Of a stretch of DNA of 64,000 nt, positions 1 to 64,000 are shown piece by piece. A program made the position numbers and the translations under genes. Every line of letters starts with the position of its first letter. The first letter of the stretch is position 1. Source of the stretch: Macrostomum lignano (taxonomy: Eukaryota); the NCBI GenBank assembly GCA_002269645.1, contig NIVC01001828.1, positions 1-64,000 of the forward strand, in the 5' to 3' direction. The notes beneath the pieces are model-generated. The model did no database searches. It was not told where the DNA came from and saw only the letters and a program-made list of their open reading frames with translations.

Positions 1-815
1 CTCATGAGCTACCATCTCCAATCTCATGAGCTACCATCTCCAATCTCATGAGCCATCACCTCCAATCTTATGAGCTACGATCTCCAATCTCATGAGCTAC
101 CATCTCCAATCTCATGAGCTACCATCTCCAATCTCATGAGCCATCACCTCCAATCTTATGAGCTACGATCTCCAATCTCATGAGCTACCATCTCCAATCT
201 CATGAGCCGCATCTCCAATCTCATGAGCCATCATCTCCAATCTCATGAGCCATCACCTCCAATCTCATGAGCTACCATCTCCAATCTCATATGAGCTACC
301 ATCTCCAATCTCATGAGCCATCACCTCCAATCTCATGAGCTACCATCTCCAATCTCATGAGCTACCATCTCCAATCTCATGAGCTACCATCTCCAATCTC
401 ATGAGCCATCACCTCCAATCTTATGAGCTACGATCTCCAATCTCATGAGCTACCATCTCCAATCTCATGAGCCGCATCTCCAATCTCATGAGCCATCATC
501 TCCAATCTCATGAGCCATCATCTCCAATCTCATGAGCCGCATCTCCAATCTCATGAGCCGCATCTCCAATCTCATGAGCTACCATCTCCAATCTCATGAG
601 CTACCATCTCCAATCTCATGAGCTACGATCTCTAATCTCATGAGCTACGATCTCCAATCTCATGAGCTACCATCTCCAATCTCATGAGCTACCATCTCCA
701 ATCTCATGAGCTACCATCTCCAATCTCATGAGCCGCATCTCCAATCTCATGAGCCACAATCTCCAATTCATGAGCCGCATCTCCAATCTCATGAGCCACA
801 ATCTGCAATCTCATG
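1..815. repeat. 22-bp minisatellite (ctcatgagctaccatctccaat), runs off the left edge of the window
   Basis: Direct reading shows a 22-nt period with variant units. It ends about 18 nt from the stop codon of gene 1. Confidence 0.95.
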
Positions 816-832
816 AGCCTTAACCTCCTCTC

Positions 833-5741
<4,909 letters not shown>

Positions 5742-6771
5742 GCCTGAATAGCTCCCAACTGAAGCTCCCCCGGTTAAGCGGAGTGCAGTATGAGGAAGAG
5801 ACAATGTAAGACCTACTTACTAATATTAATAAAGCAGTTAGTTTCCGCTAGCCAAATGCGAAGCTGCAGCATATAGCATAATAAAATGTGCACGCTAGTC
5901 AAAGCTTATAACTATCGCTCGTACAGTCGGTCTTGGCCATAGAATATCCAGCGGCGCGGATTTGGGCGCGTTTAAAACTTATTTTTAATTCAGCTTTTGG
6001 CGAGCATTGAAATATAATAAAAATGCTAGATGTGCTACTTTCCTCACTCGGACTCTAGTAGTCTATAAAGAAAATGTTTCTTTGACAATCTGGTGTTAGC
6101 ATTGATGCGAAATGAAAATTTTAAACAAAATTCCTTTGTTTAGGACTTGTTTTCTAGCAAGCATTTGAGTATGATTATTGTTGTATTTAAGTCGAATTCT
6201 TGCACAGCCGAAAATGTATAAAATATTATTTTTTCTAAAAAGTATGAATACATGTACTCGTACACAGTAAAATATTAATTGATTGAACTTCAATTAGCTT
6301 TGATTGACATTTATACTTCGAATTCGTCTCTTTGGTGGGGAGACTATACCGTATTTACACTAGCAGACAGAAGCGACAAGAAAATGCATCGCTCTTTGGA
6401 GGCTGGGTTGGATGATGGAGCAAGATGCTGCTTATTCGGCGTGTGTTTTGGGGTCCGATAAACGTGCAATGAACTAAAATCTGAACTGTTCTAGACTATA
6501 CATTGTATTACAATGCAAGGCCTTGAGGCGAAATGTGTAAAGCAAAGCAATGGGCACTAGGTCATCATGTAGGGGTCAGTGGTTGTTTAATTAAGTGTAC
6601 ACAAGGGCAGGCATGCAAGAAAGGATATGTTTCATGGGAAAGTTCATCTTTTGGGTATATGCAGCTTAAAAACTTTGATGGAGCAGGCCGCCTGATTGCA
6701 GACAGCAAATGTTGCATATTCTAAAATTGTCTCGATCCAGAATGTTTAATCTAGAAAAATAGCCCGAAGCA

Positions 6772-8347
6772 TCACAGGTCGCTGTGCTGCTTTAACGGCC
6801 GTCTTTGCTGCGGCACCGGGTGCGACGGCTCCAGGTTGGAACGCGGCGTGTACCAGTAGGGCGACTGCTGGCTGGCCGAAAGAGAGGCCGAGACGCCGCC
6901 GACGCTGCCGCCTCCAACGCTGCTGCCGCCGATGCTGTTGCCGCCGACGCTTGCATTGGAGCCGCGTCGATAGGGCGCCGGAGGCTGCGACTGCACCGGG
7001 ATCGGGAAGTTCGTGTTGACGGGCTTCGTCACCGTTGGAGTGGCCGGCAGTCGGCGCTGCTGCTGACGCTGGTTGGCCGCGTAGACAGCGGCTGCGGCTG
7101 TGTCGGCCGATTGGATCGCGCTGGCGGCGTCGGCCTCGGCCAGCAGATTGCCCATGGAGTTGGAACGGCGCCACTTGGAGCCGGCGCGGGCGTTCGGACC
7201 GAGGTTGGAGCGGCGAGGCACAATTGGCGGCGGCTGCAACTGCTGCTGCTGCTGCTGCTGTTGTCGGTGCTGCTGCGGCTGGTTTTGGTGGCTGCCCAGG
7301 ATGCAGCTGCTCACGCTCCTGGGTTGGATGAGGACTGGCGTTGTTAACTAAGGCATGCGGTGAATAAATCTGGACAATTTTGATACACTTGCTCAGTGTA
7401 TTTTCATGAGTGATGGGTTAAGCTTGCTCTATTCTCATATTCTGTGGTAGCAACACTATCCTAGCTTACGGCGCATTGGCGGACGCTGCCGACCGGACAG
7501 ACGATTCGCGGCTGAGGTCGGACACGAGGCTGCGGGCGTCGTACACCTGTCCGGAGAGCAGCTGAGGGGTTTAGGTAGAGGAAATTCGATGAACAGCGAT
7601 GAAATGCGATGAAATAGCATGCATGTAAATGCTAATCACTAATCAGTCTACTCACAGACTCGGAGCAGTAGTCAGTAGAAGACGTATTTCTAGGACTGCC
7701 GCTATGGTAGGCGGAGGACACGGACCCGGCAACGGAGCAGGTATCCGGGCCGCCTTGACTAGTGAAACCGGCACCCGCGCCCGCTCCGTTGATGTAGGCG
7801 AAGCTGGAAGAATGCGACAGGGTGTCCTCGTCGAACCAGTCGGCGCTGGACATCTGGTCCCGGATGTAGCGGGCCCTCAGGTTTAGCTGAGACAGCTGCG
7901 AAGTTCAAGTGGTGGAGTTCCATTTTAAACTACGGTTCAGTTACTTCAGGTCCAGGATGTTTCTAAACTTTAAGACAGCTCATGGTATGGTAGGTTATTC
8001 CTCACCTTCTCCAGCGCCAGCTGGTAGTCCGCAGCTCGTTGCTTTTTCACGTGCCTCGGCTGTCGAGTGGCCTTGGCCTCGCGAAGCAGCCGGACGTGCG
8101 CGTCCACCATGGCCTTCTGGACGGAGATTTCCTGCTTCACCGATTCCAGCTGCAATTGTGCAGGGTTCGGAGATTGGGGCAGCTTTCTTATTGATTGACT
8201 TGGACTTATATAGGATCAGAGACAAGCTCAGCTCACCTCAACAGATAGCACTGAGTCCGTGTCTGTGCCAATGGCGTCGGTGTCAACTGCCACCAGGAAT
8301 TGAGTTGGCAGGCACAACGTGCTCCCGAGACCGCCTGGTCGTAACCT

Positions 8348-8381
<34 letters not shown>

Positions 8382-11300
8382 CTTTGAGGTTGCTGCTGGA
8401 GATGCTGCGTCTGCTGCATCTGTTTGCCTGTGAGTTCCTGCACATTCAGAAAATTGATTTACTCGTAACTGTTAAAGTCTGAACAGCTGTAGGCGCTAGT
8501 TACAGGTGCTTACCTTCAGCCAGCAGTTAACCTTAATGCTGGCACAGCGCAGGTCATACGGGGTCACTTCCGGAGGGTCGAGCATGATATTATTCACCTA
8601 GATACTAGCCTAATTTTTGCTTGCTACTATCGACTGCTGTGTATTTCTCTGTATCTTAGCGAAAGTAAGTTTTTATTATTCGATTAGGGCTCTGTAATTC
8701 GAACTGACACGAAGAGAAATATAGCAGAGGAACCTTAAGCGAGGGTAACAAAGAATCTATATAGTATAACGAGGCGTTTTGCCGGGGGGAGTGGTGGGGG
8801 AGGGCAAGACCCAGACAAGACTGTGTTTGGGGTGGGGCCTGTGGGGCGCTATAGGGATGAGTCACCGCGAGCGCAGAGCAGTGAAGAGAAGCATAGGGGA
8901 CAGAAAGGTAGAGTGTAAAACAGGGGTAGGTGTGCTGGAGCAGGAGAGGGAAGAGAGAACCCCGTCAAATCCAGCACCCACCACCCCATGTGCGGAAAGA
9001 GGCATGGGGTGGTGGAGCCTGTCCTGTTTTTTCTCTCTCCTATCCCCTCTCCTCTCCCCTCTGCGCGCTCTCTCTCTGCTTGCTTATCTTTCTCTCGTTC
9101 GTTAATAATCCAACACGCGACAGCGACGACAATGCATGGACTGGTATTTAGGTCTAGGGTTAGGGTTAGGGTTAGGGGAGAGGACGTCTGAGTCACCACT
9201 GGACGGCCACAGGCTTAAGGCCCAAACTATAAACTACGCGAACTAAAGCGGAAAGCAGTGAAAAAGAGGAGGGGAGGCCGGAGGGCGCTTCTTTCCAATT
9301 TACGGGGGTTCCATGCCGCCCTGGGGCTGAATTGATAATCGTAAAAACTGCGGAAAGAGCATACGGCCTTGTGTTCTTATCTTCTTCGATTAGAGAAAAG
9401 CCTCGGGGTGGTGGCGCTGTATCAGTTTAACAAATTTATAACCCTGTTAGAGGGAGACTACCGGTTTGGCCTTGCGAGAATTGGGAAAATAGGCTCACTG
9501 CGCAGTATACTACTAATAAGCAATTCCCCCCATTCTAAACTGACCTGTCCTCTCCTGACCCTGACCCCTGACCTGACCTTATGAAGACAGGCGACAGGTA
9601 TGGAAACAAATTGTGCCAGCGACTGGACAAGACAGTACAGATTATAGGTCCAGGGTGCTGTAGGAATGATATAAATGTGACAGATGCAAGGGACTGTAGA
9701 AAACTTAGGGTAGAAAATGGCCAGTGACGGACAGGGAGTGACTGGAGAGTGACATGTAGGAGTGATGGAGAGTGACATGTAGAAGTGATGGAGAGTGACA
9801 TGTAGGAGTGATGGAGAGTGACATGTAGGAGTGATGGAGAGTGACATGTTGGAGTGATGGAGAGTGACATGTTGGAGTGATGGAGTGTGACATGTTGGAG
9901 TGATGGAGAGTGACATATAGAAGTGACATGTAGGAGTGATTCACACTCCTGAGAGTGACATGTAGGAGTGATGGAGAGTGACATGTAGAAGTGACTGTAG
10001 AGGGACATATAGAAGTGACATGTAGGAGTGATGGAGAGTGACATGTAGAAGTGACTGTAGAGGGACATATAGAAGTGACATGTAGGAGTGATGGAGAGTG
10101 ACATGTAGGAGTGATGGAGAGTGACATGTAGAAGTGACTGTAGAGGGACATATAGAAGTGACATGTAGGAGTGATGGAGAGTGACATGTACAAGTGACTG
10201 GAGAGTGACATATAGAAGTGACATGTAGGAGTGATGGAGAGTGACATGTAGAGGTTATTGGAAAAGGACATGCGGAAGTGACGGACAGGGACATGTAAGA
10301 GTGACATGTAGAAGTGACGGAGAGTGAATTGTACATGAAGGAGTGACAGATTAGAGACTGACATACTGTATAGGAGCGACTGAAACTGAAGCATTAACCT
10401 GAACAACAAGTAAGAATAGGAGAAGCGTCTCACCCGTTCCCTAGCCAGCAGCGCGTGCAGCTGAGCCTCCTTTGCAGATTTCTGCTCGCGCAGTTCGGCC
10501 AACAGTTCGCGCAGCTCCAAGTAGCGCTGCTGCATCCGGGCTCGCTCCGCCGGGTCCTGCATTTTCTGGCTCAGCGCCAGCAACATCCGACTGCCGCTAT
10601 GCACGGTGAGGTAGCCGCTCTCCTTTGAGGCGGCCGAGCCGCGCGATCCCGACAGCAGCTCCGAGGAGCCGCTCCGACTGCCGAACAGCAGGTTCAACGG
10701 GCCGCCCGAACTTCGGCGGCGCTGCTGCGCTGAGGCCGGCTCTGCCGACGCTGCTGGCGCAGCAGCGATGCCGATAGGGTGCAGGTCTCGGCCTGCAGGC
10801 TTCTTGCTGCGGACTGGAGTGCAGATGATGCAGAAATCCTGACTGTGTGTGGATCACAGCCCTTTTGCCCCCCTGATTGCATAACCCTGTAACCTTACCA
10901 ACACTTTTAAAGGGCCTGGATGCTTTTCTTTTGCTTGTCCTTTTTTCTAAAGACAGCTTGATATTCTGGACAGCTATGTGCCCTGGTTAGAGACATCTAG
11001 TGACCCTGGCTTCCAGCTCGAGACCCTGTTCTCCATCTAAAGACCCTGGCTTCCAGCTAGAGACCCTTTTCTCCATCTAGAGACCCTGGCTTCCAGCTAG
11101 AGACCCTGTTCTCCATCTAGAGACCCTGGCTTCCAGCTAGAGACCCTGTTCTCCATTTAGAGATCCTGTTCTCCATTTAGAGACCCTGTTCTTCATCTAG
11201 AGACCCTGGCTTCCAGCTAGAGACCCTGTTCTCCATTTAGAGATCCTGTTCTCCATTTAGAGACCCTGTTCTTCATCTAGAGACCCTTGGCTTCCAGCTA

Positions 11301-13529
11301 GAGACCCTGTTCTCCATCTAGAGACCCGGGCTTCCAGCTAGAGACCCTGTTCTCCATCTAGAGACCTTTGGCTTCCAGCTAGAGACCCTGTTCTCCATCT
11401 AGAGACCCTGGCTTCCAGCTAGAGACCCTGTGCTTCATCTAGTGACCTTTAGCTTCCAGCTAGAGACCCTGTTCTCCATCTAGAGACCCTGGCTTCCAGC
11501 TAGAGACCCTGTTCTTCATCTAGAGACCCTTGGCTTCCAGCTAGAGACCCTGTTCTCCATCTAGAGACCCTGACTTCCAGCTAGAGACCCTGTTCTCCAT
11601 CAAGAGACCCTGGCTTCCAGCTAGAGACCCTGTTCTCCATCTAGAGACCCTGACTTCCAGCTAGAGACCCTGTTCTCCATCTAGAGACCCTTGGCTTCCA
11701 GCTAGAGACCCTGTTCTTCATCTAGAGACCCTTGGCTTCCAGCTAGAGACCCTGTAGAGACTGAGAATTTTTGAGTTTTGCACAGTAAGTCTGCTTGTGA
11801 TTTTGAAGCTAAAATATCAATAGGGTCTCTGAGATCCAGCTTGCGTCAGGGAAATGGGTCAACTACAGCGAGTACGCTTGAGCACGTACAATTCACAGAC
11901 AACGGAGGGGTTGAGAATCCTCTCATTAATTTCTGTCCCCAGTTTGCCTAGGCTTTCTGTTGCTATTTTTAGTAACAAGCTAAATAGCTTTCGGAGCTGG
12001 TGAGGCCTCACGTTTTCCTGTGTATCCCGCGACATTTCTCTTTCATATTAGCACTATTCTACTCACATGAGTAGACAGGCTCGATCGTTCAGATATATTT
12101 TCTCTCTCACCAAATCGAATCTTTTTTTAAAAGATTACAGCGGGAATAATTCGAGTATGAAACAGTTTTTTTGTAGCCAAATATTTGCGCAAATGTAAAC
12201 CCCGTGAAAATGATCGTAAATCATGGCTGGAGTTCGCAACGGAATTGCTTGTTGGGCGTGCTAGTGTTGGTGCATTGAATCGCATGCCAAAAGCATAATT
12301 TGTATGCGAATCAAATAACGCCTATCGTTTTGGTTGTAGCCTATGCTTGGAACAAGAATTAGGTGTGCAGTTCGGAGTCTAAGTGCGAGAACTGAAGTCT
12401 TCGGTGTGAGGAATCGGGTACTCAGTATGAGGAATCGGGTACTCAGTGTGAGGAATCGGATACTCAATATGAGGAATCGGATACTCAGTGTGAGGAATCG
12501 GATACTCAATATGAGGAATCGGGTACTCAGTGTGAGGAATCGGATACTCAATATGAGGAATCGGGTACTCAGTGTGAAGAATCGGGTACTCAATGTGAGG
12601 AATCGGATACTCAGTGTGAGAAATCAGGTACTCAGTGTGAGAAATCAGGTACTCAGTGTGAGGAATCGGATACTCAGTGTGAGGAATCGGGTACTCAATG
12701 TGAGGAATCGGATACTCAGTGTGAGAAATCAGGTACTCAGTGTGAGGAATCGGATACTCAGTGTGAGGAATCGGGTACTCAGTGTGAGGAATCGGGTACT
12801 CAGTGTGAGGAATCGGGTAATCGGGTACTCAGTGTGAGGAATCGGGTACTCAGTGTGAGGAATCGGGTACTCAGTGTGAGGAATCGGGTACTCAGTGTGA
12901 GGAATCGGGTACTCAGTGTGAGGAATCGGGTACTCAGTGTGAGGAATCGGGTACTCAGTGTGAGGAATCGGGTACTCAGTGTGAGGAATCGGGTACTCAG
13001 TGTGAGGAATCGGGTACTCAGTGTGAGGAATCGGGTACTCAGTGTGAGGAATCGGGTAATCGGGTACTCAGTGTGAGGAATCGGGTACTCAGTGTGAGGA
13101 ATCGGGTACTCAGTGTGAGGAATCGGGTACTCAGTGTGAGGAATCGGGTACTCAGTGTGAGGAATCGGGTACTCAGTGTGAGGAATCGGGTACTCAGTGT
13201 GAGGAATCGGGTACTCAGTGTGAGGAATCGGGTACTCAGTGTGAGCCTGTCGCCAAGACTTACTCTGCGGCGACCCTGACCGCGCCCCGCCACCAGCGCT
13301 GAGCTCCAGCGAGTCCGCCCTGTCCCGGCTGACCGCGCTGACTCCGGCTGGAGCTGTCTGCACCGAGCTGCTGCTGCCGAACTCAGCAGGTCCGCCTACT
13401 CTGAAGCCGTTGAGATTTGCAGCTTCTCGGCTGGGTGAAGGATTTGCCCGATCAGGGGCCGCAGTTGCCGCTGCTGCTGCCGCTGCTGCTGCCGCAGCCT
13501 TATTATGGAATTCTTTCAGGTCAGTCTGT
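6772..13529 (-). CDS. FRMD4: FRMD4/CCDC120/INAVA-family protein with a CUPID (DUF3338) coiled coil; 5' end unresolved
   Basis: Phase-consistent exons on the complement: 10434-10838/10842, 8237-8437, 8006-8149, 7656-7895, 7470-7561, 6772-7318. A further exon at 13264-13529 is tentative. The spliced EAQLHALLARER/ELTGK and LESVKQEISVQKAMVDAH...VKKQRAADYQLALEK/LSQLN resemble FRMD4A 'LCLREAELTG' and 'KKQRKTSYLNALKKLQ'. The preceding SGSSELLSGS resembles FRMD4A SGSSGSLLSSGS. Comparisons are recalled from memory, not from a search. Confidence 0.7.
9735..10345. repeat. ~23-bp minisatellite (gagtgacatgtaggagtgatgga and variants), intronic
   Basis: Direct reading; lies between exons 8437 and 10434. 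Confidence 0.9.
10990..11755. repeat. ~40-bp dimeric minisatellite (agagaccctggcttccagct + agagaccctgttctccatct)
   Basis: Two alternating ~20-bp subunits that share agagaccct. Confidence 0.9.
12405..13243. repeat. 21-bp minisatellite (gtgtgaggaatcgggtactca)
   Basis: 21-nt period; ends about 20 nt from the putative donor at 13263. Confidence 0.95.
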
Positions 13530-13604
13530 CGTGTAGAAGTTTGGGATGCAATCAGATAAAGTAGGTTGTGTGAATATTAGGGTCGTAGTTTTAGATTAAG
13601 CTTG

Positions 13605-13862
13605 GAGATGAGGCTGATGTAAGATTGAGACGTGGCTGATGTAAGATTGAGACGTGGCTGATGTAAGATTGAGACGTGGCTGATGTAAGATTGAGACGTG
13701 GCTGATATAAGATTGAGACGCGGCTGATGTAAGATTGAGACGTGGCTGATGTAAGATTGAGACGTGGCTGATGTAAGATTGAGACGTGGCTGATATAAGA
13801 TTGAGACGCGGCTGATGTAAGATTGAGACGTGGCTGATGTAAGATTGAGACGTGGCTGATTT
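13605..13862. repeat. 22-bp minisatellite (gctgatgtaagattgagacgtg)
   Basis: Direct reading. Confidence 0.9.
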
Positions 13863-14705
13863 GAGCCTGAGATGAGGCCTAAGTGAAGCGAGTACTCAGC
13901 CAAAGATGCGATGACGAGTCAAGAAAACTGTTCCGTCACGTCCAAAACCACATCACGCCAGTCACGATTGCAACCAGATTAAAGTCAGTTAGGTTAATGC
14001 AATGAATAGCTACAGCTCACCAAGTTATTGTCCGAGTGAAACCTGGACCCCTTCTCCCTGACGGACAGGTAGACCTGTCGGCTGTCCCTCCGTTTCGAAA
14101 GCCGCTTGGATGACATGAGCTTGGCGGTTGAGAAAAATCTCAGCTAAGTTGAGAACTGGGCAATTAACAAAGCAGCCGCTTACGCCCCCACCATCTGTCC
14201 GTCAATACGCAGTCAGGTCTTCGAGGCGGTCGCTATCTCTGTGTCTAGTATCGCGTCTCAGCCGTATCTTGTCCTGTCGCAGGTTTTTGACTCTTTACCA
14301 AAAAGCCCTTTAATTGCGACACCGCAATGTCGCATGCACTTAGCTGTCTTTCTGACCGCCCGCTCAGGCCCGACTGTGCGCTCTCTTATTGCACAGAAAC
14401 TGCAGCCAAGTGCGACGGAGGTTGGGGCGGTCTGAGCTGCGCAAATTCGTGTCGTCGAATGTCTCTCCGTTCGGTGCGCGCGCTCCTCCTACCCGCAGAT
14501 CACTGCGACCCTGTTTGACCCTGCTTGGAGTAGCAATTCAGACTCTGTATTTATGAGCCTTGCAAAGACACGCAGAAATATTCTGCCACAGATGAAACGA
14601 GCATAAGAGATGCTCAGTGCTTGCACAATAGGAGGACGGGTCGTACTGGCGATTTCTGCCTCGAGGCGGTTTTTCTGCGCTCACAAAAGACGTTTTTTAC
14701 GAATT

Positions 14706-14739
<34 letters not shown>

Positions 14740-15034
14740 CAGTCTTAGCTGCCCGATAGGGGGAGAGAGAATCAGAGAGAGGGCCCAAGCCCCAACTGCT
14801 CAAGATTTCGGTCGGTCTACTACTAAATTTGGCAGATAGCTGGGGTAAAGTTGTACGCCAAGAATCTCGAGTAAATTACTGCCCATATGCGAGCTGGGTG
14901 CCGAGCGCCTTTCTCGCCTGTCTTAGCAAGAGCTGCTCCACATGCAGAGATAGCCTCTACATGTAGCAGATCCCGAGCCAGTCACACAGAGAAAAGTCAC
15001 ACTAGTTTGAAAATGTTGGAGTAATTAAATTGGT

Positions 15035-18000
15035 GATGATCCTTGTAGTTTGGATATCAGTGCAAATCATTGTAGTTTGGGGATCAGTGCAAATCCTTGT
15101 AGTTTGGGGATCAGTGCAAATCCTTGTAGTTTGGGGATCAGTGCAAATCCTTGTAGTTTGGGGATCAGTGCAAATCCTTGTAGTTTGGGAATCAGTGCAA
15201 ATCCTTGTAGTTTTTGGGGATCAGTGCAAATCCTTGTAGTTTTTGGGGATCAGTGCAAATCCTTGTAGGTTGGGGATCAGTGCAAATCCTTGTAGTTTTT
15301 GGGGATCAGTGCAAATCCTTGTAGTTTTTGGGGATCAGTGCAAATCCTTGTAGTTTTTGGGGATCAGTGCAAATCCTTGTAGTTTGGGGATCAGTGCAAA
15401 TTCTTGTAGTTTGGGGATCAGTGCAAATCCTTGTAGTTCTTGGGGATCAGTGCAAATCCTTGCAGGTTGGGGATCAGTACAAATCCTTGTAGTTTGGGGA
15501 TCAGTACAAATCCTTGTAGTTTGGGGATCAGTGCAAATCCTTGTAGTTTGGGGATCAGTGCAAATCCTTGTAGTTTTTGGGGATCAGTGCAAATCCTTGT
15601 AGTTTTTGGGGATCAGTGCAAATCCTTGTAGTTTTTGGGGATCAGTGCAAATCCTTGTAGTTTTTGGGGATCAGTGCAAATCCTTGTAGTTTTTGGGAAT
15701 CAGTGCAAATCCTTGTAGTTTTTGGGAATCAGTGCAAATCCTTGTAGTTTTTGGGAATCAGTGCAAATCCTTGTAGTTTTTGGGAATCAGTGCAAATCCT
15801 TGTAGTTTTTGGGAATCAGTGCGAATCCTTGTAGTTTTTGGGGATCAGTGCAAATCCTTGTAGTTTTTGGGGATCAGTGCAAATCCTTGTAGTTTTTGGG
15901 GATCAGTGCAAATCCTTGTAGTTTTTGGGGATCAGTGCAAATCCTTGTAGCTTGGGATCAGTGCAAATCCTTGTAGTTTTTGGGGATCAGTGCAAATCCT
16001 TATAGGTTGGGGATCAGTGCAAATCCTTGTAGTTTGGGGATCAGTGCAAATCCTTGTAGTTTTTTGGGGATCAGTGCAAATCCTTGTAGTTTGGAGATCA
16101 GTGCAAATCCTTGTAGTTTTTGGGGATCAGTGCAAATCCTTGTAGGTTGGGGATCAGTGCAAATCCTTGTAGTTTTTGGGGATCAGTGCAAATCCTTGTA
16201 GTTTTTGGGGATCAGTGCAAATCCTTGTAGGTTGGGGATCAGTGCAAATCCTTGTAGTTTTTGGGGATCAGTGCAAATCCTTGTAGTTTTTGGGGATCAG
16301 TGCAAATCCTTGCAGGTTGGGGATCAGTGCAAATCCTTGTAGTTTGGGGATCAGTGCAAATCCTTGTAGTTTGGGGATCAGTGCAAATCCTTGTAGTTCT
16401 TGGGGATCAGTGCAAATCCTTGCAGGTTGGGGATCAGTACAAATCCTTGTAGTTTGGGGATCAGTACAAATCCTTGTAGTTTGGGGATCAGTGCAAATCC
16501 TTGTAGTTTGGGGATCAGTGCAAATCCTTGTAGTTTTTGGGGATCAGTGCAAATCCTTGTAGTTTTTGGGGATCAGTGCAAATCCTTGTAGTTTTTGGGG
16601 ATCAGTGCAAATCCTTGTAGTTTTTGGGGATCAGTGCAAATCCTTGTAGTTTTTGGGAATCAGTGCAAATCCTTGTAGTTTTTGGGAATCAGTGCAAATC
16701 CTTGTAGTTTTTGGGGATCAGTGCAAATCCTTGTAGTTTTTGGGGATCAGTGCAAATCCTTGTAGTTTTTGGGAATCAGTGCAAATCCTTGTAGTTTTTG
16801 GGGATCAGTGCAAATCCTTGTAGTTTTTGGGGATCAGTGCAAATCCTTGTAGTTTTTGGGGATCAGTGCAAATCCTTGTAGCTTGGGATCAGTGCAAATC
16901 CTTGTAGTTTTTGGGGATCAGTGCAAATCCTTATAGGTTGGGGATCAGTGCAAATCCTTGTAGTTTGGAGATCAGTGCAAATCCTTATAGGTTGGGGATC
17001 AGTGCAAATCCTTGTAGTTTGGGGATCAGTGCAAATCCTTGTAGTTTTTGGGAATCAGTGCAAATCCTTGTAGTTTTTGGGGATCAGTGCAAATCCTTGT
17101 AGTTTTTGGGGATCAGTGCAAATCCTTGTAGTTTTTGGGGATCAGTGCAAATCCTTGCAGGTTGGGGATCAGTGCAAATCCTTGTAGTTTTTGGGGATCA
17201 GTGCAAATCCTTATAGGTTGGGGATCAGTGCAAATCCTTGTAGTTTTTGGGGATCAGTGCAAATCCTTGTAGTTTTTGGGGATCAGTGCAAATCCTTGTA
17301 GTTTGGAGATCAGTGCAAATCCTTATAGGTTGGGGATCAGTGCAAATCCTTGTAGTTTGGGGATCAGTGCAAATCCTTGTAGTTTTTGGGGATCAGTGCA
17401 AATCCTTGTAGTTTTTGGGGATCAGTGCAAATCCTTGTAGTTTTTGGGGATCAGTGCAAATCCTTGTAGTTTGGGGATCAGTGCAAATCCTTGTAGTTTT
17501 TGGGAATCAGTGCAAATCCTTGTAGTTTGGGGATCAGTGCAAATCCTTGTAGTTTTTGGGGATCAGTGCAAATCCTTGCAGGTTGGGGATCAGTACAAAT
17601 CCTTGTAGTTTGGGGATCAGTGCAAATCCTTGTAGTTTGGGGATCAGTGCAAATCCTTGTAGGTTGGGGATCAGTGCAAATCCTTGTAGTTTTTGGGGAT
17701 CAGTGCAAATCCTTGTAGTTTTTGGGGATCAGTGCAAATCCTTGTAGTTTGAGGATCAGTGCAAATCCTTGTAGTTTTTGGGGATCAGTGCAAATCCTTG
17801 TAGTTTTTGGGGATCAGTGCAAATCCTTGTAGTTTTTGGGGATCAGTGCAAATCCTTGTAGTTTTTGGGGATCAGTGCAAATCCTTGTAGTTTTTGGGAA
17901 TCAGTGCAAATCCTTGTAGTTTTTGGGAATCAGTGCAAATCCTTGTAGTTTTTGGGAATCAGTGCAAATCCTTGTAGTTTTTGGGAATCAGTGCAAATCC

Positions 18001-21000
18001 TTGTAGTTTTTGGGAATCAGTGCGAATCCTTGTAGTTTTTGGGAATCAGTGCAAATCCTTGTAGTTTTTGGGGATCAGTGCAAATCCTTGTAGTTTTTGG
18101 GGATCAGTGCAAATCCTTGTAGTTTTTGGGGATCAGTGCAAATCCTTGTAGCTTGGGATCAGTGCAAATCCTTGTAGTTTTTGGGGATCAGTGCAAATCC
18201 TTATAGGTTGGGGATCAGTGCAAATCCTTGTAGTTTGGGGATCAGTGCAAATCCTTGTAGTTTTTTGGGGATCAGTGCAAATCCTTGTAGTTTGGAGATC
18301 AGTGCAAATCCTTGTAGTTTTTGGGGATCAGTGCAAATCCTTGTAGGTTGGGGATCAGTGCAAATCCTTGTAGTTTTTGGGGATCAGTGCAAATCCTTGT
18401 AGTTTTTGGGAATCAGTGCGAATCCTTGTAGTTTTTGGGAATCAGTGCAAATCCTTGTAGTTTTTGGGGATCAGTGCAAATCCTTGTAGTTTTTGGGGAT
18501 CAGTGCAAATCCTTGTAGTTTTTGGGGATCAGTGCAAATCCTTGTAGTTGGGATCAGTGCAAATCCTTGTAGTTTTTGGGGATCAGTGCAAATCCTTATA
18601 GGTTGGGGATCAGTGCAAATCCTTGTAGTTTGGGGATCAGTGCAAATCCTTGTAGTTTTTGGGAATCAGTGCAAATCCTTGTAGTTTTTGGGGATCAGTG
18701 CAAATCCTTGTAGTTTTTGGGGATCAGTGCAAATCCTTGTAGTTTTTGGGGATCAGTGCAAATCCTTGTAGTTTTTGGGATCAGTGCAAATCCTTGTAGT
18801 TTTTGGGAATCAGTGCAAATCCTTGTAGTTTTTGGGGATCAGTGCAAATCCTTGTAGTTTTTGGGGATCAGTGCAAATCCTTGTAGTTTTTGGGGATCAG
18901 TGCAAATCCTTGTAGTTTTTGGGGATCAGTGCAAATCCTTGTAGTTTTTGGGATCAGTGCAAATCCTTGTAGTTTTTGGGGATCAGTGCAAATCCTTGTA
19001 GTTGGGATCAGTGCAAATCCTTGTAGTTTTTGGGGATCAGTGCAAATCCTTATAGGTTGGGGATCAGTGCAAATCCTTGTAGTTTGGGATCAGTGCAAAT
19101 CCTTATAGGTTGGGGATCAGTGCAAATCCTTGTAGTTTGGGGATCAGTGCAAATCCTTGTAGTTTTTGGGAATCAGTGCAAATCCTTGTAGTTTTTGGGG
19201 ATCAGTGCAAATCCTTGTAGTTTTTGGGGATCAGTGCAAATCCTTGTAGTTTTTGGGGATCAGTGCAAATCCTTGCAGTTGGGGATCAGTGCAAATCCTT
19301 GTAGTTTTTGGGGATCAGTGCAAATCCTTGTAGTTGGGGATCAGTGCAAATCCTTGTAGTTTTTGGGGATCAGTGCAAATCCTTGTAGTTTTTGGGGATC
19401 AGTGCAAATCCTTGTAGTTTGGAGATCAGTGCAAATCCTTATAGTTGGGGATCAGTGCAAATCCTTGTAGTTTGGGGATCAGTGCAAATCCTTGTAGTTT
19501 TTGGGGATCAGTGCAAATCCTTGTAGTTTTTGGGGATCAGTGCAAATCCTTGTAGTTTTTGGGGATCAGTGCAAATCCTTGTAGTTTGGGGATCAGTGCA
19601 AATCCTTGTAGTTTTTGGGAATCAGTGCAAATCCTTGTAGTTTGGGGATCAGTGCAAATCCTTGTAGTTTTTGGGGATCAGTGCAAATCCTTGCAGTTGG
19701 GGATCAGTACAAATCCTTGTAGTTTGGGGATCAGTGCAAATCCTTGTAGTTTGGGGATCAGTGCAAATCCTTGTAGGTTGGGGATCAGTGCAAATCCTTG
19801 TAGTTTTTGGGGATCAGTGCAAATCCTTGTAGTTTTTGGGGATCAGTGCAAATCCTTGTAGTTTGGGATCAGTGCAAATCCTTGTAGTTTTTGGGGATCA
19901 GTGCAAATCCTTGTAGTTTTTGGGGATCAGTGCAAATCCTTGTAGTTTTTGGGGATCAGTGCAAATCCTTGTAGTTTTTGGGGATCAGTGCAAATCCTTG
20001 TAGTTTTTGGGATCAGTGCAAATCCTTGTAGTTTTTGGGAATCAGTGCAAATCCTTGTAGTTTTTGGGAATCAGTGCAAATCCTTGTAGTTTTTGGGAAT
20101 CAGTGCAAATCCTTGTAGTTTTTGGGATCAGTGCAAATCCTTGTAGTTTTTGGGAATCAGTGCAAATCCTTGTAGTTTTTGGGGATCAGTGCAAATCCTT
20201 GTAGTTTTTGGGGATCAGTGCAAATCCTTGTAGTTTTTGGGGATCAGTGCAAATCCTTGTAGTTGGGATCAGTGCAAATCCTTGTAGTTTTTGGGGATCA
20301 GTGCAAATCCTTATAGTTGGGGATCAGTGCAAATCCTTGTAGTTTGGGGATCAGTGCAAATCCTTGTAGTTTTTGGGGATCAGTGCAAATCCTTGTAGTT
20401 TGGGATCAGTGCAAATCCTTGTAGTTTTTGGGGATCAGTGCAAATCCTTGTAGTTGGGGATCAGTGCAAATCCTTGTAGTTTTTGGGGATCAGTGCAAAT
20501 CCTTGTAGTTTTTGGGGATCAGTGCAAATCCTTGTAGTTGGGGATCAGTGCAAATCCTTGTAGTTTTTGGGGATCAGTGCAAATCCTTGTAGTTTTTGGG
20601 GATCAGTGCAAATCCTTGCAGTTGGGGATCAGTGCAAATCCTTGTAGTTTGGGGATCAGTGCAAATCCTTGTAGTTTGGGGATCAGTGCAAATCCTTGTA
20701 GTTTTGGGGATCAGTGCAAATCCTTGTAGTTGGGGATCAGTGCAAATCCTTGTAGTTTGGGGATCAGTACAAATCCTTGTAGTTTGGGGATCAGTGCAAA
20801 TCCTTGTAGTTTGGGGATCAGTGCAAATCCTTGTAGTTTTTGGGGATCAGTGCAAATCCTTGTAGTTTTTGGGGATCAGTGCAAATCCTTGTAGTTTTTG
20901 GGGATCAGTGCAAATCCTTGTAGTTTTTGGGGATCAGTGCAAATCCTTGTAGTTTTTGGGATCAGTGCAAATCCTTGTAGTTTTTGGGATCAGTGCAAAT

Positions 21001-23075
21001 CCTTGTAGTTTTTGGGGATCAGTGCAAATCCTTGTAGTTTTTGGGGATCAGTGCAAATCCTTGTAGTTTTTGGGATCAGTGCAAATCCTTGTAGTTTTTG
21101 GGGATCAGTGCAAATCCTTGTAGTTTTTGGGGATCAGTGCAAATCCTTGTAGTTTTTGGGGATCAGTGCAAATCCTTGTAGTTGGGATCAGTGCAAATCC
21201 TTGTAGTTTTTGGGGATCAGTGCAAATCCTTATAGTTGGGGATCAGTGCAAATCCTTGTAGTTTGGAGATCAGTGCAAATCCTTATAGGTTGGGGATCAG
21301 TGCAAATCCTTGTAGTTTGGGGATCAGTGCAAATCCTTGTAGTTTTTGGGATCAGTGCAAATCCTTGTAGTTTTTGGGGATCAGTGCAAATCCTTGTAGT
21401 TTTTGGGGATCAGTGCAAATCCTTGTAGTTTTTGGGGATCAGTGCAAATCCTTGCAGGTTGGGGATCAGTGCAAATCCTTGTAGTTTTTGGGGATCAGTG
21501 CAAATCCTTATAGGTTGGGGATCAGTGCAAATCCTTGTAGTTTTTGGGGATCAGTGCAAATCCTTGTAGTTTTTGGGGATCAGTGCAAATCCTTGTAGTT
21601 TGGGATCAGTGCAAATCCTTATAGTTGGGGATCAGTGCAAATCCTTGTAGTTTGGGGATCAGTGCAAATCCTTGTAGTTTTTGGGGATCAGTGCAAATCC
21701 TTGTAGTTTTTGGGGATCAGTGCAAATCCTTGTAGTTTTTGGGGATCAGTGCAAATCCTTGTAGTTTTTGGGGATCAGTGCAAATCCTTGTAGTTTTTGG
21801 GGATCAGTGCAAATCCTTGTAGTTTGGGGATCAGTGCAAATCCTTGTAGTTTTTGGGGATCAGTGCAAATCCTTGCAGTTGGGGATCAGTGCAAATCCTT
21901 GTAGTTTGGGGATCAGTGCAAATCCTTGTAGTTTGGGGATCAGTGCAAATCCTTGTAGGTTGGGGATCAGTGCAAATCCTTGTAGTTTTTGGGGATCAGT
22001 GCAAATCCTTGTAGTTTTTGGGGATCAGTGCAAATCCTTGTAGTTTGAGGATCAGTGCAAATCCTTGTAGTTTTTGGGGATCAGTGCAAATCCTTGTAGG
22101 TTGGGGATCAGTGCAAATCCTTGTAGTTTTTGGGGATCAGTGCGAATCCTTGTAGTTTTTGGGGATCAGTGCAAATCCTTGTAGTTTTTGGGGATCAGTG
22201 CAAATCCTTGTAGTTTTTGGGGATCAGTGCAAATCCTTGTAGTTTTTGGGGATCAGTGCAAATCCTTGTAGGTTGGGGATCAGTGCAAATCCTTGTAGTT
22301 TTTGGGGATCAGTGCAAATCCTTGTAGGTTGGGGATCAGTGCAAATCCTTGTAGTTTTTGGGGATCAGTGCAAATCCTTGTAGTTTTTGGGGATCAGTGC
22401 AAATCCTTGTAGTTTGAGGATCAGTGCAAATCCTTGTAGGTTGGGGATCAGTGCAAATCCTTGTAGTTTTTGGGGATCAGTGCGAATCCTTGTAGTTTGA
22501 GGATCAGTGCAAATCCTTGTAGTTTTTGGGGGTCAGTGCAAATCCTTGTAGGTTGGGGATCAGTGCGAATCCTTGTAGGTTGGGGATCAGTGCAAATCCT
22601 TGTAGTTTTTGGGGATCAGTGCAAATCCTTGTAGTTTTTGGGGATCAGTGCGAATCCTTGTAGGTTGGGGATCAGTGCAAATCCTTGTAGGTTGGGGATC
22701 AGTGCGAATCCTTGTAGGTTGGGGATCAGTGCGAATCCTTGTAGGTTGGGGATCAGTGCAAATCCTTGTAGGTTGGGGATCAGTGCAAATCCTTGCAGGT
22801 TGGGGATCAGTGCAAATCCTTGTAGTTTGGGGATCAGTGCGAAATCCTTGTAGGTTGGGGATCAGTGCAAATCCTTGTAGGTTGGGGATCAGTGCGAATC
22901 CTTGTAGGTTGGGGATCAGTGCAAATCCTTGTAGGTTGGGGATCAGTGCGAATCCTTGTAAGGTTGGGGGATCAGTGCAAATCTTTGCAGTTTACGGATC
23001 AGTGCAAATCCTTGTAGTTTTTGGGGATCAGTGCAAATCCTTGTAGTTTTTGGGGATCAGCGCAAACCCGTAGCA
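15035..23075. repeat. 8-kb satellite of 27-30-bp units (ggggatcagtgcaaatccttgtagtt(ttt)), roughly 280 copies
   Basis: Uninterrupted head-to-tail units whose length varies in the T/G runs; no unique spacers. Confidence 0.98.
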
Positions 23076-24739
23076 GACAGACTGAAGCGCAAGCATGAAA
23101 TTGTGATTGAATGGCATGTGAAGCTGTGAGTCCTCAGCTACAGAGGCAAACCGAGGCGAAGGAATTATCTATTAAAATCTAGAAACTACGAGTAGAAAAA
23201 CCCGCATATTTTGCTACTCAAAGTAGCAGAAAAAGAGTTATTTCACACTCTAACTAGCTAAATATTGCTTTAAATGGTGAGACGCTTGACAATGAAGTCA
23301 AGCCAGTCTTAATTTGCATCTAAGCTATTGCAATAAATTCAGAGAGAAAGCTCAATTGACTTTCTGCCTTGCGTCTGACCTAAAAAATGCGCCTCTTTGT
23401 CCGCTTGCATTTCTGCATTTTCAGTCTCAATCAAGCGGTCGCAGGTTGAATAGTGTCGAGTGTGGGAGAGGGCGAGTGGGGCTCAAGGCTCCGTTCGGAT
23501 TGTCTCAAATTACAGCAACATTCGGCCGCGTGTCAGGCTGGGCAGTCTTGCATTCGAAATTAGTTTGAATTCGAACTAATTGGTCGCCTCTGGCCCTCTT
23601 GATTTCCTGTAGCCTTTTGCAATGCTATTTTAGGATATTATAAGCATCATATTGTTGTCTGACTGTCTGAAACTTCAATAACACATTTTTAAATTAACAG
23701 CTTAACTAGCAGATTATATTATAAGTTCGATCGGTAACGCAGCACTCGACTAGCACAGCAACTGACTTGCTGGCAGATCTCGGTCGCAATCCTTGCCCAC
23801 CAGCCCCTGGCTGAAACTGCGCAGTCCCCAAAGTTGTTGTTGGTGCAGCGCCCTCTGTTTTCGTTAAAGCCGAATTGCTCTTCGCTACAAACCAGCCGAT
23901 TCCCAGGCAGCAGAAGCAGCAGCAGTAATTGAATACAGTAAAAAAAGAAGCAGAAAAAGTTTCAGACCCCCAAGTAAAGAAGTGAGAGGTGGAGAACCAG
24001 AGAAAAGCAGCACTTGCCCGCCGCGGAGAGCCCGAAAAGCTGTGCAAAACCCCCGTCTCCACCGGACTGGAACCAGCTGAACGGAAATGAAAGAAGAAAC
24101 AAAGCCAAGGAAGAAGAAGAAGAAGAAAACGCATATAAATAGGCGTCAGTTTTAGAGACGACCAGGCGAGAGCGGCGGCGGCGGAGGCGCGCATTCCGAG
24201 GACAGCTTGGCGAGCTGACTGTCTGCAGATGGTGAGAGCACCGGCTATAGTTGTAGAGCTGAACCCGAAGGGGAGCTGCTTGAACTGACACACCGCCTGA
24301 CAGCACTGTGTCATGGAGCTGCTCTCTTGCTGGTTCCTCTTCTGTCTTCAGGCCAACCCGCAGTTCTCTGATCCCAGTTCGCATGGTACAAATAAACTAC
24401 CTTTTGCATGATCAGCATGTTTAAAAATTGCCTTTTCGATTTGTCTTTTTTATTTGTGTGTAATTGAGAGGGGCGCAGATACAACTGGGAAAGGGAGGAA
24501 AATATTTACAGTATAGCAAGTGATTGTCACTAAAAAGTTAATCTCCTCGGGCATTATACGAGCGATAAGAAAGTGTTTGATTATTGAATAGGTTAGTGTA
24601 AAAGGTGACACCGCAGGTGCACTGCATGATTTAAAACAATTTTACATACACATGGAGCAATCCGCCATTAGCTTTGCTACATAATCTAAGTGAGTTACCA
24701 GTAGCACACAGCCGGAGGCTGAGAAAGATACATGAAAGC

Positions 24740-27700
24740 TCAAATGGCCCACCAGCGACATCCGTCGCCAGACATGGTCACTGTTGCCGCCTCGCCGTCG
24801 TCGCCTTCGCCTTCACCGTCGCTGTCCGGTCCACTAGAAAACTGGGCATCGGCTTCGTCTCTGCCCTTGTACTCAAAGCTGGCGCTTCTGTCTTCTTGTC
24901 TCTCACTGCCCGAGCTCCAGCTGCCAACAAATCCAGTTTCGATGCTCCCGGCTTTGCTGCTACCGACAAATCCTGCTGGATCCTTGTCTGATCCGTCTTG
25001 CATCTCGTTGCTGCTCGATTCTTTATTGCATCGCTCTTTGATCTTGCCGACATTGTCGTTGAGCTCACCAGTTGTGGATTGCTTGCCGCTGGCCAGGGTG
25101 ACTGCCGCGCTCTCTTCGTTGTCCAGCTCGGCCAGGAATTGCTCGACTTTGCTCCGGCCCAGAATGCGAGCGCAGTCAAGCGCCGTGAGGTCCCAGCGAT
25201 CGCGCAGGCGTCGGTCGACGCGGCAGACGCTGCAGAGGAACTGAACAGCGGCCAGGCGGCCCTCCGACGCGGCCACGTGTAGAGGGGTGCGGCTGTCGTA
25301 GTCACAGGAGTTCATGTCGTGGCCCTGTGACGGAGTGGACAGCACTGTCAATGTTAGCCTTCAGCCAAATTCCCCTCATGGAATTCCCTTCATGGAACTC
25401 CCACATGGAACTCCCACATGGAATTCCCCACATGGAATTCCCTTCATGAAATTTTCTTCATGGAATTCCCCTCATCGAATTCCCCTTATGGAATTCCCTA
25501 ATGGAATTCCTCTAATGGAACTCCCCTCACCGAATTCCCCTCACCGAATTCCCCTCACCGAATTCCCCTCACCGAATTCCCCTCACCGAATTCCCCTCAC
25601 CGAATCCCCCTCACCGAATTCCCCTCAACGAATTCCCCTCACCGAATTCCCCTCACCGAATTCCCCTCACCGAATTCCCCTCACCGAATTCCCCTCACCG
25701 AATTCCCCTCTCCGAATTCCCCTCACCGAATTCCCCTCTCCGAATTCCCCTCACCGAATTCCCCTCACCGAATTCCCCTCACAAAATTCCCCTCACAGAA
25801 TTCCCCTCACAGAATTCCCCTCACCGAATTCCCCTCACCGAATTCCCCTCACCGAATTCCCCTCACCGAATGCCGAATTCCCCTCACCGAATGCCGAATT
25901 CCCCTCACCGAATGCCGAATTCCCCTCACCGAATGCCGAATTCCCCTCACCGAATGCCGAATTCCCCTCACCGAATGCCGAATTCCCCTCACCGAATGCC
26001 GAATTCCCCTCACCGAATGCCGAATTCCCCATTCTTCACTTCTAGGCATACCCAGACTGAATCCCCCGCTAGCTCCTCACCGTCAAGTAGAACCGCCGCA
26101 GGCAGGCGATGTCGCCGTCTCTAGCCGCGTACAGCATGGTGGAGACAGCGTCGAACCTGGCTCTGCCCGAGTCGGCCAGCCGGCCAGTCGGGTCCAGCTT
26201 CCTGTTGTGCAGCAGCGAGTCGTACAGGTGAAAGCTGTACTGGCGCACCAGCAGCTCGCAGAAGTGCAGCGACCTGGCGGACACGCGGCCCTGCAGCAGC
26301 CGCGGGGAGTACAGGCAGAGGCCCATGACATTCGGCAGCACAGCCAAGAGGCAGCCGCTGACGCCCGCGGTGGCCGGTAAGCCGCATTTGAAGGCGAATC
26401 GGCCAGAGTGCCGGCCAAGCCCGCAGCTGTGCATCACCGACAGGGTGCTGCGGGTGGCAGCCGGGCTGAGCACCCGGTCCTCGGTCAGGGGGCAGACTCC
26501 GCCGTTAGCCAGGGCAGCCGCGATCAGGGCCCCGGCCTTGAATTGGAGAATTGGGGATCGGGTCTGCTTGACTCCATTGTGCTTGATTGGCCCATTCTTT
26601 GCACTCTCCACACCCCTAATTTCCAACTTCATTTTCCTCTTTGTCTTCCTCTCTGTCTCCCCCTCTTTGTCTCCCTACTCTCTCTCTCCCCTCTTTGTCT
26701 CCCTTTCTCTCTGTCTCCCACTCCGTCTCCCACTCTCTGTCTCCCACTCTCTGTCTCCCACTCTCTGTCTCCCACTCTCTGTCTCCCACTCTCTGTCTCC
26801 CCCTCTCTGTCTCCCACTCTCTGTCTCCCACTCTCTGTCTCCCCCTCTCTGTCTCCCACTCTCTGTCTCCCCCTCTCTGTCTCCCCCTCTCTGTCTCCCA
26901 CTCTCTGTCTCCCACTCTCTGTCTCCCACTCTCTGTCTCCCGCCTCACTCCACCTCACAACCTCTCGCCTCGTGTGTTATCTCCGGTAGTATTAGTGAAC
27001 TGATTTTAGAAATTTGGCGAATGCATTCTACACAAATTCGCCGAATAGGTAAATAAGTAGTCAAAACGAGCATGAGTTATATAATTTCTCTACGTTAGCA
27101 AAACCTAACAAAATCCGCACCTGACAGTCAATAGAGAAGGACGCCAACTGCAGGTGCAAATCCATGGCGTCTGTAGCCTGTGCACCGGGCGGGAAGGCGC
27201 CCAGCTCCATCAGGCGGTAAGCGGCAGCCCAGTTGTGATAATTGGCCTCCCGCTGCGACAGGTACGAGCCCGTGTGCACCGACACTGAGCCTCCGGCCAG
27301 CAGGCGGCTGTAGACACGGCACAGGGCGGAGAACCGAGCGGACAGCGGGTCCTGCGGCGAGCCGATCAAGGCGGCGGTGAGCAGCGCGCCGGAGCCCGTC
27401 AGCGGGTTGAACGGCTTGCCATCCGGACCGATCTCTAAGCCTTCGTGGTGTACACCTGTTGGATTCACCATTCTCTCATGCTGTCATTCTGTTGTAATTT
27501 TGCAAATCTGTAATGCTGACATTCTGTTATTCAGCCATTCTACCATCCTGCCATTCTGTCATTCTGCCATTCTGCCATTCTGCCATTCTGCCATTCTGCC
27601 ATTCTGCCATATTGCCATTTTGCCATTCGGCCATTTTGCCATTCTGCCATTTTGCTATTCTGTCACTCTGCTATTCTGCCATTCTGCCATTCTGCTATTT

Positions 27701-30293
27701 TGCCATTCTGCCATTTTTATATTTTTCAGTTTTCTATTCTGCCATTCTGCCATTTTGCCATTCTACCATTCTGCCATTCTGCCATTCTGCTATTTCTGCC
27801 ATTCTGCCATTCTGCCATATTGCCATTTTGCCATTCGGCCATTTTGCCATTCTGCCATTTTGCTATTCTGTCACTCTGCTATTCTGCCATTCTGCCATTC
27901 TGCTATTTTGCCATTCTGCCATTTTTATATTTTTCAGTTTTCTATTCTGCCATTCTGCCATTCTGCCATTCTGCTATTCTGCCTTTCTGCCATTCTGCCA
28001 TTCTGCCATTCTGCCATTCTGCCATTCGCCATTCTATCATTCTGCGATTCTGACATTCTGCGATTCTGCCATTCTGCCATTCTGCCATTCGCCATTCTAT
28101 CATTCTGCGATTCTGACATTCTGCGATTCTGCCATTCTGCCATTTTGCCATTCTTTCATGCCGTCATTCCGTCATTCTGCAGCAGAAATGAATGAGCAAT
28201 TGCTCACCAACTGGCTCATAGCCAACAAATTGGTGCACAACAGCCGGCCCCTTCTCCGTCAGCGCCACAGCATAGGTGATTGGCTGGCTGCAGTCCTGCA
28301 GGCAGAAGGCCGCTCGAGAATCGCCAAGCGACAGCCGCTGACCGTCCACGGTGCACAGCGAGATGCCCCACGAATCGGGGTCGGCCTGGGTGAGCTCTGG
28401 GGTCAGGCGGCTCACCTCACCGACTTTACACTCTTGCCGCGCTTGCCTGAGCGGGTGGATTAAGTGCATTATCGCTTGCTGGCCCAGTCACCGGAAGCTG
28501 CTGTCACAATGGAAGCTGCTGTCACAATGGAAGCTAGTGTCACAATGGAAGCTGCTGTCACAATGGAAGCTAGTGTCACAATGGAAGCTGCTGTCACAAT
28601 GGAAGCTGCTGTCACAGTGGAAGCTAGTGTCACAGTGGAAGCTAGTGTCACAATGGAAGCTGCTGTCACAATGGAAGCTGCTGTCACAGTGGAAGCTAGT
28701 GTCACAGTGGAAGCTAGTGTCACAATGGAAGCTGCTGTCACAATGGAAGCTTGTGTCACAATGGAAGCTAGTGTCACAGTGGAAGCTGCTGTCACAATGG
28801 AAGCTTGTGTCACAATGGAAGCTAGTGTCACAGTGGAAGCTGCTGTCACAATGGAAGCTTGTGTCACAATGGAAGCTAGTGTCCTGGTATCATACCGAAA
28901 GCTACGGTTTCAAGCCAGGGACCACTGTAGTATAACAGGACGAAAAACTAAAAAATCGTGTCCTGAAAAAATACACTGTGGAGATAGGGAAAATCGTTTT
29001 CTCATCACAACATTAACGATTGCACTTTCTCTGGGGCAGTGAAGATGACTATTTCTTAAATTTATCATGCACAGCATGTAAATCTGTTGCATTTTACTAT
29101 AAGGGGTTATAGACAAGTGGATAGGGTTTCGGACACATGACTGGAAGTTCGGGAGTTCGATTCCCGATCCCACTGGAACAATTCGTGTCCTTGAGTAAGA
29201 CGACCCTTAACTCTGCATTGCTTCAGTTCACCCAACTGTAAAATGGGTGCCAGCATTAGCTGGGGTAATTGAGGCTGTGTGTGGCGACCCCCCAGTCCTT
29301 GGACTGAACAGCCGTACGCAGCCTTCAGATGCGCCGCGCAATAGCTGCGGCTGAGCTGTCGGTTGCACATCTGGCCCAATTGGGACAGGTGTAATCAAAT
29401 AATGTCAGAAATTTTCACTACACAGCTACATAAAATACAACAGAGTAACATGTTTTGCATGCTTAGTTAAAAGAATGTTAATATTCAATTTCCCAGATCA
29501 AATGCAATCATTGATTATGTGATGAGAGAATGATTTTTCCCTATCTCCGCAGTGCATTTTTTCCACTGCTTGCTATCTGGGGGGTGCTTGCTATCTGGGG
29601 GGTGCTTGCTATCTGGGGGTGCTTGCTATCTGGGGGTGCTTGCTATCTGGGGGGGGGGGGGAGTGCTGGCTATCTTGGGGGTGCTTGCTATCTGCGGGAT
29701 GCTTGCTATCTTTTTGTGAAGGCTTTATTTTGTTGTGACCTTTTGTTACTATAGAAAGAAAGAGCTTTATAGCAAACATCTTTGTCCGTGACAATTTTAC
29801 TCGAATAAGGTGATTTATAATACTGAAGAAGGAATTTGTTCTTAAGAAAATGTGCTTTTTAATGGATTTGCATGAATAATTTTTTGCTCCTTGCTTATTG
29901 GGCGCCCCGAAGGGGGGCACTAGATTGCTAGTCAAATATTAAAAGCAACCCAACAACAATGCCCACTCACTCAAACAGCATCTCAATAGTCTGCGCAAAT
30001 CCGACAAAGTCGCGCACAATGAGCTCATTGCGCAGCACCTTGAGCAGAAAGACGCTGCCAGTGGCCGAGAAGATTCGCTCAACCGACTCTTTGCTGAAGG
30101 CGGGCTCGCCCTCATTGTCTGACATTGCGGCCAGCAGCTGCTGCAGGTTGGCCTTGATGCGCGGGTCCCGCTTGTCGATGCCCTCGGTGCGCAGCCAGGC
30201 GGTCAGCTTGGCGGCCCGGATCAGGCCGAGGTCCTCGGCGCTGTAGCGGACAGCCGAAGGCGCTGCTACCTGCGAGACAGTTTGAGTCTGCAT
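24740..30293 (-). CDS. GLS: Glutaminase (GLS/GLS2)-like protein, 645 aa, with EF-hand-like N-terminal bundle, glutaminase domain and ankyrin repeats; active site degenerate
   Basis: Exons on the complement: 29971-30293, 28208-28446, 27121-27455, 26081-26536, 24740-25324 (1938 nt, phases 2,1,0,0, all GT-AG). Recognisable motifs: WGISLCTVDGQR, HQFVGYEP, KPFNP, AALANGGVCPLT, MHSCG..SGRFAFKCGLPA, and the ankyrin DYDSRTPLHVAASEG...DRW. Confidence 0.93.
25365..26030. repeat. 14-bp (gaattcccctcacc) array grading into a 21-bp (+gaatgcc) array, GLS-like intron 4
   Basis: Direct reading; fills most of the intron 25325-26080. Confidence 0.95.
26640..26940. repeat. 14-bp pyrimidine-rich array (ctctctgtctccca), GLS-like intron 3
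   Basis: Direct reading. Confidence 0.9.
27490..28165. repeat. 8-bp (ctgccatt) degenerate array with an internal block duplication, GLS-like intron 2
   Basis: Direct reading. Confidence 0.9.
28493..28880. repeat. 18-bp minisatellite (ggaagctgctgtcacaat), GLS-like intron 1
   Basis: Direct reading. Confidence 0.95.
29103..29403 (+). mobile_element. tRNA-headed SINE, family 1, near full length
   Basis: A-box-like tatagacaagtgg and B-box gagttcgattccc, then a body gtgtccttgagtaagac...ctctgcattgcttcagttcaccc..ctgtaaaatggg and an AT-rich tail. Near-identical bodies occur at 33570 and 46323. Confidence 0.8.
29567..29705. repeat. Short 18-bp array (cttgctatctggggggtg)
   Basis: Direct reading. Confidence 0.8.
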
Positions 30294-30799
30294 TGCTCAG
30301 CTTGGGAGAGGAGAAGACAGTTCTGTGCTGTGTCTGTAAAACCGTGCCAGAAAATTGATTATATTCTCTTGAGACTGCGTTTGTTTATTGCGTAATGCAA
30401 ATATTAGCACCATCGCACCACGGCTGGGTGAGTGAGTTTCAATTTAAACTCAATTAATTGCGTGCAAAGCGCGATGAACCCTAGTTGGGCCCCCCCTGAG
30501 ATGTCTCTTTGATGCAATCTTACAAGAACACAAGAAGGTCATCAAAATTTTATAAGCGACGAAGTAAACCTTCGTGAAAGCTAATAACTTCAACGATTCA
30601 ATATAGAGAAACAGATTTGCTCAAAGTAGCCCCAGTAGCAACAAGATTACATCATAGCCAAGGCCTCAAAACCAACTATAACTTTAAACGCTGCATAGAA
30701 CGTGCCGATTCTCACGCAAAGACTGGGTAATTTTTCTAACTCTCCACAATGCCCCAATTTCATAATAATTTCGTCAGTAAAGCAATAAAGCTATTACAA

Positions 30800-30847
30800 C
30801 TCACACTCATGGACAACTAGAGTACTCTAGTTGTCCATGCTCACACT
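30800..30847. mobile_element. 32-bp perfect palindrome flanked by an 8-bp direct repeat (candidate TIR-only micro-element)
   Basis: CTCACACT (30800-30807) + catggacaactagagtactctagttgtccatg (30808-30839) + CTCACACT (30840-30847). Confidence 0.65.
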
Positions 30848-30899
30848 ACTGCCAGTAGCTTCGCGGGTTAAAGATTCCATTCTTAGTGTGGTTGAGTCA

Positions 30900-31128
<229 letters not shown>

Positions 31129-32367
31129 TTTACTCTGCAAGTTCGACAAGAACTCGGAAATACACCGTTACAAAAATAACTGTGTGACTGACTATATTTT
31201 AGTATGCAATGGCAGAAATGATTTTTATCTATCTGCTTTGTAGACCATTTTATTGACTAAACGCATTTTAATATCTCAGCTGCGCAATGATATTAGCGAT
31301 AGAAATATAGATAGACAACACACTTAAGACACTGCACACTGGGCTACTTGCAGTAGGTAGGCTAGAAAGATAACTGTGCATTAATCAGAGACTATAGCAT
31401 AAGGAATTGATAGCGGTGCAGTTACTCTTAAGGATTAATTCACTTAACGGATTAAATATTTCTAAGTAAAATTTATTACATACCAATACGCTCGTACAAC
31501 ATAATTATTTAAATTACTATTATGCAGTGGCAGAATAAAACCATTTATAACAGCTTGCATACGTGATGCTACTCACTAATATATGGCATTAGTCGTTATG
31601 ACATGGTGTGACAGTTTGTAATAAGCTACAGTTAAAACTTGAAGGTGGAATCGCAAGGAGATTCTTGTCAGCCGAAAAAACGCAAAGTGCACAATGCTAC
31701 GACATTGTCTCACTGAGGTATGCACGAGAATTTCATAGATCTAGCATTTTGAGCTATCATGGTTCCCGTCCTTACTTGTGACACTACCTCAGATCAGACT
31801 CATAGCTCGCACAGCTTCAAAGGATTAAGGAAAGTTCAGGAGGTCAGGAGACAATCTTGTCAACTTAAGGTTAAAAAAATCCGGAAAGTTCCTATTTCTC
31901 CGACTTAATTATAGAGAGTCAAGGTACGATTAGATTAGACAGTCAGGGCGTGCACCCCGCATGAGCGTGTGTGAGTGCTGTGCCCACAGAATATACCAGA
32001 ATATACAGTCTATTCTGTGGACAGCTCACCTAACCGCTGTCTATGGCACTAGCTGCCTAAATCTACTACTTATCACGCGCCTCATCATTAGCAGCATATC
32101 GCGAATGTAGTTTCGGAGCAAGATTTTTTTGCGAGAGAGCTAATTCACCATTCTGTGTATATTCTGTGGCTGTGCCTGAGTACAGTATCAACACGCTTGC
32201 GTGTGCTCAGGAGTCTGCGGAATGAGCTGAATCGCCTCAGCGCTGGTTGTTGGGACGATGTCTGCGTCCTAAAAAGTGATCTAGTGCAAAGCTGTCAGTG
32301 AGGCGTTGTGCCCTCCCAGTTAGTTGAGCTGTCATCTCAGAACATGCCATCCGCAATGCGTCAGCAC

Positions 32368-35300
32368 TCAGATGTGCCTGTTGGCCAACTCATCGAAAGA
32401 ATCATCGCCGAACGCTCGTCTGTTCCGCTGCTGTGATTGCACAGTGAAGCTGCTCTGCTGCTGCTGCTGCTCGAATGCTTCATCATGAGCAGCCGACTGG
32501 AATCCGGCATCACCCTGCCAAAACTGCTCCTGCGGCTGCTGTTGCTGCTGCATACTCTGCATTGGCATCGTCTCCTCCTTCTTAGGCATTAGCCGGGCAA
32601 AAAATCCCGAACGAAGAAAGCTATCGAAGCGACTCTCGTTGAACTGCGACTTCTTGGTTTGGTAGCCCAGGCTCACGAAAAAGAAGCAGAGAATGACAGC
32701 AATCACCACGAACACGGAGTAGAATATCGGATAGGCGATTGGGTGGATCTTGTTCATCACCTGGAATGGAAGATGGACAGATGCTGTAGTCTGGTGTGCG
32801 TGAGGCCTGAGCCAATCAGGCTGTAGCCTGGTGTGCGTGAGGCCTGAGCCAATCAGGCTGTAGCCTGGTGTGCGTGAGGCCTGAGCCAATCAGGTTGAGG
32901 CAGCTAGTATCTCCAGTGTTTGTTCAAAGCTAACTGATGCTTTCAAGCAAGCTGAGTCCTTACCGCAGCCATTAGCACGGGCAGAACAGCTTCGCCAAAG
33001 GCTGCGGAGGCAACCAGAGAAGTGGCTCGGTCCCCTGAAAATGTTTTTTTGCGAATTTGCAATTAGTGAAAGCCGCATGTATAGGAGAACAGTCTTACAG
33101 CACAAGCTCTGCTCCACCAAAAGACTCACTGGTTACTTGAATGAACTGCTCAGTGAGAGCCAGCAGGGCTGGCATGCAGTGGCTAATGAAGAAGCCCGTG
33201 AGCATGGTGCTCAAGAACAGAACAGCCATACTCTTCTGGCCAATCATAAACAGCGTAGCTGAGAACAGAAGTCCAACCTGTCAAAATTTAAACAAATTGT
33301 TGAAATAAAAAATCTCCGGAACCAAATATTTGAACACGGGCCTCACCAAGTCCAGAAATATGATGTGGACGCTGGACAGCCGAGCACTTATGAAGATGCC
33401 TAACAGGCGACCAATCAGCGTGAAGCCCTGAAATAAATAAATGGTAAAAATCGAGTACTGAAAATTTCCGAAACAGCTTTTATGGTTGTCAATAATGGCA
33501 GGAGAGCTGAGAAGACCCTGGCGCAATGCCTTTGGCGACATCGCCCCACAACCAGCGCTGACGCCAGAGTCGGGGGTTCGATTCCCGATCTCGACCCACC
33601 TCGGAACAATTTGTGTCCTTGAGCAAGACACTTAACTCTGCATTGCTTGAGTTCACCCAGCTGTAAAATGGGCGCCAGCATTAGCTGGGGTAATTGAGGG
33701 TGTGTGTGGCGACCCCCCAGTCCTTGGACTGAACAGCCGTACGCAGCCTTCAGATGCGCCGCGCAATAGCTGCGGCTGAGCTGTCGGTTGCACATCTGGC
33801 CATTAGGGCAGGTGTAATCAATTATTACTGAATTATTCAGGCATGCACTAACACTCGCGCTCACACAGGGTGTACAGAAGCCCTGACTTTCTAACCCTCA
33901 GGCATGTACACTCTCTGTGCCCTGGGGGCTGGCCCTCGTGACTGTGCATCGCACGGCAACCAGGCGGGTCTTAGCGCGAGAGTGAGCTGCTCTGGGCCTT
34001 CCCGAAATAACTCAACATCGATTAGCATTTGGGCTGGGTGAGCTCGCTGGGGCAGCTTCAGCATCAGGGAGGGCAGCCTGCTCTGCTGGATGAAACAAGG
34101 CCTCAGCCTTTGAGGCTGCATGCCTTCCCGAGGGAAAATCTCACTACGATTTCCGTTCCATTTTCTTTCTGAGAAATCCCTCCACAATCGCCTCCCCTCC
34201 TCCCTTTCCCTGAGTCTCGAGTTCGCTCCGCCGCTAATCTCTACTGACAGGTCGCTCGGTCGGGCTCCTCACTTGTGGCTTGGCCCGGGACTACTCACTC
34301 GCTTCTCTGCCTCATCATGGGAAAGCTTTTTGCTTCCTCCGTGCCCCCAGAGCTGGCAAGTCATCTCTTTCTCCTTCCTCTAGAGGAAGCCAGAGCGATG
34401 CACTCCCGCCTACAGGCTGTCGCCTTCCCTGTCAGATCGCGTTGAATGTCTACTATGACGACGATAACGATACAAGAACGATATGAGCTATATTACTCAC
34501 GAACTACAGTGTACTTGAGTCGGATAAAATCGTGTCAATTATATGGCTAAGATTTTATTCTCTTATATCCTTTTCTAGATAGCAAGAGTGCAGTTATTTT
34601 GAAATACGACCAAATTAATTATGCCATAACTTCATATCTTCCACAAGCTTAACCACAACCCTGACCCTAACCCTAACTCTAACTCGCTTCGCTCGGAGAT
34701 TCTGTATGGCTCATCGCCTCGTATCAGGCGATTCTTGTTTATATGAAATGTCTTGAGATAAGATATGGAGTGTCGGAGATATGAGGTGTCGGAGATGTGA
34801 GGTGTCGGAGATATGAGGTGTCGGAGATATGAGGTGTCGGAGATGTGAGGTGTCGGAGATATGAAGTGTCGGAGATATGAAGTGTCGGAGATATGAAGTG
34901 TCGGAGATATGAAGTGTCGGAGATATGAAGTGTCGGAGATATGAAGTGTCGGAGATATGAAGTGTCGGAGATATGAAGTGTCGGAGATATGAAGTGTCGG
35001 AGATATGAAGTGTCGGAGATATGAAGTGTCGGAGATATGAAGTGTCGGAGATATGAAGTGTCGGAGATATGAAGTGTCGGAGATATGAAGTGTCGGAGAT
35101 ATGAAGTGTCGGAGATATGAAGTGTCGGAGATATGAAGTGTCGGAGATATGAAGTGTCGGAGATATGAAGTGTCGGAGATATGAAGTGTCGGAGATATGA
35201 AGTGTCGGAGATATGAAGTGTCGGCTTACCCAGAAGGTGGCCGGCAGGTAGGCAGCGCGGGCCTCGCTGTCCACAGACTGGACTGAGTGAGTCGAGAACG

Positions 35301-38300
35301 TGTAGATCAGGCTGCTGAAGGCGCCCTTCAGAGTAATTAATTTGGGTGGGCAGCTGCTGGTGTGCTTCGATTACAATTGTACATTGAAAACCTACAGGCA
35401 AACACTGCCAACTAATTGAACGAGAAGGCCTCTGTTTACAAGGCTATAACTTATGAAAAGCTGAAATTCGATCAACTGGAAGATTGGATGTTGTAGAAAG
35501 GTTTTGTAGACCAGTTAGCGATGCAGCCAGCTCGAGAACCCCTGACACGCACACAGATGCGTGTGCAGGAATGCGATCCCACCGGAGTGTACTGCGGCCC
35601 TCGCTTCCTCCTCCTCATTGGGGTAACTTTTATAAGCTCAAAGACGTCTAAAGAATCATTCGAAAGCTCAGTTTCGTCTGAAAACCCGGTGTCGGGAATT
35701 GTCGTTTTATTTTGGAAGATTACTAATAGAGGGCAAGAATGAAAATTTATCGTCGAATCGCATAGATGTTCTGATTGTGACTATTTTTCAAATCCCATTT
35801 TTACTTGTCCCGGGATCCTGTCTCGACTTGTCCCGAGATCCCCGTCCCGAATTTCCAGAGATCCCGTTCCGATGTTTCCCAAGATCCTCGTCCCGAATTT
35901 TCCCAAGATCCCCGTCCCGAATTTTCCCAAGATCCCCGTCCCGAATTTTCCCAAGATCCCCGTCCCGAATTGTCACGCGATCCCCGTCCCGAATCGTCCC
36001 AAGATCCCATTCCGACTTGTCCCGGGATCCCGTCCCGTCTGGCAAGCCGAAGCACGAACCCCTAAAGTAATGCGGCCGCGACCGGAAGTGCTTGACAAAC
36101 TCGGGAATAGAAGCTGTCTGCATGGCTACAAAGCATCGGCAACCTACCAGAAGCCCGTCCAGGGCGAAGGCGCAGGCGGATGCGAAGGCCAGCACGAGAT
36201 AGGCGGAAGGACCCTCTTCGCGTCTGTCTTCCAGCTCATCTGCAATGGGTGCAGCAGTGCGGCATTGAGAATATGCATGTAGGCTAACCAATAGTGATAT
36301 CAATTTTCACGGCAAACTTTCATCCATCAGCGTTCAAGATTATAGAGTATAATCTTGAGTATAGGATTTTTATATTTTCAGCCATAGACAAATGAAGTAG
36401 CTGAGATGAGCTGAGGGGTCCCGTGAACTTAAATTTTTCTGCAGCTCTCTGCTTCAGCGCAGCAGATATTTTTGTCTACCAACGTCGTATGATAACTGTA
36501 CCTTCTTGTTCGGCGCCACGAGTGACTTCCTGAGTCCAGCCTTCCTTGTAGGACAGGTAGAACATTGACAGCATGATGGGGATCTGCGGTTGCAATTGAG
36601 TTGTGTTATTCTTTCTCATTGGTTAGCAAAAATCTAGCCTATTATATTATTTACAACCCGACTTTGTCCCTGTCTCCACCTCACTCCCTGTCTTTCCACC
36701 TCACTCTCTATCTTTCCACCTCACTAATTGTTTCTCCAGCCCACTCCCTGTCTCTCCACCTCACTCCCTGTCTCTCCAGCCCACTCCCTGTCTCTCCACC
36801 TCACTCCCTGTCTCTCCAGCCCACTCCCTGTCTCTCCACCTCACTCCCTGTCTCTCCACCTCACTCCCTGTCTCTCCACCTCACTCCCTGTCTCTCCACC
36901 TCACTCCCTGTCTCTCCACCTCACTTCATGTCTCTCCACCTCACTCCCTGTCTCTCCACCTCACTCCCTGTCTCTCCACCTCACTCCCTGTCTCTCCACC
37001 TCACTCCCTGTCTCTCCACCTCACTCCCTGTCTCTCCAGCCCACTCCCTGTCTCTCCACCTCACTCCCTGTCTCTCCACCTCACTCCCTGTCTCTCCACC
37101 TCACTCTCTGTCTCTCCACCTCACTCCCTGTCTCTCCACCTCACTCCCTGTCTCTCCACCTCACTCCCTGTCTCTCCACCTCACTCCCTGTCTCTCCACC
37201 TCACTCCCTGTCTCTCCACCTCACTCCCTGTCTCTCCACCTCACTCCCTGTCTCTCCACCCCACTCCCTGTCTCTCCACCTCACTCCCTGTCTCTCCACC
37301 TCACTCTCTGTCTCTCCACCTCACTCCCTGTCTCTCCACCTCACTCTCTGTCTCTCCACCTCACTCCCTGTCTCTCCACCTCACTCTCTGTCTCTCCACC
37401 CCATCTCATTCCAGTCTCCAAGCCAGCCTCCCTGCGCCCACCTGTAGGACAGCGATGACGTAGAACGGATACCGGACGCGAGACAGCATCTCGCCCAGAG
37501 CCGGGTCCCTCTGCACAATGTCGCTAAGTGTCTCGGCAGAGATGGCGGACTCCAGCTCCTCGGGCAGGGAGCAGTTGCTCCACTGGCGAAACAGCGGCTT
37601 CGACATGAAGCTGCCGATGATCAGCGGCGACACCAGCGCCCCGACGCTCTGGCTGAAGAACATCGCCTGCAGGAAGGGCCCGGAGCTGTCCCTGTAGAGA
37701 AATATCATCTGCGTGTTGCAGAAGAACTCCAGGCAGCCCTCGGCCAGGCCCATCAGGCTGAAGATGAAGGCCATGCTTGGCAGGCTGGTGCAAAAGGTCA
37801 CCAGCACGAAGCAGGTGGGCACCAGCACGGACACTGCTGTCATCACAAGATTGGCCGGCACCCTGGGCATTGGGGAAGGCAAATCATTCGGTAATTAAGT
37901 AGGACAGGGAACTTTCTTTCTTAGAAAAATTTTGAAGGCTGGCCGAGAGCAAAAATGGAATTACCAAGATAGATAATTTTCTTCTTGATTTCAATTTGAT
38001 CGACTTTGCCAGTGTCATTGCGTCATTGGTTCGTGCACTAAATAAACATTCGCTTCTTTGCCCCAACGTGTCCCAATATCTAAACGAAAAAAGTAAATAC
38101 TTTTACAACGACTTCGGGTGAGTCCAAATACTTCCACAGCGCTACTGCGCGCTTGTGACAATGCGCGATTATGATTCTGCGCGCTTTTGATTCTGCGCGC
38201 TTGTGACACTGCGCGCTTATGATGCTGCGCACTTATGATTCTGCGCGCTTATAACACTGCGCTCTTCGTACCTTACCTAAATTTGGGAAATTTGACACAG

Positions 38301-38684
38301 TTAGCAAACTATTGAAGATTTTAGTAAAATAAAACGTAGATGTAGAATTTCAGCTCTCGCATCTCGTATCGACGTTCTGGACGAAAAATTCTGATTAGAG
38401 AGACAGATAATCAGTTTAGAAGATGATGTAGATTCAGCTTCTGCACGCACAGACAGACAGACAGACAGACAGAGGGGCTTGCTTACTAAACTCAATTAGG
38501 GAAATGGGAAAACAGAGCTATTCAAAAAACTTCCCTCGTATTATGGACAAGCTGACTCTGTCCTAATCCAGCCCGTCTCACACAGAGTCCGCGAGTCCGA
38601 AAGTCATTCAGTTCGGAATTGCGAAATCTTAAAAAGCCGCGTTTTTCAATTTCCATCCTGTCAGAATGAAGCCGAATTGCATTT

Positions 38685-38748
<64 letters not shown>

Positions 38749-40628
38749 AGAGAGGCAACCCAGTCTGTCCTTGAGTGTGTGGGTGTGTGGGATCAAGGAA
38801 ATTCCGCTATTTAAAGCCCTGGTCTCTGCACCCAGCCAGTCAGTCTGGCTGGAGCCCATTGTTTGATTTATCCCCAATTCCTTTGTCGGATAAAATTGCA
38901 GCATTTTACGAGAATAACATTCCGACTACGGGCTGTGCCAATGCGAGACTAGGAATGCTTCCAGCAAGCCCAAACCTCTTTTGCGAGGCTTGAAAGAAGA
39001 GAGTCCGCAGCCTGCAGGATGGAAAGAAAAAATTGAGAAAGTCCTTTTTCAAAAATATACGAGCCAGAAAAGCAGAAAGGGAGGCAGGCCTGGCCAGCAG
39101 GAAATTGCTTTTTCACCGGGACTCTGAACGCCTCCCCCTTGCTTGGCTGCACCCTCCAAGCCTCTCTCTTGAGATGTGGATGGGGGCACGAACTGAATAA
39201 GTGCGCAAGGCATCGAGCTGAGCTCAGCTAGCCAACTGCTCTCTAAGCCTTTCTGCTCATTCATCTCTGATGGGAAACGATGAGCCGATAGAGCTGCTCA
39301 AACGGGGATAAGAGAACAAACTGACGAACCTCCTCGAGCTCCCATCAGGAGTCTCCGGATCCCCGATCTTGACCTTCATCATCCACGCGGCTTTTCAGAA
39401 TCTTTTCGATTCTCTTTTTTTCTATAGAGTATTATCGTGTCAGCTGAGCCCCCGGCTACCCGCCAGTCTTCTGAGCGCACAGTTCAGAGCACTAGCTAGT
39501 GCTTATCAGCAATCGGAACTGGCTGACTGTAAATATTCGATCCTGTAGACAGAGTGAACGGGCTTGAAACCCTGGCGTACTAACTAGTGCTTTTAGCCAC
39601 TGATCCTTATTCTGCTCTGTGTGTAAGTCTTCGGGTTGGCTTAGAGCTCCTCATATATCGATTTAGTAGAGTAAAAATTATTTTAGAAAGTAAACATGAT
39701 TGTTATATTCCCGGGTAGCCCAGTCTGTCCATCTCGGTAGCCCAGTCTCTTTGGTACCTGTCCACCTCGATAGCCCAGTCTCTTTGGTACCTGTCCACCT
39801 CGATAGCCCAGTCTCTTTGGTACCTGTCCACCTCGATAGGCCAGTCTCTTTGGTACCTGTCCACCTCGATAGCCCTGTCTCTTTGGTACCTGTCCACCTC
39901 GATAGGCCAGTCTCTTTGGTACCTGTCCACCTCGATAGGCCAGTCTCTTTGGTACCTGTCCACCTCGATAGGCCAGTCTCTTTGGTACCTGTCCACCTCG
40001 ATAGCCCAGTCTCTTTGGTACCTGTCCACCTCGATAGCCCAGTCTCTTTGGTACCTGTCCACCTCGATAGGCCAGTCTCTTTGGTACCTGTCCATCTACT
40101 CAATCTCCTTAAGTGTAGCTCGCATCCACCTCAATAAGAAGTCTCTTTAAACCTGTCTCTCTTATAAACTTTAGGACTCATCGTTTCTTAAGCTCGAAAC
40201 AGTCGCAAGTGTAAAATTCGATGAAAACGAGAGCCCCGATTCCACAACAATGCAGTCACTCACTTTCTGTTGAGGAACCCCGAGAAGACTGTCATTAACA
40301 ACACGGCGATCTCGTGAAAGAACAGTATCAAAGTGGCACGCTGCTCAGAGGTGCGCGCCAGACAGGTGAGGCCGGGCAAAGCGGCGCCAATGCTGGCGTC
40401 GGACATGCCGACCAAGCAGAACAGCAGGCAGTAGTTGATGGTCTTCAGCGCGTGCCGCCGGAACTGCGGCAAATGGCTGGCGCCTTTTGAAGCTCGCCGC
40501 TGCTGCTGCGGCTCCGTGAAGGCGGTTTCGTCTTTTCCTGCCGTCTCTGGCTCGGTCGCCGCTGCCGCATACTGGACTGACGGGAACTGTTGAGTCGTCT
40601 GCTGCTGCTGCGCCCTTGACACGGCCAT
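32368..40628 (-). CDS. MFSD4: Major facilitator superfamily transporter, MFSD4/FucP-like, 582 aa, 9 exons
   Basis: Exons on the complement: 40264-40628, 37442-37862, 36502-36583, 36148-36239, 35230-35325, 33347-33427, 33130-33277, 32964-33034, 32368-32760 (1749 nt, phases all consistent). It has multiple TM helices and motifs LVGMSDASIGAAL, GPFLQAMFFSQSVGALVSPLI and AAYLPATFW/GFTLIGRLL. The subfamily call is less certain than the MFS call. Confidence 0.85.
32784..32894. repeat. 37-bp unit x3 in MFS intron 8
   Basis: ctgtagcctggtgtgcgtgaggcctgagccaatcagg repeated three times. Confidence 0.9.
33570..33825 (+). mobile_element. SINE family 1 copy with an altered 5' head, MFS intron 5
   Basis: B-box ggggttcgattccc followed by a body matching 29103-29403. 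Confidence 0.8.
33850..33960 (-). mobile_element. SINE family 2 fragment, tail-to-tail with the family 1 copy
   Basis: gtgtacagaagccctgacttt...ggcatgtacactctctgtgccctggggg matches 49010-49075 and 55415-55485. Confidence 0.6.
34770..35225. repeat. 16-bp minisatellite (gtgtcggagatatgaa), MFS intron 5
   Basis: Direct reading; ends a few nt from the donor at 35229. Confidence 0.95.
35805..36040. repeat. Degenerate ~24-bp array (cccgaattttcccaagatccccgt), MFS intron 4
   Basis: Direct reading. Confidence 0.8.
36660..37405. repeat. 20-bp minisatellite (tcactccctgtctctccacc), MFS intron 2
   Basis: Exact 20-nt period is visible. Confidence 0.95.
39715..40095. repeat. 33-bp minisatellite (cccagtctctttggtacctgtccacctcgatag), MFS intron 1
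   Basis: Direct reading. Confidence 0.95.
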
Positions 40629-41161
40629 GTCGAATGGCTGCAGTAGGATTAGCTGAGCTTCATGTAGCTTATTGATTAATATTGTTTAATTATGCAGAAT
40701 AAAAGTTCTCTACGCTGGTGCAAGCATAGAAGTCACTGTGGTGTAACTAAGAACTATATTGAATAAATAATTAATCAATCGCATGCCGGACGCCAACTAA
40801 ACTTGGGCCAAATGAGCAGAATAAGTTCTTACTTTGCCTAGTAGGCGCTCGTATGGCTTAGACTTTCTGTAATTTCTACTGTAAATCTACTGTCATTACT
40901 GTAGCTCGTATAAGATTTTCTATGAAAGATAACGGAGAATTTGCCCCCCCCCTCCAAGTCGCTGCTCACAGCTTCAACCAAAGACACGGAACAGGTTTAC
41001 GAGTAGCTGAACCCTTGGTCAGAGAAGCCCGATATTTTTCTGCATTTGGAAAGTTTTGTCTATGGTTTAAAGTACATCTTGATCGAGGTAAGGTAGCACG
41101 CTTTAGCAGGCAGAGAAATACAGAAGTTAAAATCAACATAGATTATAATTAATTCTTTCTT

Positions 41162-41198
41162 CCGACGCGTTTCGGTCCAACAATGACCATCTTCAGGG
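41162..41198 (-). ncRNA. Minimal type I hammerhead ribozyme-like motif of the Penelope-like-element type
   Basis: The minus strand reads cc-CUGAAGA-u-gguc-auuguug-gacc-GAAAC-GC-GUC-gg, with the putative cleavage triplet GUC at 41166-41164. Stem I is only 2 bp. Confidence 0.55.
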
Positions 41199-42409
41199 TC
41201 TGGTGTATTTTTAACTCACACAACAACTTTATAGTCTATGGCCCATAGACTAAGGCTGCACGCAGCCAGGCCCTTCGCAGTCAGCGTAGGCAGGATTCTC
41301 ACTTTGGATGGCTTTATTCTCAGTTAGGCTGACAAAACCAATAGGAGCGTCCTTTTCACTGAACTCGATTTCACTACAAAGAGCTACAAAGACTTGAAAA
41401 AACTGATATTGCCCTAGTGACAGCTCAGCATAATACGAACTGAATTATGGACAGACCATCGGGGCTTCACACACTCAGCCAGTGCGCTGGGTGCAGGAGC
41501 TGCTTATAAGCGGCACCTGAGCTAACTCAGTCTGTAAGCAGCAACTCTAATTGAATTGAATTAAGCGGGAAATTCTCTCTCTTACGTCGGAAGCCATGAT
41601 TGATGACGCGCGCGCCAAGACGACAAAGCGATGCAAAATTTGCTTCTCGTTACAGACAGGGCTGGTCCTGCTGGCTTAGGGCTTTTCTGTGATCGACCTG
41701 TGAAAGCCTGGGGGAGGTGGAGCAGAGCTCAGTGGACTGAACGGAACCTAGGGGCGGAGGAGAGGATCTCTCTCTCTCTCTCTCTCTCACTATTTTTAAT
41801 GCTGCGACTCAATCCGACCCACCTCCGGATGAGGCATAAAGCGAAGAGGACGGGAGGCTGGGAGGCAGAGATAGAGACGGAGGATGAAGCACATAGCGCT
41901 GCCATTGGCCGCGGATGCCCTCCTCCCAGTCCTGACGCTTGCGGCTCCGCGGGCCAAGCCAGGTGGAAATTCCACGCCCCGCCCTCAGCTCGTGCCCAGC
42001 CGGCCTCAACGCATTTTGGCATTTTTTAGGGGGAAAAATAGCAAAGCAGCGAGTAACGGGAGGAGAGAGAGGAGAGAATCTGCGCGGGATGATGAGGAAG
42101 GAAAGCAGGGATTAGGCCACAATGGCTGGGGATCAAGGGGTGAGCTGGGGACGGGGAGTAGGGCTAGTTAGTCTCAGATTATAATGGAAAGTCAGCGCGA
42201 ACGCAACGGGAGGCAGAGGCGGCTCAAATCGGGGCTTCTGAGCTGCAGCTGCTCGCGACTTGAGATACGCTTCGGCTACGCAAATGCAATCCACTGCAGA
42301 AGGCAGCAGTGATCAGATGCATTTGCTCTGCTCTTTCTGCACTGCCCAGACTTTGTATCTCCGGCATCTCTTTTCTCTTTTTCGATATGCTTCATTTCCA
42401 TCTCTTATC

Positions 42410-43000
42410 CCTATTCTATCCCCTCTCCTATCCCCTCTCTTGTCCCTCCCTATCCCCTCTCCTATCCCCTCTCTTATCCCTCTCCTACCCCCTCTCTTAT
42501 CCCTCCCTATCCCCTCTCCTATCCCCTCTCTTATCCCTCTCCTACCCCCTCTCTTATCCCTCCCTATCCCCTCTCCTATCCCCTCTCTTATCCCTCTCCT
42601 ATCCCCTTTCTTATCCTTTCCCGATCCCTCCACTATCCCCTCTCCTGTCCCCTCTCCTATCCCCTCTCCTATCCCCTCTCTTATCCCCTCTCCTATCCCC
42701 TCTCCTATCCCCTCTCTTATCCCCTCTCCTATCCCCTCTCCTATCCCCTCTCTTATCCCCTCTCCTATCCCCTCTCTTGTCCCTCCCTATCCCCTCTCCT
42801 ATCCCCTCTCTTATCCCTCTCCTACCCCCTCTCTTATCCCTCCCTATCCCCTCTCCTATCCCCTCTCTTATCCCTCTCCTATCCCCTTTCTTATCCTTTC
42901 CCGATCCCTCCACTATCCCCTCTCCTATCCCCTCTCCTATCCCCTCTCTTATCCCCTTTCCAACCCCTCTCCTACCCCTATCCTAATCCCCTCCCTATTT
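42410..43000. repeat. 12-bp pyrimidine array (atcccctctcct)
   Basis: Direct reading. Confidence 0.9.
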
Positions 43001-43809
43001 CCTACCCCCATCTATTTACTAATTCCTTCTCTATCCACCCATATCCCTCTCTTCTGTTTACTTCCCCTCTCAAACCTCATTTCTATCCTCTATGCTCCAC
43101 TCCTCTCTGAGCTATCCGCCTCTATGATTGTCATGTAAGCTAACTAACTAGCAAGGGCTAGATGTACAGCCAAGCTCAGTCGCAGAGTCATAAAGCTAAT
43201 CAGCTCAATTAGCAATAGTTTGGCTGCATGTCATTCCAAATTATCGGAGATGATAAAGTGTCTGGACAAATTTAGAACGAATAAAAACAAAAAGCAAGAT
43301 ATAAATTGATGAATGCACTGACTACCAAACAGCGAAATACTAGCTCTTATGTCTCTGCACTGTCAGTCATTGCTCCAACAATAAATGTTTATTTGTTAAA
43401 TAATTTTATTCAATTTTTAGGATACTGATGCAGTAAAGCATAAGACTGAGGTTCCTAGCTCAGCAGTTCGGTATTGCAGTTAGCTTGTCCTATATATATA
43501 TACAATGGTGCGAGATGACAATAACACATTATTTAGTCAACTTCGTGGGATAATTATTGCTAAAGGCATGCAATGACTGACCATCTACTCGTAACTCAGC
43601 GAGAGGGTGTATTGGAGCAAAGTTCAAAGAACCACAATAAGCACTATAAAATAGCCGTTGAACTTTGCAATACAAACCAAAAAAGCAAGCAGATGGGCAG
43701 ATTGCCCAGCAAGTCCAGGGAGGGGGGGGGGTTAACGTTGACTGCAATCTTATTTTACTAATTTCTCCGTTTCCCTCTCGTACATAACCTTGCCTGTATG
43801 ATTGGCCAG

Positions 43810-44125
43810 CAACCATGTACACTGCTGCCCCGCTCAACCTCTTTGCCCACCTGAATTCTATTGCCTACAATGTACACTGTTTTTCTACCCCGAACCCCCC
43901 TGAAATTTACACCGCACGTCTAGATTCTATTGCCTACAATTTACACTGTTTTTCTACCCCGAACCCCCTGAAATGTACACCGCACGTCCAGATTCGTACA
44001 CTGTTTTTCTACCCGGAACCCCCCTGAAATGTACACCGCACGTCTAGATTCTATTGCCTACAATGTACACTGTTTTTCTACCCCGAACCCCCCCCCCTGA
44101 AATGTACACTGCCCGTCGAAATTCA
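43810..44125. repeat. Imperfect ~55-70-bp tandem repeat (attctattgcctacaatgtacactgtttttctaccccgaaccccc...)
   Basis: About four degenerate copies. Confidence 0.75.
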
Positions 44126-44884
44126 GTCTAATCTATCTGACCCAAATTCTAAGTTTTTTTTAAATCAAGACCAAAATACCCTTCATTATCTTTCGACACC
44201 ATTGCAAACAAACATTTTCTAGCATAAAGCGTGCCAATGACCAATGAGTCCCGTCTGCTATCAAGCAATCTTGGAGAGCTCTCTCGCCAAATGAAAAGAT
44301 TTTCCCCTATATTACAAGGTTGGTTAAAGCCAAAAGAAATGCATGCCGCAACGATGCATTAATTTGATATTTCATTCGCACTGACGATGTCAAGGGGACA
44401 GCAAAAGCAAGACGAATTGAACTAGAAAGAGAACCTACCTACTTATAGTAGCTATCGACAGATGAACAAGCTCGGCTGATTTTGACGCAGAAACTTACTA
44501 AGCGGCTAAGAAATTTTCCGATTTTTTGGCAGTGAATCTTGCAATAGAAGTGAGCCGTTCTTTCTCAGTCAGTCAAAAAGTAGGGTAGATTGCCATTCTG
44601 AATACTGATAGAGTGTCAAGGTGTGAAGCGCAATCTACACTGCACGGGAACTCGCATTGAGCTACATGCAGCAATCCGCAAAGATGAATATAACGCGCTA
44701 AAATGTTTACTAGAAAAATTTACCGCATCAACGAAAAGGGTGGAGAAGGGGAGGCGGCGAGTTAAGGCAGCGAAACTTGGTGCGAATTGTGCAACAATGC
44801 GAACAAGTACAAGCCTAATAAAGATATTGCAATGCTTTGCTTCAGAGTTCGTTAGCGATTTCCTGATAGATTGATCCCTATCTA

Positions 44885-47570
44885 TCAGCGCCTCTGTTGG
44901 TTCTGTACTAGAAGCTTGTTGATGAAGGACACGATGGCCGGCGCTGGCTGCTGCGGATCGAACTCGCAGGCAAGTACGCAGGTGTTCTCCGACGGGCCGA
45001 AGTGCCCGCCCACGCCGCCTACTGCACCGCCTTTCCGAGCTACAAAGCCGAATAGTCGGGGGCTCTTCAAGCCCCTCACTGACAGTTCCGGGTGGGCGAA
45101 TCTGGAATGGTTCGGGTGCAGGTGCTGCTTATTGTTGCTAGGCTTCACTTGCGTAATGGTGGAGAGAGATCGCAAAAAGAGTAGGAATGGGATGAATTGA
45201 GGAGAGAGTCAGGATGGCAGTAGGGAGTGGAGGAGATTCTGAGGATGGCAGTAGGGAGCGGAGGAGATTCTGAGGATGACAGTAGGGAGCGGAGGAGATT
45301 CTGAGGATGGCAGTAGGGAGCGGAGGAGATTCTGAGGATGGCAGTAGGGAGCGGAGGAGATTCTGAGGATGGCAGTAGGGAGCGGAGGAGATTCTGAGGA
45401 TGGCAGTAGGGAGCGGAGGAGATTCTGAGGATGACAGTAGGGAGCGGAGGAGATTCTGAGGATGGCAGTAGAGAGCGGAGGAGATTCTGAGGATGGCAGT
45501 AGGGAGCGGAGAGAGGTTCAGGGATGAAAGAAGGGAGCGGAAGAGATTCTCGGGAGTAAGGGAGATGATGGATTATATGGCGGTGAGATGCAATAGATCA
45601 AAGCAAGCTGATAGTGAAGTAGGCAGCACTGGAACGAAATTAGTGTAGCAAGAATGTACTAGATAATGGATATTGAAAGGATTAGATTTTAAAGCTCTTA
45701 CAAGCTGACTAATTAGACTACGGGATAATCCCTTAATCAGCTTTTCATATTATAACAAACAGGAGAATGAAACCCTCAGATAGAATTCTAACTGTTCTGA
45801 AAACTCACTTTGATGCTTCACCTACCTGCGATCCTGGTTGTCCAATCCGCAGTACAGAACGGACGCCAGCGGATAGTTGCGTCGGAAGAAAAGTTTCCGA
45901 TGATTGTCGGTCAGCGTGACGCCGTCCTGGCCAACTTTCAGCTGGCACTCGGCGGTGCGCAGCTGGGCCTGGCTGGACAGCGCGACGTCCACCGCTCGGG
46001 CGACGGCGTCCCCGCCGGACAGGGACTCAACGTCGACGCTGCCTACGTAGAGAACGTTGCAAGCTGGCGCAGGAAGGGAGGTGAGAGAGAAGGTTATCGA
46101 TGAGACAAAGAAGAATGGATGGTTCGTAAAGGCGATTCTACTAGCTGTGGTCTGTAAGGGCAAGCGTACACGTTTGGCGACAAGATAGTCATCTTTGTAT
46201 CTTTCTGTTGACGGAAACAATCGCAGGGACTTCAATACGTGTTTGAGACTGGCATTTTAACCCAATCAAGTCTTGACTGTGGTAAGGTTGGCATGGACAT
46301 CACCCAGGATTACTCCAGTGCAAGGGGTTGTAGCCTAGTGGATAGAACGTCGGACTCACGACTGGAAGGTCTTTGAGACACTTAACTCTGCATTGCTTCA
46401 GTTCACCCAGCTGTAAAATGGGTGCCAGCATTAGCTGGGGTAATTAAGGGTGTGTGCGTGGTGACCCCCCCCCCCAGTCCTTGGACTGAACAGATGCGTT
46501 GCGCAATAGCTGCGGCTGAGCTGTCGGTTGCACATCTGCCCATTAGGGCAGGTGTAATCAATTTTATTAATGACTCCAGTGCAATGTGGCAACTCAGTAT
46601 TTAGCTACTCAACCTACCAGCACTGCTCTGCAGCGGATGTCGGACCTCTACCGGAGCGCCTGCCGCGGTCTGTTCAACGCAGCCACCAGCACCACCGGTT
46701 GCTTGCGCCTGCGCAGCAACTCTGTCAGGCTGGTCGTACACCGCAGCCTCCGGCCGGGGCACAATCAGGCGGCAAGGCAGGGCCAGCTGGGTGACCGAGT
46801 GCTGCTGCACCAATGCGGCCAGTGTGGGGAAGATCGGTTCGTTGGCGCAGCCTTTGAGCCGCACGCCGCCCGAGGTTGGCTCGATGAGAAAATGCCGCAC
46901 CAGTTCAGCGCCGATGTCGTTGGACTTTGGCTGGATGCCTTTGGGAATCTGCGCAACCCTCACGGCCAGGCCGAATGCGCCCGGGAAGCTGTTGGAGTCG
47001 CGGACTACGAAAGTGCCCGGCTGGGCGTGCCGGAGCAGGTTGATAGCTACCGGTTGTTCGGGGCATTGTGAGCGGGTGATGGAAGTACTTTCAGAAACAA
47101 AAATCGGCAGATAAAACAGCAATAGAAACTTTGATAGAAGCTTACCTTCCTCCCGAGAGATGCGCGGTCGGTACCACAGCTTCATGCTGTCCTTCACCGA
47201 CATCTGGGCAGCCGCGGCAGACACGTAGCCCACGTTCGGCGAGTCCAAAGCGTCCACGCTGCCGTTGAGGCTGGACGGATGGGAGAAGTTGCTGGATGAC
47301 TGCTCGCCCGGAGACAGCGGCCCAGACGGGAAGGCCGGCGGCTGTTGCTGCTGCGATTGCTGGTGCTGCTGCGATGTAATTTGAACCACGGAAGATACCG
47401 TTGAGACTGGGGATAGCAGAACTGGCTCCTGCGATTGGCTGTTCAGAAACTTCTGCGGCTGCTGCTGAGTCTGGTACTGCTGACTGCGGTGCTGCTCTGA
47501 GTAGTAGCCAGTGAATCCGTTGCCTCCAGTGTCTAAGACGTCGCGGGTCTGTTGCACCTGCTGCTGCTGC

Positions 47571-47603
<33 letters not shown>

Positions 47604-50600
47604 CTGCTGTAGCCCCTGTTGCTGGCCATGGTGCCAGTAGCTGACGCTGAGGCCGGCGCTCGGACAACCTCAACAGTGTGCGGCTGCTGCAGTTCGATTG
47701 CTATTGGCTGCGGCTGCTGCTGCTGTGCTCCACCGCTAGCTGAATGATCCGCCTGCCGACTGAGGCTGTGGGTCTCGTACCGTCGGGTCGTCTGCTGTTG
47801 ATGCTGCTGCTGCTGCTGAGGGCTTTGAACGGCAGCTGCTGGCAGTGGCAGAGACGTCGGCGATTGAATTGTCGGATCGCCAAAGTCAGGCGGTACAGAG
47901 GACGAGTGAATGATTCTGCCGCCGCCACCGCCGGCTCCAGACATGTGAGTGAACTGTTGCTGCTGGACACCCACCTGGTGAATCTGCTGTCCCCTAGTGA
48001 GCGAATGCTGCTGATACTGCTGCGGCTGCAGGTGCACTTGGGCTGTTGTTGCCACAGCAACGCCGCCTGCCGATTGCGGCTGCGGAGTTGATGACCGCAG
48101 CGTAGCAACTGAAAATTTTCGACAGATAGAGAGACATCGTCAGCGGGGGAGCACAGCAGCTCTGTAGTTTGCGCATCTGATTAGCTCGTATCGCGACAAA
48201 CTACTCAGGTTCGATTCCGTGAGTGGCACATTAATTTGGTGCTTCAACATCCCAAGGCACAGAGAGTGTACATGCCTGACGATGTCAGGGTGCCTGCGTA
48301 CGCATCCGTGTTGGTGTTCATGCTCAGGGATGAGGGGAATGGGTGTGAGTACATGAGCCACCTCGCTGGCTGGGCGTCCACCAACTGCTGCGAACTAGCT
48401 AAACTTGAAAAGCATCGTCTTTTGCTAAATCCAAAATTAAATTAATTGTTGACTCACTCCGTCGCTGGCTAATATTCATCGCCTGCTGTTGCTTCGCAGT
48501 CTGCAATCCGCCTCCGACGACAGTCGCAGTTGGTAGATGCGGCGTCGATTGAGCCATGAGACGCCTGCCGCCGGCTGGGGTGGCTTCTTTTGGAGCCTCC
48601 AGATCGTGGATGCCCTTGCCGATGGGCTGCAGGGTGATGGTCTCCACCTCCTGGTAGACTTCGCCAGGCGTGTGCGTCACCGTGCGCTGCTGCAGGGTCT
48701 GTCAGATTTTTTATTAATCAATTAAAACTTTTTTTCGTTAAATGTTAATTATACTACTTTTCCTTGTTAATCAGCATCTTCAGCGTTTGATTAAAATAAC
48801 TCGGTAAAATTCCATTATTGGTTTTTAACTACTGGACTGTTGACTTAGAAAATTAACTTCAATCCTTCAGTGTTTGCTTGATGTGAAAGCAGACAGGGAC
48901 AAAAGGTACTTTGCCCCTTCTTATTAGAGACAGGGGTGGCTGTGTGCACCCTAGCGCACTTTAAGCGTCATTGCCCACAACCGGCGAGAGGCACACACTC
49001 ACACAGGAGTGTACAGGAGCCCTAACTTTATTTTTCTTTAGGCATGTACACTTCTCTGTGCCTTGGAGGTTGGCCCTTGAGGGTGTTAATTGCACGAGCA
49101 GAGCCAAGCTGAGATTCCTATTTAGCCCCAAATTAATTTGACTGCACTTGGAATCGAGCCTGGGCCGCCGACACGTGAGAGCGCCGCGCTAGACCACTGG
49201 GCTACGGCACCCCAACCTTGCCCCCTAGTAAATCAAAAAGTACTTTCTTTTAGGGACTGGCTTTCTTCATTCGTGGTAGCTTCAGTAAATTTCAAGCGAG
49301 AGAAACTATCAATATTTTCTCATGCCTTCATGTAGACCAACTACCAGATATACAAGATATGCGCACAGTTCGCCCTTCTGTTTCAGTAGCATGAATTTCT
49401 TGAGCTTTAGTGGCTCGGACGCCAACTGCGCAGCCATGAGAAACCAAGAAGTTTGCATCGCATGCCGGGCATTCCACTGCCCAATTATTCAAAGTCAAAT
49501 CCTGTTTATGGATGAAAAGTTCCTTCAGTAGCTGCTGCCACATAGGGGGAGATTAATGTCTGCTTTGGATGACTGAACTGCCCTCCGAAATAATGCGCAG
49601 TTTTGGCCACTTGCACACAAAACACGGCGGGCAATATCAGGCTGTGGAGGCTTGTACAGTACACTCACTAGCTAAAGGGTTCTCGTTTTTGATACTCGCA
49701 AAAAACACCGAAATATTGACATCTTGGATATAAGCACGACACGGCAGCATCGGAACTTAAAACAAAATGAAAAAAAATATTCGTCTCTAATAACGCGCAT
49801 ACTCTTAACTTACTACTTGTAGCGGATCAGTTCCCGCGTTTGACGAGTGCACTGGAATCTGCAGCTGAACGGGCCAGGGAAATCGGATGTTGAGTGGTAG
49901 GTTTTTCTTCTTTGGTGTTCAGGTTCACTATTTAACATTTGCGACCCTCTCCTGGCTATAGACTATCGCTCCACATGTAGCCATTGGCAGTACAGTCAGT
50001 TGCAGCAGAAGCTATAGTCTATGGTCTTAACCCCGGGGTCGGCTGAAGTGGCACGCCTAGGGAGGGGTATATGGAATCTGTGGGAAGGGTCTGTAGAACT
50101 GTGGCCTGTCTCACCCATAGACTACAGACATATTATCTAAGGCTTAGTCATAAGACCTTTCACTTGCAGCCTCACCCGTCGTTCCTGCTGATGCCGCGAA
50201 TGCGTGGTGGCTTCGCCAGCCGTTCGGTGCACCAGCGGCGTCTCGCTGGTGCGAAAGTGGCTCACGGAACTGGCCCGATGGCTGGCGCCAGTCATCTTGA
50301 TCTTCTGCCGGACCCGCTCCAGCGACCTCTCCAGTTCCTGCAGCTTGCTATCGAAGGTGTCCTCACCGCCTGCCTCCTGGCCAGAGGATTCAAAGTGCCT
50401 CCGGCTCTCTAAGTGCTGCTGCTGATGATGATGCTGCTGCTGCCTGCCTGCATGCGGCTGGAGAGTGCTGCTGGCCAGGTTGGATCTGCCTGCTGTGCGG
50501 CAGCGTTGATAGTAAGCTCAGAATGAATTCGTTATCACAGTTTAGTAAGACAATAAAGATATTCTAAACTATTGTACTTGGAACACAAAGAAGATGCCCA

Positions 50601-53474
50601 GTTTATTCAGATAATAAAGAGCTTCTAAACTACTTGGAACACAAAGAAGATGTCCAGTTTATTCAGATAATAAAGAGCTTCTAAACTACTTGGAACACAA
50701 AGAAGATGTCCAGTTTATTGAGATAATAAAGAGCTTCTAAACTACTTGGAACACAAAGAAGATGTCCAGTTTATTGAGATAATAAAGAGCTTCTAAACTA
50801 CTTGGAACACAAAGAAGATGTCCAGTTTATTGAGATAATAAAGAGCTACTAAACTACTTGGAACACAAAGAAGATGTCCAGTTTATTGAGCCATTAAGTA
50901 TCTCCCAAGCTATTGAAACACCAGAGGCCCAGTCAGAATGTATTGACTAAAATGATCCTGTAGTTATTTAAAGGGAGATGACTATGATTTCTTGTATATT
51001 TATTAATAGACTAATATAAACAGAGGATGGAGTGGCGACACAGAACCCCAATTAGCTGCACCGCGCAGAATTATTAATGCCCCAATTTGGGGAACAGCTA
51101 CAATCTCCCTGTTCATCAACATTCCAAATTTGGACACAAGCACTGTTTTCCTTCTGGTCAGCGGTGCTGGGAAAAAAGCAGACTTGCCTCCAAACGGGCC
51201 GCCCCCGTCGCGGTACTGCTGCTCGCTTGACTGCCTGGCGAAGGTGTGGCGCTGCCTCTCCCAGTTCGGCTGCTGATGCTGCTGGTGCTGCAGGCTGAAA
51301 TGCTGTCCCCCTGTCTCGCGACTCTCACTCTGGTGCCTGAAGCGGCCTGCAAGCGGGAAAGCGGAGCGGGACCGGCTTTGGCGCCTCATTTCAGGCAAGA
51401 ATGCAACATATAGGCAAGGTTAGGCTATCTGCTTGCTCTTCGCTCTGAGGCTTTGGCGAACAAATTTCTACTAGCTAAATGCGGCCTCGGCCCGGTCCCT
51501 GCTCAGGATAGGGTCGTCCGCAATAGGGGCGGTTTGGGAGGGCCCACTTCCGCTGCAGGCAATCGAATTTGGGCTAAACGGGCGCACATGAGTGTAATAT
51601 GCAATTCATGCAAGTTTTGGGGGTAAACCCATCCACCCCCAAAAAATCGTTCCTTACCTCCAAGGCTTTGAAAGGCGTCCTCGAACGGCGCGGAAACGCC
51701 ACCGTAGTTTTGCTGCGGCTGCTGGTATGACTTGGCGAAGTAGCTCTGCTGCTGATGCTGCTGATGCTGCTGATGCTGCGGAAGCTGCTGGCGTTCGTTA
51801 AAATCGAACCGGCGCTCCTCGTCCAGGTCGTAGCCGCAGTCGCTCGCCGCTTTTCGCAGCTTCTTCAGCTTCTTCTGCGTTCGCCGAAGCTCCATCGCCA
51901 GCTGCCGCTCCCGTTCGGTCTCGAAGCTGTCGCCGCGCCCGCCCCCGCCAGCGCCGCCACCGCTGCTGCTCTGGTAGCGATAGGCGCCACCAGCTGTCGA
52001 TGACGACGAAGAGAAGAGATGCTGCTGCTGTTGCTGGCGCTGGTGCTGGAATGGCTGCTGCTGCTGCTGAAACAGAAGATTGTGATGCTGGTGAACTGGC
52101 TGATGCGGCTGATGGTGCACCGGCAGCTGGTAGGCGACATTGCGCGCCTGTTCCGCAGGCTCTGTTGAACGATGCCGGAGCCTCTCGCCGGCTGGCCTTG
52201 CAGAACCTGCGGCGCTGCCGCCTTTGCCACCGCCGCTGCTGCCGCTGCCAATGCCTAGCAGCTCATCCAGCAAGTTGTCGATATCCTGGACGGGCCGGTT
52301 CCGGCTGGTACCGTATCGCGACGATGAAGCCGAGTACTCGAACTCCGGCTGCTGCGAGTGCGACTGCAGCGGTGGCCCGAGTCCGGCTCCGCCGCCAAGG
52401 CTGCGATGGGCGTTTCCTGAGCCGATATTTGCTGCGAGTGGAGAGTTATTGAGGAGGCACTTCGGTGAGTTGCTTCAGAGCTTATCTGGTAAGTTTTTAA
52501 TACTTCTATACGTACTAGGATGGAATTTTCATACTAGCTCGTAAATAGCTTTTACATTCAAATCAAATTTGTCCTGAAGCTACTCGCAGCAAATTAACTC
52601 ACTCCTAAAAACGGTGCAGAAGCGATTATTCTGCTGAAAATCGCGCGAATTTGCGCCGTAGTTCATTGCGCCGAAAGTTCCTCTCGATTCTGGGTCGGTT
52701 AGAAGCTGTCAGTCCAAGAGACGCGAACGGTCGTCTTTAATACGGATACGGAACCCACAATGGCTCAGTCTGTGGCTCTGTTTGTCTAAGCTTTCTCGCT
52801 TTCTCGTAGCGCAGTCCAAGGGAGCGAAATGGAGAAAAAATCAAGAGAGGCAGGATTTTGGCAGGAGCAAGAGACCGGATTAGGATGGACCCGCATGGAT
52901 TAGGTGAGGGCTGCGAAATGCCGACTGGGAGACCCGGAGGTGAAAGAGGCGGGCAGGCGAGAGGGAAGGAGAGGCGGTGCTTGGATGTCAACCAGCGCGG
53001 AGGAGAGGCTGAGGTGGGCGATGGAGAGGGGCGCGCACGATGCGTTCAATCGTTGCGGCCCAACGAATAAGCGGAGTAGCAGAAGGCCGAGCTGGAATCG
53101 CTGGCTTAGGAAGATATTTCGTTCGGGCAGAGGTACAGGCAGAAGGAGCTTTCGGGGAAACGGTAGCTGGAGAGCCAGGTCTGTATGCCGGATGCTGCGA
53201 GGGAAAAGTGATCGATAATTTGTAGCCCAAAAAGGTTTGCGCCAGAAGTCAATGAAGGCTTCACCCCCGACCAAATATTCGTGTTCGATGTACGTGCATG
53301 TACACTAGCGGCTGCTGCTGCTGCTGCTGCTGCTGCTGCACTCTGCGCCGCCAACTGCAGCTGCCACCTCTGCGATTAGAGAGGCTGGCTATCCTAGCAA
53401 CTGCTGGGATGCTGCGATACCAGAGATGCTGCTTCAAGAAGTTGTCTAGTCGACCTTGCTGTCTCTCTCTCTCG

Positions 53475-53509
<35 letters not shown>

Positions 53510-56500
53510 GCTCGATTTTTTCCAAGGCAACGCTGCTTTGCCACGGAACCGCCTATTCCCTTACTGGTGGTTGGGTTTAAGTGTCACGCCAGACCACAGC
53601 CAGCGCTAGCAATAGAATTTGGTACTGCGAATGCACACGGGGAGCAGAGAAGAAGACGGAGGAGACCGGGAGAAGAGCTATTTTTGGATTCGATCCAACT
53701 TATAGCAGCAGGCTATATAAAACGCTCTAAACAAACCCGCACAACAAATTTCTTCCACCGATTGCGTCCAAGTAACCGTGGACTGTTGTAGAGAGGAAAA
53801 GCAAAAGACACTGCCCTAGCTAAAGGAGGGGGGGCAGAAGCAGAAACGCAGTCGAGCTGATTCAGTATGAATTATGAAAATTGGCAGCCGTTTGCTGGTG
53901 TTTTGTCTGGCACGCTTTCCTTGCTCGAGCAGCTTATTTGCCTAAACCTGCTTCCCAACCTTGCCCACCGTGTGCGGCAGTGCGCGCTTCAGCCCAGCAG
54001 ATGATGCCACCACTAGTGCATTCTTGTTCCCAAATGATGGGTTGCGTAAGCGCCTTGCTTTCCCCTTCTTTCACTTATAAATATATCCTCAAATCTGGGC
54101 CCGCCCGAATAATTTCAGCCCAGTTTCAAAAACTGATTTTTACAATCGCCTGCCGTAGTAAAGCCCAGAACAGGGGGGGGGGGGGTCACAGGATCCGTGG
54201 CAGTAGCTGCCCAGCTCGCTGCTCGACATTTTTCAGGTAAACTGGGGCCGGGGGGGGGAAAGGTTCGTTCAAGCGCAGAAGCCAGATGTGCTGCAGTTCC
54301 GGCTTGATTCTTTTGCAGTCCTTTTCAGGCAGCCCAACCCGTGGATGGCGGGGGGAGCGCTGTGGAGCTGGAGGTCGGATACGTCTGACGCCGTTTCCCT
54401 GTCTCCACCAGCCTCCGCTTCAAGTTCTTCCTCATCAGCGTCTTATCAACGGGGCCTGCTGCAACAGCCAAGCCAAGCTTTTTTTGGGCAAAAGGCGAAG
54501 ACCAAAAAGGGGTAAAGCGATGCAAACTGTTGGCGGGCAGGGCCTGCTGACTGGACCAAGCCGGAGTCAGAAAGTCTGCCCAGCAGTCAGGCTGCTTCCG
54601 CACCACTGCCAGCTGGAAGCCCCTGCAGCATTGGCGCTCGGCTTTGGCCCCGACATGGAGAAGAATATTCGGGAGGGGGGGGCTGGAATCCGAGTGCAAA
54701 TGGGGCGGACTGGAATTGATCCAAGCTTTTTCCCTCGATCCCCCATCTAGTCCAAATCCCATGGCCTGTCCAGAGCCCAACGATTCATAGAGGATAGTGA
54801 AATGGCTCGGCAAAGGCGGGAAGTGAAAGCTAGACATACAGAAGAATACAAATGCTATAGAAGTGGCTGGGGAACTTGTTGGCCTCTCATGTGATTGACA
54901 ATATTTATGCAAATTGATGACTGGTTGGATGTAAATTTTATTCACAATAATGTTCGCCTTAAGAGATTAGGAAAGTATTGGGCACATTGTTTTTTTCATG
55001 TAGCTAGTGTTACTAGATATATTATTAGTGCCTGCACTCTGGTGTTTTCAAGAAAGAAAAGTAACAAACTTTCACGTTCCGTCCAAATTCTTCATATGGT
55101 TCAGCATTCAACTATTCGACTGCGATGCTTGTGGTCTTACGTATCTTGATGAGTATTGAGAAGCGGCAGTTCGGCTAGTTTCCGGTTTTTCGAGATCACA
55201 TTCAAAATGGATATTGGATGCCTGCGAACGCTCCGTTCTAATGGCGGTGAACTGAGCCTTTTTTGTTTTTATTTTATTAGAGGCAAAGAGCTCTTCCTGA
55301 CCCACTTTAAGCGACATCGTCACACAACCGGCGAGACCCATTTCACCGACTCCTCTGAGCAGGTACACAAGCGCGCGGATATGTACGCAGTCATACGCAC
55401 AGACACACACTCCAGTGTACAGCGGCCCTAACTTTATTTATCGTTATTAGGCATGTACACTTCACTGTGCCTTGGGGGTTGGCCCTCAATGGCGTTAACT
55501 GCACGAGCAGAGCAAAGCCGAGATTCCAATTTATCCCCAAATTAGCACTTGGAATTAGCACTTGGAATTAGCACTTGGAATTAGCACTTGGAATTAGCAC
55601 TTGGAATTAGCACTTGGGCCGCTGGCACATGAGAGCGCCGCGCTAGGCTATGGCCCGTGAACTGACTCTGAACTACGAGTATCTGATATATACTCAGCAA
55701 CAGTCAAAAGTTCCACCCTCCAAGCGAGATGAAAATTTTCTCACTTATTGCGACAACTTCTCACTCATCACAAGTCAACCCTCAAGTTACGCAACTATAA
55801 GCAGCCGCGAGGAAAGGAAATTTGATCGAATCTAACGTCAGTCGCACAAAATCATAAGTTTTTATGCAATATAAGCAGTTAGAATTGCGATGCTTAATAA
55901 CGCGTGTGGGATCCCCTCGCACGCAGAAGTGCGGCGACTCTGCGGGGCATTCTCAGGATGAGGCGGTGCAGAAAGTCCTGGGGAAGCTGCTGCCAAGCGT
56001 TTTCAATGGCATGACGCAGCTCCGCAACATTCTGTGGTGGATTCTCTTTTCGAATGCTGCGTTTTAGAAAGTCCCACGAGACATGCTCGATGGGATTCAT
56101 GTCTGGGGACCGGGAAGGCCAGCGCAGAGTGCTCAGCTGTAGCTGTTCTTTTCGTTGACTAACAGCATCGGCTCGGTGTGGTGGCGCGTTATTGTTATCC
56201 TGGTCAACTCAAGTAGCAATAAGACTCGCGCGTGCCGTAAGTTGCGTCACTCGAAAAGTGAGGAAATTCATCTCGCTTAGAGGGTGGAACTTTTGAATGT
56301 TGCTGAGGATATACACTCATCAACATTGAAAACCGCCACTCTAGAGCATTGGCAGAGCAATTGACTTCAACTCACACTGCAATGACGCAAGATTTTACAA
56401 CCTCTCGCTCAGGCGCACTAGATCTAGGGTGGCGAAGCGACCATATACAATTCCTTGACTGGATACTGTCGGGCTAAGCGCATCACGACTGTACAATCGT

Positions 56501-56838
56501 AGTGTCTATGGTCAAAGTGGTCTGATCGCTGGGAACTCCTACATTCTGGTCAACGTCATATATATTCCATAGATGTGCTATAGTTGCTATAATGAATCTC
56601 TACCACCATAAACAATCCCATGCTCAGGTAAGCACTGCTCACACGCGCAGCCAGAGTCGCAGGGATCGCAGGCGCTGCTGCTGGCGGTTGCCTCCGGTGA
56701 GCTGCTGGCTGGCGGACCGTCGTCGATCCAGCAGCCGTCATCGGTGCGGCGCACGATGGCGTACAGGCTGCCGTCGACTGGACCGATGCAGTGCTGCGTG
56801 CGGACCTCCTCTGCCGCTGTTTTAGTCATTGTTTCCAT
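44885..56838 (-). CDS. TNS: Tensin-like protein (~1190 aa from the first visible ATG): long Q-rich linker, SH2 and PTB; no PTP/C2 exons seen
   Basis: Exons on the complement: 56604-56838 (acceptor at 56853), 51658-52431, 51188-51346, 50176-50492, 48458-48698, 47146-48108, 46618-47046, 45826-46063, 44885-45101 (3573 nt, phases consistent). SH2: WYRPRISREE/AINLL..GTFVVRDSNSFPGAFGLA...LVRHFLIE. PTB: ACNVLYVGSVDVESLSG...KLFFRRNYP...RLFGFVARK. The tensin linker motif GPVDGSLYA is also present. Confidence 0.88.
45200..45530. repeat. 31-bp minisatellite (gaggatggcagtagggagcggaggagattct), last tensin intron
   Basis: Direct reading. Confidence 0.92.
46323..46570 (+). mobile_element. SINE family 1 copy with the B-box region deleted, tensin intron
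   Basis: Head ggggttgtagcctagtggatag followed by a body matching the other two copies. Confidence 0.8.
48890..49208 (-). mobile_element. tRNA-headed SINE, family 2
   Basis: The minus strand starts gccgtagcccagtggtctagcgcggcgctctcacgtg...ggctcgattcc (A and B boxes). The body is shared with 55295-55650. Confidence 0.75.
50545..50895. repeat. 56-bp minisatellite, about 6 copies, tensin intron
   Basis: ttggaacacaaagaagatgtccagtttattgagataataaagagcttctaaactac repeated head to tail. Confidence 0.92.
55295..55650 (-). mobile_element. SINE family 2 copy with an internal 13-bp tandem expansion
   Basis: Matches 48890-49208; (ttagcacttggaa)x~6 at 55540-55615. Confidence 0.75.
55687..56313 (-). mobile_element. 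Internally deleted Tc1/mariner (DD34E) element with both TIRs and a transposase C-terminal fragment
   Basis: ~58-bp imperfect TIRs (tatatactcagcaacagtcaaaagttccaccctc... / ...gagggtggaacttttgaatgttgctgaggatata) with TA ends. The minus strand at ~56207-55894 encodes QDN(NN)APPHRA...WPSRSPDMNPIEHV...RMPRRVAALLRARGSHTRY*. Confidence 0.9.
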
Positions 56839-57931
56839 ATGCAATCTCAGCACCTGAGGCTGGCACTCCTAGGACGGTTTTTCGTTTCTTATGTTCTAAA
56901 CGTTCTTAATTCCCTCAGGCCGAAAGATTGGGTTTGAGTCGGATTTGTCTTTGTAAATTTGAATAACGAAAGCCGCGTTTATAGTCAACCGGGGCCGCGC
57001 GGTTTCACACATGTCAGCTAAGGCGCTCATGAACTGTTGTTGGGTTTCCCCGCCCTCTCCCTGCAGCTTGCTAGGGCCTCCGCTACTCCAGCCAACCAGC
57101 CCGGGGGTTCCCGAGATTCCCACGCCTGCGGGCGGGGTGGGTGGCTGCGTTGAGAACAGGCAGAGAGGGGGCGGCGGCCTTGGTAGTTGACGGCGCTCAT
57201 GGCCCCGACGCTGTCTCTCTGGGCAATGCCTATCCATGGTTCTGCTTCCCCCTCTCTCGCCCATTCTCTCTCTCTCTCTATCCCGTTTTGCATCGGCTGT
57301 TGTGTTGAAGAGAGAACAAGGCAGAAGGCCAGCTAACAAGCAGCTCAATATGGAAAGGCATTGGGTGAAGCTTCCACAGACACACACGCACGCGCACACA
57401 CAAATTAGACTAATGCGGAGTTTGCTGTTGTTTGCGTACTTAGTGCCCAACAGGGCGCGATACGCGCGGGGAGGGGAGAGAGAGAAAAAAAATGAGAGGA
57501 AGGAGAAGACCGAAGTTGGTGCTGGGCAAATGCGATGAGCGGCACGATTTCCGAGCGAATTCATGCTGAGAGCGCGCAACGAGTGAGAACTATAGTTGCC
57601 GGTTGCCATAGCCCCTTGTCAACCGCTGCGCAGCAGGCTGCGAGCTATTAATTTGATTGCGCGATGGCAGCGCAGGGAGTTATATAATACGCCCAGAGTA
57701 CGCGGGCTAGTTGCAGTTACGACGGCTTCGGGTTACCGCGGCTTCCGCTGTGTGCTCATTTTTTGCCTTTCCAATTGCTGGTGTTGCACGACACAGCTCT
57801 GCCAGAGAAAGTTATTGCCGCGCTCATTCGACCCTTTTGGAAATGAATTAATAAATAGAATGTCGGAGTCTAGTTCCCAGTGAGCTCCGCGAAACCCACA
57901 AACCCAAGGACACGCGCGAAGCGCGTGTCCT

Positions 57932-60900
57932 TGGGTTTGTGGGGTGAGCGGAGCGAACGCGCGAGGCACAAAGTGCCGAGCATGAGGAACAAACAGCCAG
58001 CCAATGCGCGAAGCGCATTGGGTGGTCTGGCTTGTGACGAATATAATAATATGAGACGTGTGCATCGAAAAAATGACAAGAAAAATCTCACAAAAACTGC
58101 TGTAACTTCAAAACTACAAGTGCGAATTTCACAAGTGAGGTGTCATTTTAAAGAGAAGAATCTGATCTATTTAACGAGTATAGTTTTGTATGGATTCACT
58201 GCGGAGAAAAGGAACAGGCTTCAGTTGAAATGTTTGTCTTAAGATTATGTCTTTACAAAAGTGCATTTCCTCATGCACATTAAAACTCGAGCTAAAAATG
58301 TTCGAGGGTTATAGGTGCGCCTTACTAAGATGCATAACATTATTGGGTTGTTTTTTTCAATTGTATCAAAAAGTTGGCACTTTGGTTGCAAAAAATGCAA
58401 AAATTGAAAATGTACTTTTACAGTTTTTTGCATTTTTTTCTATACTGCTAATAGTTAAGCATACATACTATGCACCAATTGATGCGCAATTCAAAGATAC
58501 ACAAGTGTGGAAGTTTTCAATTCTTAAACATTTGAAATCAGAAAGTTATCGACGAAAGACTAAAAATCATGATCTCAAACTGATTTGAGGAAAAGTGCTC
58601 ATTATAATTTTTGGAATATGGAAGAAACAATTCAACGCCGTCATCTAATTCCAAACTAACTGTACTTTAAGGTACTGCGATGATTTTTTTATTGAAAGAG
58701 CGAAACCTGTTTAAATATTTGAAAAAATGGAAAAAAAGTACCTTTTTTCATAGAAATACACTCTTTTGACTGCTTAATCCGATTTCCAACAACAAAATAG
58801 TTGCTTTCCTGCTGGTGCAAACCGTTATTAGGGTGAATTTTCAAAATTGCATACTGTGCCAAAAGTAAACTGAAGCTTAATATTTATAAACATTAGAAAC
58901 GGGACCACTAATGGGTATTTTACTTTGGTTACTTACTATGGACTAAACTGGCACTGGCAGAGACAGATTTGAGAGAAACTAATTGCTCCATTGTATTTGT
59001 ATTTGGCTCCAGCGTTACAAATTACAATAGCTATTTCGGGGTCTAACCGGCTAAGTTATCAAAAAAGCTAGATACCAATCACCAGTTTCATCATCAGCTA
59101 TACCTACCACGATTTTATAGTCACATGCAACAGTAATACCCTCCTTTAAAAGTTTTCAATATCTAAAATGATGTGTTAAATTTTATAAAATTTCATAAAC
59201 AGTGAAATTTTAGCTGTTTACGTGCTGGTGGTTTGAACGTAGCTACTTTGTGCGAAAATACACTGTCATTAATACCGTACCTATTATTGTATTTATTGTA
59301 TTGAAAGTTGATGTGTAAATTGTACTTTTCTAGTTAATGAAGACAAAGTCTTCGCCCCAGTGAGCTTTGGGGTTGGAATTTTATAATACCTAGTGTTGTA
59401 TCGATTATTTAAAGACTTTCAAGGCATTATTAACGCTGATGCTCCTAATATTTTGCGTCGTGTCATACATAAAGTTAGCCTAATAGATAAAGTAGGGCGA
59501 GAGTTGTAAAATGTCTCTAACGTCAAATGATTTATAGGAAGGGAATTAGGGATGTCGATTCCCCAGGGAATTATCTTATCGGGGACCCCGGTGAAAAGAA
59601 AAAATAAGTAAAAACGGCGGATCACTTAGATTGTAAGTGGAATTTTTTAAACTTTGATTTAAGCTTTGTACTACATGTTCAAGGCGCAGGGGTAAAAATT
59701 TTAAACAATGTTTTTTTAAACTGTATTTGACAATGTGGCATCACGAAATCGTGCGCGCACCTTTATCGGAAAAGTGCATTTGTTGGAATGCATGCTAAAC
59801 AGCTACGCTCGTGAGAGGATAATTAATGAATGAGACTGTTTTTATAATCGGAATTTTATTTCTTGCATATATATGTAAATCACCATTTTGTCCTTGTCTA
59901 ATAGGGAGTATATGTATGACACCCCCCTATGCGTCAGTGCCTGACGCATGACGCAGCGCTGCGCCTGCGTCAAGCCGTCAACGCAGACCAACACAGCAGT
60001 CACTAGTCAGTAAGGCTTCTTTTTCCTGACGGGTTTCTTTTCTACGTGCAATTTGCTTGATTGAATGACTTATTAGTGAAAAAACAATCAAACGTGTGTT
60101 GTGTTTCAAATACATGTAATGCATTGAAATAAGCAATTATGCGGTAAAAGAGCATAGACAGAGTTTCAATCAGCTTTCTGTGAATCAGTTTCTTATTTTA
60201 ATGGCAAAAATTAAGTTACAAATGCATTTTTTCATATTTTTTCTCCCCAGGGTCCCCGGTTAAATTCCCCGGAGAGTATTCCCCGACAAGCTCCCCGGGG
60301 AGCACTCCCGGGGTCAACATCCCTAGAAGGGAAACTACGAGCATAAGTTCTGCAACACATATACAAGTAGCTAAGCATTAATAGACGCACTGCACCGATA
60401 AAATGTAATGGAATTGCTCGAATCACCGACACCAAGACCCATAAAACTGGAGAAACTGGCAGGATATAGTAGATACATGTAGGTCAGAATCAGAAGTGAT
60501 CATGGGTGGGTGGGTCAAGTGATCATGGGTTCGACCTCGATTGTATTATTCCTTCTTAATCTTATGCAATTAATTGTAAATTAGGTATGAAGTAACAGTA
60601 ATTATCCTTGACCATGCTAGAGTAAAGACAAGTCAAAGTCAAGTTAATAAAAATAGACACACAGTGTAACAATAACAATGGTTTTTAGAGCCATTTTTCT
60701 TGTCTGTGTTTGTCTTTGTACATACATGTACATTTGGGAAGACTTATCTGGACCCAATCCCTTCTTATTCTACATGTACGCTGTTTTGGGTATGGGGGTT
60801 AGAGTTGGGCCGTCTGACACCCCCCTCCCCCCCCCTACCATAGTGGACTGGAGAGAAAGAAGCACATGCTATCGCTATTGGCTAGCCTGTCGTTCTCTTT

Positions 60901-62598
60901 CTCTTTACCTTCTGTCTTGTGTAGCGTACACTATCCAATGCACAAGGCCCAACTTTCCACTAAAGGAAGGTTCATATAGTCCGCCCATGGGCTTCCTCTT
61001 GCTTTCGCGTACACTCAAGGCCACTCACTCTCAACACCAGCCACTAGAGGCTTGTTTTAAATAATCGATCGATAATATTAAATGTACACTTGAAAGCTTG
61101 CTTTGGATCCTAGCAGAAGGGGGAGAAAGTGGCCAAGGCCACCACACCCCACAAGGCAGGCAGGCCGGCCCGAGTGCGATAACGAATGACAAAAAAATAG
61201 AAAAGTACAATTTACACATCAACTTTCAATACAATAAATACAATAATAGGTACGGTATTAATGACAGTGTATTTTCGCACAAAGTAGCTACGTTCAAACC
61301 ACCAGCACGTAAACAGCTAAAATTTCACTGTTTATGAAATTTTATAAAATTTAACACATCATTTTAGATATTGAAAACTTTTAAAGGAGGGTATTACTGT
61401 TGCATGTGACTATAAAATCGTGGTAGGTATAGCTGATGATGAAACTGGTGATTGGTATCTAGCTTTTTTGATAACTTAGCCGGTTAGACCCCGAAATAGC
61501 TATTGTAATTTGTAACGCTGGAGCCAAATACAAATACAATGGAGCAATTAGTTTCTCTCAAATCTGTCTCTGCCAGTGCCAGTTTAGTCCATAGTAAGTA
61601 ACCAAAGTAAAATACCCATTAGTGGTCCCGTTTCTAATGTTTATAAATATTAAGCTTCAGTTTACTTTTGGCACAGTATGCAATTTTGAAAATTCACCCT
61701 AATAACGGTTTGCACCAGCAGGAAAGCAACTATTTTGTTGTTGGAAATCGGATTAAGCAGTCAAAAGAGTGTATTTCTATGAAAAAAGGTACTTTTTTTC
61801 CATTTTTTCAAATATTTAAACAGGTTTCGCTCTTTCAATAAAAAAATCATCGCAGTACCTTAAAGTACAGTTAGTTTGGAATTAGATGACGGCGTTGAAT
61901 TGTTTCTTCCATATTCCAAAAATTATAATGAGCACTTTTCCTCAAATCAGTTTGAGATCATGATTTTTAGTCTTTCGTCGATAACTTTCTGATTTCAAAT
62001 GTTTAAGAATTGAAAACTTCCACACTTGTGTATCTTTGAATTGCGCATCAATTGGTGCATAGTATGTATGCTTAACTATTAGCAGTATAGAAAAAAATGC
62101 AAAAAACTGTAAAAGTACATTTTCAATTTTTGCATTTTTTGCAACCAAAGTGCCAACTTTTTGATACAATTGAAAAAAACAACCCAATAATGTTATGCAT
62201 CTTAGTAAGGCGCACCTATAACCCTCGAACATTTTTAGCTCGAGTTTTAATGTGCATGAGGAAATGCACTTTTGTAAAGACATAATCTTAAGACAAACAT
62301 TTCAACTGAAGCCTGTTCCTTTTCTCCGCAGTGAATCCATACAAAACTATACTCGTTAAATAGATCAGATTCTTCTCTTTAAAATGACACCTCACTTGTG
62401 AAATTCGCACTTGTAGTTTTGAAGTTACAGCAGTTTTTGTGAGATTTTTCTTGTCATTTTTTCGATGCACACGTCTCATATTATTATATTCGTCACAAGC
62501 CAGACCACCCAATGCGCTTCGCGCATTGGCTGGCTGTTTGTTCCTCATGCTCGGCACTTTGTGCCTCGCGCGTTCGCTCCGCTCACCCCACAAACCCA
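57932..62598. repeat. 1401-bp inverted repeat pair: arm A 57932-59332, arm A' 61198-62598
   Basis: Mirrored ORFs 58247-58588(+) and 61942-62283(-) have identical translations. The coordinate sum 120530 holds to both ends, where the match breaks. Confidence 0.95.
59270..61260. mobile_element. Candidate ~2-kb non-autonomous DNA transposon with 63-bp TIRs
   Basis: taataccgtacctattattgtattt...cttttcta at 59270-59332 and its reverse complement at 61198-61260. A second copy begins at the same terminus at 62612. There is no transposase ORF. Confidence 0.5.
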
Positions 62599-62611
62599 GA
62601 AACCCAGAAGG

Positions 62612-64000
62612 TAATACCGTACCTATTATTGTATTTATTGTATTGAAAGTTGATGTGTAAATTGTACTTTTCTATTTTTTTGTCATTCGTTATCGCACTC
62701 GGGCCGGCCTGCCTGCCTTGTGGGGTGTGGTGGCCTTGGCCACTTTCTCCCCCTTCTGCTAGGATCCAAAGCAAGCTTTCAAGTGTACATTTAATATTAT
62801 CGATCGATTATTTAAAACAAGCCTCTAGTGGCTGGTGTTGAGAGTGAGTGGCCTTGAGTGTACGCGAAAGCAAGAGGAAGCCCATGGGCGGACTATATGA
62901 ACCTTCCTTTAGTGGAAAGTTGGGCCTTGTGCATTGGATAGTGTACGCTACACAAGACAGAAGGTAAAGAGAAAGAGAAAGACAGGCTAGCCAATAGCGA
63001 TAGCATGTGCTTCTTTCTCTCCAGTCCACTATGGTAGGGGGGGGGAGGGGGGTGTCAGACGGCCCAACTCTAACCCCCATACCCAAAACAGCGTACATGT
63101 AGAATAAGAAGGGATTGGGTCCAGATAAGTCTTCCCAAATGTACATGTATGTACAAAGACAAACACAGACAAGAAAAATGGCTCTAAAAACCATTGTTAT
63201 TGTTACACTGTGTGTCTATTTTTATTAACTTGACTTTGACTTGTCTTTACTCTAGCATGGTCAAGGATAATTACTGTTACTTCATACCTAATTTACAATT
63301 AATTGCATAAGATTAAGAAGGAATAATACAATCGAGGTCGAACCCATGATCACTTGACCCACCCACCCATGATCACTTCTGATTCTGACCTACATGTATC
63401 TACTATATCCTGCCAGTTTCTCCAGTTTTATGGGTCTTGGTGTCGGTGATTCGAGCAATTCCATTACATTTTATCGGTGCAGTGCGTCTATTAATGCTTA
63501 GCTACTTGTATATGTGTTGCAGAACTTATGCTCGTAGTTTCCCTTCTAGGGATGTTGACCCCGGGAGTGCTCCCGGGGAGCTTGTCGGGGAATACTCTCC
63601 GGGGAATTTAACCGGGGACCCTGGGGAGAAAAAATATGAAAAAATGCATTTGTAACTTAATTTTTGCCATTAAAATAAGAAACTGATTCACAGAAAGCTG
63701 ATTGAAACTCTGTCTATGCTCTTTTACCGCATAATTGCTTATTTCAATGCATTACATGTATTTGAAACACAACACACGTTTGATTGTTTTTTCACTAATA
63801 AGTCATTCAATCAAGCAAATTGCACGTAGAAAAGAAACCCGTCAGGAAAAAGAAGCCTTACTGACTAGTGACTGCTGTGTTGGTCTGCGTTGACGGCTTG
63901 ACGCAGGCGCAGCGCTGCGTCATGCGTCAGGCACTGACGCATAGGGGGGTGTCATACATATACTCCCTATTAGACAAGGACAAAATGGTGATTTACATAT
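62612..64000 (-). repeat. Inverted copy of 59871-61260, running off the right edge of the window
   Basis: Coordinate sum 123872/123871. I saw one substitution (60890) and one 1-bp indel (~60295) between the copies. Confidence 0.95.

What the first reader, a model, noticed from the sequence alone, without database searches (positions are those of the whole stretch)
24740..30293. Intact glutaminase homologue with a systematically dismantled active site: candidate pseudo-glutaminase
Seen in the sequence: a clean 5-exon, 645-aa ORF with no stops or frameshifts that keeps the glutaminase fold motifs, the N-terminal helical bundle and well-conserved ankyrin repeats. The catalytic S-x-x-K motif reads CLQ-D-CS-Q-P (codons 28293-28295 and 28284-28286) instead of CLQ-S-CV-K-P. 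Against human GLS numbering (recalled, aligned by eye), the changes are Y249>L, S286>D, K289>Q, N335>G, E381>Q, Y414>H and Y466>G. The gating loop LRFNKLF reads VHHEGLE, while N388 and V484 are retained. Established knowledge: these residues are the nucleophile, general base and glutamine-binding set. Inference: loss focused on the active site with the scaffold preserved points to a selected non-catalytic role, such as a regulatory subunit in hetero-oligomers or filaments with true GLS, an ankyrin scaffold, or a sensor.
Basis: partly seen in the sequence, partly recalled or inferred. Interest (0 to 1): 0.82.

Follow-up and report, generated by a model that had tools for sequence, protein, structure and literature searches.

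The report
Catalytically dead flatworm glutaminase paralogue
The flatworm Macrostomum lignano keeps an intact, transcribed copy of the enzyme glutaminase in which nearly every residue needed for catalysis has been replaced, so it most likely works as a non-enzymatic protein rather than as an enzyme.

Summary
Window 24740-30293 (minus strand) holds a 5-exon, 645-aa gene with GT..AG at all four introns. It is Macrostomum lignano Mlig015753g1 (GenBank PAA63614.1), annotated only as "hypothetical protein"/"glutaminase".

They add more:
- the invariant K481-S482-G483 motif reads T-A-G
- S314V, F318H, N319E, H330F
- the D386-K396 tetramer salt bridge (now Y and M)
- the phosphate site K320/R387/Y394/K398 (now G/H/R/L)

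The fold is kept (AlphaFold pLDDT >=90 for 393 residues, TM 0.93 to human GAC), and so are all ten family-invariant ankyrin positions.

Three genomic copies carry the identical dead site. All are intact, with dN/dS 0.2-0.3, 8 non-synonymous to 10 synonymous changes (p=0.005) and no coding indels, while the flanks are indel-rich. The genome also encodes a canonical GLS that keeps 70/70 invariant positions.

No orthologue was found in any other species. The role is untested. The canonical tetramer or filament partnership looks disfavoured.

In passing: teleost "Glsl" proteins and many protist tandem-domain glutaminases are independently dead. I found no paper describing GLS-family pseudoenzymes.

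The parts
29971..30293 (-). Exon 1 (codons 1-107 plus 2 nt). It holds the start ATG at 30293-30291 and the N-terminal helical (EF-hand_14-like) domain, residues ~17-93.
   Evidence: model, GTGAGT donor; EF-hand_14 E=3.2e-4, below the Pfam cutoff; helices 19-113, pLDDT 77-98.
30294..30312 (-). 5' boundary: a polypyrimidine tract plus AG acceptor (TCTTCTCCTCTCCCAAG|CTGAGCAATG), with an in-frame TGA two codons upstream of the ATG. No N-terminal extension or presequence can be added.
   Evidence: The acceptor and the in-frame TGA are present in g1, g2 and g3; g3's polypyrimidine tract is 3 nt shorter (a CTC deletion). Reading the AG as a trans-splice or 5'UTR acceptor is inference.
28208..28446 (-). 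Exon 2: start of the glutaminase domain, including the degenerate S-x-x-K motif.
28284..28295 (-). The former catalytic dyad motif reads D159-C-S-Q162 (GAC TGC AGC CAG) instead of S286-C-V-K289.
   Evidence: Identical in g2 and g3. Role of S286/K289: PMC4929687.
28404..28406 (-). L122 at the 'lid' Tyr249 position.
   Evidence: Y249 is not invariant (Cys in the canonical M. lignano GLS).
27121..27455 (-). Exon 3: the middle of the glutaminase domain. It carries H191-E192-G193 (F318/N319/K320), F203 (H330), G208 (N335), Q255 (E381), Y260-H261 (D386/R387), retained N262 (N388), R268 (Y394), M270 (K396), L272 (K398) and H288 (Y414).
   Evidence: Residue roles: PMC4929687, PMC9949068, PMC8800119.
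27202..27240 (-). Dimer-dimer interface and phosphate-site helix. D386Y, R387H, Y394R, K396M and K398L mean the tetramer salt bridge and the anion-activator site are both lost.
26081..26536 (-). Exon 4: the end of the glutaminase domain, the linker and the first ankyrin repeat. It carries G340 (Y466), T355-A356-G357 (K481-S482-G483), retained V358 (V484), and L380/R383/V384/S388 (D506/G509/N510/G514).
26363..26371 (-). The invariant K-S-G motif (78/78 canonical sequences) is replaced by T-A-G.
   Evidence: Equating it with the K(T/S)G motif of the serine beta-lactamase-like fold is my inference.
24740..25324 (-). Exon 5: the remaining ankyrin repeats (to residue ~518), then a 109-residue Gly/Ser/Asp/Glu-rich tail (residues 537-645, window 25069-24743, net charge -13, predicted disordered). 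Stop TGA at 24742-24740.
25124..26134 (-). Ankyrin-repeat region (residues 434-518, interrupted by intron 4). All 10 family-invariant columns of this region are retained.
   Evidence: Ank_2 E=1.1e-9; columns 541-619 all kept; pLDDT >90.

Best explanation
This is a pseudoenzyme: a transcribed, selectively maintained paralogue of the GLS-type glutaminase of the flatworm Macrostomum lignano (gene Mlig015753, three near-identical genomic copies; the window holds copy g1). It keeps the three-domain fold (N-terminal helical domain, beta-lactamase-like glutaminase domain, ankyrin repeats) but can no longer hydrolyse glutamine.

Shown:
- The nucleophile Ser, the general-base Lys, the proton-relay Tyr466 and the K-S-G motif are replaced.
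- Four of the side chains that hold the substrate's alpha-amino and alpha-carboxylate groups are replaced.
- The residues that couple catalysis to phosphate binding and to dimer-to-tetramer assembly are also replaced.
- The structural core and the ankyrin repeats are conserved, and the coding sequence is under purifying selection.

Inferred: the protein acts by binding rather than by catalysis. It would use the conserved ankyrin module and folded core, plus a new acidic, disordered 109-residue tail, as an interaction platform. This is analogous to the catalysis-independent, C-terminus-mediated binding of Rac1 by human GLS2. Because the canonical inter-dimer salt bridge is gone, it probably does not enter canonical GLS tetramers or filaments. 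If it contacts the active paralogue at all, it would be through the dimer interface, giving a heterodimer that cannot tetramerise.
For: - Gene model and identity with the RNA-seq-derived GenBank model.
- Full-length Pfam Glutaminase plus Ank.
- E~1e-114 to human GLS/GLS2 with residue-level alignment.
- Catalytic string LQDQGQNHGVG against YQSKNENYYVG in 60 canonical proteins.
- 50/70 invariant columns kept, against 70/70 for the canonical M. lignano paralogue.
- Further losses (S314, F318, N319, H330, D386, R387, K396, K481, S482, D506, G509, N510, G514).
- Losses cluster next to ligand-contact residues (p=0.008), and all 10 invariant ankyrin columns are kept.
- Ala mutants of Y249, S286, K289 and Y466 show significantly reduced activity in human KGA: PMC4929687.
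- D386-K396 hold the tetramer together: PMC8800119.
- The phosphate site is K320/R387/Y394/K398: PMC9949068.
- AlphaFold model is confident for the three domains, with a disordered tail.
- TM 0.93 and rmsd ~1.6 A to human GAC.
- Three intact copies with identical dead sites and splice sites, dN/dS 0.20-0.29.
- N:S = 8:10, p=0.005; no coding indels against 35-50 gap openings per 2-3 kb of flank.
- Precedent for a catalysis-independent role of the ankyrin-containing C-terminus: PMC4749555.
Against: - No biochemical assay; inactivity is inferred from residues.
- The selection signal rests on only 18 substitutions among very young copies (dS 0.01-0.02). The p-value rises to 0.02-0.06 if the neutral non-synonymous fraction is 0.70-0.65. 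Part of the flank indel excess may reflect tandem repeats or long-read assembly errors.
- No orthologue in another species was found, so long-term constraint is argued only from an intact ORF at ~60% divergence.
- No tissue or expression-level data were found.
- No binding partner is known. The interaction-platform mechanism is inference by analogy.
Confidence: 0.65

Rival explanations
1. Regulatory partner of the active glutaminase. The dead subunit heterodimerises with canonical M. lignano GLS. Because it lacks the inter-dimer salt bridge and phosphate site, it caps or blocks tetramer and filament assembly and so damps glutaminase activity. This overlaps with the best explanation's fallback option.
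For: GLS activity requires the dimer-to-tetramer-to-filament transition (PMC9949068; PMC8800119). The glutaminase-domain core is still conserved and confidently folded, which argues that the domain itself is used. Several tandem-domain protist glutaminases pair one intact S-x-x-K domain with one degenerate domain, so live and dead GLS domains recurrently sit side by side.
Against: Conservation of the dimer interface could not be tested: no coordinates or multimer prediction were available. There is no N-terminal extension for a mitochondrial presequence, although the canonical M. lignano GLS N-terminus is not obviously a presequence either. There is no co-expression or interaction evidence.
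Confidence: 0.15
2. Repurposed pocket. The protein still binds a small molecule (glutamine, glutamate or something new) and acts as a sensor, or catalyses a different reaction using new residues such as Asp159 or His288.
For: Q285, N388, V484, G483, G486 and the P313/G315/N331/P332 framework of the pocket are retained. The nucleophile position carries an acidic residue here (D), in the fish clade (E/D) and in one Logan-assembly protein of unknown source organism (E). That could be a convergent, functional replacement.
Against: The residues that hold the alpha-amino group (E381) and alpha-carboxylate (N335, Y414) and the hydrophobic cage (Y249, Y414, Y466) are all changed. No alternative catalytic constellation is evident. 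Second-shell invariant residues are also lost, which looks like relaxation rather than retuning.
Confidence: 0.12
3. Non-functional duplicate on its way to becoming a pseudogene. It is still intact and transcribed only because too little time has passed.
For: The three copies are very young relative to each other (dS 0.01-0.02). No orthologue was found elsewhere. No functional data exist.
Against: The lineage is ~60% diverged from every active glutaminase, yet it keeps a 645-codon ORF, four GT..AG introns, a full-length Pfam match and 71% of family-invariant columns, including 10/10 in the ankyrin region. Many catalytic replacements need two or three nucleotide changes, so the loss is old. The copies show dN/dS 0.2-0.3 and zero coding indels in an indel-rich neighbourhood.
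Confidence: 0.06
4. Assembly or annotation artefact: sequencing errors at the catalytic codons, or a mis-spliced model.
For: None found. Two older truncated or frameshifted UniProt models of the same gene exist (P0002, P0124).
Against: Three independent contigs (NIVC01001828, NIVC01000640, NIVC01000897) carry identical codons at all 28 inspected positions. Splice sites are canonical and identical. More than 20 separate substitutions would be required.
Confidence: 0.02

Closest known systems
Animal GLS/GLS2 (kidney-type and liver-type mitochondrial glutaminase; Pfam PF04960 + EF-hand_14 + ankyrin repeats)
   Same: Same three-domain architecture. 38-41% identity over ~500 residues (E~1e-114). 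Predicted structure superposes at TM 0.93 and rmsd ~1.6 A on human GAC. Keeps 50/70 family-invariant columns and all invariant ankyrin columns.
   Different: Lacks the S-x-x-K dyad, Tyr466, the K-S-G motif, N335/E381/Y414, the D386-K396 tetramer salt bridge and the phosphate-site residues. Has a new 109-residue acidic disordered tail. Has no N-terminal extension. Its four introns are at non-ancestral positions.
Canonical M. lignano glutaminase (Mlig006689g1/g2, Mlig026033g1; PAA75899.1)
   Same: Same genome and same architecture. 39-41% overall identity (BLASTP); in the MAFFT alignment 45% in the glutaminase domain and 43% in the ankyrin region.
   Different: The canonical gene keeps 70/70 invariant columns and every catalytic residue except Y249C. 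It has one intron, where the window gene has four, and none is shared.
Teleost 'glutaminase liver isoform, mitochondrial'-annotated clade that includes a Danio rerio protein (probably zebrafish glsl)
   Same: Also a full-length GLS homologue lacking the catalytic set (S286E/D, K289W, N335E, E381S, Y414M/L, Y466K/N) and D386/K396. It shares 11 of the lost invariant columns with the flatworm protein (expected 7.1, p=0.033) and has an acidic residue at the nucleophile position.
   Different: Independent origin is likely. The replacement residues differ. The window protein is more distant from this clade (1.36) than from canonical GLS (1.08-1.18). The NJ grouping has only 42% bootstrap and joins two long branches. 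The fish gene keeps ~11 ancestral intron positions that the flatworm gene lacks. The literature treats glsl only as an unclassified 'novel Ensembl prediction' expressed in the swim bladder (PMC6197330).
Catalysis-independent functions of human GLS2 (Rac1-GDP binding through C-terminal residues 464-602)
   Same: Shows that the ankyrin-containing C-terminal module of this family can act as a protein-binding regulator without glutaminase activity (PMC4749555).
   Different: GLS2 is still an active enzyme. No Rac-type partner or any other partner is known for the flatworm protein. This is an analogy, not a test.
Pseudoenzyme paralogues that regulate their active relatives (e.g. plant PDX1.2, viral pseudo-GATs)
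   Same: The general pattern of a dead paralogue retained beside a live one (papers listed).
   Different: Those belong to unrelated folds. No paper in the searched library describes a PF04960/GLS-family pseudoenzyme.

Membership tests
GLS-type glutaminase (PF04960, EC 3.5.1.2) | Glutaminase (serine beta-lactamase-like) domain present at full length | tested here: met
   Pfam PF04960 1-286/286, 238 bits. Foldseek TM 0.93 to human GAC.
GLS-type glutaminase (PF04960, EC 3.5.1.2) | Catalytic dyad Ser286-x-x-Lys289 | tested here: not met
   Reads D159-C-S-Q162 in all three copies. The dyad's role is given in PMC4929687.
GLS-type glutaminase (PF04960, EC 3.5.1.2) | Tyr466 (proton relay) and the invariant K481-S482-G483 motif | tested here: not met
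   G340 and T355-A356-G357. K481 and S482 are 78/78 invariant in canonical sequences.
GLS-type glutaminase (PF04960, EC 3.5.1.2) | Substrate-binding set Y249, Q285, N335, E381, N388, Y414, V484 | tested here: not met
   Only Q285, N388 and V484 are kept. L, G, Q and H stand at 249, 335, 381 and 414.
GLS-type glutaminase (PF04960, EC 3.5.1.2) | Dimer-dimer salt bridge D386-K/R396 and anion-activator site (R387, Y394, K320, K398) | tested here: not met
   Y260, M270, H261, R268, G193, L272. Roles from PMC8800119 and PMC9949068. K320, Y394 and K398 are variable among canonical enzymes, so only D386, R387 and K/R396 are diagnostic.
GLS-type glutaminase (PF04960, EC 3.5.1.2) | Animal architecture: N-terminal helical domain + glutaminase + C-terminal ankyrin repeats | tested here: met
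GLS-type glutaminase (PF04960, EC 3.5.1.2) | Glutamine hydrolysis measured | not testable with these tools
   Needs a recombinant protein assay.
Pseudoenzyme | Clear homologue of an active enzyme family, lacking residues essential for catalysis | tested here: met
Pseudoenzyme | Intact gene under purifying selection (not a pseudogene) | tested here: met
   Three intact copies, dN/dS 0.20-0.29, N:S = 8:10 (p=0.005), no coding indels. Power is limited to 18 substitutions. There are no cross-species data.
Pseudoenzyme | Expressed as mRNA/protein | tested here: inconclusive
   The GenBank model, identical to mine, derives from an RNA-seq-guided transcript assembly (PMC5730564). I found no read-level, tissue-level or protein-level data.
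Teleost Glsl-like dead-glutaminase clade | Shared descent: same replacements, shared gene structure, supported monophyly | tested here: not met
   D/Q against E/W at the dyad. No shared intron positions. 42% bootstrap, with a larger distance than to canonical GLS.
Processed pseudogene / retrocopy | Intron-less copy with a disabled ORF | tested here: not met
   Four spliceosomal introns and an intact ORF. An ancient retrocopy that later gained introns cannot be excluded, since no intron is at an ancestral position.

The most novel reading that the evidence does not exclude
Dead glutaminases may be a recurrent, unrecognised class of regulators. Independent lineages have each kept a full-length GLS fold while discarding the same catalytic and tetramer-interface residues: this flatworm gene, the teleost-wide Glsl-like clade, and the second domains of protist tandem glutaminases. 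They would function as non-catalytic partners that set the oligomeric state, and hence the activity, of active glutaminase, or as glutaminase-derived ankyrin scaffolds with a conserved new function.
Probability: 0.2. Interest if true: 0.7.

Novelty: new variant of a known kind. Interest (0 to 1): 0.5.

Why it matters
GLS and GLS2 are heavily studied because of cancer metabolism, neurotransmitter glutamate and filament-coupled catalysis. I found no paper describing a naturally occurring, selectively maintained dead member of this family.

A natural protein has removed the nucleophile, the base, the substrate cage, the phosphate site and the inter-dimer salt bridge, while keeping the fold and the ankyrin repeats. 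That makes it a ready-made probe for what the scaffold does apart from catalysis. M. lignano has transgenesis and published loss-of-function studies, so the question is testable.

Databases currently name these proteins "glutaminase". That would inflate metabolic reconstructions for flatworms and, through the fish clade, for teleosts.

Tried and rejected
- **Orthologue search.** Neither the 5.8-billion-protein library nor the 1.84-billion representative library holds anything between ~42% and 94% identity. Cross-species dN/dS could not be done.
- **Expression look-ups.** "Mlig015753" appears in no full text and in none of the held supplements of four M. lignano transcriptome papers.
- **Phylogenetic placement.** A neighbour-joining tree with 200 bootstraps is unresolved. 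The grouping with the fish dead clade has 42% support and looks like long-branch attraction. A shared-rare-residue count was confounded by taxon sampling.
- **Intron positions as evidence of origin.** No intron is shared with the canonical paralogue or with ancestral animal positions. This rules out a recent DNA-level copy of the present canonical gene structure but does not date the duplication.
- **3-D distance test of where losses sit.** Model coordinates are not exposed to the sandbox, so I used sequence proximity instead.
- **Intron divergence as a neutral yardstick.** It is unreliable because the introns are dominated by minisatellites. I used flanks and indel counts instead.
- **tRNA-like stretch in intron 1.** There is no tRNA and no Rfam match.
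- **Logan protein P0097 with a dead site.** It comes from a compact, intron-less contig and is not a flatworm relative.
- **Literature search for the mouse D391K dimer mutant.** It found nothing. The D386-K396 role was confirmed from PMC8800119 instead.

Full report
**What is there**

Reading the minus strand of window 24500-30600 and splicing five exons gives a 1938-nt CDS. The exons are 30293-29971, 28446-28208, 27455-27121, 26536-26081 and 25324-24740. All four introns have GT..AG boundaries. The product is 645 aa with a single terminal stop.

An in-frame TGA sits two codons upstream of the ATG, just after a polypyrimidine-AG acceptor. The protein therefore cannot have a longer N-terminus.

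The product is residue-for-residue GenBank PAA63614.1, "hypothetical protein BOX15_Mlig015753g1" of the free-living flatworm Macrostomum lignano. That gene's record coordinates on contig NIVC01001828.1 equal the window coordinates. GenBank models of this assembly come from a genome-guided RNA-seq transcript assembly (PMC5730564). The five-exon structure therefore has indirect transcript support. I could find no read-level or tissue-level data.

**Checking the observation**

Pfam matches the whole Glutaminase model (PF04960, 1-286/286, E=1.4e-70) and ankyrin repeats. It gives a sub-threshold EF-hand_14 match at the N-terminus. The best solved relatives are human GLS and GLS2 at E~1e-114.

| Human residue | Window residue | Window coordinates |
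|---|---|---|
| Y249 | L | 28406-28404 |
| S286 | D (GAC) | 28295-28293 |
| K289 | Q (CAG) | 28286-28284 |
| N335 | G | 27396-27394 |
| E381 | Q | 27255-27253 |
| Y414 | H | 27156-27154 |
| Y466 | G | 26416-26414 |

The roles of these residues are documented for human KGA. S286/K289 form the dyad, Y466 supports proton transfer, and the rest bind substrate. Ala mutants of Y249, S286, K289 and Y466 show significantly reduced activity (PMC4929687).

Two refinements:
- Y249 is not invariant. The active M. lignano enzyme has Cys there.
- The "gating loop" 316-322 varies among active enzymes. Only S314, G315, F/Y318 and N319 are conserved, and S314, F318 and N319 are lost here.

Among 70 columns that are >=95% invariant in 78 canonical sequences, the window protein keeps 50. 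The canonical M. lignano paralogue keeps 70. Additional losses are:
- The K481-S482-G483 motif (78/78 invariant) now reads T-A-G. I take this to be the K(T/S)G motif of the serine beta-lactamase-like fold, which is my inference.
- H330F.
- The invariant D506/G509/N510/G514 loop.
- D386Y, R387H and K396M.

D386-K396 are the four salt bridges that hold the two dimers of the tetramer together, and D386A impairs tetramer formation (PMC8800119). K320, R387, Y394 and K398 bind the activating phosphate, and F318 with Y249 locks the substrate in (PMC9949068). These positions read G, H, R, L, H and L in the window protein.

The losses are not random:
- 5 of 8 invariant ligand-contact columns are lost, against 15 of 62 others (p=0.038).
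- 13 of 20 lost columns lie within five residues of a contact residue, against 15 of 50 retained columns (p=0.008).
- All ten invariant columns of the linker and ankyrin region are retained.

Identity to human GLS by domain, with the canonical M. lignano paralogue's identity to human GLS as the baseline:

| Domain | Window protein | Canonical paralogue (baseline) |
|---|---|---|
| Ankyrin region | 44% | 51% |
| Glutaminase domain | 41% | 58% |
| N-terminal domain | 18% | 30% |

Relative to that baseline, the ankyrin region is the best preserved.

**Fold**

An AlphaFold2 model of copy g2 (99% identical, same dead site), built with a 64-sequence alignment, has mean pLDDT 80.5. It has 393 residues at pLDDT >=90 across all three domains. 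Residues 537-645 are below 50, which marks a Gly/Ser/Asp/Glu-rich tail of net charge -13. Foldseek superposes the model on human GAC at TM 0.93 (target-normalised) and rmsd ~1.6 A over ~399 columns.

**Not an artefact, not a decaying pseudogene**

The assembly holds three copies (g1 is the window, g2 is L001, g3 is L003). They sit in the same neighbourhood, with a gene carrying a faint MFS_1 Pfam hit upstream in all three and a ~650-aa gene downstream in g2 and g3. All three are intact, share splice sites and carry identical residues at all 28 inspected positions.

- Pairwise dN/dS is 0.20-0.29.
- The 18 unique changes split 8 non-synonymous to 10 synonymous, against a neutral ~3:1. This gives binomial p=0.005, rising to 0.02 if the neutral fraction is 0.70.
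- The CDS has no indel in any copy. The flanks carry 18-50 gap openings per ~1.7-3 kb aligned, which predicts 21-49 in the CDS.
- CDS mismatch is 0.4-0.9%, against 1.5-4.8% in the flanks.

These copies are very young (dS 0.01-0.02), so statistical power is limited. Some flank indels may reflect repeats or long-read errors.

The stronger argument for old constraint is the long branch. The protein is ~60% diverged from every active glutaminase, yet it keeps the ORF, the introns, a full-length domain match and 71% of invariant columns. Many catalytic replacements also need two or three nucleotide changes.

**Origin**

No orthologue exists between ~42% and 94% identity in either protein library.

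A neighbour-joining tree does not resolve the position. The grouping with the fish dead clade has 42% bootstrap. The window protein is further from that clade (1.36) than from canonical GLS (1.08-1.18).

Gene structure is informative in one respect. A Takifugu dead-clade gene (20 introns) shares about 11 intron positions and phases with scallop GLS, so those positions are ancestral. None of the window gene's four introns lies at any of them, and neither does the single intron of the canonical M. lignano gene. The two M. lignano genes share no intron. The gene is therefore not a retrocopy in its present form, and not a recent DNA copy of the present canonical gene structure.

**How it most likely works**

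Shown:
- The catalytic, substrate-binding, phosphate-activation and tetramer-bridge residues are gone.
- The fold and the ankyrin repeats are kept.
- The gene is constrained.

Inferred: the protein acts by binding. The family offers a precedent. The ankyrin-containing C-terminus of human GLS2 binds Rac1-GDP and suppresses its activation independently of catalysis (PMC4749555).

Because D386 and K396 are both lost, entry into canonical tetramers or filaments is unlikely. A heterodimer with active GLS that cannot tetramerise remains possible and would be inhibitory (rival A). A retuned ligand pocket (rival B) is less likely, because the alpha-amino and alpha-carboxylate ligands are all replaced.

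**Comparison and novelty**

The protein belongs to the GLS homology family but fails the family's catalytic membership tests. It meets the operational definition of a pseudoenzyme, with expression supported only indirectly.

I found no paper describing a GLS-family pseudoenzyme. Databases call this protein "glutaminase" or "hypothetical protein".

It is not unique in kind:
- About 35 teleost proteins annotated "glutaminase liver isoform, mitochondrial" are also dead. They span Clupeiformes to Percomorpha and include a Danio rerio member, probably glsl. They carry S286E/D and K289W among other replacements, and have also lost D386/K396. The literature notes glsl only as an unclassified prediction expressed in the swim bladder (PMC6197330).
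- Several protist tandem-domain glutaminases pair a live domain with a dead one.

The flatworm and fish lineages lose overlapping sets of invariant columns (11 against 7.1 expected, p=0.033). This is what one expects if those columns serve catalysis only.

**Verdict**

It extends to the K-S-G motif, the tetramer bridge and the phosphate site. It is a clean, previously undescribed dead variant of a well-known enzyme family in a genetically tractable flatworm. Its function is unknown and it has no known orthologues. Interest is moderate (0.5).

Noticed in passing
Proteins P0079-P0120; Takifugu locus L006:501-5754: About 35 teleost proteins annotated 'glutaminase liver isoform, mitochondrial' lack the whole catalytic set (S286E/D, K289W, N335E, E381S, N388L, Y414M/L, Y466K/N, V484S) and D386/K396. 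The species include Coilia, Chanos, cyprinids including Danio rerio, catfishes, Astyanax, Takifugu, Thunnus, Sebastes and Betta. The Takifugu gene keeps ~11 ancestral intron positions. This looks like a teleost-wide pseudo-glutaminase, probably zebrafish glsl, that databases mis-name as an active enzyme.
   Followed up: partly
Proteins P0003, P0129, P0133, P0136, P0149, P0156, P0190, P0204: Many ~900-1300-aa tandem-domain glutaminases, apparently protist, pair one domain with an intact S-x-x-K motif and one degenerate domain (e.g. QAIAN, QAVAS, QHCAN). In P0003 the dead domain keeps most substrate-binding residues. This was detected with a crude regex, and some hits are spurious.
   Followed up: partly
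window 25368-26030, 26649-26941, 27516-28180, 28493-28883, 29567-29711: Each of the gene's four introns is largely filled by a different minisatellite, with periods of 14/21, 14, 8, and 18/18 nt. Intron lengths differ between the three copies (intron 1: 1524, 3246 and 1627 nt). Exons are GC-rich islands between these arrays.
   Followed up: partly
window 24740-30293 compared with L004, L006, L007: None of the four introns of the dead gene, nor the single intron of the canonical M. lignano GLS gene, lies at an intron position shared by scallop and pufferfish glutaminase genes. Each is 5-12 codons away from an ancestral site. This suggests complete intron turnover of glutaminase genes in this lineage.
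   Followed up: partly
window 24740-30293 compared with L001 and L003: 16 of the 18 substitutions among the three copies fall in codons 4-282. Exons 4 and 5 (1041 nt) differ at two sites in g2 and at none in g3, and intron 3 of g1 and g3 differs by 0.3%. Possibly there has been recent gene conversion or uneven coalescence along the locus.
   Followed up: no
window 29100-29290 (minus strand, intron 1): A stretch resembles a tRNA T-arm (GGGATCGGGAATCGAACTCCCGAAC at 29147-29171). ARAGORN and Rfam find nothing. It occurs once in the window and is also present in intron 1 of copy g2, but not exactly in g3. It may be a degenerate tRNA-derived element.
   Followed up: partly
window 30938-31075: A perfect (TAG)46 microsatellite lies ~650 bp upstream of the gene's start codon.
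   Followed up: no
Proteins P0007/P0009 (canonical M. lignano GLS): The otherwise fully canonical M. lignano glutaminase has Cys at the 'lid' Tyr249 position and Ser at K320. In human GAC, the K320A substitution gives a phosphate-independent enzyme.
   Followed up: no
window 46601-48055 (-) and 1365-3548 (+): Long ORFs elsewhere in the window. One has an SH2 domain (E=7e-7). One has only weak coiled-coil-type matches (Sec10_N, Laminin_I). A gene whose product has only a faint MFS_1 Pfam hit lies upstream of the dead glutaminase in all three copies.
   Followed up: no
Proteins P0002, P0123, P0124 (UniProt A0A1I8J099, A0A1I8HT76, A0A1I8GQV1): Older UniProt models of the same gene are truncated and contain frameshifted or intron-read-through stretches. 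They are mis-models, not additional paralogues.
   Followed up: yes
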